DNA from: an uncultured Gemmatimonadales bacterium
GTDB taxonomy: Bacteria > Gemmatimonadota > Gemmatimonadetes > Gemmatimonadales > GWC2-71-9
NCBI GenBank assembly: GCA_963728705.1
Contig: CAVSLY010000024.1
Location: 7,357 to 71,356 of the forward strand
Direction: 5' to 3'
DNA length: 64,000 nt
In this document: in pieces, positions 1-64,000 of the stretch
How the letters are laid out: each line of letters starts with the position of its first letter
How positions within the stretch are numbered: position 1 is the first letter of the stretch
Made by a program: the position numbers and the translations under genes
Notes under the pieces: generated by a model
The model's input: the letters and a program-made list of their open reading frames with translations, nothing else
Told to the model about the DNA's origin: nothing
Database searches by the model: none

Positions 1-1
1 G

Positions 2-1311
2 CGCAAGGGTGACTACGAGCCTCGAAACGCGTTCGAGCGCACCTACATCGCCTCCGATCCCAGAAGGATCGACTCGGTGCGTGCGCAGATCGCCCTCTCG
101 GGCCTCAACGCACTCGCCACGCATCTCGGGGGCCTGAAGGCCGGCCGCAAGACGCTGATTCTCATTTCAGAAGGCTTCACGCGCGGACCCCGCCGACGTG
201 GCGATGAAGCGACACCGTCGCTCGACACCGTCGTCCGCACCGCCAATCGCGGCGGGGTTTCAATCTATGCGATCGATCCACGCGCCTTCGACGTCTCGGG
301 CGCCAGCACGACCGACGCCGGCGGTCATGACATGCTGCAAACGCTCGCTGTCGAAACCGACGGACGCGTCCTTCTGAACCCGATTGACGCGCCGGGGAGT
401 ATCGATGGGGTGATCGGCAAGGTCATGGCCGACGTCAACGGGTACTATCTGATCTCCTTCGAGCCGTCACCCTCGGCAGCCGTCGGGCGCTTTCATCCCA
501 TCCAGGTCAGCGTGCGCCGCGCCGGTGTCGAGCTTCGAGCCCGGAAGAGTTATTGGTCACCGCTGCCGCCCCCCCGGTGGCGGCCGCCCGCCCGGCGCCC
601 TCGAGGACGCTGCCAGCGCTGACGTCTCGCCCGAGTGCGCTCATTCGTGCCTGGTTCGGGATGTTGCCGGGCGCAAACGGGGATGACGTGCAGATACTTT
701 GGGAGCCGGCTCCGCGGCAACCGAATGAGGGCGGCCGGCCTCGCATTCCTGCGCGCATCGCCTTCAAAGTGTTTGAGATGGGCGAAGAAGTGCCTGCCGG
801 ACAGGAGGTGGACCCGATCATCACCTCGATGTCCGACGATCGCAGGACCGTTCGGTTCGCGCTCACACCCGGGAGCTACCGCGTACAGATGGTCGTTCAG
901 GACACGAATGCCAACATCCTCGACTCCGACGTCCGCGACCTGGTCGTCCGTCCTGGTACTGCAGATGTCGTGATTGGCACGCCCCAGGTGTGGAGGGCCC
1001 GTGATGCAAGAGGGTCGGCCGACAACGACCCGCAGGCCCTGCCGGTTGTCGTGCGTGATTTCAGGCGCACCGAGCGGCTGCTCATCCGCGTCCCGGTCTA
1101 TCCCGCCGGCGTCCGGGTCAGCGCGCAGCTGACCAACGAGCGTGGGGAGCTGGTGAGCCAACCCTCGGTCGGCGTTGGCGGGTCACCCGCGGAGCTGTAC
1201 CTCGACCTGCCGCTGGGCGCATTGCCCGACGGCGCCTATCGACTCGAGTTGCAGGCTTCAGCCGAGCGCGGCCGCGCGCTCGAAACCCTCGCCTTTCACG
1301 TCGTCCCCTGA
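2..1311 (+). CDS. VWA-domain protein (Acidobacterial VWFA-related), 5'-partial, apparent frameshift near 565
   Basis: Frame from base 2 reads RKGDYEPRN...LGGLKAGRKTLILISEG...SIYAIDPR...LAVETDG...YYLISF...FHPIQVSV...RARKSYW, then continues in ORF 553..1311 as a beta-sandwich-like C-terminus (GAYRLELQA). Confidence 0.8.
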
Positions 1312-1358
1312 CGGCCGCTCGCGGTCTTGTTTCAACTCTGTCGGATCGATTGCTTCTC

Positions 1359-1437
1359 GAGACAAATCTGTAGAGAAGGAACAGGATAGATCCTACTGAT
1401 TTGTCTCATCGAGCCGGTAAAGGCGACAACGTTGTCG
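1359..1437. promoter_or_regulatory. Inverted repeats upstream of the sigma-54 promoter (candidate enhancer/UAS)
   Basis: gagacaaatctgtag...ctactgatttgtctc (15-bp arms, 1 mismatch, ~1359-1407) and perfect palindrome cgacaacgttgtcg (1424-1437). Confidence 0.5.
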
Positions 1438-1522
1438 GTTCTGAGCGAACGCGGACTCTGAGCCAATCAACCGCACGCACAGAAACCCCTGTATTTCCGG
1501 CCATTCATCCCCGCGCCTCGAG

Positions 1523-1538
1523 TGGACTTCGGTTTGCT
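1523..1538 (+). promoter_or_regulatory. Sigma-54 (-24/-12) promoter
   Basis: TGGACTTCGGTTTGCT: GG(1524-25)-N10-GC(1536-37), about 35 nt before ATG 1574. Confidence 0.65.
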
Positions 1539-1573
1539 ATGGGGGTGGACGACTCTCTTTTTCCCGGGACCCT

Positions 1574-2240
1574 ATGTCGCCGAGCATGGTTGCAGACTGG
1601 ATGGAGCCGGTTGAAGCCCACGCTGGCGAGGTGCGTAAGCTTTCCACGCTGCTCGAGGCAAGTCAGGCGCTTTCCGCCACGCTGGATCTGAAAGAAGGCC
1701 TGCAGCGCGTGCTCGAGATCCTCGGGCGCCATCATGGTGCGATCCGCAGCACTGTTGTCCTGCTCGACGAGCAGTCCGGCGACGTCCACGTCGAGGCGTC
1801 AGCCGGGGCCATTCCGCCAGGACGGCGGATCCGGTATCGCGTCGGCGAGGGCATCACCGGTCAGGTCCTGGAAACCGGAAAGCCGGTCGTCGTCCCGCGT
1901 GTCAGCCGGGAGCCCAGGTTCTTGCACCGCGCCGCCGACCGCCCCGAGCTTCCCGCTCAGGAGCTTTCCTACATCGCCGCCCCCGTCGTCGTTGAAGGAC
2001 GAACTGTCGGCGTGGTCGGCATCGATTTGAGGTTCAAGCCCGATCGCGACTACACGCGCACCGCAAAGTTCGTCGGTGTGGTCGCGTCCATGATCGCCCA
2101 GGCGGTCAGGATCCACCGGCTGATTCAGGCCGAGCGTCAGCAGCTCGTCGACGAGAACACGCATCTGCGGCAGGAGCTCAAGGAGCGGTACGACTTCTCG
2201 AACCTGGTCGGGACCAGCGGGCCGATGCGCCAGGTGTACA
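1574..2240 (+). CDS. Sigma-54-dependent activator (NifA/FhlA-like GAF + start of AAA domain), truncated at a junction
   Basis: GAF domain (YRVGEGITGQV...VSREPRFL), coiled coil ENTHLRQELKERYDFSNLVGTSGPMRQVY; the sequence then switches abruptly to antisense ilvC. Confidence 0.85.
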
Positions 2241-2247
2241 GACAGTA

Positions 2248-2728
2248 CGGACGGGTCGCGCTCGACGGCGAACAGGGCGGGGACGCCGCCGCCCGCCTGG
2301 TACACCGAGCGCACCAGGTGGCCCGGGCCCTTGGGCGCGACCATCCCGACGTCGATCGTTTCGGCGGGTCGATCCGACCGAAGCGCAGGTTGAAGCCGTG
2401 GGCGAACATCAGCGAGCTGCCCGGGGCGCAGGTTCGGCGCGATCTCGGCGTCGTAGACGGCCTTCTGGGCCGTGTCCGGGACGAGGATGATGATCACGTC
2501 GGCGGCCTTGCACGGCCTCGGCGACGTCCAGCGACTCGCAGGCCAGCCTCCTCGGCGAGCGCGCGGCTCTTGGAGCCCGGCGCCAGGCCGACGACGACGT
2601 CGACGCCCGCTCTCGTGCAGGTTCAGGGCATGGGCATGGCCCTGGCTGCCGTAGCCGATGATCGCGACCGTCTGCCCGGCCAGCGCAGCGGGGTCCGCGT
2701 CGTTGTCGTAGTACATCTTCGCCGTCAT
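2248..2728 (-). CDS. ilvC: Ketol-acid reductoisomerase, 3'-truncated at the junction, frameshifted
   Basis: MTAKMYYDNDAD...IIGYGSQGHAHALNLHESG; MFAHGFN; MVAPKGPGHLVR...GGGVPALFAV. Confidence 0.95.
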
Positions 2729-3345
2729 CGCTTGATCGCCTCCTCGATGGACCCGGAACCCCTCGCCATCACGACGGCGCCGGTGCGGACCAACTCCTTG
2801 ATGCCGTAGGTCCGCACGAGCGCGACGAACGCGTCGATCTCGGACTCGGTGCCGGTCACCTCCACGATGATCGAGCCGTCGGCCAGGTCGACGACCCGGC
2901 CGCGCGAGAGCTCGACCAGCGCGCAGGACCTCGTCGCGGTTCGAATCGGTGGCGCGGATCTTCACGAACGCGAGCTCGTGCTCGACCGTCGGTTCGGAGG
3001 TGACGTCCTGGACCTTCAGCACGTCGATCAGCCGGTAGAGCTGCTTGGCGGCCTGCTCGACGGCGACGTCGTCCCCATGCAGGGTGATCGTCATCCGGCT
3101 GGTGTCCTCGCGGTCGGTCTTGCTGACGGCGAGCGAGTCGATGTTGAAGTTGCGGGCGCGCATCAGGCTCGCGACGCGGTTGAGGACGCCCGGCTTGTTC
3201 ATGACGAGGCCACGAGCACGTGGCGGCGGGTCTCGCCGGAGCCCGGCAGCGCGCGGGGCGGGGGCGCCGTGTGTGCCGGGGTGGCGGGCGGCCGCCGCGG
3301 CGTGTCCGCCGGCGTCCGCCCGTTCGAGCTCGGGTCGCCGCTCAT
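2725..3345 (-). CDS. ilvN: Acetolactate synthase small (regulatory) subunit, frameshifted
   Basis: RHVLVA..MNKPGVLNRVASLMRARNFNIDSLAV...QLYRLIDVLKV; stop overlaps the ilvC start (ATGA). Confidence 0.92.
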
Positions 3346-5206
3346 TCGTCGGCCCCGCCCCACTTCTCGATCAGGTCGGACAGGCCCTTGCCCGCCGGCA
3401 TCATCGGGAAGACGTTCTGCTCCTCGGCGATCTCGAACCAGATCAGCGCCGGCCCGTCGACCGCCTGCGCCGCCTGGATGGCATCGTCGACCTCGCCGGG
3501 GTCCGGGCCCGGAACGCCGGGATCCCGAACGCGTCGGCGAGCTTCGCGAAGTCCGGGCCCGGGCAGGTTCGCCGAGTGGTAGTTGCCGGCGTAGATGATC
3601 TCCTGCCACTGGCGGATCATCCCGAGCTTCTTGTTGTCGAGCAGGGCGATCTTCACCGGGATGTCGTCGGCGACGAGGGTCATCAGCTCCTGGAACGTCA
3701 TCTGGAAGCCGCCGTCGCCGGTGATCGCCCAGGTCTCCCGATCGGGCCGGCCCAGGGCCGCGCCCATCGCGGCCGGGACCGAGAAGCCCATCGTGCCGAG
3801 GCCGCCGGAGCTCACGTGCGTGTTCGGCTCGCGGAAGCCCGTGTAGCGCGCCAGCCACATCTGGTTCTGCCCGACGTCGGCGACGTAGGTCGCCTGGTGG
3901 TCGGTGAGCTCGCCGATCCGCTCGATGACGTAGTCGGCGGACAGGACGCCGTCGCGCCAGGCGCCGGAGCCGTGCCACGACGACGCCTCGGAGTCGCGCT
4001 CCAGTCGGCCAGCTGGTCGAGGTACTCGCGCGCGCGGCCGGATCGACCTCGGGGACCATCGGGGTCAGGGCCCGGAGGACGCGCCCGGCGTCGCCGACGA
4101 TCGGCACCTCGACCGCGACGTTCTTGCCGATCTCGGCCGGGTCGATGTCCACGTGGATGATCCGGGCATACGGCGCGTAGGTCCGGACGTTGCCGGTAAC
4201 CCGGTCGTCGAAGCGCATCCCGATGGCGATGAGCAGGTCCGCGCTCTGGATGGCGCGGTTGACGTGCTTCCAGCCGTGCATGCCCATGAAGCCGTAGGCA
4301 AGCGGGTGGGTCTCGTCGATCGCGCCGATGCCGAGCAGCGTCCAGGCGACCGGGATCGAGGTCTTCTCGGCGAACGCCTTGAGATCGTCCCACGCCTCGG
4401 CGTGGAGGACGCCATGGCCGGCGAGGATCACCGGGCGCTTGGCGTTCGCGATCTCGGTGGCGGCGGTCTTGAGCTGCCGGCCGTGGCCGTCGAGGTTCGG
4501 GCGGAAGCCGGGCAGCCCGTCGATGACCTCGGCCTCGGTGGGGTGCTCCGCGCGGGTCTCCTGCTGGAGCGCGTCCTTGGTGATGTCGATGTGGACCGGG
4601 GCCGGGCCGTCCGGTGCGCGCGATGTGGAACGCCTCGGCGACGACCCGCGGCAGCTCGTCGGCGTCGCGGACCAGGTAGTTGTGCTTGGTCATCGGCAGC
4701 GTGATGCCGTTGATGTCGATCTCCTGGAACGCGTCCTTGCCGATCAGCGCGGAGGGCACGTTGCCGGTGATCGCGACCATCGGCACCGAGTCGAGCAGCG
4801 CGGTCCCGATGCCGGTCACGAGGTTCGTGGCGCCGGGCCCCGAGGTTCCCATGCACACGCCGACCGTGCCGGTCACGCGGGCGTATCCATCCGCGGCGTG
4901 CGCGCCGCCCTGCTCATGGCGGACCAGGACGTGGCGCAGCTCGGGATAATCGCCCAGGACGTCGTACAGCGGCAGGATGACCCCGCCCGGGTAGCTGAAG
5001 AAGACATCGACGCCCTGGCGGAGGAGGGCCTCGCACAGGACGTCGGCACCGATGCGCGTGCGCTTGAGGTCGCGCGCCTCGTGGAGCATGGCCTTCCGGG
5101 CGCGCTCGACGGCGGCCGCGTGGGCCGTGCCATCGCCGGGCACGTGACTGCGTCGCCCGGTGCCGGCGGGGCCCGGCGGCTTCGAGCGATCGGTCCTGGT
5201 GGTCAT
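3342..5206 (-). CDS. ilvB: Acetolactate synthase large subunit (biosynthetic), several frameshifts
   Basis: [55 protein letters not shown] motif GDGGFQM...[11 protein letters not shown]. Confidence 0.96.
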
Positions 5207-5233
5207 GGCTGGCCCTCTACGTGACGGACATAC

Positions 5234-5262
5234 AAAAGACCCTCGCCTTCCCGGCGAGGGTC
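5234..5262 (-). terminator. Attenuator terminator upstream of ilvB
   Basis: Minus strand gaccctcgcc-gggaa-ggcgagggtc followed by tttt, about 30 nt before the ilvB start. Confidence 0.8.
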
Positions 5263-5289
5263 CCGTTGGTGATGCGTGGTTCGGGCGCC

Positions 5290-5469
5290 TTAGCGTCCGT
5301 TCCTGCGCGTCCCTCCGTTCTCCCGCCGGGAGCCGGTAATGAGCCCAAGAAGCCCATCAAGCCCAAGAAGCGAGCGAAGAAGCGCGAGGAGCGATACGTC
5401 GGAGAGCTGGTTCGGCTCGACGGGCACGTGCACGCGGCGACCGTCCGACGTCACGACGACGGCGACCAT
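5290..5469 (-). CDS. Leu/Val/Ile-rich leader peptide of the ilvBNC attenuator
   Basis: [59 protein letters not shown]; ends just before the terminator; start codon uncertain. Confidence 0.7.
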
Positions 5470-5649
5470 CCGGCGATCCTGCCGATCGAACTGGCCCAAG
5501 CTGGCCTCCAAAACACTCCATCCGCCCGGTGGGGCCCGTGCGGTCCGCGCAGTCTACCAGCCTTCGGGCATGCGTCAACGTCCACCCGATGGTCCTGTCA
5601 TCGCGGCGGCATTGCGGTTCGGGGTGACGTGCGGTCGTACCCTGCTCGT

Positions 5650-8448
5650 GTGGATCAGCCGCCCATCGTCGGACGGGAGCGGGAGCTGGCGCTGATCTTC
5701 GGCCTGGCCGAGGACGCGTTACGGCGATCGAGCCCTGCGGTCGTCCTCGTGACGGGAGACCCGGGACAGGGGAAGACGCGGTTGGTCGCCGAAGTCGCGA
5801 GGCGGACCTCGCGAGTCGAGCGCCTGCACGCCCAGGGCTTCGAGCCCGAGCGGAACGTGCCCCTCGCGGCCGCCGGCGAGATGCTCCGTCGCCTGGCGCC
5901 GCTCCACGTTCCTGCGGCTGCCAACGAGGCAGAAGTCACCGACCCGTCGATCGAACCCATCCGGATCTTCGAGCGGGCGGCTGGAGCGATGACGGCGCTC
6001 AACCCGACGCTCCTGACGCTCGACGACGTCCAGTGGGCCGACGAGCTGAGTGTCGCGCTGTGCCACTACCTCCTTCGCGCCGCGGCGAGCGCCTTGCAGC
6101 CGCTGCTCGTCGTCGTCGCCGGGCGCGACACGCCAGCGATCGCGAGATTCGCAGACGCCGTCCGCCACGTGCTGGACGACGACGCCGTGCTGTCCATCAC
6201 GCTTGGCCCGCTGGACCGAGATGCCGGTCTCACGCTGTTGCGCGCGGCGGCGCCAGGCCTCTCCGCCCCAGAGGCGGACGACGTCTGGCGCCACGCATCC
6301 GGGTCGCCGTTCTGGTTGCATGCCCTTGCCTCCGGGACCGATCGCCGCGCACCCGGTGTGGTCTCGACACGACTTCGGGGCCTCACCGACGATGCGGTGG
6401 GGCTACTCGGTGCGATCGCCGTCGTTGGTCGGCCCGTGGCGACGGCGGATCTGGCGGACCTCCTGGGGTGGCCGGCGCCGCGTGCCGCCGAGGCAGCTGG
6501 CGGCCTGACGGACCGCGGATTGGTGGTGGATCGCGACGGCGGGCTGCAGGTCGCCCACGATCTGCTCCGGGAGGCTGCCGTGGAGCGGCTGCGTCCGGAG
6601 GCGCGACGCGCGCTGCACCGATCGCTGTCCGAGCGACTGGAGCAGTCGGCTGGAGAAGACGTGGGACAGCTTCGCGAGGCGCTCGACCACCGTCGATCGG
6701 GTGGACTCCCGGCGCTGGATCTCGCCGTGCGCCTCCTTCGTTCGCCGCGTCGTCGGTGGCTCGGTCGCGACGGCCTCCACGAGCTTGCGGCGATCGTCGA
6801 CGAGGAGGCGTCAGCATCGGCCGATTGGCCCGATCTCGCGATCGCGGTCGCTTCCCTCGCGGTCGAGCTGAGCGACCACGCGTTCGCCCTGGAACGGTGG
6901 CGGCAAGTCGCCGACCGCAGCACCCTACCGTCGGCCAGGGCCATCGCGGCGCTCGGCGCCGCCAAAGCGGCGTTCGAGCTCGAGCGGGGCGGCGCCGCCC
7001 GGGAATGGATCGAGCGAGCTCGAGTCGCGGCGGCGATGTCCGTCGACCCCGCCAGGGAGGCGGCCCTCGACGCGCTCGACGCGCTCGTGCTGATCTGGCT
7101 CGAACACCGCTTGCCCGAGGGTGAGCTCCTGGCGGAGCGTGCGGCCCAGGCGGTGCGGGCCCTGATCCGTGCGGCGGGTGAGCCGCAGCGCCTCTCACCA
7201 GAGGCATGGCGCGCCACCGTCGATGCCTTACGGGCTCGCTGGGACGCGCACATCCAGCGGGAGGACCGTGTGCCGGACGCCCTGACCGAGGAGCTGCTCG
7301 CCGTCACGGCGCACGACGAAGCCGCGCATCTCGGGTCGATCGTCCTGGCCGGGCTTGCAGCCCATCCCTATTCGGACCTCGAGCTTGCGGAGGAGCGATT
7401 CCGCCTCGCCTGGAACGAGGCCAGACGGCGGCTGATCCCGGCGATCGCCGTCGACGCCGGGTTCTGGTTGGCCGTCACGCTGTTCGACATGGGTCGGCTC
7501 GACGATGCGGGGGCGGTCCTCGCCGAGGTCCAGGCGCTCGTGGCCAGGGCCGGCGACCACGGCAAGATCCGGGCGCGCTCGCGGAGCCTTCCGGACGAGC
7601 TCCGGATCGTCCGTGGCGACTGGGAGGCCGCCGCGCCGTCACTCGTGGCGGCGGCGCGGAGCGCTTCTGACGCCCATCGCCAGATCCCGTACTTCCAGGT
7701 GCTGACCAAGTGGGCTGCCCGCGTCCGCCCGACCACAGCCGTCGGGGAATACCTCGAGGCGGGGGTCCACGCCGCGGCCACCGGCCGCTGCCCCCGTTGC
7801 GCGGCGGACTTCCACCTCGCGGCGGCCCAGGCCGTGGCTCGGATCGGCGACGCTCCCCGCGCCCGACAGCTGCTCGCGGCATTTGCCGAGGAGCGCCGGA
7901 GCCCGAGCCCGTGGGCCGTCGTCCAGCGTCGCTGGACCGAGGCGTTGATCGCGCCGGGCGGTGGCGATGTCGCCGAGGTAGCCGACGAGCTGGAGCGGGT
8001 AGCGGCCGAGGCAGAGCACCTCGGACTGCTTCTCGAGGCGGCGGTCGTCCGGCTCGACCGTGCCCGTGTCCTGGGGGCCATCGACCGGGGCCGGAGTGCC
8101 GAGGCCTTCCGCGACACCGCTCGGGTTGCCGATTCGCTCGGCGCCGTCGCGGTGGGACGTCTCGCCGAGCGCGAGTTGCGAGCGCTGGGTGTGCGGACTT
8201 GGCGGCGTGGCCCGTCCGGCGGGACGGTGGGCGAGTTGACCGCCCGCGAGCTCGAGGTGGCCGAGCTGGTGGCCCGTGGTGACTCGAACCCCGAGATCGC
8301 CGAGCGCCTGTTCCTGTCGCGCAAGACCGTGGAGCGCCATGTCTCGAACATCCTTGGCAAGGTCGGCGTCCGAAACCGCGCCGAGCTGTCCGGGGTCCTG
8401 GCGACCCGGGCCGGGCAGGACCGGCCACCCGATAGCGACATCGAATGA
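5650..8448 (+). CDS. LuxR-family regulator with N-terminal AAA ATPase (MalT/LAL-type)
   Basis: IVGREREL, Walker A GDPGQGKT, Walker B LDDVQWAD, C-terminal HTH LTARELEVAELVARGDSNPEIAERLFLSRKTVERHVSNILGK. Confidence 0.92.
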   Translation: MDQPPIVGRERELALIFGLAEDALRRSSPAVVLVTGDPGQGKTRLVAEVARRTSRVERLHAQGFEPERNVPLAAAGEMLRRLAPLHVPAAANEAEVTDPSIEPIRIFERAAGAMTALNPTLLTLDDVQWADELSVALCHYLLRAAASALQPLLVVVAGRDTPAIARFADAVRHVLDDDAVLSITLGPLDRDAGLTLLRAAAPGLSAPEADDVWRHASGSPFWLHALASGTDRRAPGVVSTRLRGLTDDAVGLLGAIAVVGRPVATADLADLLGWPAPRAAEAAGGLTDRGLVVDRDGGLQVAHDLLREAAVERLRPEARRALHRSLSERLEQSAGEDVGQLREALDHRRSGGLPALDLAVRLLRSPRRRWLGRDGLHELAAIVDEEASASADWPDLAIAVASLAVELSDHAFALERWRQVADRSTLPSARAIAALGAAKAAFELERGGAAREWIERARVAAAMSVDPAREAALDALDALVLIWLEHRLPEGELLAERAAQAVRALIRAAGEPQRLSPEAWRATVDALRARWDAHIQREDRVPDALTEELLAVTAHDEAAHLGSIVLAGLAAHPYSDLELAEERFRLAWNEARRRLIPAIAVDAGFWLAVTLFDMGRLDDAGAVLAEVQALVARAGDHGKIRARSRSLPDELRIVRGDWEAAAPSLVAAARSASDAHRQIPYFQVLTKWAARVRPTTAVGEYLEAGVHAAATGRCPRCAADFHLAAAQAVARIGDAPRARQLLAAFAEERRSPSPWAVVQRRWTEALIAPGGGDVAEVADELERVAAEAEHLGLLLEAAVVRLDRARVLGAIDRGRSAEAFRDTARVADSLGAVAVGRLAERELRALGVRTWRRGPSGGTVGELTARELEVAELVARGDSNPEIAERLFLSRKTVERHVSNILGKVGVRNRAELSGVLATRAGQDRPPDSDIE

Positions 8449-8542
8449 GGGAGCTCCCCGATGAGCGCGGCATCCCGGCCGGCGCATGGTCGACCGCAGG
8501 TCGCCGGACGGCGGCCAGCGGAACCGAAAGGCAGGGATCGAC

Positions 8543-8818
8543 ATGGCCACAGGCACGACCAACCGCATCAACATCACGGCTCTCGGCACGGCGGTGGTAC
8601 TCGCCGCGGCTGCAGCGCTTGCCGGCTGCTCCGTTCAGCGACCCGGCGCGGGCGCGGACCACTCGCTCGACGCGGTCGAACGCAATCGCGCTGCGATGGG
8701 GATCCCGGCGGACACGAGCTACGCCACCGCCGAGCACACGCGGCTGACCTTCGGCCAGCAGCCCGACACGAGCTACGACGCGGTCGAGCGGCTGCGGGTG
8801 GGCGGTATCGGCCAGTGA
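8543..8818 (+). CDS. Small lipoprotein with three internal DxS(Y/L)xxxE(R/H)xR repeats
   Basis: SD-like gaaaggcaggga; lipobox LAG|C; repeats ADHSLDAVERNR / ADTSYATAEHTR / PDTSYDAVERLR. Confidence 0.75.
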   Translation: MATGTTNRINITALGTAVVLAAAAALAGCSVQRPGAGADHSLDAVERNRAAMGIPADTSYATAEHTRLTFGQQPDTSYDAVERLRVGGIGQ

Positions 8819-8841
8819 CGAACTGGCCGGGACAACGCAAA

Positions 8842-8866
8842 GGGCCGTCGGCGGTGCCGACGGCCC
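8842..8866. terminator. Hairpin terminator between convergent small genes
   Basis: gggccgtcggc-ggt-gccgacggccc (11-bp stem), followed by tttgcgttgt on the minus strand. Confidence 0.7.
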
Positions 8867-8950
8867 GTAGCTTGTGGCGCTCCTAGAGCGCGATCGGGAC
8901 TTCCCAGCGATGGCCGGCCTCGACGAAGAGAGCCGACGTCACGGCGGTTC

Positions 8951-9046
8951 TCACCACCATTCCCAGCGCATCCCGGCTCCGACGCTGAGCGCCAGGGAGG
9001 CCAGGACCGTCAGGGCCCATGTGCAACGCGCCAACTTGGCTTTCAC
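8951..9046 (-). CDS. 31-aa signal-peptide-like precursor with Trp-rich C-terminus (putative peptide signal)
   Basis: GTG start with SD aagggga; MKAKLARCTWALTVLASLALSVGAGMRWEWW; directly downstream of the riboswitch and followed by a terminator. Confidence 0.8.
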   Translation of the reverse strand: MKAKLARCTWALTVLASLALSVGAGMRWEWW

Positions 9047-9081
9047 GAGCGATCCCCTTCGTATGAAGAGTGCAATTGCTC

Positions 9082-9161
9082 GATCGGTAGCCGGGCGGTC
9101 TCCTCGCGAGAGATCCCTGGCTTTGCGTCCCCGCCTCACGACGGGTTTGCCTTTGGCGACC
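9082..9161 (-). ncRNA. c-di-GMP-I (GEMM) riboswitch
   Basis: Minus strand GGUCGCCAAAGGCAAACCCGUC-GUGA-GGCGGGGACGCAAAGCCAGGGAUCUCUCGCGAGGAGACCGCCCGGCUACCGAUC: GGCAAA..GACGCAAAGC..UACCG landmarks, GNRA loop, P1 GGUCG/CGAUC. Confidence 0.92.
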
Positions 9162-9171
9162 CATTGATGTC

Positions 9172-9185
9172 GGGACCTTGGTCCC
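9172..9185. promoter_or_regulatory. GGGAC-N4-GTCCC palindrome (DosR/NarL-type box) upstream of the riboswitch
   Basis: gggaccttggtccc; related sites at 12605-12618 and 41959-41985. Confidence 0.5.
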
Positions 9186-9285
9186 TTCTGAAGGTACTGT
9201 CACCCATCCGGTTCCCGGTCCGGAGTACCCAGAAGTACCAGTGACGCTCGGTGTTCGGGGGAGTTGCCGACGAGCAACACCCGAG

Positions 9286-9858
9286 TCAATCGGGGAGCGG
9301 CAGGCTCCGTGCCACGGACGGCATCTGTGGCGCCGTCTTCGAGCGCATCGCCGAGACGATCACGATCGCGATCCCGAGCCCGATGATGACGTCGCCGATG
9401 CTGAAGACGTTCGCGAACGGGACCCACGTCGGAAGCGCGAAGATGTCGGTCAGGGGCGCCAGGGCCGGGTCGGCGATGAAGATGCTGTTCGAGTAGGTCG
9501 ACGGGTCGGGGGGGCCGCCCATCGCCGCCGCAGCGGCGGCACTCGCCGGCATGTAGCCACCGTTCGCGACGATCGCGGCCAGGTTGCTCGCGGCCCCCGC
9601 GGCGACCACGAGCATGCCGGTGATCCCGCGGTTGGCCACGATCGCCGCGATCACCGCGGCCGTCGAGGCCACGTAGATCGGCGGCCCGAGGGCGCCGATG
9701 CGCTCGGTCACCGGATCGGAGAACAGCACGATCTGGATGAACAGGCCGCCGACGATGACCCAGGACCAGCGAAGGTGCAGATCGGCGAGACCAGCTGGGC
9801 GTCCGCCCACCAGGAAGCCGACGACGAGGCCGATCAGGACGGCATAGAGGATGAACAC
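9286..9858 (-). CDS. DUF5317-family membrane protein (putative LspA-like aspartic peptidase)
   Basis: Multi-TM; GGRPAGLADLHLRW, GAASNLAAIVANGGYMP, PLTDIFALP, NVFSIGD; strong SD aaggaaggt before GTG. Confidence 0.8.
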   Translation of the reverse strand: MFILYAVLIGLVVGFLVGGRPAGLADLHLRWSWVIVGGLFIQIVLFSDPVTERIGALGPPIYVASTAAVIAAIVANRGITGMLVVAAGAASNLAAIVANGGYMPASAAAAAAMGGPPDPSTYSNSIFIADPALAPLTDIFALPTWVPFANVFSIGDVIIGLGIAIVIVSAMRSKTAPQMPSVARSLPLPD

Positions 9859-9877
9859 GGCACCTTCCTTGGGCGGG

Positions 9878-12557
9878 TCAGCTCGCGAGCGGGTCGGCGG
9901 TCCGCGCCGCCGCGGGCCACCGGTCGGCCGCGGTGCGCCGCGGGCCCAGGAGCGGCCGGCCCTCGGCCAGGATCGCCGTCATGTCGCCGGCCTCCTGCGG
10001 TCGTGAGAGCAGGTAGCCCTGACCATACTCGCATCCCAGCTCGTGTAGACGGCGGAACTGCCCGGGTTCCTCGATGCCCTCGGCGATGATGGTCAGGCCG
10101 AGCGTGCGGCCCAGGGCCACGATCGCCCCGGCGAAGGCCCAGTCCTCCTCGCTCTCGGCCGGCCCGATGAACTCGCGCGCGATCTTGAGGATGTCCACCT
10201 GGAACCGGCGCAGGTACCCGAGCGACGAGTAGCCCGGTCCCGAAGTCGTCGATGGCGATGCGGACCCCGAGCGCGCGGATGGCCTCGAGGCGGGAGATCG
10301 TCGTCGGCGGTGTCGTGGAACATGACGGTCTCGGTCATCTCCAGGACCAGCTGCCGGGCGTCAGCCCGGTCTCGATGAGGATGGCCTTGAGATCGTTGAC
10401 GAACGTCGGCTCCTGGAGCTGTTGCGCCGACAGGTTGACCGACATCGTCAGCAGCTGGCCGGGCGGGCCGATGGCGGACCACGCTGCCGCCTGTCGGCAA
10501 GCCTCCGACAGCACCCACCGGCCGAGCGGCAGGATCATGCCGTTCTCCTCGGCGAGAGGGACGAACTCGCTCGGGCCGATCAGGCCGCGAACGGGATGCC
10601 GCCACCGCACGAGGGCCTCGACGCCCGTGACCCTCGCCCGGGCAGCGAAACGATGGGCTGGTAGTACACGGCCAACTCGCCCGCGCCCAGGCTCCTCGAC
10701 AGCTCAGCGCTCAAGGCATGGCGCTCGACGATCGCCGCGTGCATCGTCGGCTCGAACACCGACACGCGGTTCTTGCCCGACGCCTTGGCGGTGTACATGG
10801 CGACGTCCGCGTTGCGAAGCAGCTCGTCGGCCCGCTCCGTCCCGAGCCGTGCCGCGGCGATGCCGATGCTGGCTCCGACCGTGGTCTCGTGCCCGTCGAC
10901 GGAGAACGCCGCTCGCATCGATTCGATGATGCGGTGGGCGACCGCCTCGGACTCGGACAGGCCGGGGTCGTCGTCGAGCAGCACGGCGAACTCGTCGCCC
11001 CCGAGCCGGGCCGCCACGTCATCCGTTCGCAGCACGGTCCGCAGTCGCGATCGCGACGTCCGCGAGGAGTCGGTCGCCGGCGGCGTGGCCGAGGGTGTCG
11101 TTGACGACCTTGAAGTCGTCGAGGTCGAGGAAGAGCACGACCGGCATCTTCTCGCTGGGATGCCCGATCCGGTCGACCACCTTCTCGAGGAACAGGGTCC
11201 GGTTCGGGAGGCCGGTCAGCGGATCGTGGTACGCCTGATAGCGCAGCTGCTCCTTCAGCCGGGAGAGCTCGGCGAGCGACTGCTCGAGGTGGCCGTTCTC
11301 GAGGGCGACCGCCGCCTGGTTGGCGAGCGTCTCGAGCAACCGCAGGTCGTCCTCGCTGAACATCGTGCCTTCGGTCAGGCGATTGCTGATGATCAGCGAG
11401 CCGATCGTCTCGGACTCGCCGCGCAGGGCGCTGACCATGTGGCGCGACACGCGACCGTTGGGGTCGTGGGTCTCGTCGAAGAACGGGCCGCTCGACGCGC
11501 CGATGCGCTGGTGGAGCGGGTCGTCGATGTAGTCGCGGTCCGGGACCATCACCTCGGGCTCGCGTTCGTGCCACGACCGGGTCCGGAGGGCATCCCCGTC
11601 GCCGGCGCGCGGGTACAGGACCACCTCGGCGAGCTCGGCGCGGAACATCGTGCGGGCATGGCTCAGCAGCGCCACCAGCGTCGAATCGAGCTCGGGCGAG
11701 TGCTGCAGGATCCGCGACGACTGGTAGAGCAGCTCGAGGCGCTCGTGCTTCTCGCGCTCGGACACGTACGCCTGGTACGCCAGGAAGACCATGACCAGTG
11801 GAAGGACCAGCAGCCAGAGCAACATCGGGTTGAGCCACAGGGCGGCCACGGCCAGCAGGGCCAGGCTCGTGTTGGCCAGGGCGACCATCAGTCCGAACTG
11901 GATCATCTCGGGCAGCTTCCGGAACTGCGGTGCACCGCCGGAGAGGGTGATCACGGTCGCGATCGTGATCGAGCTGATGATCGTCGCGGTCGAGGTCGCC
12001 GCGAAGGCGGCGACCCATTCACGGATGCCGGGCACGCCGACCCGCGGCACGAGCGACGAGACGATCGTGTACGACACGACCGCGATCAGGGCGAAGTTGG
12101 CGAGGTTGAAGGCGATCTTGATCGGCCGCTGCGCCGAGGCGAACAGCATCGCGGCGGCGGAGCCGGTGAGCACGGCGATGAGGTAGTCGGGCGGCGACAG
12201 GAAGAACAGGCCGATGACCGCGGGGAACTCGCTCAGCGAGAACGAGTGGGTCTCACGCCGGAAGTGGACCTCGACGACCTTGAGCTCCGCCACGGCGAAG
12301 GCCAGGGCCAGGACCGGCCACGGAACGTTGAGTGGCGCTGAAGGGACGGGGACGTCATGGAGCTGCGCGAAATAGATCGCGAAAGCCACGAGCGCGAGCA
12401 CGAGCGTGAGGCCCCACACCCGGGCGACCGCCGGGATGGTGGATGCGCCGGCCTGCAGTCGATGCGAGGTCGATCCGTCGCGCAGGCGATGCGTGATTCG
12501 CCCGCGGACGTGGTTCGCTCGGCCTCGGTCCGAAATCCCCCGGATCCGAGTCGACAA
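9878..12557 (-). CDS. Membrane-sensor GAF-GGDEF-EAL protein (diguanylate cyclase/phosphodiesterase), several frameshifts
   Basis: About 6-7 N-terminal TM helices, GAF ([22 protein letters not shown]), [52 protein letters not shown]; start (TTG) approximate. Confidence 0.93.
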
Positions 12558-12804
12558 GGTGATGCCGCCCCCTTGGTGTGTTCGCGTGAGGGAAGGTGGT
12601 GACTGGGACGGTTGTACCCCCCTGAGCCGCCTTCTGCGCACACCCGGAGGTACTCCGGGCGATAGGACTATCGGTGTACCGCGGTGTCGTGCAGGCGCTC
12701 CCGGACGACGATCGGGACCACCTCGCGACAGGCGGCGCCGGACCCAACCCCCGTCCGCTGGTAGGCTGGCGGCCTCATCCGACCCCGTGGAGATCCGCCG
12801 CACC

Positions 12805-14269
12805 ATGACCTCGAGCCAGCCCGTCACCGCCGCGTCACCGCGCACCATCGTCGAGAAGATCTGGACCGACCACGTGGTCAGCCAGGACCCGGGTTCGCCG
12901 GCCGTCCTCGCCGTCGACCTGCACCTCGTCCACGAGGTGACCTCGCCACAGGCCTTCACGGGCCTCCGCGAGCGTGGCCTCAAGGTGCGCCGGCCGGCGC
13001 AGACCGTCGCGACCGCCGACCATTCGATCCCGACGACGCCGCGCAACCTGCCGATGCTCGATCTGCAGGCGGCGGCGCAGATCGGCCAGCTCGAGCAGAA
13101 CTGCCGCGACTTCGGGATCCCGCTGCACGGGATCGGATCACCGTCCCAGGGCATCGTCCACGTCATCGGCCCGCAGATGGGCCTGACCCAGCCCGGCATG
13201 ACGATCGTGTGCGGCGACTCGCACACGAGCACGCACGGGGCGTTCGGGGCGCTCGCATTCGGCATCGGGACGAGCGAGGTCGAGATGGTCCTCGCGACCC
13301 AGACCCTGCTCCAGCGCGACCCGAAGACCTACGAGGTCCGCATCGATGGCCGCCTCGTTCCCGGCGTGAGTGCGAAGGACATCATCCTCGCGCTGCTGGC
13401 TCGGATCGGGGTCGGTGGCGGCACCGGGCACGTGTTCGAGTACCGCGGCGAGGCCATCCGCGCCCTGACCATGGAACAGCGCATGACCATCTGCAACATG
13501 AGCATCGAGGGCGGCGCCCGCGCCGGGCTCATCGCCCCCGACGACACGACGTTCGAATACGTGCACGGCCGGCCCTACGCACCGCACGGCGCCGCATGGG
13601 ATGCCGCGCTCGCGCGCTGGCGGCGAGCTGCCGACCGACGACGGCGCCACCTACGACAAGTCGATCACCATCGACGCGAGCGCCCTCGAGCCGATGGTCA
13701 CGTACGGCACGAACCCCGGCATGGGCATCCCGATCACGTCGCGCGTCCCGTCGCCCGCCGACGAGCGCGACCCGGCGGCGAAGCGCGCATTGGAGCGTGC
13801 CCTCGAGTACATGGACCTGCGCCCGGGCCAGCCGATCATCGGCCAGAAGGTCGACGTGGTGTTCGTCGGCTCGTGCACGAACGGCCGGATCAGCGACCTG
13901 CGGCTCGCGGCCGCCGCGCTCAAGGACCGCCACGTGGCCGATGGCGTCCGACTGATGGTCACGCCCGGCAGCGACGAGGTGAAGCGCGAGGCCGAGGCCG
14001 AGGGCCTGCTCGAGATCTTCAAGGCGGCCGGCGCCGACTGGCGCGAATCCGGCTGCTCGATGTGCATCGCGATGAACGGCGACCAGCTGCAGCCCGGGCA
14101 GTACGCCGTCAGCACGAGCAACCGCAACTTCGAGGGTCGCCAGGGCAAGGGCGGTCGGACGTTCCTGGCGTCGCCGCTGACCGCCGCGGCCTCGGCGATC
14201 GCCGGCGTCGTGACGGACCCGCGGACGCTGCCCGGCATCGAGACCCTCGCGGCCGTCGGCGGTCGCTGA
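12805..14269 (+). CDS. leuC: 3-isopropylmalate dehydratase large subunit (frameshift near 13620)
   Basis: [54 protein letters not shown]. Confidence 0.97.
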
Positions 14270-14272
14270 GCC

Positions 14273-14898
14273 GTGGCCGAGCCGCTCCGGATGTTCACGA
14301 GCAAGGTCGTGCCGCTGCACGCCGAGAACGTCGACACCGACCAGATCGTGCCCGCGCGCTACCTCAAGGTCACCGACAAGGCGGGCCTCGCCGAGGCGCT
14401 GTTCCGCGACTGGCGCTTCGAGGAGGACGGCTCGCTCAAGGACCCGCCGTTCGTGCTGGACCGGCCGGGCATGGCCGGGCGCGCAGATCCTGCTCGTCGG
14501 CGACAACTTCGGCGCCGGCTCGTCACGTGAGCACGCACCATGGGCGCTGACCTCGTGGGGCGTCCGCGCCATCTTCTCGACCGGCTTCGCCGACATCTTC
14601 CGCAGCAACAGCCTGAAGAACGGCGTGCTGCCGATCGTGGTCACGCCCGAGATCCACCAGCGCCTGTGGGACATCGTCGAGCAGGACCCGGAGGCGAGCT
14701 GACGGTCGACCTGGCCGAGGAAGGCGTCCTGCTGCCGGACGGATCGACGATCGACTTCGAGATCGACCCATTCGCGAAGCGGATGCTGCTGGCCGGGACC
14801 GACGAGCTCGGCTACCTTCTGTCGAAGGAGGCACGACATCGAGGCCTGGGAGGCCGCGCACCCGCCGCGGGTCGATACGCTCGCCGGGAGCGCGCTGA
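14273..14898 (+). CDS. leuD: 3-isopropylmalate dehydratase small subunit (frameshifted; end approximate)
   Basis: [60 protein letters not shown]. Confidence 0.93.
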
Positions 14899-14942
14899 CC
14901 TCAGCGGAACCGCCGCGGAACGGCCTCGGTCGTCTCCGCGGC

Positions 14943-15457
14943 ATGAACGACATCCGCCGCTCCCGGCGCCTCTACGTCGGCCTCCTCTCCCTGGCGCTGG
15001 TGCTGGTCGCCTGTTCGACGGCCGCGACACCGCCGACCATGCCGCCGGCGTCGGCCCCGCCCGATGCGCCCGTGACCGCCCCGCCCAGCGACGGCTCCGG
15101 CGACCCCGGTGGCAACGCCGGCGCCAAGCTCATCGTCCCGAAGCCCGGCCAGCTCGACGTCCACGACGTCCCGGCCAATCGCTCGAGGCCCGCGTCGAGG
15201 GCTCGACGATCATCGTCACGGCCAACTGGGTGAGCGGCGTCGAGCCGTGCAACGTCCTCGACCAGGTCGCGGTGACGGCGGGCGAGGGCTCCTACGCGAT
15301 CACGCTGCGCGAGGGTCATGGGCCCGAGGAAGTGGCGTGCATCGCGATCGGCGAGTTCCACAAGACCGAGATCACGATCCCGAACGTAGCGCCGGGCACC
15401 TACCAGATCACCGACGCCACCGGCGGCGCCGCCCCGATCGAGGTCACCGTCAGCTAA
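14943..15457 (+). CDS. Hypothetical lipoprotein (frameshift near 15180)
   Basis: Lipobox LVA|C, Pro-rich linker, domain WVSGVEPCNVLD...EEVACIAIG with two Cys. Confidence 0.65.
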
Positions 15458-15562
15458 CCCAACGTCACGCCGAACCGCGCGACCGCCAACGCCCCGGGCG
15501 CACTGCCCGGGGCGTTCGAGCACCACCAGCCACTTCGGGCGACCTGTGCGACCATCCCGCCA

Positions 15563-16744
15563 GTGAACCCACTCGACCTGGTCGCCATCGTCCTGGTGGT
15601 GCTCGCCGTCCTGCTGGGGTTCCGATCGGGGGCCCTGCCCCAGGTCGGTGGCCTGCTCGGCGCGGTCGGCGGCGGCACGCTTGCCGTTCTCTCCCTGCCA
15701 CTCCTCGTCGAACCGCTCGGGAACCTGCCAGCGGGCATCCGGCCCTTCGTCGTCCTGGCCGGCCTCCTGGCCGCCGTCGCCATCGGTGAATCGATCGGGT
15801 CGGCACTCGGACGGAAGGTCGCCGGGACCCTGGGCAACGGCGTGCTGGGCGCCGCGGACCGCGTCGCGGGCGGCCTGACCGGTGCTGCGCAGGCCCTGCT
15901 GATCGTGTGGCTGGCGGGCGGCCTGCTGGCGATCGGCCCCATCCCGCGCCTCACCGAGGCAGCCCAGAACTCCACGACGATCAGGACCTTGAACGCTGCC
16001 CTGCCGCCACCGGTCGAGATCGCAGCCGAGCTCGGCACCCTGCTCGATGCGTCCAGCCTGCCCGAGGTGTTCGTCGGCTTCGAGCCGCTTCCGCTGCCAC
16101 CCGTCGACCCGCCCGCCGACTCCACCGCCCGGGCGATCGCGAAGCTCGCCGAGGCCAGCACGGTCCGGGTATCGGCCGCCACCTGCGGCTTCGAGTCGTC
16201 GGGCAGCGGCGTCGTCGTCGAGGATGGCTACGTCGTCACCAACGCGCATGTCGTCGCCGGTGCGAACGCTCGGGGCGTCCGCGTTACCGGCGTCGCCGGG
16301 CAAGTCGACGCGCTCGTGGTGCTGTTCGATCCGGCGCTCGACGTTGCCGTGCTCCACGCTCCGGACCTGCGAGCGGTCCCGCTCCGCTTCGCCCCCGCCG
16401 ACCCGAAGCGCGGTGCCGTCGGCGCGGCACTCGGGTATCCGGGCGGCGGGAGCCTGACCGTCGTGCCCGCCGCCGTGACCGGTGCGTACCCGGCGACCGG
16501 CCGGGACATCTACGACGAGGACACCGTCCGCCGCCGAGTCCTCGAGCTTCGCGCGCAGATCGACCGCGGGGACAGTGGCGGGCCATTCGTGCTCCAGGAC
16601 GGCACGATCGGCGGCCTGGTCTTCGCCGAGGCGCGGACAGATCCGGAGGTGGGCTACGCGCTCAGTCCGACCGCGGTCGCCACCCGCATCGAACCGGCGC
16701 TCGAGCGGACCCGCGGCGCCGACACCGGGGAGTGCCTGCACTGA
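15563..16744 (+). CDS. MarP-family membrane serine protease (CvpA-like TM + trypsin domain)
   Basis: N-terminal TM helices; triad TNAHVV / DVAVL / GDSGG. Confidence 0.88.
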   Translation: MNPLDLVAIVLVVLAVLLGFRSGALPQVGGLLGAVGGGTLAVLSLPLLVEPLGNLPAGIRPFVVLAGLLAAVAIGESIGSALGRKVAGTLGNGVLGAADRVAGGLTGAAQALLIVWLAGGLLAIGPIPRLTEAAQNSTTIRTLNAALPPPVEIAAELGTLLDASSLPEVFVGFEPLPLPPVDPPADSTARAIAKLAEASTVRVSAATCGFESSGSGVVVEDGYVVTNAHVVAGANARGVRVTGVAGQVDALVVLFDPALDVAVLHAPDLRAVPLRFAPADPKRGAVGAALGYPGGGSLTVVPAAVTGAYPATGRDIYDEDTVRRRVLELRAQIDRGDSGGPFVLQDGTIGGLVFAEARTDPEVGYALSPTAVATRIEPALERTRGADTGECLH

Positions 16745-16750
16745 GGACGG

Positions 16751-17167
16751 TCAGGGGCGACGGTCTGCCTCTAGTCGGGCGAGGCGCTTCGCGACTGCTT
16801 CGAGCACGGCCATCTGGATGGTCGGGAAATCGCTGAGCAGCGTGTGAAACTCCCGGTGGCCCACAACGAGCAGACGGCATGGCGTTGTGCACGTCGCGGT
16901 CGCGGTTCGTGGGACTTTGCCGAGTAGCGCCAGTTCACCGAAGAAGTCGCCCGGGCCCAGGACGCGCGCATGCTGGCCATCCTGGTCGATGCTGACCGTG
17001 CCAGCGATGATCACGAAGAACTCGTCGGCCGAGGCGCCCTGACGGGCGGCCACACGACCGGCTGGGAGCTCGACCTCATCGGCCAGCCGACCGACTTCTT
17101 CCAGGCCATGGCGGTCGAGCCCGGCGAGCAGCGGGACCTTCGACAGCAACTCGAGTTTCTGATCCAT
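16751..17167 (-). CDS. Stand-alone cyclic nucleotide-binding domain protein
   Basis: LLSKVPLLAGL...LGPGDFFGELALLGKVPRTATA. Confidence 0.88.
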   Translation of the reverse strand: MDQKLELLSKVPLLAGLDRHGLEEVGRLADEVELPAGRVAARQGASADEFFVIIAGTVSIDQDGQHARVLGPGDFFGELALLGKVPRTATATCTTPCRLLVVGHREFHTLLSDFPTIQMAVLEAVAKRLARLEADRRP

Positions 17168-17298
17168 ATTGACGATCGCCCTCCTGCCAACCAAGGATCT
17201 CCGAGATCGGCGTCGCGGCAGCATACGCGTTGCCGGCGGCGCGGGGAAGCGGTCAAGTCATGCCGTCTCGGGGCTGTGCCCGCCCTATGCTCCTTAAG

Positions 17299-18969
17299 AT
17301 GCCACGCGTAGGAGCCGGCCTGGACCCGGCAATCGATGCGCTCCGTACGACGGTCGATGACCCTGGGCTGCGGAGGCTGACCGCTGCCTGGGTCGCGGTC
17401 ATCGCCGGAAAGTGGGCGTTCCTCGTCACGACGCTCGTCATCGTCTATCAGGCAGGGGGTGCGGTCGCCGTCGGTCTGCTTGGCTTGGCCCGCTTCCTGA
17501 CCCCGACCCTGATCGCCCCGTTCGCCGGGTTGCCCACGGTCCGCTGGCGGCCAGAGGCGGTTCTGCGTGCCGTGAACACGATCAGGACCGGGACCATCGC
17601 TCTCGGAGCCGCGGCGGTGGCGCTTGGTCTACCGATGCAGATCCTCTTCGCCCTGGTCGCGCTCGAAGCTGGCGTCGGGGCGTTCACCCGGCCTCTCCAC
17701 ATGGCCCTGTTGCCGGCGCTCGCGCGCACGCCGCGGCAGCTGGTCGCAGCGAATGTGACATCGAGCGCCGCAGAGGGCCTCGGCACCTTCGTCGGCCCAG
17801 CTCTCGCCGGCGTGTTGCTCGCACTGGCCGGGCCGGTGGGGGCGATCCTCGCGGTGGTCGCCATCTACGCGATCGGCGTCGCGTCGATCGCCCGACTGCA
17901 CGTTCCGGCCGTTGGCCGCTCCGAAACCACCGCGCGAGCGGCGCTCGGACAGCTCTCGGCGAGGTGTCAAGGCTCTCGCCGCGCTGCCTGGACCACGCCT
18001 CATCGTGCTCGGCCTCGGGCTGCAGACGTTCGTGCGTGGTCTGCTCACCGTCCTGGTCGTCGTCGCAGCGATCGACATGCTCGGGATGGGCGAGCCCGGC
18101 GTCGGCGCCCTTAACGCAGCGATGGGACTTGGGCGGTCTGGCCGGAGCGGTCGCGGGCGATCGCGCTGGCTGGTCGCGACCGCCTCTCACCGGCCTTCGG
18201 GCTGGCGCTCGCCGGGTGGGGAGCCCCGATCGTCGTCATCGGTCTGGCTCGTTCATCCCGCCGTCGCGCTGCTGGCCATGCTCGCGATCGGGGTGGCCAA
18301 TGCCTTCATCGATGTCAGCGGGTTCACCCTGATCCAGCGGATGACGCCCAACGCCAGCCGACTGGCTGTCCTGGGTCTCATCGACAGCGTGGCCAACGGA
18401 GGCGTGGCGCTCGGCGGGGCTCGTCGCTCCGCTCCTTATCGAGGTACTGGGGGTCCGCGGCGCAATGATCGCGATCGGGTCTTATCCTGCCGGTCGCGAC
18501 GCTTCTCATCGCCCCCGCGCTGCGGCGTACGGATGAGGGCGGCGCGGCCGATGTCCGACGGGTGGAACTGATCCGCGGCGACGCGCTCTTCGCGCCGCTC
18601 TCGCTGGCGACGGTCGAGCATCTGGCGTCGGCCCTCCAGCCCGCCCACATGGATGACGGCGATTGGCTTATGCGGGAGGGCGAGTCCGGCCAGGCATATG
18701 TCCTCATCGACGCGGGGAGGTCGAGGTCTCGCAGGCGGGCCGAGCCATCCGTGTCCTGGGCGCTGGCGACGGCGTCGGGGAGATCGCCCTCATGCAGCGA
18801 CGTGCCAAGAACGGCATCCGTGCGCGCGATGGGGCCCGTTACCGCTTTCAGTCTGGGGCGCGAGGCCTTCCTCGAAGCCGTGGTCGGGCACGCCACAAGC
18901 CGGGCTGAGGCCACGTCGCGCGTCGAGGAACGCCTCGCGGCGGACACGGAGCGGCGCGCCTTAGACTGA
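17299..18969 (+). CDS. MFS transporter with C-terminal cNMP-binding domain (frameshifted)
   Basis: Multi-TM MFS body; C-terminal LFAPL...GDGVGEIAL...PRTASVRA. Confidence 0.8.
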
Positions 18970-19009
18970 CGAGCCTACCTCGCGATGCCGGGACGAGCCC
19001 ACCCCGACC

Positions 19010-20815
19010 ATGCCTCGGAGACACCACTCGAAATGCGACCCCTCCGACTCGCAGCACCCGTACCAGCGCCCGTCCGACCCCGCCAAGCGCCATTCGGCGG
19101 CCCTCACCGACGGCCCGGACCGCGCCGCCGCGCGCGCGATGCTCAAGGCCATCGGGTTCACGGACGACGACCTGGCGAAGCCGCTGATCGGCGTGGCCAC
19201 GACCTGGATCGAGACCATGCCGTGCAACTACAACCAGCGGCGGCTCGCGCAACACGTCAAGGACGGCATCCGCGCGGCCGGCGGCACGCCGATGGAGTTC
19301 AACACGGTCTCCGTCAGCGACGGCGTGTCGATGGGCACCGAGGGCATGAAGGCCTCGCTCATCAGCCGCGAGGTCGTGGCCGACTCCATCGAGCTCGTCG
19401 TGCGCGGGCACCTGCTCGACGGCGTCGTCTGCCTGGTCGGCTGCGACAAGACGATCCCGGGCGCGGCGATGGCCCTGGGCCGGCTCGACCGGCCGGGCGT
19501 GATCCTCTACAACGGCACGATCTATCCGGGCACCTACAAGGGTGTCCGCAACGCGACGGTCGTCACGGTCTTCGAGGCGATCGGGGCCTACCGCGCGGGC
19601 AAGATCACGCTCGACGAGCTGTACGAGGTCGAGCAGGTCGCCTGCCCCGGTCCGGGCGCCTGCGGCGGCCAGTACACCGCGAACACGATGTCGACCGTGA
19701 TGGAGTTCATGGGCCTCTCGCCGGCGGGACTCAACGGCATCCCGGCCGAGGACCCGGCCAAGGACGAAGCCGCTCGGCAAACGGGCGAGCTGGTGATGGA
19801 CCTCGTCCGACGCGACGTCCGGCCCTCCGAATTCGTCACGCGCAAGTCGCTCGAGAACGGCATCGCGTCGCGTCGCCGCGACCGGCGGCTCCACCAACGG
19901 CGTCCTGCATCTGCTCGCCATCGCCCACGAGTTCGGCGTGCCGCTCGACATCGACGAGTTCGGCGCCATCGCCGACCGCACGCCGACTCATCGCCGACAT
20001 GCATCCGGGCGGCCGCTACCAGGCGGCCGACCTGTACGACGCCGGCGGGATGGAGCTGGTCATGCGCGAGCTGCTCAAGCGCGACGGCCTGCTCCACGGG
20101 GACCTGCCGACCGTCGACGGCCGGACGATCGCGGAGATCGCCGCGGCGGCGAAGGAGACGCGCCGGCCAGAAGGTCGTCCTCCCGATCGAGACCCCGTTG
20201 AAGACGACCGGCGGCCTCGCGATCCTCCGCGGCACGCTCGCCCCGGACGGCTGCGTGGTCAAGCTGGCCGGCCACGAGCGCCGGCTGCACCGCGGCCCGG
20301 CCCGCGTGTTCGACTCGGAGGCGGCGTGCTTCGAGGCCGTCAAGGAACGCCGGATCGTCGCCGGCGACGTCGTCGTCATCCGCTGGGAGGGCCCGGTCGG
20401 CGGGCCCGGCATGCAGGAGATGCTGAGCGTCACCGGGCGCGCTGGTCGGCGAGGGCCTGGGCGACAGCGTGGCGCTCATCACCGACGGCCGGTTCTCGGG
20501 CGGTACCCACGGGCTGATGATCGGCCACATCGCGCCGGAGGCCGCGCTCGGCGGGCCGATCGCCGTCGTCCACGAGGGCGACGAGATCGTCATCGACGTC
20601 GACCGCAAGGCGGTCGACCTGGACGTGCCCGCGGACGAGATCGCGCGGCGCCTCGCCGCCTGGACACCGCGCCCGCCGAACTACCCGACCGGCGTGCTGG
20701 CCAAGTACGCGGCCCTCGTCGGGTCGGCGTCGCAGGGCGCGGTCACGACCGGGCCGCGGATGACGGCCAACCTCTCGGCCGAGCGGCCCGGGCCGTTGAG
20801 CGGACCGCCCGTTGA
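19010..20815 (+). CDS. ilvD: Dihydroxy-acid dehydratase (frameshifted; ends approximate)
   Basis: [67 protein letters not shown]. Confidence 0.96.
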
Positions 20816-21723
20816 GCGGGTCGGCGCGACACATCCCGATCGGGATCAAGACCTCGCCCCAGGCCGTCGACTGGCCGACGCTCGACGCCGCGTGGGCGCG
20901 CATCGGCGAGCACGAGGTATTCGAGTCGGTCTGGATGAACGACCACCTGACCGACGTCTCGCGGAACGCCACGGCCCGAGCCTCGAGGCGCTGACCGCGA
21001 TGGCCGCCCTCGTCCACCGCGTCCCCGGCAAGATGGGTCGGGCACGCGGTGCTGTCCGACACGTTCCGCCACCCGGCGGTCCTCGCCAAGGCGGCGACGG
21101 TCATGGACCACGCGACCGGCGGCCGGTTCATCGTCGGCCTGGGCGCCGGCTGGCACGAGGGCGAGCACCTCCCGTTCGGCATCCCGATGCCGCCGATGCC
21201 GGAGCGCTTCGACCGGTTCGAATCGGCCGTGCACGTGCTCCGGGCGCTGTGGTCGGAGGCTGCGTCGGCGCCGCCCGGCGTGACGCGCCCGGACCCGTTC
21301 TACCCGCTCACCGAGGCGACCAACGAGCCGGCGCCGCTGACGCCAGGCGGCCCGCCGCTGTGGCTGGGCGGGCAGAAGCGGCGGGGGATCGCGCTGGCCG
21401 CCGCGGTCGCCGACGGCTGGGCGCTCCCCGCGGTCGTCTCGCTCGGCAACCCATCCGACCTCGGCTACTTCAGCGAGAAGCGCGACGCGATCCTCGCCGC
21501 GCTCGATGCGATCGGGCGGGATCCGTCGACCTTCGAGCTCAGCGCCCAGGTCCCGACCGGGACGACCGCCGAGGACCGCCGCTGGGCGCTCGGCCAGGCG
21601 CTCGAGGCGGTCGAGCGCGGCGCGACGCACGTCATCCTCGGCATGCCGCCACGTCTCGGGGCCGCCGGCGTCGACGCCGTCGCCCGCGACGTCGCCGAGC
21701 CGTTCCGCGACGCGATCGGATGA
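20812..21723 (+). CDS. LLM-class flavin-dependent oxidoreductase (frameshifted)
   Basis: [47 protein letters not shown]. Confidence 0.87.
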
Positions 21724-22700
21724 ACGACGCGCCGCCCCGGCATACCGAGCCGGCGATCCGGACGATCACCGAAGACGCGGACCTCGAGCGGCTCGTGGCC
21801 ATCGTCAACGCGACGAGCCCGGACGACCCGACCTCGCTCGATGAGATCCGCTGGAGCGACGCGACGTATCCCGGCGCGACCCGCTACCTCGCCGAGGCCG
21901 GTGGCCGATCCGTCGGGGCCGCCACGGTCGGCCGGATCTACATGTATCCGCCCGAGCATCCCGGGTTCTGGGGCTCGATCGCGGTCCTGCCCGAGGCTCG
22001 CCGCCGGGGGCATCGGCGAGCAGCTTGCTGCGCGCCATCTCCGACGTCGGCAAGGTCGGCCGGCAAGACCGAGCTGTACCTGGGATGCGCCGACGGATCG
22101 TCCGGAGGGGATCGAGTTCCTCGCGCACCGGGGCTTCACGGAGTTGGAGCGGTCGAAGACGGTCCGGCTCGAGCTGGCCGGCGTCGCCGCGCCCGCCGTC
22201 GCTGCCGCCGCCGGGCATCGAGATCACGACGCTGGCGGCGCGGCCCGATCTCGTCGCGGGCGTGCACGCTGTCGCAATCGAGACGTTCGAAGACATCCCG
22301 GGCGGAGACGAGCCGATGGCCGCCGGCGACCTCGCCGAGTTCCGCGCCCGCGACGTCGACCGGCCCTCGATCCCCAAGGACGCCTTCTTCGTGGCCGTCG
22401 ACCCGGAGACCGGCCGCGCCGTCGGCTACGGCTCAGTCCTCATGGTGCCCGGCTCGACGACGACGGCCTGGCACGACATGACGGCCGTGCTGCGGGCATA
22501 CCGGGGCCGCGGCATCGCCCGGGTCCTCAAGGAGGCGACGATCGCCTGGGCCGATCGCCAACGGCCTCACGGCGCTCGAGACCGGCAACGACGAGGCGAA
22601 CGCCCCGATGCGCGCGGTGAATGCGCGCCTCGGGTACCGGCCATTGCCCGATGAGGTCACGATGCGTGGTCCGCTGTTCGGCGGCATGATGGCGCGGTGA
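21720..22700 (+). CDS. Tandem-domain GNAT N-acetyltransferase (frameshifted)
   Basis: [10 protein letters not shown]; [18 protein letters not shown]...[21 protein letters not shown]. Confidence 0.82.
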
Positions 22701-22990
22701 CCGAGACACGGACCGAGACTGACCCGGCGCCAACGGCGGCATCGACGCCACCGACCGAGACCCTCCCGCCGGATCCGGTCGCGTACGACTCGCCGCGGGC
22801 CGTTCGGGCTCGCGCGAAGGGGCTCCAGGCCCCGTACATCGCGGGCGGCGAGGACCCCGACCCGGCCGCCGGACTCGCCCAGGACCGCCGCTACATCCGG
22901 CTGCTCATCGCCATGGCGGTCGCGATCGTCGCGTCGGGGTTCGTCATCGGGACGGTCATCGCCCTGATCGGGCCGGCCGGGGGCCGGTGA
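22697..22990 (+). CDS. Hypothetical single-TM membrane protein
   Basis: Start and stop overlap both neighbours; C-terminal hydrophobic helix. Confidence 0.65.
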   Translation: MTETRTETDPAPTAASTPPTETLPPDPVAYDSPRAVRARAKGLQAPYIAGGEDPDPAAGLAQDRRYIRLLIAMAVAIVASGFVIGTVIALIGPAGGR

Positions 22991-24433
22991 CGACCGCCGG
23001 GCCGGTGACGCCCGCCAGCTCGGTCCCGACGGCCACCTGGGCCGCGGCCCACGCGACGGTCGTCGAGACCCTTCGCGACCTCATCCGCATCCCGTCGATC
23101 AACCCGCCGCCGGCCGATGCTCCCGACGGCGAGACCCGTGCCGCGCGCTACCTTGCCGACCGGCTCACCGGGCTCGGCCTGCGGCCCGAGGTCGTCGAGC
23201 CCGTGCCGGGCCGTGGCTCCGTCCATGTCCGCCTGCGTGGCGATGGGTCGGGCGGCGAGCCGTTCCTCCTCCTCTCCCACCTCGATGTCGTGCCGGCACC
23301 CGCGGACCGCTGGAGCCACGACCCGTTCGCCGCGGACATCGACGACGGCTACGTCTTCGGGCGCGGCGCGATCGACATGAAGGGGATGGTCGCGCTGGAA
23401 CTCGGGCGTGATCGAGCGGCTCGTCGAGGAGGCCCGCGCCGCGGGCCTGGATCCGGCCGCCGATCCGATCCCCGGCCTCCGACGCGACGTGCTGTTCACC
23501 TGCACGGCCGACGAGGAGGCCGGCGGCCGTGCCGGCGCGCGCTGGATCGTGGAGCACCGACCGGACTGGCTGCGGGCGGCCGGCGCCGTGAACGAGTGTG
23601 GCGGCGTGTCGGTGACGGTCGCGGGCCGCCGTCTCTACCCTATCCAGGTCGCCGAGAAGGGATTCGCGCCCTACCGGATCCACATCACCGGGACCTGGGG
23701 CCACGGTTCCATGCCGCGCGCGGACAATGCCGCCGTCCTCGCGGCCCGTGCCATCGAGCGACTGGCCGCGCCCAGCCCGATCCGGATCACGCCGGTCATG
23801 ACCCGCTTCCTCGAGGCAGCTGCGGAGGCCCTGCCCGCCTCGGTGGCCGTGGTCCTGCGGCGGATCGCGGCGGGCGAGCTGGACGACCGCGCAGCCGACG
23901 ACGCGATCGACGGCGTGTGCGACCCGATGTACGCCCGAGCGCTGCGCGCCCTGGTCCGCGACACGCTCAGCCCCGACGTCGTCCACGCCGGCGTCAAGTA
24001 CAACGTCGTCCCGGGCGATGCGGTGATCGAGGTCGATTGCCGCGTCCTGCCGGGCACGACCGAGCCCCAGATGCGCGCCGAGGTCGAACGCCGCCTCGGC
24101 CCCGACCTGCTGCCGGCGTGCGACATCGAGCTGATGGTCTGGGGCGAGCCGGTCGAGTCCCCGGCCGAGGGCCCGCTCTGGGACATCCTCGTCGAGACGC
24201 TGCGCGACCACGACCCCGACGCGATCCCCCTCCCGGTGATGGTGCCGTTCGCGACGGACGCGAAGGCGACCTCGCTCCTCGACGTGCCGACGTACGGCTT
24301 CTCCCCGCTCCGCCTCGATCCCGACGAGCGTTTCCTCGAACGCTTCCACGGCGTCGACGAGCGCGTCTCGCTCGACGCGCTCCGTTTCGGCCTACCGGTC
24401 CTCTACGACGTCGTCCGCCGCTTCTGCGGTTAG
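22987..24433 (+). CDS. M20/M25/M40 family metallopeptidase (frameshift near 23405)
   Basis: LSHLDVVP, GRGAIDMKG, ADEEAGG, GHGSMP, FHGVDER. Confidence 0.9.
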
Positions 24434-24682
24434 GCCTGGCTCGCGTCGGATCAACGTCTGTCGCGCCGTCGGCGCGCGTTCAGTCGACCGGCGCTCCTCC
24501 TCGACACGGGCGATCACGACCTTCTCGGGGCACGTCGTGCAGGCGTAGATCCGGCCATTCGCCCAGGAACGCTCAGGATCGTTCTCGGCGGGCGAGTGCG
24601 GCTCGGGCACGAACGTGCCCCACGAGCCGTCGCCGTGACGGTGCTGCAGTCGAAAGTCCAGTTCCGCGTGGAGCCGATCCAC
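24392..24682 (-). CDS. Small hypothetical protein with HxH and CxxC motifs (end uncertain)
   Basis: SD ggaggaa; LQHRHGDGSW...DPERSW..GRIYACTTCPEKV. Confidence 0.55.
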   Translation of the reverse strand: MDRLHAELDFRLQHRHGDGSWGTFVPEPHSPAENDPERSWANGRIYACTTCPEKVVIARVEEERRSTERAPTARQTLIRREPGLTAEAADDVVEDR

Positions 24683-24718
24683 TGTCGTTCCTCCGTTCGA
24701 AGGCCGAAGCCTACTCCC

Positions 24719-25309
24719 CTACTCCTCGCGCGGCGTCCTGATCAGGCGCCCGCGCCGGCTGATGGCATGGGTGGCCAGTGCGGCGACGCCCATCGCCACG
24801 ATCGCGCGCTCGGGCGTGGGCAGCGGGCGGACCGCGGACAGGAACTGGTCGGCTCGGGCGCGGTCCACGACGCGCAGGACCGCGTGACCCCGAGGCGTGA
24901 GTCGAAGCGTCTTCTGGCGGCGGTCCTCCTCCTCGGCCTTGCGCTCGACCAGGCGCCGCTTGACCAGGCCGTCGATGAGCCGGCTCGTCGCCGACGGCGA
25001 GCGATTGATCGATTCGGCGAGCTCCCCGACGGTCAACGTGCTGCCGTCGGCCAGGACGTACAGGGCCGCGAGCTGGGTGAACCCGAGCCGCAGCTCCCCG
25101 AGCTGGCTCGCGAAGCCGATCACGAGCTCGCGCCACAGCGCCCGACCCATCGCCACGCGCTCGCTGATCTGGCGCACGTTCCGGATCCGGCTGCCTGCGG
25201 CGAGCACCGGTGCGGACAGGTCCTGCTCGAACCGCCTCGCGATCGCCCGCGCCGGCGCGGGCCGGCTCGGTGTGCGGTTGAGGACGCGGGCGCTTCGGTC
25301 GTCGGGCAT
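24719..25309 (-). CDS. MarR-family transcriptional regulator
   Basis: LTVGELAESINRSPSATSRLIDGLVKRRLVER...DRRQKTLRLTPRG. Confidence 0.88.
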   Translation of the reverse strand: MPDDRSARVLNRTPSRPAPARAIARRFEQDLSAPVLAAGSRIRNVRQISERVAMGRALWRELVIGFASQLGELRLGFTQLAALYVLADGSTLTVGELAESINRSPSATSRLIDGLVKRRLVERKAEEEDRRQKTLRLTPRGHAVLRVVDRARADQFLSAVRPLPTPERAIVAMGVAALATHAISRRGRLIRTPREE

Positions 25310-25399
25310 GTTCGGGGCAGGGTACGGCGCGAGGTGTAACGCTTGCAAGGCTGCACGTGAATCGGTCGAATCGGCATCCCGTCCGACTACCCTTCCGGC

Positions 25400-26362
25400 G
25401 TGTCCCCCTTCGCATTCGTCTTCCCCGGCCAGGGCTCGCAGACCGTGGGCATGGGCCGGGAGCTCGCCGCGTCGTCGCCTGCCGCCGCCGCCGTCTTCGC
25501 CGCGGCCGACGCCGCCCTCGGTGAATCGATCAGCGCCCTGGCCTGGGACGGCCCCGCCGATCGCCTGGACCTGACCGAGAACGCGCAACCGGCCCTGCTC
25601 GCCACGTCCATCGCGATCCTCGAGGCGATGCGCGAGCGGTGGGCCGCGGCGGGGCTGGCCGCCCCCGATCCCGCCTTCGCGGCCGGCCACTCGATGGGCC
25701 AGTACTCGGCCCTCGTGGCGGCCGGCGCCCTGTCCCTCGAAGATGGCGTGCGCCTCGTCCGGGAGCGGGGACGGCTCATGCAGGCGTCGGGGCAGGGGCG
25801 TGACGGCGCGATGGCCGCGCTGATCGGCCTCGACGACGCGAAGCTGCCCGAGCTGGTCAGCGTCGCATCCGCTCACGGCACGTTCGTCGTGGCCAACCGC
25901 AACGCCCCCGGACAGGTCGTCGTTTCCGGTGAACGGGTCGCCATCGAAGCCGGTGCCACCCTGGCGCGCGACCTCGGGGCGAAACGGGCGATCGTCCTGC
26001 CCGTCAGCGTCGCGGCGCATTCCCCGCTCATGGCCGAGGCCGCGGACTCGATGCGCGAGACGCTCGCCGGCATCGTGTTCCACGACCCGACGACGACGCT
26101 CCTCGCCAATGCCGACGCTCGCCCGATCACGACCGCCGACGAGGCACGGGCCGAGCTCGTCGACCACCTGACCGCCGGCGTCGACTGGGTCGGCGCCGTC
26201 GAGCGGATGACCGCAGCCGGCGTCACGACCTTCGTCGAGGTCGGGCCGGGCAAGGTGCTCACCGGCCTCATCAAGCGCATCGCACCCGACGCCGAGATCG
26301 TCCCCGCGGGCGACCCTGACTCGACCGAGCGACTCACCACGCTGGCCGCCCGCGCGGCCTGA
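25400..26362 (+). CDS. fabD: Malonyl-CoA:ACP transacylase
   Basis: FPGQGSQ, GHSMG, RGRLMQ, EVGPGKVLTGL. Confidence 0.95.
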   Translation: MSPFAFVFPGQGSQTVGMGRELAASSPAAAAVFAAADAALGESISALAWDGPADRLDLTENAQPALLATSIAILEAMRERWAAAGLAAPDPAFAAGHSMGQYSALVAAGALSLEDGVRLVRERGRLMQASGQGRDGAMAALIGLDDAKLPELVSVASAHGTFVVANRNAPGQVVVSGERVAIEAGATLARDLGAKRAIVLPVSVAAHSPLMAEAADSMRETLAGIVFHDPTTTLLANADARPITTADEARAELVDHLTAGVDWVGAVERMTAAGVTTFVEVGPGKVLTGLIKRIAPDAEIVPAGDPDSTERLTTLAARAA

Positions 26363-26390
26363 CAGCCCACTCCTGGAGGGACGTTTCCAC

Positions 26391-27665
26391 ATGCGTCGAC
26401 CCGACTACGACCGCCGCGTCGTCGTCACCGGCCTCGGGGTCATCAGCCCCGTCGGCAACGACAAGGACACCGCCTGGTCGAACCTCGTCAATGGGGTCTC
26501 CGGCCTCAAGGCCATCACGTATTTCGACACCACGCCGTACGAGGCCAAGGTCGCCGGGGAGGTCCTCGGCTTCTCGGCCAGTGACTGGATGGATCCAAAG
26601 GCCGCCCGCCGCAGCGAGTCGAGCATGCACTTCGGCGTCGCGGCGGCGAAGCAAGCGCTTGCCGACTCCGGCTTCGAGCTGACCGACGAGAACCGGACCG
26701 AGGTCGGCGTGGTGTTCGGCTCGGGCGCTGGCGGCCAGCAGCTGATGATCGACAACTACGCCTCGCTGCACGCTCGTGGCCCCCGGACCGTCGCGCCGAC
26801 GTTCATCGCGAACGCCCTCGTGGACAGCTGCTCCGGGATGATCGCGATCGAGACCGGCGCCATCGGGCACAACGTGTGCATGGTGTCGGCGTGCGCGACC
26901 GGTACGCACAACGTGGGCGAGGCCGCAGAGGCGATCCGTCGCGGCGACTGCATCGCGGTCATCAGCGGGTCCACGGAGGCGCCGCTGCTCGAGGTCGCGC
27001 ATGCCGGATTCTCGAACATGCGCGGGATGGGCCTGCCCCGTCCAGGCGAGCCGTTGGCGACCGTGTCGCGGCCGTTCGACGCGACACGCGACGGGTTCGT
27101 GCTCGGCGAAGGGGCCGGGTCGCTCTTCCTCGAGGACCTCGAGCTCGCGAAGGCGCGCGGTGCACACATCTACGCCGAGGTCATCGGCTATGGCTCGGCC
27201 GCGGACGGCTGGGACATGGTCCAGCCGATCGATGCCGGCGTGGGGTCGGCGCGCGCGATGCAGATGGCGCTCGATCGCCGTGGCGTGCCGGCCGACGAGG
27301 TCGACCTCATCAACCCGCATGGCACTTCGACCCCGCTCGGCGACAAGCGCGAGGCCGAGGCGCTCCACACGGTGTTCGGGCCGCGCGCCGCGCGCGACGC
27401 CCGCTCGCTGGCGATCAGCGCCACGAAGTCGATGACCGGGCACATGATGGGCGCCGCGGGCGCCTTCGAGGCCTACGCGACGGTCATGTCTGTCGCCGAG
27501 CAGTGCGTGCCGGGCACCCTCAACTTCCGCGACGCCGACCCCGAGTGCGACCTGTGGGTCGATCCCGAGACCCACTCCTTCCCGATCCGCCATGCCCTCT
27601 CGAACAACATCGGGCTCGGCGGCCACAACGGCGCCGTCATCTTCAAGCGCTATGACGGTGACTGA
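26391..27665 (+). CDS. fabF: Beta-ketoacyl-ACP synthase II (copy 1)
   Basis: RRVVVTGLG, SACATG, NPHGTST, KSMTGHMMGAAG. Confidence 0.9.
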   Translation: MRRPDYDRRVVVTGLGVISPVGNDKDTAWSNLVNGVSGLKAITYFDTTPYEAKVAGEVLGFSASDWMDPKAARRSESSMHFGVAAAKQALADSGFELTDENRTEVGVVFGSGAGGQQLMIDNYASLHARGPRTVAPTFIANALVDSCSGMIAIETGAIGHNVCMVSACATGTHNVGEAAEAIRRGDCIAVISGSTEAPLLEVAHAGFSNMRGMGLPRPGEPLATVSRPFDATRDGFVLGEGAGSLFLEDLELAKARGAHIYAEVIGYGSAADGWDMVQPIDAGVGSARAMQMALDRRGVPADEVDLINPHGTSTPLGDKREAEALHTVFGPRAARDARSLAISATKSMTGHMMGAAGAFEAYATVMSVAEQCVPGTLNFRDADPECDLWVDPETHSFPIRHALSNNIGLGGHNGAVIFKRYDGD

Positions 27666-27786
27666 CGGATCGTCCGCTGGCGGCGTTGCCGCCTCAGCGG
27701 CCCGCGTGCTGCCACCGACCGAGGCGGACAGAGCCGCAACGCGTGCCACTCACTACAATCGGGCGCGAGCCCAGTTGAGGTAGCAC

Positions 27787-29055
27787 GTGCCCGAACAGGA
27801 TCCCGCGCGGCGCGCGGTCATCACCGGCCTCGGCGCGGTCATGCCGATCGGCAACGACTTCCCGACGTACTGGGCCAATCTCCGGGCCGGGGTCACCGGG
27901 ACCCGGACGATCCAGAGCTTCGACGCGTCCGATCACGAGGTCCGCATCGCCGCGGAGGTGCTGGACTTCGACCCGCGCGAGCACATGGACGCCAAGATGG
28001 CCCGGCGCATGAGCCGGTTCATCCATTTCGCGATGGCCGCCGGCAAGGAGGCCATCGCCGATTTGGGGATCGACTTCGCCGCCATGACCCCGGAGCAGCG
28101 CGACCGGGTCGGCGTCGTCGTCAACACCGGCGGCGGCGGGATCGAGCAGATCATCGATGGGACGCACGTCCACGACAGCCGCGGCCCGAGATTCGTCTCG
28201 CCGTTCGCCGTCCCGGCCCTCTCGGGCTCGATGGGCGCGTGCATGCTGTCCATGGAATTCAGCCTGACCGGCCCGGTCATCACCCAGGTCGCCGCCTGTG
28301 CCACGTCGGTCATCGCCTTCCACGACGCGCTCCGGCTCATCCGCGACGGCGAGTGCGACGTCGTCGTGACCGGTGGCACCGAGGCGCCGATCTGGCCGAT
28401 GGGCGTGGCCGCACTCGCCAACATGACGGCGCTGTCCAAGCGCAACGACACGCCCGAGACGGCCTCCCGGCCGTTCGACGGGACCCGCGACGGCTTCGTC
28501 CTCGGTGAGGGCGCCGGCGTCGTGGTGGTCGAGTCCCTGGCCCACGCCCGGGAGCGCGGCGCCACGCCGATCGCAGAGATCCTCGGCGGCGCACTCACGG
28601 CTGACGCCTTCCACATCAGCGCCCCCGAGCCCAGCGGCCGAGGCCAGACACGGGCGATGACGAATGCCTTGCGGAACAGCGAGGTCGCCCCGGACGAGAT
28701 CGACTACATCGTGGCGCATGGCACGGCCACGCCACTGAACGACGTGACCGAGACGCGCGCGATCAAGGCGGCGTTCGGCGACCATGCCTACAAGGTGGCG
28801 ATCAGCTCCCCGAAGTCGATGATCGGGCATCTCGTGGGCGCGGCCGGCGTCGCCAGCGCCCTCGCCGGCATCGGGGCGATCCGTGACGGGATCATCCCGC
28901 CGACCGCGAACCTGCGCACCCCCGATCCCGAGTGCGACCTCGACTACGTGCCGCTGACCGCGCGCAAGGCCAACGTCGAGACGGTCCAGGTGGACGGCTT
29001 CGGCTTCGGCGGCCAGAACGCGGTCGCGATCCTGCGCCGGGTCACGGACGGCTGA
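27787..29055 (+). CDS. fabF: Beta-ketoacyl-ACP synthase II (copy 2)
   Basis: AACATS, AHGTAT, KSMIGHLVGAAG, FGFGGQNA. Confidence 0.9.
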   Translation: MPEQDPARRAVITGLGAVMPIGNDFPTYWANLRAGVTGTRTIQSFDASDHEVRIAAEVLDFDPREHMDAKMARRMSRFIHFAMAAGKEAIADLGIDFAAMTPEQRDRVGVVVNTGGGGIEQIIDGTHVHDSRGPRFVSPFAVPALSGSMGACMLSMEFSLTGPVITQVAACATSVIAFHDALRLIRDGECDVVVTGGTEAPIWPMGVAALANMTALSKRNDTPETASRPFDGTRDGFVLGEGAGVVVVESLAHARERGATPIAEILGGALTADAFHISAPEPSGRGQTRAMTNALRNSEVAPDEIDYIVAHGTATPLNDVTETRAIKAAFGDHAYKVAISSPKSMIGHLVGAAGVASALAGIGAIRDGIIPPTANLRTPDPECDLDYVPLTARKANVETVQVDGFGFGGQNAVAILRRVTDG

Positions 29056-29563
29056 GCGAGGTCCCCTCGAACCCTTCGATCGCCGCGACGAAGGCCGGTC
29101 CCAGCGGCGTCGGCCGCTCGCTCGCGTAGTCGTAGCGGACCATCACCGATTCGCTCGTGGCGACGAGCCTCGGTGGCTCGGCGGGGTGGCGCGCCGTCAG
29201 GCGGTGCTCGAGGATGAAGCTCGAGCGGCCCAGGCGGGTCGCGCGGGTCTCGACCGTGACCCGTTCACCGTGGAACACCGGCGCGCGATACGTGATGCGC
29301 GCCTCCGCGAGGATCAGGCTCTCCGCGCCCTCGTGGCCCGGTGCGATGGGCTCGCCGGTGACGTCGGTCCAGTAGCGGATGCGGGCCATCTCGCAATACG
29401 TCAGGTACTTCGCGTTGTTGACGTGACCCATCGCGTCGGTGTCCGCGAAGCGCACGTCGATCTCGACCGTATGGGCGAAGTCGCCGGGCAGGTCGCGCGG
29501 GTCCTCGGGCGTGGCGATGCGCCCGCGAGGGGGCGCCGGCGTCGAGGCGGGCATATCGAGCAT
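29042..29563 (-). CDS. Acyl-CoA thioesterase (4HBT/YbgC family)
   Basis: VRFADTDAMGHVNNAKYLTYCEMAR. Confidence 0.9.
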   Translation of the reverse strand: MLDMPASTPAPPRGRIATPEDPRDLPGDFAHTVEIDVRFADTDAMGHVNNAKYLTYCEMARIRYWTDVTGEPIAPGHEGAESLILAEARITYRAPVFHGERVTVETRATRLGRSSFILEHRLTARHPAEPPRLVATSESVMVRYDYASERPTPLGPAFVAAIEGFEGTSLSRP

Positions 29564-32277
29564 CAGTCTGCGACCTCGACCACCAGGCTGCCGACCATCC
29601 CTGCCTCGGCGTGGCCCTCGACCGTGCACTCGACGACGTACGTGCCGGGCTCGTCGATCGTGAAGCGGATCCGCTGGGTCTGGCCGGGCCGCGCGCCGGC
29701 ATCGACGTTGGCGAGCCCCGTCACCTCCCAGTCGTGGAAGATCGGGTCGTCGTTGGTGAATTCGAGGACGACCGTCTCACCGGCACGCACCTGCAGGTCG
29801 GCCGGGGTGAACGCGACGCTCCGGGCCGTGACCTCGAGCCTGGTCGCGTTCTCGTCGATGATGCGATCGGCCGCCATCACGCCACCGGCCAAGCCGAGCG
29901 ACGCGATGGCGATCGCGCCGAGGAACCAGGCGTCGCGCAGATGGCCGAGCGGACCGCGGCGACCGACCCGGTGCACGGCCTCGGGGCGCGCGTCGTAGCC
30001 GCGCAGCCGGAGCGAATTCGCCACGACCGACACCGATGACAGCGCCATCGCCCCCGCGGCGAGGGCCGGCGACAGCGTGATCCCGAAGAACGGGAAGAGC
30101 GCACCCATGGCGACCGGGATGAGCACCACGTTATAGGCGAACGCCCAGAACAGGTTCTGGCGGATGACGGTCATCGTCGCCCGCGATAGGCCGATGGCCG
30201 CCGGTACGCCACGCGGGTCGCCGCCGATGAGTGTCACGCCGGCAGCCTCGATCGCCACGTCGGCGCCGGTCCCGATCGCGATCCCGAGGTCGGCCCGGGC
30301 CAGGGCCGGAGCGTCGTTGATCCCGTCACCGACCATCGCGACCGTCCGGCCCCGGGCCTGGAGCCGCTCGACGATCGCGACCTTGTCCGCGGGGAGCACC
30401 TCGGCCACGACCTGATGCGCGGGGATGCCCACCTGCCCCGCCACGGCCTCGGCGGTCCCGCGGGCGTCGCCGGTCACGAGCCAGACCTCGATGCCGGCGG
30501 CCAGCAGCTCGCGCACGGCGGTCGCGGACTCGGCCTTGACCGGATCGTTGATCGCGAGCAGGCCGGCAATGCGGCCGTCGACGGCGACGAGGGCGATCGT
30601 TCGGCCCGCCCGAGCCGCCGCCTCGATCTCGTCGGTGAGGGGCGTCAGGTCGATGCCGCGACCCTCGAGCAACCGGCGGTTGCCGACGAGCACGTCGCGC
30701 GGTCCGTCGGCCGTTTCGACCGTGCCCGTCACGCCCCCGCCGGTCACGGCTGCGAAGTCGATGACCCGCCCGAACCCGAGTTCGTCGTGGTTGGCCCGGG
30801 CGACGATCGCGGCCCCGAGCGGATGCTCGCTGCCTCGCTCGAGCGACCCGGCGAGATCGAGGAGGTCGCGGGTCGTGACGCCGGGCGCGACGACGACCTC
30901 CGCGACCGTGGGCCGCCCCAGCGTGAGCGTGCCGGTCTTGTCGAGCACGACGGCGTCCACGCGATGGGCGATCTCGAGCGCCTCGCCGCCGCGGATGAGG
31001 ATGCCGGCCTCCGCGCCACGACCGGTCCCGACCATGATGGCCGTCGGGGTCGCGAGGCCCATCGCGCACGGGCAGGCGATGACGACCACGCCGATGAAGG
31101 CCGTGAGCGCGAGCGTCACCCGCGGCTCCGGCCCGAACAGCAACCAGACGAGGAACGTGCCGGCCGCGACGACGAGCACGATCGGGACGAAGACCTCGGC
31201 GATCCGATCGGCCAGCCGCTGGATCGGGGCCTTGCTGCCTTGGGCGCGACTCACGAGGTCCACGATGCGGGCGAGGGCCGTGTCGCGCCCGACCCGCGTG
31301 GCCCGCATGACGAACGTGCCGCTGGTGTTGAGCGTCGCGCCGATGACCTCGGTGCCGGCCGTCACCTCGACCGGGATCGCCTCGCCGGTCAGCATGCTGG
31401 CGTCGACCGCCGAGGCCCCTTCCACGACGACACCGTCGACCGGCACCTTCTCGCCGGGACGCACACGCAAGAGGTCGCCGACGACCACGGCCTCGAGCGC
31501 GACGTCCTCGTCGCGGTCGTCGACCACGCGGCGCGCGGTCGTTGCCTGGAGCCCGACGAGCCGTCGGATCGCCCCCGTCGTGCCGGTCCGGGCACGGTGC
31601 TCCAGCCAGCGGCCGAGGAGCACGAGGCCGATGATGATCGTCGACGAGTCGAAGTAGGTCTCCGGGTGCAGCCCGGCCTCGTGGATGACGTCCGGCAGGA
31701 GGGTCACGAAGACGCTGTACAGCCACGCCGCGCTCGTGCCGACCGCGACGAGCGTGTCCATGTTCGCGGCGCCGTGCCGAGCGGCGCGGACGGCAGCGCG
31801 GTAGAACCTGCGGCCGGCCCACACCTGGATGATCGTGGCCGGGACGAGCGCGAGCCAGTTGATGGTCTCCATGGGGACGCTCGTCTGCGGGACGAACATC
31901 GCGACCATGATCGCGATCGCCACGGCGACCGACGTCAGCGCCTGGCGCAGCAGTGATCGTTCCTCGCGCCGGCGGTCGATGTCGTCCAGCGACAGCTCCT
32001 CGAGCAGCGACACCGCCGCGGCGGCGGGGTCGGGCGCTTTCGTGGCGCGGACGTCGTAGCCGGCGTCCTCGACGGCTCCGACCAGGTCCTCGGGCCCGGC
32101 CACGTCCGGCAGGTACCGGATGGTCGCCATCTCGGTGGCGAGGTTGACCGTCGCCGTCTCGACGCCCGGCGTCTTCTGCAGGAACCGCTCGATGCGATTC
32201 ACGCACGAGGCACAGGTCATTCCCTCGATGGGCAGCTGGATCTCGGTCGCGGCCTGGTCGGCCCTGTCGTTCGTCAT
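29563..32277 (-). CDS. copA: Cu(+)-translocating P1B ATPase with C-terminal cupredoxin domain
   Basis: GMTCASC, TGE, CPC, DKTGT, SEHP, GDGIND, YN..P, MALSS; tail HDW...[11 protein letters not shown]. Confidence 0.93.
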
Positions 32278-32293
32278 ACTCCTAGGGAGTATA
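32276..32293. promoter_or_regulatory. CsoR-like operator overlapping the copA -10 element and start codon
   Basis: ATACTCC-tag-GGAGTAT palindrome; minus-strand TATACT at 32288-32293. Confidence 0.65.
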
Positions 32294-32339
32294 GCAGGCG
32301 AGGGTGACGGGCCGGCCCCGGGCTTGGCACACTGGACCC

Positions 32340-32903
32340 ATGCCGCCGGTCGAGATCGCCGTGCTCACGCTCCCGGGACCGCTGGGTCCGTACGTCGTCG
32401 CCGCCACGGAACGAGGTGTGGTCGCGGCCGAGTGGGCGACGACGGAGGACGCGCTCCTCGACACCCTGCGCCGGCGACTGGGGGCCGTGGAACGCACGTA
32501 CGAGGGACCCGCGGCGGATCTCCTGGCGGCGTGCCGGCCCGCGCTGGAGGCGGTCCTCGCCGGCGACCGTGTGCCGAACCCGTCGATCCCGATCGACCTC
32601 GAGGACCGTCCACGCTTCGACCAGGTCGTCCTCGGTGCCGTCCGGGCGATCGGCTGGGGTGAGACGGCGAGTTACGGGGCGATCGCGCGACAGGTCGGCG
32701 CCCCGCGCGCTTCGCGCGCCGTGGGCGGGGCGCTCGGGCGCAACCCGATCTCGCTGGTCATCCCCTGCCACCGAGTGATCGCCGCGGACGGCACGATCGG
32801 CGGCTACGGCGGCGACGGCTGGATGGATCGCGACCACCAGCTCGCCCGCAAGGAGGCGCTGCTGCTGCGCGAAGGCGTGACGGTCGCTCGGCGCCCCGAC
32901 TAG
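32340..32903 (+). CDS. ogt: Methylated-DNA--protein-cysteine methyltransferase
   Basis: [18 protein letters not shown]...IPCHRV. Confidence 0.92.
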
Positions 32904-32987
32904 ACTTCCTTTCTTCCCGGCTCGAACGCAGCTGGACCCCGGGGAATCTGCTGAGGTGGTCGCCGTCGCGGCGTCGGTGGAGGTTCG

Positions 32988-34795
32988 ATGAGCGCAGCGA
33001 GCGGGCCCGCCCCGTCGATGTTCGCGGTGTTCCGCCGTCGCGATTTCTCCGTGCTGTGGCTGGCGCAGCTGATCTCGACCGCGGGCTCCTCCCTGACGGA
33101 CCTGGCTGCCGGGATCTACGTCTATCGCGTCACCGAGTCGGCCCTGGCGGTCGGCCTCACCCTGATGGTCACCGCCATCCCGAGCCTGATCATCGGCCTG
33201 CTGGCGGGCGTCTTCGTCGATCGCCACGACCGCAAGCGCATCCTGATCTGGACCTGCCTCATCCAGTCGGTCATCGTCGCGCTGCTGGCGTTCGTCATCG
33301 GCATCAGCGCGATCGCCCTGCCCGGCCTGTACCTGCTGCTGTTCTTGAACGCGGGCGTGAAACAGTTCTTCGATCCTGCCCATGACAGCCTGATCCCGGA
33401 ACTGGCGAACGACGAGGAGCTGGCCGGCGCGAACTCATTCCTGTCGATCGCGTCGTTCGGTTCGACCGCCATCGGCTTTGCCGGCGCCGGCCTGCTGGCG
33501 AGCACGGTCGACTTGACCTGGGCCTTCGTCATCGATGCGGTGTCGTTCGTGATCTGTGCGGGCCTGGTTTCGACGATGGGTCGCTATCCGATGCCCAAAG
33601 CCGAGGACGAGGCGAGCGTGTCGGTCATCGTGACCAACCTGCGATCGGGCATCGGCACGCTGTTCGGGACACCGATCCTGCGCTCGTTGTTCCTCGTCGG
33701 CGCCTTCATGTTCTTCTCGTTCGGGCTCTGGAACGTGCTGCTCCTGCCGATTCTCGATCCGTGAACTCCATGGCGACGGAATTCGAATACGGCCTGCAGG
33801 AAGGGCTGACATCCGTCGGCTTCGTGGTCGGGCTCGTTCTTCATGGCCCGCTTCTCGAGCCGCCTCCCGGAGGCGCTGTGGATCGTCATCGGTCTCGTCG
33901 GCATGGGCGTTGCCGGGATCCTGTATGGCCTGTCGACGTCGATCCCGCTCGCGATCGTGCTGGTGATGATCACCGGGTTCTTCAACTCGCCGTCGTCCGG
34001 TCGCTCGTTCCGTGCTGCTCCAGCGCCACACGCCACGCGAGATGCGCGGGCGCGTGTTCTCGGCGTTCTACGTCATGCGCGACATCATCTTCCTGATCGG
34101 GATGGCCGGAGCCGGCCTTGCCGACGTCGTCGACATCCGCCTGCTCATCGTCGTGGCCTCATCCCTGCTGTTCGTGTCTGCGGGCTTCGCGCTGGTGGCT
34201 CCCGGTCTCGGCTCGGCACATTGCGAGCGGCGCGCACGCGCCTGCGCGAATCCGAAGGCGCCCCGGCCTTCGAGGGCACGCCGCTCCGTCCGGCGACGGC
34301 CGCCGACTTCGGCCGAGTCGCGGTGCAATTCCGTCCTTCGCCGGGCTGGCCGACGATCAGCGCGATGCGTTCTTGCGTGGCGCGACCGATCCGCGACGTA
34401 CCGGCCGGCACCCGCGTGGTCGAGCACGGCGACGTCGCGAGCATCGGCGTACTTCATCCTCGACGGACGGCCACCGCCGGGATCCCGGATGAAGGTGGCT
34501 ATCGCGGCCTCTCGACCATGAGCGCCGGCGACTTCTTCGGGGAGATCGCGGCGCTGACCGGCAGCCCTCGGACCGCCGACGTGATCGCCGACACCGACCG
34601 ACGCTCGTGGAGGTCCCGGCCGATTCGCTGCGGGCGACGATGGTCGTGCCTGAGATCCGGAAGGTCGTCCTCTCGACGCTGACCTCGCGCCTGCTCCGGA
34701 CGGAATCGGCCGACCTGCCGCGATTGGCCGGCGTCGGGCAGGAGGCACTGCGCGACCTGCGCACGCCGCGACCGACGGTCGAGGCTCCCGCGTGA
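32988..34795 (+). CDS. MFS transporter (DHA3-like exporter) with C-terminal cNMP-binding domain, frameshifted
   Basis: FRRRDFSVLWLAQLIS, GVFVDRHDRKRI, LLQRHTPREMRGRVFS, GDFFGEIAALTGSPRTADV. Confidence 0.85.
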
Positions 34796-34927
34796 CCTAC
34801 CGGCGAGTGGCGGACCCTGAAGCTGTGCCGAAGACGACAGCTCGGTCGTCACGCGTTCGCCTATGAGGAGTGGCCGGCTCAGGGTACAGTCGTCTCAACG
34901 AACTGCAGCGACACAGCGAGGGGCGAC

Positions 34928-35141
34928 ATGACGCGACGGACGATGCGGCTTCCGAAGGAACAGATCGTCGGAGCCCGAGGATCGAACTCGGCGCGCCCGG
35001 CACCTCGGATGACGATGTCGAAGGGCACGGGATGCCGCTCACCCCGCCGCCCAGCCTGCGACCGGCAAGCGGCCCGGGCCATGGCGGAGAAGTGACCCGC
35101 AGCGACGGACGACGAAGACGAGTCGAGGGACACGCTCCTAG
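34928..35141 (+). CDS. Small acidic peptide with two DDVEGH motifs (reconstructed across indels)
   Basis: -10 TACAGT (34885), SD gagggg, ATG 34928; DDDVEGH at 35008-35028 and DDED(D)VEGH at 35108-35133; followed by a hairpin. Confidence 0.55.
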
Positions 35142-35162
35142 GTCGCCGCTTCCGCACCGTCG

Positions 35163-35193
35163 AACGACCGCCCGAGTCCCCGGGGCGGTCGTT
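35163..35193. terminator. Hairpin between the convergent peptide and S8 genes
   Basis: aacgaccgccc...gggcggtcgtt. Confidence 0.65.
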
Positions 35194-35198
35194 TCGAT

Positions 35199-36014
35199 TC
35201 AGGGTGGCTGGTCGCGGTCGCCGCGAGGAGCGCCTTGATCTCGAACGGCGTGGCCGTCCGGATGGCGGGAGCGCAAGCGCGCGGCCTGACCGGCGATGTG
35301 CGGCGCGGCAAACGAGTTGCCGGTCGCCCGGATCCGCCCGCGGTCGCGCCAGGCCACGTCGACGTCGACGCCGTACGCCCCGAACTCGACGGGCGGCGTC
35401 GGGTTGTAGAACCACACGTCGGGATGCCGGTACATCGTGCGCGGCGACGGAAACGACGGCCGCGAACAGCGACGGGTACGAGGGACCCGAGGACGTTGTT
35501 CGCGGCGCACACGAGCAGGACATTGGCGAAGTAGGCCCGATCGGCGAGCTCGTGGAACCGCTCGAACATCGCCTCGCTGCGTGACGACAGGCTGAGGTTG
35601 ACGACCCGGAAGCGTTCCGCGATGGCCCACTCCATCGCCGCCGCAAGCGCCCGGCCCTCGGCCCGATTGTCGGCGCCGAGCACGCGGATCGAGACGAGTT
35701 CGGCCGCCGGGGCGATGCCGTGCGATGATCCCGGCGCACGCCGTGCCGTGCCCGACGAGGTCGGCCCCTCGGGTCGTCGACGACGACGGTGTCCGCTCGC
35801 CGTCGGTGTCCACCCGCAGCCGACGCGGACCCGGTTCCCGACCGCCGGATGATCCCGATCGATACCGGAGTCGATGACCGCGACGACGACCCCGGACCAT
35901 CGGCATCGCCGAAGACCGCGTCGCGGTCGAGCGCCCGAACGGCATCGTTCGGGCCAGGCGGTCGCGGGCGTCGCTGGCGAAGGCGTCGCTCCAGGCCGGG
36001 AGGGCGGACGTCAC
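35199..36014 (-). CDS. Small S8 (subtilisin-like) serine peptidase without signal peptide, frameshifted
   Basis: VAVIDSG, GHGTACAGI, VNLSL, CAANN, TGNSFAAPHIAG. Confidence 0.85.
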   Translation of the reverse strand: MTSALPAWSDAFASDARDRLARTMPFGRSTATRSSAMPMVRGRRRGHRLRYRSGSSGGREPGPRRLRVDTDGERTPSSSTTRGADLVGHGTACAGIIARHRPGGRTRLDPRARRRQSGRGPGACGGDGVGHRGTLPGRQPQPVVTQRGDVRAVPRARRSGLLRQCPARVRREQRPRVPRTRRCSRPSFPSPRTMYRHPDVWFYNPTPPVEFGAYGVDVDVAWRDRGRIRATGNSFAAPHIAGQAARLRSRHPDGHAVRDQGAPRGDRDQPP

Positions 36015-36015
36015 G

Positions 36016-36819
36016 TCAGCGCTCGGACCCACGCCGCGTCCGCACGCCGGCGGAGCAGGGCATCAAGCCAGTCGACCGCCAGGTCCACGTCGTCGGGATC
36101 GGCGTCTGGCGAAGTCGAGCGATCCGGTCGGCCAGTCGCCAGGTGGATCGTCGCGCTCGGTCGACAGGGCATTCGTGGCGACACTGACCAGCGTCTCGAC
36201 GGCAGCTTCGTCCAGCGTCGCTTGGCCGGCATCCGCGTGCGTCCTGTGCGGCGAGCGTCGCAGAGGCGCCCCGGAGGAGGGCGGACGCGTCGCCGGCTGA
36301 GCGCCGATCGCGCACGACGATGCATGCCTCCCGCGCCAGCGCGGCGGCGACGTCCAGGTCCTGCAGGTCGAAGGTCCCGTCGCGACGATCGAGGACACTC
36401 CAGACCCCGATGATCCCCTCGGCGTCGGTGAGCGGGGTCGCCAAGAGGAGCCCGGCACGTAGCCGGTCGCCTCGGCGACGGCCGCGGTCGAAGCGGGGGT
36501 CGGCGTGACATCGGCGACGGCGAGCGGTTGGCCGGTCGAGAACACGTAGCCGGCGATCCCGGCAGCGGCATCGATCGCCAGACCCACGACCTCGCCACTG
36601 GTGGACCCGCGCTCGCGACGAAGACGAGGCGGTCGCGGGTCGCGTCGTGGGCCGCGATCGAGGCCGCTGGGCGTCGAGCACGACGGTCGCGGTTTCGACG
36701 ATCGCGGCCAGAAGTGCGTCGTCCGCCGCGGGCACGATCCGCGGCCGCCGCATCCAGCCGCGCGCGACGGCGCTGAGGGTCGCGAGCGTCGCGGCGTCGC
36801 CGGCCCGGGATTCGGTCAT
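36016..36819 (-). CDS. GAF-domain protein (frameshifted)
   Basis: GIAGYVFSTGQPLAVADV, ATGYVP, LLATPL..EGIIGV..VLDRRDGTFDLQDL. Confidence 0.8.
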   Translation of the reverse strand: MTESRAGDAATLATLSAVARGWMRRPRIVPAADDALLAAIVETATVVLDAQRPRSRPTTRPATASSSSRARVHQWRGRGSGDRCRCRDRRLRVLDRPTARRRRCHADPRFDRGRRRGDRLRAGLLLATPLTDAEGIIGVWSVLDRRDGTFDLQDLDVAAALAREACIVVRDRRSAGDASALLRGASATLAAQDARGCRPSDAGRSCRRDAGQCRHECPVDRARRSTWRLADRIARLRQTPIPTTWTWRSTGLMPCSAGVRTRRGSER

Positions 36820-37557
36820 CGTCGCGCGGCGGCGGCCAGCCGCGCGCGGTTCGGGGATCACCAGGTCGTCGCCGTCGAACCGGAGCAGGCCCTGGCCGAC
36901 GAAATCGGCCAGCAGCCGGTTCACGGACTGCCGCGAGCCACCGATCATCCCGGCCAGCTCGCCCTGGGTATACGGCCAGGACAGGCGCTGTTCCTCGTGG
37001 CCATACCCGCGCCCGGCCGCCAGGGCGTCGCTGGTCGCGGGCAACGAGCGAAGGAGATGTCGTGCCAGGCGTCCGGGCAGGTCCAGGAAATGGAGGTCCT
37101 CGAACTGCGCCGTGAGCCGGCGGATCTCGGTCGCAAGGGCGGCGAAGAGCGCTCGACGGAGTGCTGGCTGATCATCCACCAGCCGATCGAAGGCACCGCG
37201 GCGCAGGACCTGGGTCTCGACCGCGACGACGGCGACGGCCGTCGCCGACCGCGCTGCGCCATCGAGCAGCGCCAGTTCGCCGAAGAATCCGCCGGGGCCC
37301 ACAGTCGTGAGGATGGCCGCCTCGGATCCATCGCCGGGCGGGATGGTGATCTTCACCCGGCCGGAGGCCACGATGAACAGCGCGTCGCCGGGGTCGTCGA
37401 CGTGGAAGATCGTTTCCCCGCGCCGGAAGCTTCGAGGCCTGAGGGCGGCGGCGACGATGGCGAGGGTCGGCTCGTCGAGGCCCGCGAACAGGCCGCACTC
37501 GTGCAGGGCGTCGTGGGCCAGGGAGTGGTCTCCGGAACGCGCCACCATGTCGTCCAT
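36816..37557 (-). CDS. Crp/Fnr-family transcriptional regulator
   Basis: GETIFHVDDPG, FFGELALLDGAARSATA, TQGELAGMIGGSRQSVNRLL. Confidence 0.9.
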
Positions 37558-37605
37558 CGTACGCGACACCGGAACGCCAGCGCGGGGTCGCTAGACTCGA
37601 TGCGC

Positions 37606-40600
37606 ATGGACGTCGTGGCGTGTCCCAACTGTGGTGAGGAGAACCCCGCCCAATTCCGCCTGTGCGGGTTCTGTGGTACGGCCCTGGCGGCCGTCCTCCC
37701 GCCGCAGGAGGTGCGCAAGCCGGCGACGTTCATCTTCGTCGACCTGAAGGGCTCGACCGCACTGACGGAGCGGATCGATCAGGAGGCGATGAGCGAGATC
37801 AAGAAGCGCTACTTCGCGGTCATGGCCGGCCAGATCGAACGCCACGGCGGTACGGTCGAGAAGTACGTCGGGGACGCCATCATGGCCGTATTCGGGATCC
37901 CGAGGGCCCACGAGGACGACGCCTTGCGAGCCGTGCGCGCCGCGTACGGGATGCAGCAGCAGTTGACCCACCTCAACGAGGAGTTCCTGCGGTCCTACGG
38001 GGTCGAGCTCGCCAATCGTACCGGAGTCAACACCGGCGAAGTCGTGGCGAACATGGACCCAAGTGCCAACCAGCAGTTGGCCACCGGCGACACCGTCAAT
38101 GTCGCCGCTCGCCTCGAACAGGCCGCCCCGGAGAACGAGATCCTGTTGGGCGAGACGACGTACGACCTGGTTCGGCGCCACGTCGAGGTCGAGGCCGTGG
38201 AGCCCCTGGAACTGAAGGGCAAGTCCGAGCGCGTCGCCGCATTTCGCGTCGTCCGCCTGCGCGACGTGGACACGGGGGCCCTGCAGGAAGCGCCGCTCGT
38301 GGGCCGCGCGACCGAATGGGCGGAGCTCGAACGCTCATACCGGCTCGCGGTCGACGGGTCCGTCTGTCGCCTGGTGACCGTCGTGGGCGAACCCGGCGTC
38401 GGCAAGTCGCGCCTCGTCCGGGATTTCACGGCGGCGCATGTGCCGGCCGCGACCATCCTCTCTGGGCGCTGCCTCCCATACGGCGATGGCATCACGTTCT
38501 GGCCGTTGGCCGAGGTCATTCGCGCGGCCGCAGAGATCTCGGATGAGGACCCGCCGGAGGTCGTGCTCGCGAAGATCGCGGATATCGCCGCGCCGGCCGG
38601 CGCCGATGCCGAGTCGATCGTCGACCGCGTGGCCTCCGTCGTCGGGCTGTCGGAGACGCAGTTCTCGGTCACGGAGCTGTTCTGGGGCGGTCGCCGCCTG
38701 CTGGAGACGTTGGCGTTGCAGCGACCCGTCGTCATGGTCGTCGACGACATCCATGTGGCCGAGTCGACGTTCCTGGAGTTCCTCGAGACGTTGGTCTCGG
38801 CGTCGCGGATGGCACCGATCCTCGTGCTGTGTACCGCCCGTCACAGCCTGGTCGAGCAGCAGACGGACTGGAGCCGGCGCAGCGATGGCCCGGTCGTCAT
38901 GCTCGGGCCGCTTTCGGCGGACGATGCCGGCGGGCTGGTGGACCATCTGCTCGGGGGCGCAGGGTTGGACGAGCCGACGCGTCACCGGGTCGTCCAGGCC
39001 GCGGCCGGCAACCCGCTGTTCGTCGAACAGATGGTGTCGATGCTCGTGGACAAGGATCTCCTGCGGCGAGTCGACGGGCGCTGGGAGCCGACCGCGGACA
39101 TGTCCATCATCGCCGTGCCGCCCACGATCCAGGCGCTGCTCGCCTCGCGTCTCGATGACCTGTCGCGTGAAGAGCGCTCGGTGGTCGAGCCGGCTGCCGT
39201 CATCGGCCTGTCCTTCCCGCGACCCGCGGTCGAGGAGATGGTGCCGCAACAGGTGCGTACGGCGGTGCCCGGTCATCTCGATACCCTCGACGACAAGCAG
39301 TTCCTCTTCCTGGATACGGCCGACCCGGACGCCGAGACGTACCGCTTCCGCCACGGGCTGATCCGCGACGCCACGTACGGCAGCCTGCTCAAGCGCAACC
39401 GGGCGCAGCTCCATGAGCGGTTCGTGACCTGGGCGGAGCGCGTCAATCGGGAGCGGGGCCGCGAACAGGAGTTCGAGGAGATCCTCGGATTCCACCTGGA
39501 GCAGGCGTACCGCTATCGGACGGAGCTCGGACCGCTCGACGATACCGGGCGGGACCTCGCGGAGCGCGCCGCGACCAAGCTTGGCGCGGCCGGCCGGCGG
39601 GCGTTCGCCCGGGGGGACCTGCCGGCGGCGATCAACCTGTTGCGACGGGCTGGGACGTTGCTCGCGCCCGACGAACCGCAGGGGATCGACCTGCGGACGG
39701 AGCTCGGCGAGGCGCTCTCCGAAGCTGGGGAGTTCGAGGAGGGCGGAGCCGTCCTCGATGCGGCCCACGCGGACGCCGAGGGCATCGGCGACCAGCGCCT
39801 GGCGACGCGAGCGCGGCTGGCTCGGATCTCCCACGAGCTCTACTCCGAACAGATGGCACCGGGCGCGATGACCGCGCGACTGGCCGAGGCGGAAACGGCC
39901 GTGGCGGCATTCCGGGCCGCCGGGGACGACGCGGACGCCGCCCGCGGCACGAAGATCATCACGGCGATGCAGGCGACCATCGGGCGCTACGATCTCGCTG
40001 CGGCCGCCGCCCAGGAGACCGCCGAGACAGCCCTCCGGGCCGGCGACATGCGGCTGGTGTCACGCGCCGCGGCCGCCTACGCCACGACCGCCCTCTACGG
40101 ACCCACCGCCGTCTCCGAGGTCCGCGAGAGCTGCCAGCGCCTGCTCGAGCAGGTCGCCGGCGATCGACGCGCGGAAGCGACGGTCATGGCCGCCCTGGCG
40201 ATCACGGATGCGATGCTCGGCGACCTCGACCTCGCCCGGGAACGGCATCGCCGGGCCAATGCCATCCATGCCGAGCTCGGCCGCAACCTGGTGTCGGCGT
40301 CGACGTCGATCGAAGGGTCGCGGATCGAGCTGCTGGCGGGCGACCTGGCGGCTGCCGAGGCGCTGCTTCGGGCCGACGATTCCGAGCTTGCGAAGCTTCG
40401 TGAGCGCTACTTCCGGTCCACGATCGTCGGTCTGCTCGCGAACGTCCTGGAGATGCAGGGTCGGGCCGACGAGGCCGAGGCGTACGTCGCGCTGACACTC
40501 GAGCTCGCCGATGTCGACGACACCAACTCGCAGGTGCTGGCCCGGATCGTACGAGCCAAGCTCGACGCGCGCCAGGGGCTGGCAGAGGCCGCGGTCGCGG

Positions 40601-40830
40601 CCGCGACGGACGCCCTCGAACTCGCGTCGACGACGGCCGACATCGACTTCCAGGGCGATGTCCACAGCGACTTCGGGGTCGTGCTGCAGCGCCTCGGCCG
40701 ACCGGCCGAGGCGCGTGCGCAGTTCGAACTCGCGCTCGAGCGGTACGAGCGCAAGGGTGATCTCACCTCGATGCGTGCGACGCGGCAGACCCTCGAGGCG
40801 ATGAGCGACGGGGCGACCGCCGCCGACTGA
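37606..40830 (+). CDS. Class III adenylate cyclase with double zinc ribbon, STAND/AAA ATPase and TPR-like C-terminus
   Basis: CPNC/CGFC, FVDLKGST, EKYVGDA, GVNTG, TGDTVNVAARLEQ, GEPGVGKS, VVDDIH, GNPLF. Confidence 0.92.
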   Translation: MDVVACPNCGEENPAQFRLCGFCGTALAAVLPPQEVRKPATFIFVDLKGSTALTERIDQEAMSEIKKRYFAVMAGQIERHGGTVEKYVGDAIMAVFGIPRAHEDDALRAVRAAYGMQQQLTHLNEEFLRSYGVELANRTGVNTGEVVANMDPSANQQLATGDTVNVAARLEQAAPENEILLGETTYDLVRRHVEVEAVEPLELKGKSERVAAFRVVRLRDVDTGALQEAPLVGRATEWAELERSYRLAVDGSVCRLVTVVGEPGVGKSRLVRDFTAAHVPAATILSGRCLPYGDGITFWPLAEVIRAAAEISDEDPPEVVLAKIADIAAPAGADAESIVDRVASVVGLSETQFSVTELFWGGRRLLETLALQRPVVMVVDDIHVAESTFLEFLETLVSASRMAPILVLCTARHSLVEQQTDWSRRSDGPVVMLGPLSADDAGGLVDHLLGGAGLDEPTRHRVVQAAAGNPLFVEQMVSMLVDKDLLRRVDGRWEPTADMSIIAVPPTIQALLASRLDDLSREERSVVEPAAVIGLSFPRPAVEEMVPQQVRTAVPGHLDTLDDKQFLFLDTADPDAETYRFRHGLIRDATYGSLLKRNRAQLHERFVTWAERVNRERGREQEFEEILGFHLEQAYRYRTELGPLDDTGRDLAERAATKLGAAGRRAFARGDLPAAINLLRRAGTLLAPDEPQGIDLRTELGEALSEAGEFEEGGAVLDAAHADAEGIGDQRLATRARLARISHELYSEQMAPGAMTARLAEAETAVAAFRAAGDDADAARGTKIITAMQATIGRYDLAAAAAQETAETALRAGDMRLVSRAAAAYATTALYGPTAVSEVRESCQRLLEQVAGDRRAEATVMAALAITDAMLGDLDLARERHRRANAIHAELGRNLVSASTSIEGSRIELLAGDLAAAEALLRADDSELAKLRERYFRSTIVGLLANVLEMQGRADEAEAYVALTLELADVDDTNSQVLARIVRAKLDARQGLAEAAVAAATDALELASTTADIDFQGDVHSDFGVVLQRLGRPAEARAQFELALERYERKGDLTSMRATRQTLEAMSDGATAAD

Positions 40831-40832
40831 GC

Positions 40833-41874
40833 CTAGACCCGGGCCTTGCCGTTCCCAGCCGTCTGGAAGGTGACGCGCAGCACGTCGACGCCGTCGATCT
40901 GGATGATCTGGGCGACGCCACAATCGGCCTGCGTGCCGCTCCTGCAGGCGTTCTTCTTGGTGAGCGGGATCAGCGTGACGTTCCCGGCGTCATCCTCGTG
41001 GTACACGACGACCTTGAGGACGTTCACGTTCGTGCCCACGGCCAGCCTGCACGTCGATGACCCAGACGATCGTGTCGGACGTCTCGTCACCGGTGATCGC
41101 CGCCTCGACGGCCGCCGGGCCGTAGCACGTGACCAGCGCTGCGGGGCAGGCCTGGGCGACGTCGTCCTGCAATCCGATGCCGCTGAGGCGCGCGGGCAGG
41201 ACGATGCTGGCGGATTGGCCATTGGCGTCCAGGGGATCGGCCACGGAGCACGTCGACACGGTCTTCGACTGGTTGTGCGTGCGGTAGGCCGAGATGCTGT
41301 CGCACGAGAAGGCGAGCAGGTCCAGCGCCCCCTCGGCCGCGAACGTGTCCGTGTTGCTGCCCTGGTCGTTGCCGATCTCGGCGACCGAGACGACCGCTTT
41401 GGTCGGGATCACCGCGGCGACAGCATCGCGCGTGGAGCTGATCGTGATCGTGATCGCGAACGAGGCGCGGGCCGCCAAGGAGCCGACCGTGCATCGCAGG
41501 GTGGCGCCACCGACGCACTTCGTGCCACCGGTGCCGCCGTCCGTGATCGAGACGCCGGTCGGCAGGTCCACGGGCGGTAGGGGCACCAGGCCCGACGCCC
41601 TGTCGTTCTCGGGTGCTGCAACGCTGTCCCGGCCGACGACCAGGACGACGTTGTTCAGTGTCTGCTTGCCGTTGTTCCTGACGGTGAGCGGGAACATGAT
41701 CGACTCACCGGCCGACACGATGACCGACGGGAGTTGACCGTCGGCGTCGGAGCCGACAGACACCTGGCGGGTGTTGCCCGCAAAGGCCGGCGCCGCGGAC
41801 GCGGCGAGCATGAAGATCGTCGCCAGACTGGTCACGAACGCGACAGAACGGCTGAGCGTGGAACGACGGTGCAC
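40833..41874 (-). CDS. Secreted beta-rich protein (DUF11/Ig-like), frameshift near 41045
   Basis: SD gggaggg, signal peptide ...AAPAFA, LTVRNNGKQTLNNV, paired Cys. Confidence 0.65.
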
Positions 41875-42063
41875 GAATACCCTCCCGGTCCCCGAGGAAT
41901 GGATCCATCGCCCGCGAAGCCCGTGGGTCTCGTGGTGTGACGGTTCATGGGCTTCGTCGGGACCAGGTCCCAGGACGAAAGTACCTGTCCAACGAGCGTG
42001 CCGCGTGCTCGGGATGATGTCAAGTCCGCGAGATGACACTGGTGCGTCGATGCACCTGACGCT

Positions 42064-42735
42064 TCAGGAGCGCGGAACGGGCCGCATCGGATAGACGCCG
42101 ATCACCACCGGCGTGCGCGGATCGAGCGACAGCTCGTAGCCGATATCGCCACCACGCAGCAGCTCGCCCAGGAGCGAGCCCTCTCGTGATGGCAGGCCGA
42201 CGTACACGTGGCCCTTGTTGATCGAGACTTGCGTGACCTCGTCGTCCGCGCCATCGATGGCGAAGCGGCGACGCAGCTCGTGCATCGGGACATAGGGCCG
42301 GCTCTTGATGAATCGGCGCAACTGCGGGGCGGTGCAGCCGTTCGCGCGCTCCTGGCCGTTGTTGGGACCGGGTGGATGGCCCTGGCCGTTCGCATGGCCG
42401 TTCGCGTGGGCGGGACCCGTTACCTGGCCCGGCCGGCCGTCCCCCTGCGGTCGGGCGAAGCCGGCGGGCGCGGCGTTCGGTGTCGGAGCAGCCGGGCTGG
42501 CCAGCGGTGCGATGGTGGCCGGGGCCGCGTCCACGCCCTCCAGCGGCCGACCGGCGGCGGGCGGCACGAGCCCGTCGTGGGTGCCTCGCGGCGAGCCCGC
42601 CGAAGCGTCGATCGATGCCGGCGGCGTGCTCGACGACGACCCGGGAGCGGTCGGCGTGGCGCCCGGTGCAGGACGCGGCGGATCGTGGCGGTATCGACCG
42701 CCCTGGTGCGATCGGCCGTGGTGGCGTCGACTCAT
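42064..42735 (-). CDS. Hypothetical protein: disordered N-terminus, conserved-looking C-terminal domain
   Basis: C-terminal CTAPQLRRFIKSRPYVPMHELRRRF...GDIGYELSLDP. Confidence 0.55.
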   Translation of the reverse strand: MSRRHHGRSHQGGRYRHDPPRPAPGATPTAPGSSSSTPPASIDASAGSPRGTHDGLVPPAAGRPLEGVDAAPATIAPLASPAAPTPNAAPAGFARPQGDGRPGQVTGPAHANGHANGQGHPPGPNNGQERANGCTAPQLRRFIKSRPYVPMHELRRRFAIDGADDEVTQVSINKGHVYVGLPSREGSLLGELLRGGDIGYELSLDPRTPVVIGVYPMRPVPRS

Positions 42736-42904
42736 CGGTCGGCGCCTCCGGGAAGGTCATCCCGGGTGAGTGGCTCGGCGACGGTTCGTCGCCGTTGGTA
42801 GGTGGGCATCGGTACTCGGGTGATGGGCGGGGCCGCTCGGATACGGCACCGCGATCGATGATACCGCACGTCCTCGCGGAACCCGTCGGCTTTCGGCCCT
42901 GGGG

Positions 42905-44047
42905 TCAGCCCTCGACCACGTACAGCTCGCGCGACGCCTCGTTGAGAGAGACGGGGCCGTCGTCGCCACACAGGACGATGTCCTCGATCCGCGCGCCGTA
43001 CTCGCCGGACAGGTAGATCCCCGGTTCGACGCTGAACGTCATGCCGGGGCGGAGCGGCAGCTCGTTGCCGGCCACCAGGTACGGATCTTCGTGACCCTCG
43101 AGGCCGATGCCGTGCCCCGTGCGGTGAAAGTACGCCTCGCCATAGCCTTCGGCCTCGATCGGCGCCCGCGCGGCGGCGTCGACCGCCTCGCATGGCGTGC
43201 CCGGTCGCGCCGCGCGGGTGGCGGCCTGCTGGGCGCCGTACAGGACCGCGAACAGGTGGCGGAATCGCTCGTCGGGGCCGAGTGTCGCATCGCCGCCAGT
43301 TACCCACAGCGTCCTCGTGATGTCCGATCCGTATCCGCCGAGGGTGCCACCGATGTCGAGCACGATCGGCTCGCCGGGCCGGATCACGCGCTCGGATGCC
43401 TCGTGGTGCGGCGATGCGGAGTTGGGACCCGAGCCGACGATCGCGAAGTGGGCCTCGTCGTGGCCCTCGGCGATGAGGCGCTCGCGTACCTCCCGTGCGA
43501 CATCGGCCTCCGTCCGCCCGACCAGGCGGCCGGCTGCGATCTGGGCGACCACCCGATCGGCCGCCTGGGCGGCGAGCCGCAACAGGGCGATCTCCTCGGC
43601 ATCCTTGATCATCCGGAGCTCGCGCAGCACGGTCGAGGCCAGCGAGTACTCGACATTCGGGCCCAGGGTCTCCTGGAGCCGGAGCATGTGCATCGCGAGG
43701 AGCGTGTCAGACACCGCGACCCGGTGCGACGATGGGCCTGCCACCGCCAGGGCATGGGGATCGTCGGTCTCGTCCCAGGTCACGATCTCGAGCTGGGTCC
43801 GCAGGCCGGCCTCCGCGGCGCTGTGTTCCAGGCGCGGCACGACGACGAACGGCGACCGTTCCGGGCGGATGACGAGCATCGTCAGCCGCTCGAGCGGCAT
43901 CGCCTCGTAGCCGGTCAGGTAGCGCAGGTCCGAGCCGACGCCGACGAACAGCGCATCCAGCCCGGCCGCCGCCGTCGCGGCGACGGCGCGCTCCAGCCGG
44001 TGCGCGAAACGCGTGCCTGGGACGACGGGCCTTGCCGCGACCGTCAC
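42905..44047 (-). CDS. Xaa-Pro peptidase (M24B)
   Basis: LDIGG..GYGSDITRT, HRTGHGIGLEGHE, FSVEPGIY, RIEDIV. Confidence 0.92.
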   Translation of the reverse strand: MTVAARPVVPGTRFAHRLERAVAATAAAGLDALFVGVGSDLRYLTGYEAMPLERLTMLVIRPERSPFVVVPRLEHSAAEAGLRTQLEIVTWDETDDPHALAVAGPSSHRVAVSDTLLAMHMLRLQETLGPNVEYSLASTVLRELRMIKDAEEIALLRLAAQAADRVVAQIAAGRLVGRTEADVAREVRERLIAEGHDEAHFAIVGSGPNSASPHHEASERVIRPGEPIVLDIGGTLGGYGSDITRTLWVTGGDATLGPDERFRHLFAVLYGAQQAATRAARPGTPCEAVDAAARAPIEAEGYGEAYFHRTGHGIGLEGHEDPYLVAGNELPLRPGMTFSVEPGIYLSGEYGARIEDIVLCGDDGPVSLNEASRELYVVEG

Positions 44048-44415
44048 GACCCGATCACGGCCGGCCGGCCGAGCCACGCACCGATCGTCGCCGGCCCGTC
44101 CACGAACAGCTTGCGGTACGCGTAGACCCGGTCGGCGCCGGCGGCCAGCGCGCGCTTGCGGAGCTCGTGGTCGTCGTGCTGGCCGACCGCCATGACCCGC
44201 GTCCCGGCCGCGGTGGCCAGCTCGAGGGCGGCCACCCCGTCATAGGCCAGGGCGGTCAGGTCGACGATGGCCGCGTCGCTCCTCGTTAGGGCCTCGCGGA
44301 AGCGTTCGAGCGAGGCGACGCGAACGGGCTCCGCGCCGGCCGCCGTGACACCCCGTGCCAATCGGTCGGCCCAGATAAGGTCCTGCGCCAGGACGACGAC
44401 GACGCGCGTGGTCAC
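44044..44415 (-). CDS. Atypical stand-alone receiver-like protein
   Basis: AIVDLT, GQHDDHELRKRALAAGADRV; coupled to neighbours. Confidence 0.6.
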   Translation of the reverse strand: MTTRVVVVLAQDLIWADRLARGVTAAGAEPVRVASLERFREALTRSDAAIVDLTALAYDGVAALELATAAGTRVMAVGQHDDHELRKRALAAGADRVYAYRKLFVDGPATIGAWLGRPAVIGS

Positions 44416-44924
44416 GACGAGGCGCGATCCATCGAGGTGGCGAGGTGGTGGAACACGTCGCGCGCGGTGACGACGCCCGTGGGCCGGCCGTTCTCGAGGA
44501 TCGGGATGTGGCGGAACCCGCCGACGGCCATCTTGTGGATGGCGACCGCGATCGAGTCGTCGTGGCGAAGGACGACCGGATCGGGCGTCATGAAGTCGCG
44601 GACGTGGAACGACGTGAGGTGCTTGCCCGCGGCCTTCACGACGGCGTCGCGATCGGTGAAGATGCCGACCAGGCGGTCGTCGGCCATGACGAGCACGCAG
44701 TCGGTCTCGGCCTCGTGCATGCGCGCGATCGCGACATCGAGCGGGGTGTCGGGGGTGACCTCGATCGGCGGCGGGGCGCCGAGCCGGTCGAGATGCTCAC
44801 CCAGGAGCTCGCCCTTGAACGACGGCGCCTGTTGCGGGATGTCGTGGCCGAAGATGTCGGCGCCGCAGTTGTCGCAGATGTCGGCCCCGACAAGGTTGTC
44901 GAAACCGCACGACGGGCAGCGCAT
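44412..44924 (-). CDS. CBS-pair protein with N-terminal zinc ribbon
   Basis: MRCPSCGFDN..ADICDNCG; LVGIFTDRD; GGFRHIPI. Confidence 0.85.
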   Translation of the reverse strand: MRCPSCGFDNLVGADICDNCGADIFGHDIPQQAPSFKGELLGEHLDRLGAPPPIEVTPDTPLDVAIARMHEAETDCVLVMADDRLVGIFTDRDAVVKAAGKHLTSFHVRDFMTPDPVVLRHDDSIAVAIHKMAVGGFRHIPILENGRPTGVVTARDVFHHLATSMDRASS

Positions 44925-44986
44925 CCCGCCCGTGCCGGCCTCCTGGCCGGCCACGATGCCGTCGTGACCGGCGTCGATCGCGGTGT

Positions 44987-46066
44987 CTACTCGACCGTCC
45001 ATGTCTCTCCGCCTTGCATCACGCGCTCCAGATCGCCCGGCCCGGACCGCGCCACGGCCGCCGAGAGCTGGTCCTCCAGCAGGCGGTCGTGCGTCGGCCG
45101 GCTGGTCGCCCGCAGGACGCCCACCGGGACCGGGTAGTCCGGCCAGAACATCCGCGACAGGACGAACGCCAGGTACGGGTCCTCGGCGGACTCGTCGTGG
45201 ACCAGCAGGTCCGCCTCGGTGATGCCCTCCTGCCCGATGGTGACGACCTCGGGGTGGAGGCCGTCGAGCCGGATGCCCTTGTCGCGGTCCTTGCCGAAGA
45301 TCATCGGCTTGCCGTGCTCGAGGAAGAGCATCCGGTCCTCGCGGACCTCGCGGTCGGTGAAGTCGCGCCAGGCACCGTCGTTGAAGATGTTGCAGTTCTG
45401 GAGGACCTCGATGAACGAGGAGCCCTTGTGGCGGCCGCCACGCTCCAGCGTCTGCTGGAGATGCTCGGTGTGGGTGTCGACCGAGCGGGCGACGAACGTC
45501 GCCTCCGCCGCGAGCGCGATGGTCAGCGGCATGATCGGCGTGTCGATCGAGCCGACCGGCGTCGACTTCGTCTTCTTGCCGAACTCCGAGGTCGGGGACG
45601 CCTGGCCCTTGGTCAGCCCGTAGATCCGGTTGTTGAACATCACGAGGTTGATGTCGACGTTGCGGCGCATCGAGTGGAGGACGTGGTTGCCGCCGATGCT
45701 GAGCGCATCGCCGTCGCCGGTGATCACCCAGACCATGAGGTCGGGCCGCGCGGCCTTGAGGCCGGTCGCGAGCGTCGGGGCCCGACCGTGGATCGTGTGG
45801 AACCCGTACGTGTTCATGTAGTACGGCAACCGGCCGGAGCAGCCGATGCCGCTGATGAAGACGATGTCCTCCTTCTTGTAGCCGAAGTCGGGCATGACCT
45901 TCTGGGTCTGGGCGAGGATCGAGTAGTCGCCGCAGCCCGGGCACCAGCGGACCTCCTGGTCGGACACGAAGTCCTTGCGGGTCAGCGCGATGATCTGGGC
46001 GTTCTCCGGGCTCAGCGGTGGCTGGGCCGGAACGGAAGCGTCGTTGCCGTTGGTCCCCGTGGTCAC
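44987..46066 (-). CDS. korB: 2-oxoacid:ferredoxin oxidoreductase beta subunit
   Basis: [37 protein letters not shown]. Confidence 0.93.
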   Translation of the reverse strand: MTTGTNGNDASVPAQPPLSPENAQIIALTRKDFVSDQEVRWCPGCGDYSILAQTQKVMPDFGYKKEDIVFISGIGCSGRLPYYMNTYGFHTIHGRAPTLATGLKAARPDLMVWVITGDGDALSIGGNHVLHSMRRNVDINLVMFNNRIYGLTKGQASPTSEFGKKTKSTPVGSIDTPIMPLTIALAAEATFVARSVDTHTEHLQQTLERGGRHKGSSFIEVLQNCNIFNDGAWRDFTDREVREDRMLFLEHGKPMIFGKDRDKGIRLDGLHPEVVTIGQEGITEADLLVHDESAEDPYLAFVLSRMFWPDYPVPVGVLRATSRPTHDRLLEDQLSAAVARSGPGDLERVMQGGETWTVE

Positions 46067-46067
46067 G

Positions 46068-47987
46068 TCAGTCGACCCCCTGGCCGCTATTCGGGCTGCT
46101 GCCACCGGCGACCGAGTCCCCGGTCCGTCCGTCGCCGACGCCGAGGATCCGTTCGGCCTCCTCGACGATCTCCGCGATGCGGAAGGGCTTGCCGCGTACA
46201 CGGTCGTAGCCGATGGCATCGATCAGGTACTTCGCGCGCACGAGCATCAGCAGCTGGCCCAGGTTGACCTCGGGGATCAGGACCCGCCGATAGCTTCGAA
46301 GGACGTCCCCGGTGTTGGCCGGGAAGGGGTTGAGGTGGCGGAGATGTGCGTGGGCGACGGACTTCCCCTCGGCCTGGAGGCGCTCGGCCGCGGACCGGAT
46401 CGCGCCGTAGGTCGAGCCCCAGCCGAGGATCAGGAGGTCCCCCTCCGCCGGCCCGAAGACCTCCAGCGGCGGGATGTCCTTCGCGATCCCCGCGACCTTG
46501 GCCGCCCGCAGCATCTGCATCTTGTGGTGGTTGTCCGGGTCGTAGCTGACGTTGCCCGTGCCGTCGGCCTTCTCGAGGCCGCCGATGCGGTGCTCCAGCC
46601 CGGCCGTGCCCGGGACGGCCCACGGCCGGGCGAGCGTCTCGGGATCGCGCAGGTACGGCTGGAACGGACCGTCCTCCCTGGTCGCGTTCGAGACCGCGAT
46701 GCTCGGCAGGTCGGCGACGGACGGGATCTGCCACGGCTCCGAACCGGTGGCCAGGAACGCGTCGGACAGGTAGACGACCGGGGTCATGTACTTGAGCGCG
46801 ATGCGTGCCGCCTCGATGGCGTAATCGAAGCATTCGCCGGGCGTCGCGGGCGCGACGATCGGGATCGGGGAGTCGGAGTTCCGCCCGAACATCACCTGGA
46901 GCAGGTCGGCCTGCTCGTTCTTGGTCGGCATCCCGGTGGACGGTCCGGCGCGCTGGACATCGATGACGACGAGCGGCAGCTCGACCATGACCGCGAGGCC
47001 CATGGCCTCGGTCTTGAGCGCGATACCCGGCCCTGACGACGCGGTCAGGCCGAGCGCTCCGCCGTAGCTCGCCCCGATGGCGGCGCCGATGGCCGCGATC
47101 TCGTCCTCGGCCTGGAAGGTCTTGACCCCGAAGGCCTTGTAGCCGGACAGCTGGTGGAGGATGTCGCTGGCCGGGGTGATCGGGTAGGAGCCGTAGAACA
47201 GCGGCCGGTCCGCGAGCTTGCTCGCGGCGAGGAAACCCAGCGCGGTCGCCTCGTTCCCGGTGATGTTGCGGTACAGGCCGGGCGGCAGCTTGGCCGGCAG
47301 CACGCGGTAGTGCGTGTGGAACATCTCGGTCGTCTCGCCGAACGCGTAGCCCGCCCGCAGGGCGCGCTTGTTGGCCTCGGCGACGACCGGGCGGGCCGAG
47401 AACTTCGCGTCGATCCAGCCGAGGGTCGGATCCATGCTTCGCTCGTACAGCCAGAACATGATCCCGAGCGCGAAGAAGTTCTTGGTCAGGTCCTTCTGCT
47501 TGCTCGTCATGTCGAGCCCGTCGAGCGAGCGTTCGTTGAGCGACGAGATCGGGATCTCGAAGGTGGTGTACGACTTCAGCGAGCCGTCGGTGAGCGGGTT
47601 CGACGCGTAGGCCGCCTTGTTGAGGTTGGCCTGGGTGAAGGCGTCGCTGTTGACGATCAGCGCGCCGCCGGGCGGCAGGTCGCCGATGTTCGTCTTGAGC
47701 GCGGCCGGGTTCATGGCCACCAGGACGTCGGGGGCGTCGCCGGGCGTGTGGATCTCGGTCGAGCTGAAGCTGATCTGGAACCCGCTCACGCCGGGCAGGG
47801 AGCCAGCGGGCGCGCGGATCTCCGCGGGGAAGTCGGGCAGCGTGCTGATGTCGTTGCCGAAGACGGCGGCCGTCCGGGTGAACTGGGTGCCGGTCAGCTG
47901 CATGCCGTCGCCGGAATCGCCCGCGAACCGGATCGTGACCCGCTCGAGCTCCTGGATCGGGAGCTCGGTCTCGGTGGTGATGGTCAC
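46068..47987 (-). CDS. korA: 2-oxoacid:acceptor oxidoreductase alpha subunit
   Basis: FAGDSGDGMQLTG, YPITPAS, QAEDEIAA, SGPG, QRAGPSTGMPTK. Confidence 0.94.
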   Translation of the reverse strand: MTITTETELPIQELERVTIRFAGDSGDGMQLTGTQFTRTAAVFGNDISTLPDFPAEIRAPAGSLPGVSGFQISFSSTEIHTPGDAPDVLVAMNPAALKTNIGDLPPGGALIVNSDAFTQANLNKAAYASNPLTDGSLKSYTTFEIPISSLNERSLDGLDMTSKQKDLTKNFFALGIMFWLYERSMDPTLGWIDAKFSARPVVAEANKRALRAGYAFGETTEMFHTHYRVLPAKLPPGLYRNITGNEATALGFLAASKLADRPLFYGSYPITPASDILHQLSGYKAFGVKTFQAEDEIAAIGAAIGASYGGALGLTASSGPGIALKTEAMGLAVMVELPLVVIDVQRAGPSTGMPTKNEQADLLQVMFGRNSDSPIPIVAPATPGECFDYAIEAARIALKYMTPVVYLSDAFLATGSEPWQIPSVADLPSIAVSNATREDGPFQPYLRDPETLARPWAVPGTAGLEHRIGGLEKADGTGNVSYDPDNHHKMQMLRAAKVAGIAKDIPPLEVFGPAEGDLLILGWGSTYGAIRSAAERLQAEGKSVAHAHLRHLNPFPANTGDVLRSYRRVLIPEVNLGQLLMLVRAKYLIDAIGYDRVRGKPFRIAEIVEEAERILGVGDGRTGDSVAGGSSPNSGQGVD

Positions 47988-48484
47988 GCCCCTTCCGGCT
48001 CCTTCATGCGCTGGTGCGGCCGCGGCGGGAGGTTGAGGAGTTCCTCGGGGAACGACTCGGCCAGGTACTTGATGATGTCGTTCTGGCGGACGACGCCGAC
48101 CAGGTGCCCCGCGCCGTCGACCAGCGGGATGTTCCGGTAGGTCCCGGTCTGCATGAGCTCGATCGCGTCGCGGATCGTCTGGTCGAGGTCGAGCGTCTTC
48201 GGCTCCGTCGTCATCAGCGTCTCGACCGGCTGGTGCAGGTCGACGTGACCGCCGACGATGCGGCCGAAGATGTCGCGTTCCGTCAGCACTCCGCGGAGGG
48301 CGCCGTCGTGCTCGCAGACGAAGACCGAATCGCCGGTCCCCGTGCGCTGGATGGCCCGCAGGCAGTCCGCGAGGCTGGTACCGGGCGGCACGGTGACGGG
48401 ATGGCGGCGGCTGAGGACGCGCAGGCGCTCGTCGGTCAGTGATGGGACGCGACTGGCGACCACGCCTTCGGAGAGGTCGGTCAC
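47984..48484 (-). CDS. CBS-pair protein
   Basis: GVLTERD, LMTTEP, YRNIPLVD; GTGA overlap with korA. Confidence 0.85.
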   Translation of the reverse strand: MTDLSEGVVASRVPSLTDERLRVLSRRHPVTVPPGTSLADCLRAIQRTGTGDSVFVCEHDGALRGVLTERDIFGRIVGGHVDLHQPVETLMTTEPKTLDLDQTIRDAIELMQTGTYRNIPLVDGAGHLVGVVRQNDIIKYLAESFPEELLNLPPRPHQRMKEPEGA

Positions 48485-48543
48485 GCCCGAAGTGTAGACC
48501 GTCCCTGCGCGAGACGGTTGCGCGCTGGTAGCGTCCGCGCCGC

Positions 48544-49527
48544 ATGGATCGACGTCGCGCTGTGGGCATCGGACTCGTCCTGGTCGCGGGGGCGAGCTTC
48601 GCGTCCGGATCGATCCTCGCCACGCTCAGCTATGGCGAGGGCCTCGACTGGCTCGGCGTCATGTGGTGGCGATTCCTGATCGGTGCCGGCCTGGCCTGGG
48701 CCTGGGTGCTGGCGTCGGCCCGGCGCCGGGCAGTCCTCCGGGCGATGCCGCGCCGGCAGGTGGCCGTCGCGCTCGGTCTCGGGGCGGTCTATACGGGCAA
48801 CGCCGGCACGTACTACGCGGGCATCGAGACCGTGCCGGCGGCCCTGGCCGGCGTCCTCGTGTACGTCTACCCGGTGTTCGTGGCCTTGCTGTCGCTGCGT
48901 TTCGCGACCCGGTTGCCCGGCCGGCGGCCGTGGATCGCGCTGGCGCTGGCGATGGCCGGTGTGGGGCTGGCCGTGGGCAGCCTCGACTTCTCGGGCGACG
49001 TTCCCGTCCCCGGGCTCCTCCTGATCCTCGCGTCGGCGTCGATCTACTCGGTCTGGATCGTGCTGTCGGCGCGCCTGTCCGGCGAACGGCAGGACCGGCT
49101 CGGGAGCGAGGCGCCGGCGTCCGCCGAGACCGCCCGGGACGCGGCCGTCACGACAGCGCTGATGATGGTGTCGACGGCGGCCGTCTTCGGCTTCCTCACC
49201 CTCGTGACGGGCCGCCCGCTGGGTCCAGGTGCCGTGCCAGTCGGGGCCTGGCCGTTCCTGGTGGGCATCGGGTTGATCGCGACGTTCACGGCGATCCAGA
49301 CGCTGTACGCCGGGGCGCGGCGCATCGGGGCGGCCCGGGCGGCGCTGATCAGCACGACCGAGCCGTTGTTCATCGTGGCGCTGTCATTCCTGCTGCTGGA
49401 CCAGACCCTGACGCCCGTCCAGCTGGCCGGGGCGGCGCTGATCGTGGTCGGCGTGGTCATCGCGCAGACCTCGCCGCGACCCCCCGGAGCGCCCGAGCCC
49501 GCGACGCCGCTCGAAGCCGAGGGCTGA
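48544..49527 (+). CDS. DMT (EamA) family transporter
   Basis: About 10 TM helices, YVYPVFVALL, IGAARAALISTTEP. Confidence 0.88.
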   Translation: MDRRRAVGIGLVLVAGASFASGSILATLSYGEGLDWLGVMWWRFLIGAGLAWAWVLASARRRAVLRAMPRRQVAVALGLGAVYTGNAGTYYAGIETVPAALAGVLVYVYPVFVALLSLRFATRLPGRRPWIALALAMAGVGLAVGSLDFSGDVPVPGLLLILASASIYSVWIVLSARLSGERQDRLGSEAPASAETARDAAVTTALMMVSTAAVFGFLTLVTGRPLGPGAVPVGAWPFLVGIGLIATFTAIQTLYAGARRIGAARAALISTTEPLFIVALSFLLLDQTLTPVQLAGAALIVVGVVIAQTSPRPPGAPEPATPLEAEG

Positions 49528-49536
49528 TGGGGCCGA

Positions 49537-50298
49537 TCAGCCCCGTCCGGCCGCCTTGAGCATGGCGGTCGCGCCGGCGGATACGTACGAGCCCTCCGAG
49601 CCAAGTCCGATGAACCGGAACCCGAGCTCGAGGTGGCGGTCGAGCACGCCGGCGTCGTACACCAGGATCCCCGCGGCCTTGCCGTGCCGTTGGGTGGCGG
49701 CCACGACGGTCCGCAGCGCCTCGAGATATGACGGATCGTCGAACCGACCGGGCACGCCGAGCGCGTGCGAGAGATCGGCCGGACCCACGAACAGCACGTC
49801 GACCTCGTCGAGAGCGGCGATCTCGTCCGCGGCCGCGACCGCGCCGGCCGACTCGATCTGCACGATCCCGACGATCCGCGCGTTCACGACGCGAGAGACG
49901 TCCCCGTGCGCGAGCGAGCCCAGGTCCGCGCCGCGCGTCCGGAGGGCCACGCCGCGGACGCCGACCGGCGGGTAGCGCAGGTAGGACACCGCCTCGCGGA
50001 CCTGCTCGATCGACTGGAGCTGCGGGAGCATGATCCCGGCCGCCCCGAGGTCGAGCGCCCGACCCACCCGCAGCCGCTCGGCCGACGGCGGGCGGACGAT
50101 GGGCGCCATCGGCGTGGTCCCGACGGCATAGAGCAGGGCGAGCAGGTCGGCTTCGGTCGAGGCGCCATGCTCCAGGTCGAGGACGGTCCAGTCCATGCCG
50201 GCGCGGCCGAGCAGCTCCGCCGCGAGCGGCGAGCCGAGATCGCTGAACGACCCGATGAGCGTCTCCCCGGCGAGGACCCGGGAACGGAAGTCGGCCAT
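49537..50298 (-). CDS. HpcH/HpaI aldolase family protein
   Basis: DLEHG, RALDLGAAGIMLP, YPPVGVRG, QIES, FVGPADLS. Confidence 0.9.
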   Translation of the reverse strand: MADFRSRVLAGETLIGSFSDLGSPLAAELLGRAGMDWTVLDLEHGASTEADLLALLYAVGTTPMAPIVRPPSAERLRVGRALDLGAAGIMLPQLQSIEQVREAVSYLRYPPVGVRGVALRTRGADLGSLAHGDVSRVVNARIVGIVQIESAGAVAAADEIAALDEVDVLFVGPADLSHALGVPGRFDDPSYLEALRTVVAATQRHGKAAGILVYDAGVLDRHLELGFRFIGLGSEGSYVSAGATAMLKAAGRG

Positions 50299-50392
50299 GG
50301 CCCCTGATGATGGCGCGTCGGGCGGCGGCGTGTGCGGCGCTGCCGCTGCCGGCGCCGGGGGTCGGGGTCGGGCGGCGGAGGCGGAGGCGCGG

Positions 50393-51820
50393 CTAGGGCG
50401 TGCTGACCAGGCCGGTCGTGTCGACGACCTCGAGATGCCGCCCGGTGATGACGTCGAGCTCGTGGAGCACGTCGTCGTCGAAGCGCGCGTCGCTCATGCC
50501 ACTGACGTACCAGGGCGATCCGTTGTCCGCGAGGATCATCCCGTAGCGCTTCAGCGCCTCGGCGATGACCCGGGCGTGTGGCGACAGGCCGGACGTGTCG
50601 TATGACGCCTTGAGCCGGACCCGAAGACCCATCGGCGGCAGGCTCGCGGACGTCGACGAACCGGCCTGGTGGCGTGCCGGGTAGATGTACGCCTGCCGCG
50701 TCTGGTTCGTGGTGAACCGGAGCGCGTGCTGGATCGCCCCGGCCGCGACCTCGTCGTAGCGGACGAGGCCGGGAAGGATCGGCAGTCCGGCAGCGTCGGC
50801 GCTGGTCCAACCGGCCGGACGAAGCGCATTCGAGCGCAGGTCCCAAGTCGCGCCGCTGCCGGCGTGCCACGTGCCGTCTTCGCGATACGCGGCGAACAGC
50901 TCGTACAGGCGGCAGCCGTCACCGTCGACCATGAGGATGTGGCGGTCGCCGCCGGCGCCGGCCCCGCCCTCGATCAGCGGCGACGCCGGGATCGGGTAGC
51001 CGACGTGGTCCGACTCGTCGTCGTATTCGAACGTGACGGTGGAGCGGGGCGTCGACGCCGACACGACCTGGTACGGGATGCCGTAGCCGGCGAACGAGCC
51101 GAAGTCCATGTGCAGTCCCCGGTCGAGCCCGATGGCGCCGATCATGGTCGCGGAGTCGGCGGCGACGGAGCGGCCATCGATGCGGGTATTCCAGACGTTG
51201 CCGGCCGGGAACACCGGGCAGGCGGGAGCTCCGGGAAGCGTCGGCGCCGTGCCGGCCGGCGGCGGGGCCGGGTGGCTGGCCGCGTTGCGCGGATCGGTGC
51301 CGGCCGTGACCTCCGCGCCATCGCGGTAGCCATCGCCGTCCGTGTCGGCGCGGTTTGGATGCGTGCCGAGACCCTGTTCAGCGAGGTTGCGCAGGCCGTC
51401 GCGGTCGCGATCCTCCCGTGCGTCCGAGAGGCCGTCGCCGTCGGTGTCCTTCTTGCGCGGATGGACGACCGAGCGGAAGTCGCTCCAGTTCCAGAGCCCA
51501 TCGGCGTCGGCGTCCTCGAGGTCGTCACGCTTGCCGTCGCGGTCCGTGTCCGAGCGGCGGGGACGCGTCCCCGTCGTGTACTCCTGCTTGTTCGTCAGCC
51601 GGTCGCCATCGAGGTCTTCGGATCCGTCCGGGATCCCGTCACCATCCGTGTCGCGCCTCGACGGGTTCGTCCTCGTCCAGTCGCGCTCGTACGTGTTCGG
51701 CAGGCCGTCGGCGTCGATATCGGAGCTGGCTGCCGAGGCCGCACCGGCCGTCCACCCAACCGTCAGGACGACGAGCGCGATGAGCGCAAGCGGGCGAAGG
51801 GCGGTGCGGGACCTCGGCAT
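50393..51820 (-). CDS. Secreted protein with Ca-binding DxDxDG (TSP3-like) repeats and an uncharacterised C-terminal domain
   Basis: Signal peptide; repeated DTDGDG..D; C-terminal CPVFPAGNVWN...GWTSADAAGLPILPGL. Confidence 0.8.
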   Translation of the reverse strand: MPRSRTALRPLALIALVVLTVGWTAGAASAASSDIDADGLPNTYERDWTRTNPSRRDTDGDGIPDGSEDLDGDRLTNKQEYTTGTRPRRSDTDRDGKRDDLEDADADGLWNWSDFRSVVHPRKKDTDGDGLSDAREDRDRDGLRNLAEQGLGTHPNRADTDGDGYRDGAEVTAGTDPRNAASHPAPPPAGTAPTLPGAPACPVFPAGNVWNTRIDGRSVAADSATMIGAIGLDRGLHMDFGSFAGYGIPYQVVSASTPRSTVTFEYDDESDHVGYPIPASPLIEGGAGAGGDRHILMVDGDGCRLYELFAAYREDGTWHAGSGATWDLRSNALRPAGWTSADAAGLPILPGLVRYDEVAAGAIQHALRFTTNQTRQAYIYPARHQAGSSTSASLPPMGLRVRLKASYDTSGLSPHARVIAEALKRYGMILADNGSPWYVSGMSDARFDDDVLHELDVITGRHLEVVDTTGLVSTP

Positions 51821-51991
51821 GGAGACAGGGTCCGTCACCGGCCGCGCCGGTGGCACCGCACCAAGGTCACGGTGGCCCGGGACGATGTGCCGGTTCCGGA
51901 TGGCACCGCCCGACCGCCGTTGAACCTTTCCACCAGTGGGACCATCTGTTGTAGGTGAAGCGCCCGACCTGGGCGCCAGGGAGTCCCGCCG

Positions 51992-52544
51992 ATGAGGACG
52001 AGCACTGGTCGAACGGGCGCGCGAGGGCGACGATGTCGCCTTCGAGCAGCTGGTCGACCTCGACGGCGACCATTGCTATGCCATCGCGTATCGGATCCTT
52101 CGCGATGTCGAGCGGGCCCAGGACGCCGTCCAGCAGGCCTTCCTCCTGGCATGGCGCGAACTCCCACGGCTACGCGATCCGGAACGTTTCGGGCCATGGC
52201 TCCATCGACTGCTCATCAACGCCTGCTATGACGAGTTGCGCCGGCACCGGCGCTGGACGACACGGGTCAGTGCTCTGCCGGTCGACGGACCGGGTGGGCC
52301 CGACCCGATGATCTCGGTCGACGACCGGGACACCCTGGACCGCGCGTTCCGGCGCCTCACGCCGGAGCACCGTGCGGTCTTCGTGCTGCACCACCACACA
52401 GGGCTTCCGCTCGCCGAGATCGCCGACATCGTCGGGGTTCCGCTCGGCACGGTGAAGTCCCGGCTCCACTACGCGACGCGAACCATGCGTGCGGCGATCG
52501 CCGCCGACAGCCGGGTCGATACCACGGAGGCACGACTGGCATGA
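51992..52544 (+). CDS. ECF sigma-70 factor (frameshift near 52005)
   Basis: LVERAREGD..AFEQL, AQDAVQ, WLHRLLINACYD, EIADIVGVPLGTVKSRLHY. Confidence 0.9.
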
Positions 52545-53449
52545 CTGCTCCGCGGGACCCGGACGCGATCCTGGCTGCCTGGCTCGAGGAGGGCCCCGTT
52601 GCCCTCCCCGAGGCCACCAAGCGATCGATCGCCGTGACCACCCGAACCACCCATCGATCGCGGCGTTCGACATGGATGCCGTGGAGGTTTCCGACCGTGA
52701 ATGCAACGATCCGACTCGTCCTCGCGGGGGCCGCTGTGCTAGCCCTGGCCATCGCGGGGGTGTACGTTCTGAACCCCGGGCCGGACGGCCCGAGCGTCGG
52801 GGGTCCACCTTCGGCCTCCGTCGCTCCGTCGCCGAGTCCCGAGACGCCAGCATCGCCGTCGGCATCGCTCGTGACCGGGGGACCGCTCGACACGGCGGAC
52901 TGGATCGAATACTCGTCGGCGCGCTACGACTTGACCATCAGCCACCCGGCCGATTGGACCGTGCGCCCCGCGACCCGCGACTGGACGCTCGAGGTGGACG
53001 CTGCCGATTGGTTGAGCGTCGCACAGGAATCCATCATCGACCCGCCCCAGAAGGTCCGCGTGAGTGCCTGGTCCGTCGCGACGGACGCCGACGCGGCGCT
53101 CGACGCGGATGGGGTGATCGATGTCGAGGCTTGGGTCGAGGCGTACTGCCAGAAGTCGCGGAACACGCCGTGCGTAGGCATCGCCGACCGGGCCGTGTCG
53201 CTGTGCCTGGAGTGGCGGGACTGCCATCCCGGCCTGCTCGTGGAGTTCAACGACGACGTCCAGGCCTTCTTCACCAACGGTAGCCCAGGATCGCCGATGG
53301 TCGTGGTCGCCGTCTGGTGGGGCGACGCCGCGCCAGCCGTGGCGCCGTATGGGGGTTCCCGACGGCTCCTGGAAGCGTTCCTCTCGACGATGTGCGTATG
53401 GCCCGAAGATGCGAGGCCGCCGATCGACGTCGCCGCCGCTGCTTGCTGA
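52541..53449 (+). CDS. Putative anti-sigma factor (single TM, extracytoplasmic domain)
   Basis: ATGA-coupled to the ECF sigma; short N-terminal domain, TM, Pro/Ser linker, ISHPADW. Confidence 0.65.
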   Translation: MTAPRDPDAILAAWLEEGPVALPEATKRSIAVTTRTTHRSRRSTWMPWRFPTVNATIRLVLAGAAVLALAIAGVYVLNPGPDGPSVGGPPSASVAPSPSPETPASPSASLVTGGPLDTADWIEYSSARYDLTISHPADWTVRPATRDWTLEVDAADWLSVAQESIIDPPQKVRVSAWSVATDADAALDADGVIDVEAWVEAYCQKSRNTPCVGIADRAVSLCLEWRDCHPGLLVEFNDDVQAFFTNGSPGSPMVVVAVWWGDAAPAVAPYGGSRRLLEAFLSTMCVWPEDARPPIDVAAAAC

Positions 53450-53466
53450 CGACCGATCCCGACTCG

Positions 53467-54696
53467 TCAGTCGGGGAATGCCTCCGGACCCCGTTCCGCG
53501 AGGTCGCGGGCCGACTCGGCCGCGGCCTCGCCCTCGGGCGGCAGCCACGAATACGGGTACCGGGCGTCGTCCAGGTCCATCGCGGCCTGGGTCACGTGGA
53601 GCGGGTGGAACGTGTCGACCATGACCGCCAGCTCCTCGGTCGCCTCCTTGCCGATCGACGCCTCGACCGTGCCCGGGTGCGGGCCGTGCGGGATCCCCGC
53701 CGGGTGGAGCGTGAACGAGGCGATCTCCACGCCTCGCCGGCTCATGAAGTTGCCGGCGACGTAGTAGATGACCTCGTCGCTGTTGATGTTCGAGTGGTTG
53801 TACGGCGCCGGGATCGCCAGCGGGTGGTAGTCGAACTTGCGCGGCACGAACGAGCAGACGACGAAATTCCGGGCCTGGAACGTCTGGTGGACCGGCGGCG
53901 GCTGGTGGACCCGCCCGGTGATCGGCTGGAAGTCGCCGATGTTGAACCGGAACGGCCACAGGTAGCCGTCCCAGCCCACCACATCGAACGGGTGATGCGT
54001 GTAGTGGTAGGCCGTGATCCGGTCGGTCGAGCGGACGTGGATGACGAAGTCGCCGTCCTCGGACCGGGGTGGGACCTCGTCCGGGGCGTGGAGGTCGCGC
54101 TGCGAGTACGGGCTGTGCTCGAGCAGCTGGCCGTAGTCGTTCCGATACCGCTTCGGCGGCTCGATCTCCGACGGCGCCTCGAGATAGAGGATGCGCTGCG
54201 CGGATCCAGCGTCCGGCTCCAGCCGCCAGGTGGTGCCGATCGGCAGCACGAGGTAGTCACCCGGGCCGTACGCGAGCGGACCGAAGACCGTGTCGCACAC
54301 GCCCGTCCCCTCGTGGACGAACAGCATCTCGTCGGCGACGCCGTTGCGGTAGAAGGTGCCCGCCGGCATGGCCTCGGCCGGGCGCACGATGCCGAACACG
54401 ACATCGCTGTTGAAGTACAACGGGGTGCGGCCGGTCACGATGTCCCCGTGCGGCTCGACCGCGCCGGTCTTGGTCAGCCGATGCCGGTGCAGGTCGTCGT
54501 CGGCCGCTTCGAGGCGGATCCTGCTGACCGGCTCGATCTTGTGGGTCCGTGTCGGCGGCGTGAGGTGGTACAGCAACGAGCTGCGTCCGGTGAAGCCCTC
54601 GACGCCGAACAGCTCCTCGGCATACAGGGAGCCGTCGGCCGCCCGATGCTGGGTGTGGCGCTGGCGCGGCACGCTGCCGCGGCTGACGTAGTACAT
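53467..54696 (-). CDS. hmgA: Homogentisate 1,2-dioxygenase
   Basis: HPFDVVGWDG, HQPPPVHQTF, PYNHSNINSDE, PHGPHPG, ELAVMVDTF. Confidence 0.93.
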   Translation of the reverse strand: MYYVSRGSVPRQRHTQHRAADGSLYAEELFGVEGFTGRSSLLYHLTPPTRTHKIEPVSRIRLEAADDDLHRHRLTKTGAVEPHGDIVTGRTPLYFNSDVVFGIVRPAEAMPAGTFYRNGVADEMLFVHEGTGVCDTVFGPLAYGPGDYLVLPIGTTWRLEPDAGSAQRILYLEAPSEIEPPKRYRNDYGQLLEHSPYSQRDLHAPDEVPPRSEDGDFVIHVRSTDRITAYHYTHHPFDVVGWDGYLWPFRFNIGDFQPITGRVHQPPPVHQTFQARNFVVCSFVPRKFDYHPLAIPAPYNHSNINSDEVIYYVAGNFMSRRGVEIASFTLHPAGIPHGPHPGTVEASIGKEATEELAVMVDTFHPLHVTQAAMDLDDARYPYSWLPPEGEAAAESARDLAERGPEAFPD

Positions 54697-54775
54697 CGAG
54701 CGATCGGCCTCCTCGGGCGTCGAAGTCGTCAGTCTATCGAACGGTCCGGGGCCGGATCGCGTGAGGGGCCTTCGC

Positions 54776-54892
54776 CTAGTCCGTCCTGGGCTCGCGGTGC
54801 TCGAGCAGGACCACATCCCGCCAGCGCCCCGCGGGATCCCGACCCAGCGCCCGAAGGACCCCGACCTGGCGGAATGGGGCCAACGAGGCGGC
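54776..54892 (-). pseudogene. C-terminal fragment of a YncA/phosphinothricin-type GNAT, cut at a junction
   Basis: ...ASLA.FRQVGVLRALGRDPAGRWRDVVLLEHREPRTD*; no upstream part present. Confidence 0.6.
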
Positions 54893-54899
54893 CCAATAT

Positions 54900-55316
54900 G
54901 TGGATTGGAAGAAGCTGCACCTCATCGGCCTCGTTTTCTCGGTCGGCGGCGCTTTCTTCGGTTACGTGGCTGGCGGGTGGGTGGCTGCGCGGATCGGCGG
55001 CCGGGTCCGGTCCGAGCCGGCCATCCTGCACGGCGCCATCGTCTGGCTGGTCACGATCCCGATGCTGCTCATCCTCGGCGCCGTTGGCGGCGCAGGCCAC
55101 GTGAGCGGCTGGTACGGCGGCCTCTCGACCATCGCCGCGGGCGCTACGCCGCTGTCCGACACGGACATGGCCACCGCCGTCCGCAACAACGCGCTGGCAA
55201 CGGCCGTGGCACTCCTGATCGGCCTGATCGGCGCCGTACTGGGCGGCTGGATGGCGTCCGGCGAGCCGATGACCTTCACCCACCACCGCACGCGCGATCG
55301 CGGCGCGGCGGCCTGA
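54900..55316 (+). CDS. Hypothetical membrane protein, probably 5'-truncated
   Basis: GGWVAARIGG...HGAIVW...GAVLGGW; starts abruptly without an SD. Confidence 0.65.
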   Translation: MDWKKLHLIGLVFSVGGAFFGYVAGGWVAARIGGRVRSEPAILHGAIVWLVTIPMLLILGAVGGAGHVSGWYGGLSTIAAGATPLSDTDMATAVRNNALATAVALLIGLIGAVLGGWMASGEPMTFTHHRTRDRGAAA

Positions 55317-55346
55317 CCGACCTCTTCCCTCCGGAAAGGGCTACCA

Positions 55347-55427
55347 GTGGCGCTCATTCTACTGTGGCTGCTCGGCGTACCGGGCGTGATCATCCTGCTG
55401 CTGTTCCTGATCGGGGTCGGTCACTAG
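55347..55427 (+). CDS. 26-aa membrane microprotein with LWLLGVP motif
   Basis: SD gaaaggg, GTG start, MALILLWLLGVPGVIILLLFLIGVGH*, followed by a terminator. Confidence 0.7.
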   Translation: MALILLWLLGVPGVIILLLFLIGVGH

Positions 55428-55461
55428 CCTGAGGTGTCAACAGTCTGCGATTCGCAAAGAG

Positions 55462-55487
55462 GAGGCCCGGCGGGATCGCCGGGCCTC
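55462..55487. terminator. Rho-independent terminator-like hairpin
   Basis: gaggcccggcg-ggat-cgccgggcctc. Confidence 0.65.
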
Positions 55488-55655
55488 TTCGCTGACGAGG
55501 TCAATCTTGATCCGTCCCGGCCCGCGACCCCGACCTTGGTCAGGGGTCCGCTCCCACCATCGTGGGATGGCCCCCTCCGGTACCCTCAGCGATCTTATCC
55601 CCCGCACAATTACGATGAGCCCCGGCAGGACCAGCAGCGAGGGAGGTTCGCGGTC

Positions 55656-57584
55656 ATGTGCGGTATCGTAGCCATCTACAGCCCAAACGGTCGCGTCTCA
55701 CCGGAGACACTCGCGCGAGCGACCGCCCGCTTGCACCATCGAGGCCCCGACGCCCAACGGCAGTGGATCGCACCGCACGGCCGCGTGGGGCTCGGCCACG
55801 CTCGGCTCAGCATCATCGACCTGGTCACGGGCGATCAGCCGATCGCGAGCGAGGACGGCGGCAGCAGCTCATCGTCAACGGCGAGCTGTACGACTACCAG
55901 CGCATCCGCCGTGATCTGCGGCAAGCGGGACACCAGTTCCGTACCCAGTCGGACAGCGAGATCGCGCTCCACCTCTACGAGGACCTGGGGCCGCAGTGTC
56001 TGCACAGGCTGCGCGGCGAGTACGCGCTGGTGCTCTGGGACGAAGCACGGCAGCGGCTCTTCGCCGCCCGGGACCGGTTCGGGATCAAGCCGCTATTCTT
56101 CGCCGAGCACGAGGGCACGCTGTACTTCGCCTCCGAGGTCAAGGCGCTGTTCGAGGCCGGGGTGCCGGCGCGGTGGAGCCGCGAGGGGCTGTTCGACACC
56201 GTCGTCATGGGCGCGCGGCCCGCGGCCACGCTGTACGAGGGTGTGTCGCAGGTCCCGCCCGGCCACTACCTGCTGGCGGGAACCAACGGCGTGCAGATCT
56301 GTCCCTACTGGGACTTCGACTACCCCGAGTGGACCGGACCGGGAACGACGCGGAGTGACGACGCCTGGACCGAGGAGTTCCGGGGGGTGCTGGACGAGGC
56401 CGTGCGGCTCCGGCTCCGTGCGGACGTGCCGGTGGGGTGCTACCTGAGCGGCGGCCTCGACTCGTGCGCCGTGCTCGGCCTGGCGGCCCGCCACGTCTCG
56501 ACGCCGGTCCGGGCGTTCACCCTGGCCTTCGACCAGGCGGCGTACGACGAGGCGCCGATCGCCCGGGAGATGGCCGAGCTCGCGAACGCGGAGTTCTGCC
56601 CGATTCCCATTCGCCAGGCCGACCTGGCGGAGCACTTCGCCGATGCCGCGTGGCACGCCGAGACGCTCGTTCATCAACGCGCACGGGGTGGCCAAGTACG
56701 TCCTGAGCGGAGCCGTGCGCGACGCGGGCTATAAGGTGGTGCTCACCGGCGAGGGCTCGGACGAGATCCTGGCCGGCTACCCGCACTTCCGGCGCGATAT
56801 GCTGCTGTACGACAGCAACGGCCAGAACGCCGCCGCCATCCAGGCGCTGCTGGGTCAGCTCGAGCAGGGCAACGCGGTGTCGCGCGGACTGCTGCTGCCG
56901 GACGGCGAGTCGGCGCCGCTCGACGGGCTCCGGCAGACGCTGGGGTTCGCGCCGAGCTGGATGGAGGCGGCGGGTGGCAGGCTGTTCAAGATGCAGGGCC
57001 TGTGGTCGGACGAGTTCCGAGCGGACCTCGGCGATCGGCAGGCCTTCGCCGGGCTGCTCGGCGACCTCGACGTGCCCGGACGTCTGCTCGGTCGGGCGCC
57101 GGTGAGCCAGGCGCTCTATCTCTGGGCCAAGACCGTCCTGCCCGGCTACATCCTGACCGTGCTCGGCGACCGGATGGAGATGGCGCACTCGGTGGAGGGC
57201 CGGGTGCCGTTCCTGGATCACGAGGTGGTCGAGCTGATCTGCCGGATGCCGGTGAAGATGAAGATCCGGGGGATGACGGAGAAGTACGTGCTCAGGAAGG
57301 CGGCGCGGCCGGTGCTGACGGACACGGTCTACCGGCGGCAGAAGCATCCGTTCCTGAGCCCGCCGGCGACGCTCAACCCGAACGACCGGCTGCACGAGAT
57401 GGTGCACGACACGTTGCGGGGCTCGGGGTTGGATCGGATGCCGTTCGTGGACCGGCGGAAGGTGGGGCGGATGCTGGACAGGCTCGTGACGCTCGACGCC
57501 GGGGAGCAGGTGTCGATGGATCAGATTCTGATGATTCTGCTCAGCGGGTGCGTGCTGGGGGAGCGGTTCGGGCTGACGGCGTAG
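55656..57584 (+). CDS. asnB: Asparagine synthase (glutamine-hydrolysing), frameshifted
   Basis: MCGI, HRGPD, GHARLSIID, NGELY, RDRFGIKPL, LSGGLDS, TGEGSDE, EGRVPFLD. Confidence 0.92.
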
Positions 57585-57671
57585 GTGTCCGCCTGAGTAG
57601 GCCGGCATCGCTGTAGACTGAGCTCACGGAGAACAGCTGGGGTGAACGGCACACGCACATCGTCCTTGCCG

Positions 57672-57713
57672 TTCACCGGGAGTCTCCGTCGTTCTCCGTG
57701 TCTCCGTGGTGAA
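57672..57713. repeat. Short REP-like element with three tctccgt units
   Basis: ttcaccgggag-tctccgt-cgt-tctccgt-g-tctccgt-ggtgaa with terminal ttcacc/ggtgaa; inverse unit acggaga at ~57626. Confidence 0.5.
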
Positions 57714-57832
57714 AGGTCCTCGCCCCAGATCCCACCTGACCGCGAGTCCGACGCGCCCGGAACCTTTCCGCCCCCGGCAGCATTCTAGCTCCCGACCAAG
57801 CCACAACACCGGATCCAGGCGCTGGAGGCAGC

Positions 57833-60518
<2,686 letters not shown>

Positions 60519-62502
60519 ATGAACGAGCGCGCCGAGTGGCTCGAAGCCGACGGGCTGGGCGGCTTCGCCTCCGGCACCGCCGCGGGCCTCCGTACCCGCC
60601 GCTATCACGCGTTGCTCCTGGCCGCACGCACGCCGCCAACCGACCGGATGGTCCTGGTGAACGGGTTGGACGCGTGGGTGGAGAGCGGTGAGGCATCAGG
60701 AACGATCCGCGAACCGGAGTACCTGACCCGGCAGCGCTATGCGCCCGACGTCCTCGCGCCGGAGCACCCCGCCGCCGTCGAGTCGTTCCGGCACGAGCCG
60801 TGGCCCACGTGGACCTACCGCCTGCGCGACGGCAGCCGGATCGAACAGGAGATCTTCGTTCCCCGGGGACTGCCGCTCGTGGCCATTCGCTGGCGCCTGG
60901 TCGGCGGCCCCGTCCCGACGACGCTGTCGGTGCGCCCGTTCCTCTCGGGCCGGGACTATCACGCCCTCCACCACGCCAACGCGGCGTTCCGCTTCGAGCA
61001 CGTCGCGGCGGGAGAACGGCTGTGGTGGACGCCCTACGAGGGCGTGCCGCAGATCGGCGCCCTGCACAATGGCGAGTACCGGGCGGCACCCGAGTGGTAC
61101 CGGCACTTCCTCTATACCGAGGAGCGCGACCGCGGCCTCGATTGCGAGGAGGATCTGGCCAGCCCGGGCGTGCTGACGTGGCGCCTCGACCGGGGCGACG
61201 CCGTCCTTATCTTCGCCGTCGCGGATGTGCTGCCGCGGCGGGGCACCGCAGTGGAGACCTTCGCCCAGTTTGTCCGGGACGAGGCGGCCCGCCGGCGCCG
61301 TCTGGGCCACCCGCTGAAGCGGGCGGCCGATGCCTACATCGTGCGACGGGGGACGGGCATGACGATCGTCGCCGGCTATCCGTGGTTCACGGACTGGGGA
61401 CGCGACACGTTCATCGCCATGCGCGGGCTCACCATCGCCACCGGGCGGCTGCTGGAATCGCGGTCCATCCTGCGGCAGTGGGCCGGCGCCGTCTCCGAGG
61501 GGATGCTGCCCAACCGCTTCCCGGACCACGGGGACGCGCCGGAGTTCAACTCGGTGGACGCGTCGCTCTGGTACATCGTCGCCGTGCACGACTACCTGCA
61601 GGCCTTGAAGGCAGCGGGCGCGCACGCTCGTGCCCGAGGACTACCGCGCGTTCGCGAACGCGGTGTGCGGCATCATCACGGGCTACATGCGGGGAACCCG
61701 GTACGGCATCCGGCTCGACCGAGACGGCCTCCTCGCCGCGGGCGAGCCGGGCGCGCAGCTCACCTGGATGGACGCCAAGGTAGGCGACTGGGTGGTGACG
61801 CCGCGCATCGGCAAGCCGGTGGAGATCCAGGCGCTCTGGCTCAACGCGCTCCGCATCGCCGAAACGTTCACGCTCGAGTATCGGCCGACCCTGCAGCTGG
61901 GCCTGCGGTCGTTCCATGCGCGCTTCTGGAACGCCGCCGAGGGGCACCTGCACGACGTGGTGGATCCCGATCACCAGCAGGGCACGGCCGATCCGACGCT
62001 CCGGCCCAACCAGGTGCTCGCCGTCGGCGGGCTGCCCTATACCATCGCCGATGCCTCCATTGCCCGACGCATCGTGGACACAATGGAGGCGCGGCTCTGG
62101 ACGCCGCTCGGCCTCCGGACGCTCGCCCGAGAGGACCCGCGATACGTTCCGCGCTACGAGGGGGACGTGCGCTCGCGCGACGGCGCCTACCACCAGGGCA
62201 CGGTGTGGCCCTGGCTGCTCGGCCCGTTCGTCGAGGCGTGGGTGCGGGTGCGGGGAGACCGTGCCGCCACGCGGCGAGAGGCCCGGCGGCGCTTCCTCGA
62301 GCCCGTGCTCCGGCACCTCGGGGAGGCCGGCCTCGGACATCTGCCGGAGATCGCCGATGCGGAATCGCCGCACACGCCGCGCGGCTGTCCATTCCAGGCG
62401 TGGTCGGTGGGCGAGGCGCTGCGGCTCGACCTTCAGGTACTCGCCGCCCCGCCGTCGATGCGCGCACGCCGCACCAGCGGACCGCATGCCGCGCGCCGCT
62501 GA
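60519..62502 (+). CDS. Glycogen debranching enzyme (amylo-alpha-1,6-glucosidase), frameshift near 61625
   Basis: EWLEADGLGGFASGT, RRYHALL, AGYPWFTDWGRDT, LTWMDAK, YHQGTVWPW, GCPFQAWS. Confidence 0.92.
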
Positions 62503-63352
62503 GCGCCGCCCCGCGCTCTGGCGGCGGCACTGGCCGGAGTACGCCATGGAAGCGGCCCTGCTCGGCGGCTTCATGGTGTCGGCGTGCCTGTTCTCCGTGG
62601 TCCTCTTCCATCCCGGCTGGCCGGCGGCGCGCCTGCTGCCCGACCCGCTCGCCCGCCGAGCGCTCATGGGCCTCGCGATGGGCGCCACCGCGATCGCCCT
62701 CACCTACTCGGCCTGGGGCAAACAGTCGGGCGCGCACTTCAATCCCGCGGTCACGCTGACGTTCACCCGCCTGGGCAAGGTCATGCCCTGGGATGCCGCG
62801 GCCTACATCGCCGCCCAGTTCGCCGGTGCGGTGCTCGGCGTCCTCGTGGCCAGCGTGCTCGTGCGCGACATGCTGGGAGATGCGCCGGTGCACTTCGCCG
62901 TCACCCGGCCCGGCATGGGCGGCGCGGTCACAGCCTTCGTGGCCGAGGCCGTGATCTCCTGTGTCCTCATGACCGTCGTGCTGATCGCGTCCAACCACGC
63001 GAAGGCCGCCCGGTTCACCGGCGTGTTCGCGGGCCTGCTGGTGGCCACGTTCATCACCATCGAGGCGCCGCTCTCGGGCATGAGCATGAACCCGGCGCGG
63101 ACCGTGGGCTCCGGCTTCTGGGCGCACGACTGGACGGCGGTCTGGGTCTACTTCACCGCGCCGCCGCTGGGCATGCTGCTGGCGGCCGAGCTCTACCTGC
63201 GCCGCTACGGCAGCGATCGAATCTTCTGCGCCAAGCTGCATCATCAGAACGGGAAGCGCTGCATCTTCTGCGAGACCCGCGCCGGGAACCTTTCGCCGGA
63301 CGCCCGCATTACATCCCGCGACACGGATCCACTTCCCACTCGACTTCGTTGA
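62486..63352 (+). CDS. Aquaporin (MIP family) with Cys/His-rich tail
   Basis: SGAHFNPAVT, SMNPART; tail CAKLHHQNGKRCIFC. Confidence 0.9.
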   Translation: MPRAAERRPALWRRHWPEYAMEAALLGGFMVSACLFSVVLFHPGWPAARLLPDPLARRALMGLAMGATAIALTYSAWGKQSGAHFNPAVTLTFTRLGKVMPWDAAAYIAAQFAGAVLGVLVASVLVRDMLGDAPVHFAVTRPGMGGAVTAFVAEAVISCVLMTVVLIASNHAKAARFTGVFAGLLVATFITIEAPLSGMSMNPARTVGSGFWAHDWTAVWVYFTAPPLGMLLAAELYLRRYGSDRIFCAKLHHQNGKRCIFCETRAGNLSPDARITSRDTDPLPTRLR

Positions 63353-63364
63353 AGGAGCAGACGG

Positions 63365-63877
63365 ATGAAGCGTCAGACCTGGGTTCTCGGCCTCGCAGTG
63401 CTGGGCGGCATCGGCTGGTATGCCTTCCGCCCCGAGCTGCTGTTCGTCCGCACGCACGTCGACGAGGCCATGCCCGTCGCCGGCAGCGCGGCCCCCCTGT
63501 CGCAGTCGACTGCCGGCGCGAGCGCGGCGGCCGCACCCGTGCTGAGCGGACAGTTTCATTCGGTGGCCCACGAGACCCGGGGCCGAGCAACGGTTCACCG
63601 CCTGGCGGACGGCCGCCTGATCCTCCGCCTGGACGACTTCACGACCTCCAATGGGCCCGACGTGCGGGTGTACCTGGTCGCCGCCGCCGATGCGGCCGAC
63701 AACGCGACCGTGACGCGTGCCGGCTTCGTCGAGCTCGGCAAGCTCAAGGGCACCGACGGCGGCCAGAACTACGACGTGCCTTCCGACCTGGACCTCGGCA
63801 AGTACCGGGCGGTGACGATCTGGTGCAAGCGTTTCAGCGTCAACTTCGCGACCGCTCCACTCACACCCAATTCCTAG
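63365..63877 (+). CDS. DM13 domain-containing protein
   Basis: NGPDVRVYLV, LGKLKG..G.QNY, IWCKRFSVNF. Confidence 0.9.
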   Translation: MKRQTWVLGLAVLGGIGWYAFRPELLFVRTHVDEAMPVAGSAAPLSQSTAGASAAAAPVLSGQFHSVAHETRGRATVHRLADGRLILRLDDFTTSNGPDVRVYLVAAADAADNATVTRAGFVELGKLKGTDGGQNYDVPSDLDLGKYRAVTIWCKRFSVNFATAPLTPNS

Positions 63878-63890
63878 CCCGGAGTCGTCC

Positions 63891-64000
63891 ATGTCGTTCG
63901 CACGCAGCGCGGCCCTGGTGTCCGCCGGCATTGCCCTGGCGGGAAGCGCGTCGGCCCAGGACGCCGCCAGGTTCACCATCCGGGTGCAGAACATCTCGCA
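63891..64000 (+). CDS. Secreted protein, possibly spondin-domain; 3'-partial
   Basis: Signal peptide MSFARSAALVSAGIALAGSASAQ then RFTIRVQNIS. Confidence 0.5.
   Translation, partial: MSFARSAALVSAGIALAGSASAQDAARFTIRVQNIS

Follow-up and report, generated by a model that had tools for sequence, protein, structure and literature searches.

A two-gene unit behind a riboswitch aptamer

We analyzed a stretch of 64,000 nucleotides (hereafter the window), which corresponds to positions 7357-71356 of contig C24 in source assembly G000 (58% complete, 39 contigs). On the minus strand of the window, a c-di-GMP-I-GGC riboswitch aptamer (Rfam RF03167) was found at 9082..9160, matching the full model (1-80 of 80) and scoring 69.1 bits (gathering score 59, E 1.6e-15). 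The aptamer is followed by a linker (9047..9081, minus strand) and by a short open reading frame of 31 aa, termed sORF-A (8951..9046, minus strand), which starts with GTG (9046..9044), stops with TGA (8953..8951) and has the C-terminal end G-A-G-M-R-W-E-W-W. A Shine-Dalgarno (SD) sequence, GAAGGGGA, is located at 9060..9053 on the same strand, 6 nt 5' of the GTG. This frame with its GTG start and SD had been proposed in a sequence-only reading of the same DNA and could be confirmed with an identical translation. As also remarked there, the list of open reading frames contains the sORF-A frame only as a longer 62-aa version (8951..9139) that crosses the aptamer.

A second short open reading frame, sORF-B, had been overlooked. 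It encodes 25 aa (8883..8960, minus strand; MVV...EAGHRWEVPIAL) and its start codon, ATG at 8960, falls within the final codons of sORF-A. The 85 nt that separate sORF-A from an intrinsic-terminator-like hairpin (8842..8866, minus strand; 11 pairs, 10 of them G-C, then TTTGCGTTGT) contain sORF-B. This hairpin is the sole terminator-like site in 8400..9900, with shuffles yielding 0.4 +/- 0.7. It had previously been assigned to sORF-A as its own terminator; the hairpin itself is real, but it does not directly follow sORF-A, as the conserved sORF-B intervenes. Because the hairpin lies 3' of sORF-B, the unit is composed of aptamer, sORF-A, sORF-B and terminator. It would represent a self-contained transcription unit in which translation of sORF-B is coupled to that of sORF-A. 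The gene next downstream in the window is convergent. A convergent 110-aa open reading frame for which no Pfam family was found is located at 8486-8818 on the plus strand, and its later part, if read from an internal ATG, resembles a lipoprotein signal (…LAGCS); the hairpin at 8842-8866 is located between this frame and the sORFs. Directly upstream of the unit and on the same strand lies a gene for a DUF5317 membrane protein (9286..9858, minus strand; Pfam PF17248, E 2e-26), and further upstream a GAF-GGDEF-EAL gene (9950..12557, minus strand; Pfam GAF and GGDEF) that is split over frames.

In DNA of 70% G+C, where 49 open reading frames of at least 25 aa overlap 7000..11500, the length of sORF-A alone is no more than expected by chance and the case for a gene therefore rests on cross-genome comparison. 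In taxonomic relatives of the assembly, the aptamer core alone was matched (34 of 61 genomes, query positions ~139-220), and the genes behind these aptamers encode secreted or lipoprotein-like proteins of 172-261 aa, not sORF-A. The DUF5317 gene was found in one of 60 taxonomic relatives. As these relatives lacked sORF-A and, in all but one case, DUF5317, kin were sought through the DUF5317 protein. Using one genome per species, this search returned 196 relatives, and 79 loci were kept, nearly all from Chloroflexota, Chloroflexia or Candidatus Limnocylindrales/Limnocylindria MAGs with 51-75% identity. Given that DUF5317 has its kin in Chloroflexota/Limnocylindria and occurs in only one of 60 taxonomic relatives, contig C24 may be mis-binned and stand apart from the bulk of the assembly. 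Tetranucleotide composition fails to set C24 apart from the rest of the assembly.

Together with the window copy, the sORF-A family comprises 56 copies, 55 of which are found in 54 of the 79 related loci (two in L096). Conservation of the coding frame at these 54 of 79 loci clearly contradicts the lack of conservation at orthologous loci that the sequence-only reading had named as refuting. All 56 DNA sequences are distinct and zero indels occur across the first 28 codons. The mean entropy at codon positions 1, 2 and 3 is 0.58, 0.32 and 1.00, respectively, with the third position being the most variable. A dN/dS comparison had been suggested in the sequence-only reading; carried out as pooled pN/pS, it gave 0.41 in frame versus 1.03 and 2.77 in the two other frames. 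GTG serves as start codon in 55 of 56 copies and the start used is the earliest possible in-frame one in 33 of 56, while an SD core at -16..-4 is present in 52 of 56, which supports the proposed GTG start over the longer frame. Based on this comparison, sORF-A is a conserved protein-coding gene.

The sORF-A consensus reads MKANLARFTWA.ALLASMALT.GAGMRW, with K2, A24, G25, R27 and W28 invariant across the 56 copies. Conservation up to W28 extends over the entire length and includes the hydrophobic helix. At the DNA level, hardly any variation is seen in codons 1-9; from codon 10 onward, third positions vary freely with the residues being kept. Since codons 1-9 are near-invariant in DNA, conservation of the N-terminus may be driven by the RNA and not by the protein. 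The basic N-region and hydrophobic region noted earlier are real, with a best 19-residue Kyte-Doolittle mean of 1.41-2.24 (median 1.69; window copy 1.61), and sORF-A is predicted to be a single-pass membrane peptide of ~29-31 aa with a basic N-terminus and one hydrophobic helix, the latter ending in G-A-G-x-[R/K]-W. The proposal of a Trp-rich core could not be upheld. Only W28 of the three Trp residues is conserved, R27 and W28 being invariant in the tail, and the conserved C-terminal motif is G-A-G-[M/I/L]-R-W only. In 55 of 56 copies, 0-3 variable residues follow W28, so that the WEWW tail of the window copy is a lineage feature rather than a Trp-rich core. The exception is the second L096 copy, with 17 residues past the RW; this extension is Pro/Ala-rich. 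A basic-plus-Trp end ([R/K]-W) is a classical interfacial flank of transmembrane helices.

Counterparts of sORF-B with lengths of 9-35 aa were found in 55 of the 56 copies, starting -16..+5 nt from the end of the sORF-A stop in 54 of 55 and at +32 in the remaining one. The C-terminus always reads [V/I/L]-[E/D]-[A/S]-G-[H/Q/R]-R-W followed by 0-8 residues, with Q replacing G in four copies. Only the last 5-7 residues are conserved and the N-terminus varies freely. Within the motif, third-position entropy is 1.99 for the Gly codon (all four bases) and 1.67 for the His/Gln codon, and because these codons vary at the third position the motif is preserved at the protein level. By this pattern of substitution, sORF-B is coding as well. 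Long (33-aa) forms of sORF-B possess a basic start and a hydrophobic helix, and their profile matched the sORF-A profile (hhalign probability 94.5%, E 7.4e-8, 28 columns). Judged by this profile match, sORF-A and sORF-B are therefore paralogues. Among database representatives, fused A-B proteins were found (P0024, P0038 and P0115), as was one with the order B-A (P0111). In other lineages, sORF-B has 9-20 aa and no hydrophobic stretch, with the G-[H/Q/R]-R-W end being retained. The best Kyte-Doolittle 19-mer of the window sORF-B is 0.73 (weakly hydrophobic) and that of the long sORF-B of L042 is 1.87.

One could argue that no gene exists here and that the conservation reflects a riboswitch expression platform or another RNA element. 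In line with this, sORF-A codons 1-9 are near-invariant in DNA and involved in RNA pairings (see below), and in the subgroup with a 9-aa sORF-B the motif codons appear, by eye, to be conserved at the DNA level too. The free third positions from codon 10 onward with residues kept, the lack of indels among 56 copies and the off-frame pN/pS values argue against it. The Gly codons of both motifs moreover take all third bases, and SD and start codon are conserved. We therefore consider the absence of a gene extremely unlikely.

We then asked how widespread the unit is. Of 251 genomes sampled from the class, 32 contained a match to a sORF-A profile; of 401 genomes across the phylum, 7 did, all seven of which were already in the class list. 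The gene mostly occurs as a single copy, and 3 of the 32 genomes had several matches. Two low-scoring profile hits (L138 and L142) had no aptamer in the 150 nt upstream. Against 1.84 billion protein representatives, the profile returned 139 clusters (50% identity) at E <= 0.001, and many of the representatives are wrongly extended at the N-terminus, reading through the aptamer. Pfam and NCBIfam contained no family for either peptide, the NCBIfam queries for two long sORF-B peptides being one codon off, and ESM Atlas matches were unnamed clusters of 29-30 aa only. No description of the sORF pair was found in literature searches. With its 139 clusters, the family is not rare in metagenomes, but gene callers mostly mis-start or miss the sORFs. 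For positions 8700-9900 of the window, no RNA runs were found; all 24 listed runs are DNA and contain no more than 0.17 of the sampled words. From the genome comparison, we conclude that a c-di-GMP-I-type riboswitch in an uncultured Chloroflexota group is followed by a conserved two-sORF unit that is new.

Pairing between aptamer and coding sequence

Each of the 55 related copies is preceded by an aptamer (51 recognized by pattern, 4 slight variants by eye), with about 35 nt between the aptamer and every sORF-A copy and 102-119 nt from core start to start codon in all related copies. Five of six related loci tested passed RF03167 and the sixth fits RF01051 better. Based on this co-occurrence across genomes, the sORF pair is linked to the aptamer. 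The passages of papers that name the c-di-GMP-I-GGC family gave no ligand data, and we assume cyclic-di-GMP as ligand from the name of the riboswitch family alone.

RNAalifold analysis of 44 sequences yielded a long-range consensus helix between columns 13-19 and 157-162, which correspond to the aptamer 5' strand and sORF-A codons 5-6. In the window, the 5' strand (P1/J1-2, CGCCAA) is located at 9153..9158 and the 3' strand, formed by sORF-A codons 5-6 (UUGGCG), at 9029..9034, both on the minus strand. Across the alignment, 95.1% of cells are paired and compensatory changes are seen in 3 of 6 pairs, a level of compensatory change that none of 500 shuffles matched, while slid controls gave 17-50% paired cells. 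The pairing strands read CGCCAA/UUGGCG in the window and CG(U)CCAG/CUGGCG in most relatives. The unconstrained MFE fold of the window also includes the long-range helix. Near invariance of sORF-A codons 1-9 is as expected if they form part of the expression platform. As for local structures, the SD sits in a hairpin within the linker (CUCUUC/GAAGGG, CGAGC/GCUCG), and a possible hairpin over the start codon (GUGAAG/CUUCAC) has 93.9% of its cells paired and shows almost no covariation.

These pairings suggest how translation of sORF-A could be set by the c-di-GMP-I-type aptamer. The aptamer 5' strand would be required for P1 and the ligand pocket or, alternatively, pair with sORF-A codons 5-6, and this alternative helix would sit beside the hairpin holding the SD. 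As the same strand is shared by the pocket and the codon 5-6 helix, ligand binding would change the fold of the initiation region. When the aptamer was enforced in ensemble folding of the 44 sequences, accessibility of the start codon decreased in 23 and increased in 8, and codons +4..+19 became more open in 26 and less open in none. In these 44 sequences, ensemble folding gave no consistent ON or OFF direction for the switch.

Riboswitches of the c-di-GMP-I class occur before genes for pili, adhesins, enzymes and regulators. Like other c-di-GMP-I (GEMM-I) riboswitches, the aptamer described here matches the full model and lies in a 5' leader with an SD-containing platform. Unlike them, it has a dedicated pair of 9-35-codon sORFs as its sole target, so that this c-di-GMP-I-type riboswitch would control two mini-genes only. 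In other contigs of the assembly and in its relatives, the same aptamer class precedes secreted or lipoprotein-like genes of about 170-260 aa. The ~320-nt unit represents a clean small test system for a cyclic-dinucleotide aptamer gating the translation of small proteins.

Gene neighbourhood and possible function

In 52 of 55 sources, a GAF-GGDEF-EAL homologue is encoded upstream in the same orientation. Among the 32 loci retrieved via the peptide profile alone, 28 have a DUF5317 tblastn match within the fetched 2.5-3.1 kb. Past the GAF-GGDEF-EAL and DUF5317 genes, leuC is found in 41 of 55 sources. From gene order, the sORF pair is in synteny with cyclic-di-GMP genes. In case of the window, tblastn with intact homologues recovered the GAF-GGDEF-EAL gene as four pieces that lie alternately in frames -1 and -2. 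The window's ilvB, at about 4950-5050 on the minus strand, is likewise split (three pieces). The split genes represent either assembly indel errors or pseudogenes; both sORFs are intact.

Pfam analysis of 121 ORFs (at least 120 aa, +/-5 kb) around four related loci identified GAF-GGDEF-EAL, DUF5317, leuCD, ilvBNC, TMEM260-like and one MMPL. This bears on the sequence-only proposal of an exported pheromone or RiPP precursor, in which the N-terminal part would be a signal or leader and cleavage after G-A-G or A-G would free short x-R-W peptides with an extracellular action or a modification. The shape of sORF-A could fit this idea, as it has a basic N-region, a hydrophobic region and G-A-G, and small residues are found at -3 and -1 before [M/I/L]-R-W in sORF-A and [H/Q/R]-R-W in sORF-B. 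A strict shared C-terminal motif combined with a free N-terminus in sORF-B also has the look of a core peptide. Phr, SHP and ComS/XIP are signalling pro-peptides of Gram-positive bacteria, and the sORFs share with these and with RiPP precursors a short precursor-like frame, a conserved C-terminus and a Trp in the putative core. Unlike in those systems, the N-terminal helix of sORF-A is itself conserved, which also distinguishes it from most signal peptides, whereas the putative core past R-W is not. The tail of sORF-A after G-A-G would be 3-6 residues and any freed piece just 3-9 residues, and the short sORF-B forms have no signal-like segment. No maturase, protease or peptidase, receptor or peptide exporter was found among the 121 ORFs around the four loci; the sole transporter family, MMPL, occurs in L047 only. 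RiPP maturases (radical SAM, YcaO, lanthipeptide synthetase, P450 and the like) were likewise not found among the immediate neighbours in the window. The genomic context thus does not support an exported pheromone or RiPP precursor, and we regard this explanation as unlikely, keeping in mind that genes for a maturase, exporter or receptor could sit elsewhere.

An additional argument for peptide processing came from the DUF5317 protein, for which 12 of 30 members gave Pfam hits to signal peptidase II (Peptidase_A8), all of them sub-threshold (best E 0.0025). We do not favour DUF5317 as a signal peptidase II relative cutting after A-G, as hhalign against five Limnocylindria LspA proteins returned a probability of 1.4% and fold matching gave no support either: no signal peptidase II chain was among the Foldseek or VIA-wide matches of the DUF5317 model, which has low confidence at residues 100-150. 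The best VIA-wide match (Z 6.8) was a designed helical barrel. Fold comparison and literature searches gave no convincing match and no function for DUF5317.

On the downstream side, a G+C-rich hairpin with a T-rich tail begins 15-59 nt past the sORF-B stop in 46 of 55 copies, and 36 of 55 sources have ilvB further along that strand at a distance of 0.6-4 kb. This arrangement is reminiscent of regulatory arrest or leader peptides such as SecM, TnaC, SpeFL and MgtL. The sORFs could accordingly be cis-acting nascent peptides whose G-x-R-W ends stall ribosomes near the stops, as SecM, TnaC and SpeFL do, with stalling setting the coupling from A to B as well as formation of the terminator hairpin and hence read-through into downstream DNA. 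Shared with the known systems are very short ORFs, a C-terminal motif near the stop, an RNA leader, a nearby terminator and, for sORF-A and SecM, a hydrophobic N-terminal segment. Only G-x-R-W is strict in both sORFs, mostly 0-3 codons before the stop, and the sORF-A stop and sORF-B start overlap or abut. sORF-B can be as short as 9 aa, and arrest accounts best for its short forms. G-[I/M]-R may moreover resemble G-I-R of the SecM arrest motif, and H-R-W-stop may resemble H-R-P-stop of TnaC.

Several findings argue against such a role. Unlike in the known systems, nothing consistent lies downstream: ilvB is absent in 19 of 55 sources and not adjacent to the sORFs in the window, where a convergent gene comes next. 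The stop context is variable, as both the codon after W and the stop codon itself are unconserved (sORF-A: TGA 38, TAG 15, TAA 3; sORF-B: TAG 25, TGA 25, TAA 5), and natural extensions and A-B fusions place RW far from any stop. The hairpin distance varies from 15 to 59 nt, and the whole sORF-A helix is conserved as protein, again unlike in arrest peptides. A function as ilvBNC leader in particular was rejected, because ilvB of L045 is preceded by a Leu/Ile-rich ORF of its own as well as by a strong terminator. This frame of ~48 codons (L045:6173-6370) has a 12-bp terminator hairpin behind it, immediately ahead of ilvB, and probably represents an attenuation leader for branched-chain amino acids; L036 and L102 also show a peptide of this kind. 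Six loci were examined for T-boxes and other Rfam leaders, and none was found. Overall, we attribute only a small probability to ribosome arrest.

The small hydrophobic single-helix peptides, with start codon and SD buried in structure and hence under tight translational control, could also be membrane-damaging mini-toxins of the type-I-toxin or holin kind, silenced by the riboswitch until the ligand level changes. A unit that stands alone with its own terminator would suit such toxins. We consider this quite improbable, as neither an antisense RNA nor an antitoxin partner was seen and the unit shows stable synteny with signalling genes, is usually single-copy and is not mobile. The short non-hydrophobic sORF-B forms would also be unfitting.

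The reading we prefer, to which we give about an even chance, is that of two riboswitch-gated paralogous small membrane peptides acting in trans in a cyclic-di-GMP module. The peptides would act at the membrane, with the upstream-encoded DUF5317 and GAF-GGDEF-EAL proteins as the likeliest partners, and the unit would form an output or feedback arm of cyclic-di-GMP signalling. Membrane insertion, partner, ligand and switch direction are components of this model that we infer. MgrB, AcrZ, KdpF and Prli42 are small single-pass membrane proteins that tune larger membrane proteins. Like them, sORF-A has ~30 aa, one hydrophobic helix and basic and aromatic flanks, and its gene lies beside candidate partner membrane or signalling proteins. 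In contrast to them, the sORFs form a paralogous coupled pair with a strict G-x-R-W end and a riboswitch in place of a protein regulator; they have no sequence likeness to these proteins and no Pfam or NCBIfam family. A role as membrane helix only does not explain the short non-hydrophobic sORF-B forms with their retained G-[H/Q/R]-R-W end.

Complex prediction weakly supports an interaction of DUF5317 with sORF-A, with a score of 0.35 compared with 0.00 for the best of three controls, contact agreement between runs of at least 78% and a partner pLDDT of at least 61. In calibration, 58 of 80 solved complexes and 2 of 110 mismatched pairs attained this mark; only 7 of the 80 solved complexes and both passing mismatches did so with a score of 0.60 or under. 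Without a prior, a modelled DUF5317-sORF-A complex at this score would be wrong more often than right. A more specific version of the in-trans model would have the G-x-R-W ends dock onto a DUF5317/GAF-GGDEF-EAL membrane complex or onto the dinucleotide and thereby reset cyclic-di-GMP synthesis or breakdown; we assign it a low likelihood. If true, it would constitute a riboswitch-to-small-protein feedback loop without a transcription factor and thus a new kind of second-messenger output. The sORF pair is also the first functional lead for DUF5317.

Further aptamers and tandem units

Tandem copies of the whole aptamer-sORF unit, ~490-570 nt apart, were observed in L096:5713-6540, G291:C16:164127-164699 and G165:C27:22824-23405.

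The source assembly contains eight further c-di-GMP-I-type aptamers (nine in all), yet one sORF-A copy. They are located at C23:48678-48796, C16:216845-216967, C8:74193-74298, C21:157750-157856, C16:204870-204995, C33:6632-6716, C11:134351-134433 and C33:9341-9419. Six of them precede ORFs with lipoprotein-like signal peptides, one of these ORFs being only 38 aa long. One further aptamer lies before a 104-aa ORF that is STAS/anti-sigma-antagonist-like by eye, and the weakest is without a clear ORF.

In relatives of the assembly (L012 and L016-L020; for example L016:1462-2443), arrays of two or three aptamers were found ~1 kb apart. Each arrayed aptamer precedes a secreted protein of 170-230 aa in which a Cys behind the signal peptide is conserved (MRRSLVV...AQTC...). 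The proteins look like outer-membrane-protein paralogues with one riboswitch each.

Follow-up and report, generated by a model that had tools for sequence, protein, structure and literature searches.

DUF5317, a possible divergent relative of LspA in a c-di-GMP cassette with a riboswitch and mini-peptides

Within the 64,000-nucleotide window, i.e., the whole stretch of DNA analysed here, lies a gene for a member of DUF5317, a large uncharacterised family for which, as DUF5317 or as PF17248, no mention was found in the literature searched. Our preferred explanation is that the protein is an LspA-type aspartic peptidase, very divergent, not devoted to lipoproteins but part of a c-di-GMP cassette with peptides as its substrates; taken whole, the explanation has in our estimate a probability of about 0.45. 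The protein belongs to its family, has two invariant aspartates at the outer face of a five-helix membrane domain, and has LspA (signal peptidase II; MEROPS A8, PF01252; structures 5DIR, 6RYO and 6RYP) as its best structural match. Downstream of it are a riboswitch and a very short open reading frame with the signatures of a coding sequence, in a gene order that is conserved. Homology to LspA, catalysis and the identity of the substrates are what we infer. The features concerned are:

9878..12650 (start approximate), minus strand: gene for a membrane-anchored (TM) GAF-GGDEF-EAL protein, with Pfam GAF, GGDEF and EAL matches on separate ORF pieces
9286..9858, minus strand: DUF5317 gene, 190 aa, with a GTG start, a Pfam match and a GC3 of 0.92
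9082..9160, minus strand: c-di-GMP-I-GGC riboswitch aptamer as identified by Rfam (RF03167), scoring 69.1 bits where 59 is the gathering score (E 7.8e-16) and covering the whole model, 1-80
8951..9046, minus strand: sORF1, 31 aa, GTG start, MKAKLARCTWALTVLASLALSVGAGMRWEWW, from its Shine-Dalgarno (SD) sequence, codon-position entropy and alignment A5
8883..8960, minus strand: sORF2, about 25 aa, MVVRTAVTSALFVEAGHRWEVPIAL, start codon uncertain, from an AG-x-RW motif as in sORF1
8842..8866, minus strand: intrinsic terminator hairpin (11 pairs, 10 of them G-C) and then TTTGCGTTGT, closing the riboswitch-sORF unit

The DUF5317 product matches its Pfam profile over positions 2-151 of 151, scoring 93.2 bits where the cut-off is 25 (E 2e-26), and all 57 aligned relatives likewise match that profile. 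A Shine-Dalgarno-like AAGGAAGG precedes the GTG, which is 19 nt past the end of the EAL reading frame. As to the contig (C24) itself, its GC is 0.696 and its tetranucleotide correlation with the rest of the genome 0.992, and its mis-binning is visible by gene identity only, being invisible in composition.

The sequence-only reading had drawn attention to a multi-TM protein with the strings GAASN, LTDIF and NVFSIGD, and with two aspartates 18 residues apart. All are present in the 190-residue frame, as G88-A-A-S-N92, L136-T-D138-I-F and N150-V-F-S-I-G-D156, and D138 and D156 are indeed separated by 18. Whether both are invariant, a check it had proposed, can be answered from the family: among the 150 best cluster representatives, all 132 that cover its column have D138 and all 126 that cover its column have D156, and in an alignment (A1) of 57 diverse relatives the invariant residues comprise D138, D156, S153, G155, P147, P104 and N76. 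The full-length AlphaFold model (pLDDT 91.7, pTM 0.85) has five membrane helices, at residues 2-16, 32-45, 48-74, 82-98 and 154-172, with an outer loop of 55 residues, 99-153, between the last two. D138 is on a strand of that loop and D156 at the start of the last helix, and by the positive-inside rule both are on the outer side of the membrane.

How like LspA is this? The LspA motifs cited in the sequence-only reading, together with a similar spacing of the aspartates, agree with 27 LspA sequences (alignment A2), where the invariant residues include G111, A112, G114 and N115, then V126, D128 and F129, and then F142, N143, A145 and D146; the aspartate spacing is 18 in that alignment (D128, D146) and 19 in the P. 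aeruginosa chain. The two families thus have in common a penultimate helix with G-A-x-x-N, a loop strand with D-[FI]-[FI], a last helix starting x-x-[AG]-D-[IV]-x4-G and a pair of aspartates on the outer face with a spacing of 18-19. There are differences too. DUF5317 has one helix more than LspA, five instead of four, its N-terminus is outside, and the two N-terminal helices have no LspA counterpart and carry neither an LspA TM1 nor a beta-cradle motif. The D/K motif of LspA TM1, the YNxGAAFG of the beta-cradle and the D-R after the Asn are all missing: the A2 invariants D28 and K32 (TM1), N59 and G61 (N-x-G of the beta-cradle) and D118 and R119 (after GAxGN) have no evident counterpart, and no Lys or Arg is invariant in alignment A1, which also holds nothing like YNxGAAFG. 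Unlike LspA, DUF5317 separates the Asn from the first Asp by an insert of 33 residues, in which N-G-G-x-M-P is a further invariant motif. A canonical LspA coexists with DUF5317 in five of five genomes, and the candidate substrates of DUF5317, unlike those of LspA, are without a lipobox Cys.

A model of residues 45-176, i.e., the three C-terminal helices and the loop, was built with no templates and no LspA sequences (pLDDT 90.4). Compared by VIA with 48161 PDB representatives, it has two LspA chains at ranks 1 and 2, namely 5dir_A (Z 6.1, rmsd 3.0 A over 92 residues, 15% identity) and 6ryp_A (Z 5.9, rmsd 3.0 A over 89 residues, 18% identity), followed by the next row at Z 5.4 and rmsd 5.1 A; no other structure in the list has so low an rmsd or so high an identity as LspA. 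In a second VIA comparison 6ryo_A gave Z 6.6 and 5dir_C Z 6.5, the latter with an rmsd of 2.7 A over 92 residues. All these Z values are below 8, as is often the case among helical proteins, and in the wide search LspA leads the rows that follow it by less than 1. Foldseek, which the sequence-only reading had put forward as a check, places LspA at ranks 1, 2, 3, 5 and 6 among 350542 chains when given the 45-176 model (best E 1.1, probability 0.54, TM 0.49), but with the full-length model it returns nothing at E up to 0.001, 6ryp being at rank 17 with E 10. With the full-length model LspA is 9th and 11th in VIA too, below a designed helical barrel (Z 7.0). The VIA alignment pairs 1-127 of the 45-176 model with 57-158 of the chain, and counting back along the last helix from those ranges D156 falls on Asp143 of P. 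aeruginosa LspA, by a numbering that was checked; the catalytic dyad of that enzyme is named in PMC9360617. From the rmsd of 2.7-3.0 A over 89-92 aligned residues, the side chains of D138 and D156 may adjoin in a groove facing the membrane, as expected of an LspA-type enzyme.

No statistic comparing the sequences of DUF5317 and LspA reaches significance. The Pfam model for Peptidase_A8 (PF01252) scores the protein at 11.5 bits, below its cut-off of 25 (E 0.36), and is matched at E up to 5 by 5 of the 57 relatives, being nevertheless the sole second Pfam family matched by more than one of them; none of the 57 matches the NCBIfam lspA models, and other NCBIfam matches are scattered and weak (a Na+/H+ antiporter subunit E in 4 of 57). 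Profile alignment by hhalign gives P 0.001-0.005 and a probability of 7-20%, covering the last helix alone, where VFSIGD-x5-G, with D156, is aligned with FNVAD-x5-G, which holds the second catalytic Asp of LspA. In the low-confidence extensions of the hhalign alignment the GAASN of DUF5317 does not come opposite the GAAGN of LspA, and global mode, relaxed gaps and cut-down alignments yielded no confident alignment past the last helix. Because hhalign is confident over that helix at most, the DUF5317 Asn equivalent to LspA Asn112 is left unassigned. In a genome HMM search of 20197 ORFs LspA is at rank 71 for the DUF5317 profile and DUF5317 at rank 47 for the LspA profile; phmmer against PDB sequences gave noise (best E 0.72, a sugar kinase), and the ESM Atlas search no usable match. 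The proposal that DUF5317 is a divergent intramembrane peptidase of the LspA type is partly supported, by the invariant aspartates on the outer side, the top structural rank in two programs and the hhalign pairing of D156; the structural scores are modest, the sequence scores are sub-threshold and the N-terminal half differs.

What lies downstream had been taken, in the sequence-only reading, for a 62-aa precursor on which the peptidase acts. That ORF is not the gene. It was mis-delimited because its first half is the c-di-GMP-I-GGC riboswitch at 9082-9160, and the real genes are those of 31 aa and about 25 aa. Judged by its sequence, the element between DUF5317 and sORF1 is a member of the c-di-GMP-I riboswitch clan (CL00126). 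Among 80 related loci, gathered with a 17-sequence DUF5317 alignment, RF03167 or the canonical c-di-GMP-I aptamer precedes sORF1 in 52; besides the element of the window, those of eight other loci were scored, at 44.9-61.9 bits for RF01051 or RF03167. The sORF1 product has a basic N-terminus, a single hydrophobic helix and an invariant A-G-x-R-W end. Six nt ahead of its GTG is GAAGGGGA, inside a hairpin in the minimum-energy fold, and an SD-like purine run of the GGAG/GAGG type is closely upstream of the GTG or ATG in 44 copies; the entropies at its three codon positions are 0.52, 0.34 and 0.91. The stop of sORF1 is overlapped by sORF2 (ATGGTGGTGA), and many related loci have a paralogous second peptide with an EAG[HQR]RW end. 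The terminator is a single site where 0.2 would be expected from shuffles. On the other strand a 97-aa ORF (plus, 8874-9167) was dropped as a gene, its GC3 being 0.69 against 0.87-0.96 for the neighbours, and it overlaps the riboswitch and sORF1. The string V-G-A-G/M, which had been likened to a lipobox, is present in sORF1, but it resembles one only a little: at position -3 there is Gly where a lipobox has Leu, Val or Ile, and in 37 copies (alignment A5) the residue after G-A-G is M, I, L or F and never the Cys of a lipobox +1 position (0 of 37).

Upstream, the GAF-GGDEF-EAL gene is in this assembly broken into four or more reading frames, with ORF pieces at 11019-13265, 10580-11035, 10335-10610 and 9878-10198, and relatives have intact orthologues of 875-1469 aa directly upstream of DUF5317. 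A GGDEF-EAL protein both makes and breaks c-di-GMP. The order of the cassette is TM-GAF-GGDEF-EAL, DUF5317, riboswitch, peptides; in related loci of Chloroflexota with the upstream GAF-GGDEF-EAL gene, DUF5317 is accompanied by the riboswitch and an sORF in 30 of 30, and exactly one strong copy of sORF1 is found per genome in five of five genomes, each time beside DUF5317. A few loci have DUF5317 paired with a peptide of the sORF2 type and neither riboswitch nor GGDEF-EAL. The AG-x-RW peptides are limited to the clade of the window, occurring in 2 of 30 diverse Chloroflexota loci, which counts against the preferred explanation. A predicted complex of DUF5317 with sORF1 scores 0.36 (three runs, 0.35-0.37), the best of three controls being 0.00, and the runs share at least 68% of contacts with a partner pLDDT of at least 62. 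In calibration 58 of 80 solved complexes came up to the 0.36 mark, as did 2 of 110 mismatched pairs, but scores of 0.60 or less were those of only 7 of those 80 solved complexes and of both passing mismatches; the prediction lends weak support to the pairing.

The family is much wider than the cassette, with 2583 cluster representatives at E up to 0.001, presence in 92 of 301 sampled Chloroflexota genomes, and members also in the Thermus and Thermotoga control genomes, and its other contexts bear on what else the protein might be. Could it be a non-catalytic membrane module of c-di-GMP systems, a sensor, an anchor or a docking partner of the peptides or of the membrane domain of the enzyme, with an Asp/Asn-rich outer site that binds a ligand and with the peptides as small-protein regulators? 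In P0149 DUF5317 is the N-terminal membrane part of a GAF-GGDEF protein, a fusion that speaks for such a module and counts against a peptidase insofar as it equally fits a sensor or anchor. Enzymes of c-di-GMP adjoin DUF5317 in two clades, GAF-GGDEF-EAL being 30 of the 51 upstream proteins scanned in the one, and HD_5/HD-domain proteins (12) and GGDEF-EAL (2) adjoining it among 30 Chloroflexota loci in the other. The weak complex signal of 0.36 fits binding and cleavage equally, and C. difficile provides a precedent in class I c-di-GMP riboswitches that drive small membrane-associated regulators, as described in PMC13724677. However, that two acidic residues, a Ser, a Gly and several Pro do not vary at all through 126-132 representatives is more typical of an active site than of a docking surface, and LspA as top match with the aspartate pair in register would have to be coincidence or relic. 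We hold a module of this kind to be rather unlikely.

The aspartates and their Asn and Ser companions might instead be a cation or substrate site, DUF5317 being a subunit that binds ions or solutes, or else serving MFS exporters as an accessory. Fusions of DUF5317 with MFS_3/MFS_1 occur in both orders (P0169, P0178, P0215, P0230, and a 678-aa frame in G018), about 31 matches in the Chloroflexota sample are within open frames of 612-753 aa, and in the same 30 loci separate MFS_3 genes are neighbours in 4 and AI-2E transporters in 3. The stand-alone 190-aa form has only five helices, however, and no transporter fold is among the structure matches; a transport role is the least probable of the readings considered here. 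Peptidase-containing ABC exporters make a peptidase fused to an exporter a known design, and because of this the MFS fusions fail to separate transport from proteolysis. A more radical doubt is that the likeness to LspA is chance or convergence, arising from a common three-helix arrangement and short motifs, and that DUF5317 is an unrelated envelope enzyme or structural protein. Every score is sub-threshold, a Z below 8 is common, and the LspA hypothesis arose from the same motifs that drive the weak sequence scores. Against this, the family was named beforehand, has just three solved entries in the PDB searched, and came first in two structure programs, with the lowest rmsd and highest identity, to a model in whose making neither templates nor LspA sequences had a part. 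We regard chance as improbable, less so than transport. A second Chloroflexota clade pairs DUF5317 with proteins like RiPP precursors of the NHLP clan (8 of 8 match NF038399), a context that, like the fusions to MFS exporters, speaks for a peptidase. What tells against one is that NHLP-type proteins have no export signal, whereas the aspartate pair faces outward.

If DUF5317 is an LspA-type peptidase, the last three helices and the outer loop would form a core like that of peptidase family A8, with D138 and D156 in the place of the catalytic pair at the outer face of the membrane. The level of the AG-x-RW peptides would be set by c-di-GMP via the riboswitch. The peptides, tiny and resembling signal peptides, would be membrane peptides whose helix is bound in an LspA-like groove and cut near G-A-G/M. 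A stronger reading, to our minds unlikely and a shade more so than the non-catalytic module, is that DUF5317 represents a new family of intramembrane LspA-type peptidases maturing lipid-free mini-precursors, so that a peptide feedback or cell-to-cell loop operates in c-di-GMP signalling. The riboswitch would then gate precursors of 25-32 aa, DUF5317 would cut G-A-G/M-R-W, and the freed C-terminal peptide, or the leftover membrane helix, would feed back on the GAF-GGDEF-EAL enzyme; sister clades might use NHLP-type precursors and MFS exporters likewise.

Why should this matter? The LspA type of protease is known from one essential enzyme, a target of antibiotics. Should DUF5317 prove to be of that type, it would be a second branch of the protease family and would connect c-di-GMP signalling with intramembrane proteolysis or the handling of peptides. 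Independently of what DUF5317 does, the cassette, with its four parts (the enzyme, DUF5317, the riboswitch and the mini-peptides), offers directly testable genes for a riboswitch variant class.

Known systems offer parallels of design. In LapD/LapG a membrane protein that handles c-di-GMP is encoded with a protease, LapG being a periplasmic cysteine protease, and in exporters of ribosomal peptides a leader peptidase is fused to or beside the exporter, the C39 domains being cytoplasmic. To both LapD/LapG and the peptidase-containing exporters the DUF5317 cassette is an analogy of design, the protein families being unrelated. A further parallel is the CD1980.2 family of C. difficile (PMC13724677), whose members have 58 aa, occur in multiple copies, are confined to that species and have a link to sporulation. 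The present cassette would carry the idea of small membrane proteins under riboswitch control, a recent finding in C. difficile (PMC13724677), over to an unrelated phylum. Both systems have a class I c-di-GMP riboswitch directly before a gene for a tiny membrane-associated protein that annotation had missed. Unlike the CD1980.2 family, the sORF peptides are of 25-32 aa, single-copy, with an AG-x-RW end and always encoded beside DUF5317 and a GGDEF-EAL gene, the two sets being compared by description.

Is the membrane protein DUF5317 a divergent relative of signal peptidase II, LspA? The sequence-only reading took it to be an LspA-like intramembrane aspartic peptidase, and the motif strings on which this drew (G88-A-A-S-N92, L-T-D138-I-F and N150-V-F-S-I-G-D156, with 18 residues between D138 and D156) are all found in the product of 9286-9858. 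That product matches DUF5317 in Pfam with E 2e-26, and the GC3 of its gene resembles that of coding neighbours. The gene and the elements that adjoin it are:

9286-9858, minus strand: DUF5317 gene, an intact 190-aa open reading frame that starts with GTG; GC3 0.92
9082-9160, minus strand: c-di-GMP-I-GGC riboswitch aptamer (Rfam score 69.1 bits, gathering threshold 59, E 7.8e-16)
8951-9046, minus strand: sORF1, 31 aa, GTG start, ending AG-x-RW
8883-8960, minus strand: sORF2, about 25 aa, overlapping the sORF1 stop, ending AG-x-RW
8866-8842, minus strand: strong terminator, 3' of sORF2

Across 57 diverse relatives, selected by length (172-215 aa) and coverage out of 150 cluster representatives, N76, P104, L133, D138, P147, S153, G155 and D156 are invariant and N92, N99, G100, G101, M103 and N124 nearly so. 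When all 150 representatives were aligned to the profile, the invariance of the two aspartates held (D138 in 132 of 132 and D156 in 126 of 126 covering the column, the others being truncated there). The LspA motifs were checked in an alignment of 27 sequences from 30 loci (L026 was excluded because its genome is flagged unpublished, L013 and L032 because of odd-looking N-termini): G111, A112, G114, N115, V126, D128, F129, F142, N143, A145 and D146 are invariant, as are D118, R119 and G152. The Asp spacing is 18 in that alignment and 19 in P. aeruginosa LspA, where D124 and D143 (native numbering) are the catalytic dyad according to PMC9360617.

By sequence the resemblance of DUF5317 to LspA is faint. 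Peptidase_A8 comes second among the Pfam matches of the window protein (E 0.36; 11.5 bits, cut-off 25) and is matched by five of the 57 relatives, no other second family being matched by more than one; the NCBIfam lspA models match none of the 57. Profile-profile comparison (probability 7-20%, P 0.001-0.005) aligned the last helix, pairing V-F-S-I-G-D-V-x4-G of DUF5317 with F-N-V-A-D-I-x4-G of LspA, and not the remainder; forced extensions had near-zero confidence and did not pair GAASN with GAAGN. An unfiltered HMM search of the 20197 six-frame ORFs of the genome placed LspA at rank 71 with the DUF5317 profile and DUF5317 at rank 47 with the LspA profile. Such scores point in the LspA direction, yet they are below significance, and they are not independent of the motifs from which the LspA idea arose. 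Tests of A8 membership were negative, so DUF5317 is classed outside A8, as a possible LspA-like variant: by current definitions it is not an LspA/A8 member, and it may work in an LspA-like way. The terms 'DUF5317' and 'PF17248' were found in no paper of the library searched; one metagenome pipeline calls a relative, P0077, 'lipoprotein signal peptidase', so an automatic hint of the likeness already exists.

The full-length AlphaFold2 model, built from the 57-sequence alignment with no templates, is confident (pLDDT 91.7, pTM 0.85), with helices at 2-16, 21-26, 32-45, 48-74, 82-98 and 154-172 and, at 99-153, a loop with short strands. Foldseek gave no match for it, and in VIA-align, among 48161 entries, the two representatives of LspA came 9th (Z 5.3) and 11th (Z 5.1), below a designed helical barrel (Z 7.0). 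For residues 45-176 modelled alone (pLDDT 90.4), LspA is the top match in both VIA and Foldseek. VIA gave 5dir_A at Z 6.1 over 92 residues (15% identity) and 6ryp_A at Z 5.9 over 89 residues (18% identity), both with rmsd 3.0 A, the row below LspA having Z 5.4 and rmsd 5.1 A. A repeat structural comparison gave 6ryo_A at Z 6.6 and 5dir_C at Z 6.5 (rmsd 2.7 A, 92 residues). All LspA values are in a range common among helical proteins, and rows no more than 1 Z unit apart are to be taken as tied. Among 350542 chains Foldseek put LspA at ranks 1, 2, 3, 5 and 6 (best E 1.1, probability 0.54, TM 0.49). Even with such values, both methods put LspA, a family named beforehand, at the top for this predicted structure, and no other entry of the list has so low an rmsd or so high an identity. 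VIA aligned model 1-127 with chain 57-158, 92 residues against about 90 non-insert ones; from these ranges, rather than from a residue list, the D138 strand would be within the aligned set and D156 would lie on Asp143 (P. aeruginosa) or Asp136 in the S. aureus chain.

What might such a protein act on? The adjacent 62-aa 'precursor' (8951-9139) proposed as substrate turned out not to be a single gene; the stretch overlaps the Rfam riboswitch aptamer and takes in sORF1. Just 3' of the aptamer is GAAGGGGA, and the GTG of sORF1 follows 6 nt further. Both mini-peptides are unannotated, and the unit under the c-di-GMP-I-GGC riboswitch adjoins DUF5317. Comparative evidence argues that sORF1 is a real coding gene: its 44 copies all have an SD-like purine run just 5' of the start (GTG in 42, ATG in two), and codon-position entropy is 0.52/0.34/0.91. 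The 37 aligned copies have 28-32 aa, a basic N-terminus, a single hydrophobic helix and an invariant A24-G25-x-R27-W28 followed by 0-4 variable residues. The supposed lipobox resemblance of the G-A-G site is weak, position -3 being Gly and Cys following G-A-G in no copy.

A pattern scan of species-representative genomes yielded 80 related loci (78 labelled Chloroflexota-type MAGs), the DUF5317 proteins of which are 51-75% identical to the window protein. A simple GC3-based gene caller called the DUF5317 gene at 61 of them, and 51 of 60 upstream ORFs were scanned with Pfam, nine of less than 125 aa being dropped. GAF-GGDEF-EAL was found in 30 of the 51 (28 with all three domains, one cut at a contig end, one without an EAL match), in 29 cases on the same strand and 2-36 nt upstream of DUF5317. 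The AG-x-RW mini-peptide occurs at 57 of the 80 loci by a loose pattern, the riboswitch at 52 (strict pattern, plus Rfam on 13 pattern-missed loci), and both are present at all 30 GGDEF-EAL loci. At five loci (L055, L058, L063, L097, L103) an sORF lies directly 3' of DUF5317 without an Rfam riboswitch; at L055, L097 and L103 the scanned upstream ORF is not GGDEF-EAL, so DUF5317 and peptide can occur as a pair by themselves. Searches with sORF1 gave a single strong match (E 2.6e-12 or better) in each of five genomes, every time within the DUF5317 locus. Just beyond the cassette is a large regulator (5221-8448, plus strand; 1075 aa, AAA_16 and GerE (LuxR-type) domains). The convergent 110-aa ORF at 8486-8818 (plus strand) begins with what reads as a classical lipoprotein signal, closed by a true lipobox, A-L-A-G-C; it has no Pfam match, and at the DNA level the stretch is about 70% identical to its nearest counterparts among the related loci (L040, L034, L038, L037).

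The contig does not seem to belong in its genome bin and looks like a case of mis-binning. Its FabF-like gene (26391-27662, plus strand) is 89-96% identical to those of cassette-sharing Chloroflexota MAGs, which have the same gene order, and 41-45% to the bin's own genus; genome G093 keeps it at the same distance from the cassette. A search of 200 further genomes from the bin's phylum turned up no DUF5317, and GC content and tetranucleotide usage gave no sign of a foreign contig. The LspA gene on contig C10 of the same bin may thus be another organism's, and the co-occurrence claim rests on the Chloroflexota genomes with DUF5317, five of five of which also encode canonical LspA; DUF5317 is therefore an additional protein, no substitute for LspA. 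Three tallies, including the FabF comparison and a 301-genome sample, each contain one genome flagged unpublished (G089, G003, G461), on which no claim depends. The GGDEF-EAL gene (9878-13265, minus strand) is broken into pieces in four or more reading frames, and a change of frame is also seen in leuC (aconitase family; about 12800-14300, plus strand); as GAF-GGDEF-EAL orthologues in relatives are intact, assembly indel errors are likely, more so than pseudogenes. A second FabF-like (ketoacyl synthase) gene (27787-29052, plus strand) is in tandem with the first at about 42% mutual identity, and the pair also occurs in related Chloroflexota genomes.

DUF5317 is present in 92 of 301 sampled Chloroflexota genomes. 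At the best-scoring 30 of these loci (61 of 92 called ORFs scanned), AG-x-RW peptides and GGDEF-EAL each occur at two, a BTAD regulator at 13, an MFS_3 transporter at four, and at 12 an adjacent HD_5/HD-domain protein (database label 'HD domain'), which we take to be an HD-GYP type c-di-GMP phosphodiesterase. At eight a 90-110-aa protein lies directly downstream, and all eight match NCBIfam NF038399, 'Os1348 family NHLP clan protein', a RiPP-precursor-like family. BTAD regulator, DUF5317, NHLP-clan protein (Os1348 family, Frankia_peptide-like) and HD_5/HD-domain protein form a second conserved cassette in other Chloroflexota (L119-L123, L126, L132-L134). One representative (P0149) has DUF5317 fused to GAF-GGDEF, and fusions to MFS_3-type transporters, in both orders, are frequent (L003 in genome G018, P0169, P0178, P0215, P0230); in the 301-genome sample, the open frames that contain about 31 of the matches are 612-753 aa long. 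Another representative, P0266, has a PemK-like domain. From neighbours and fusions, c-di-GMP enzymes, small ribosomal peptides and exporters are recurrent themes.

Those exporters bear on a transport-related role, which we consider improbable. The c-di-GMP theme bears rather on a non-catalytic peptide- or ligand-binding module in c-di-GMP signalling, for which there is precedent in C. difficile, where, according to PMC13724677, class I c-di-GMP riboswitches control small-protein regulators; with the Asp pair invariant among the aligned representatives, we hold this unlikely. Chance likeness to LspA would accord with the non-significant sequence scores, is to be set beside the first place of LspA by two structural methods, and seems improbable. 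Prediction of a DUF5317-sORF1 complex, with alignments for both chains, gave weak support, with a score of 0.36 (three runs 0.35-0.37; best of three controls 0.00). Of solved complexes 58 in 80 attain that mark, and of mismatched pairs two in 110; only seven of the 80, but both passing mismatches, score at most 0.60. At least 68% of contacts agree between runs, with partner pLDDT at least 62, and the output names no interface. The odds of an interaction are raised slightly; on cleavage the prediction is silent. Tentatively, with a probability of about 0.45, we favour the reading in which DUF5317 is an aspartic peptidase of a divergent LspA type, with membrane peptides that carry no lipid as its substrates, acting on, or regulated by, the riboswitch-controlled sORFs in this clade.

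The N-terminal half of DUF5317 differs from that of LspA. TM1 and the beta-cradle of LspA are replaced by the N-terminal two helices, the LspA-invariant residues of that part having no counterparts in DUF5317, and between the Asn-bearing helix and the first Asp there are 33 inserted residues, among them an invariant motif particular to the insert, N-G-G-x-M-P. Lys and Arg cluster in loops 17-31 and 75-81 and in the C-terminal tail of DUF5317 and are scarce in loops 46-58 and 99-153, so the predicted topology is N-terminus out and C-terminus in, with D138 and D156, like the Asp pair of LspA, on the outer face.
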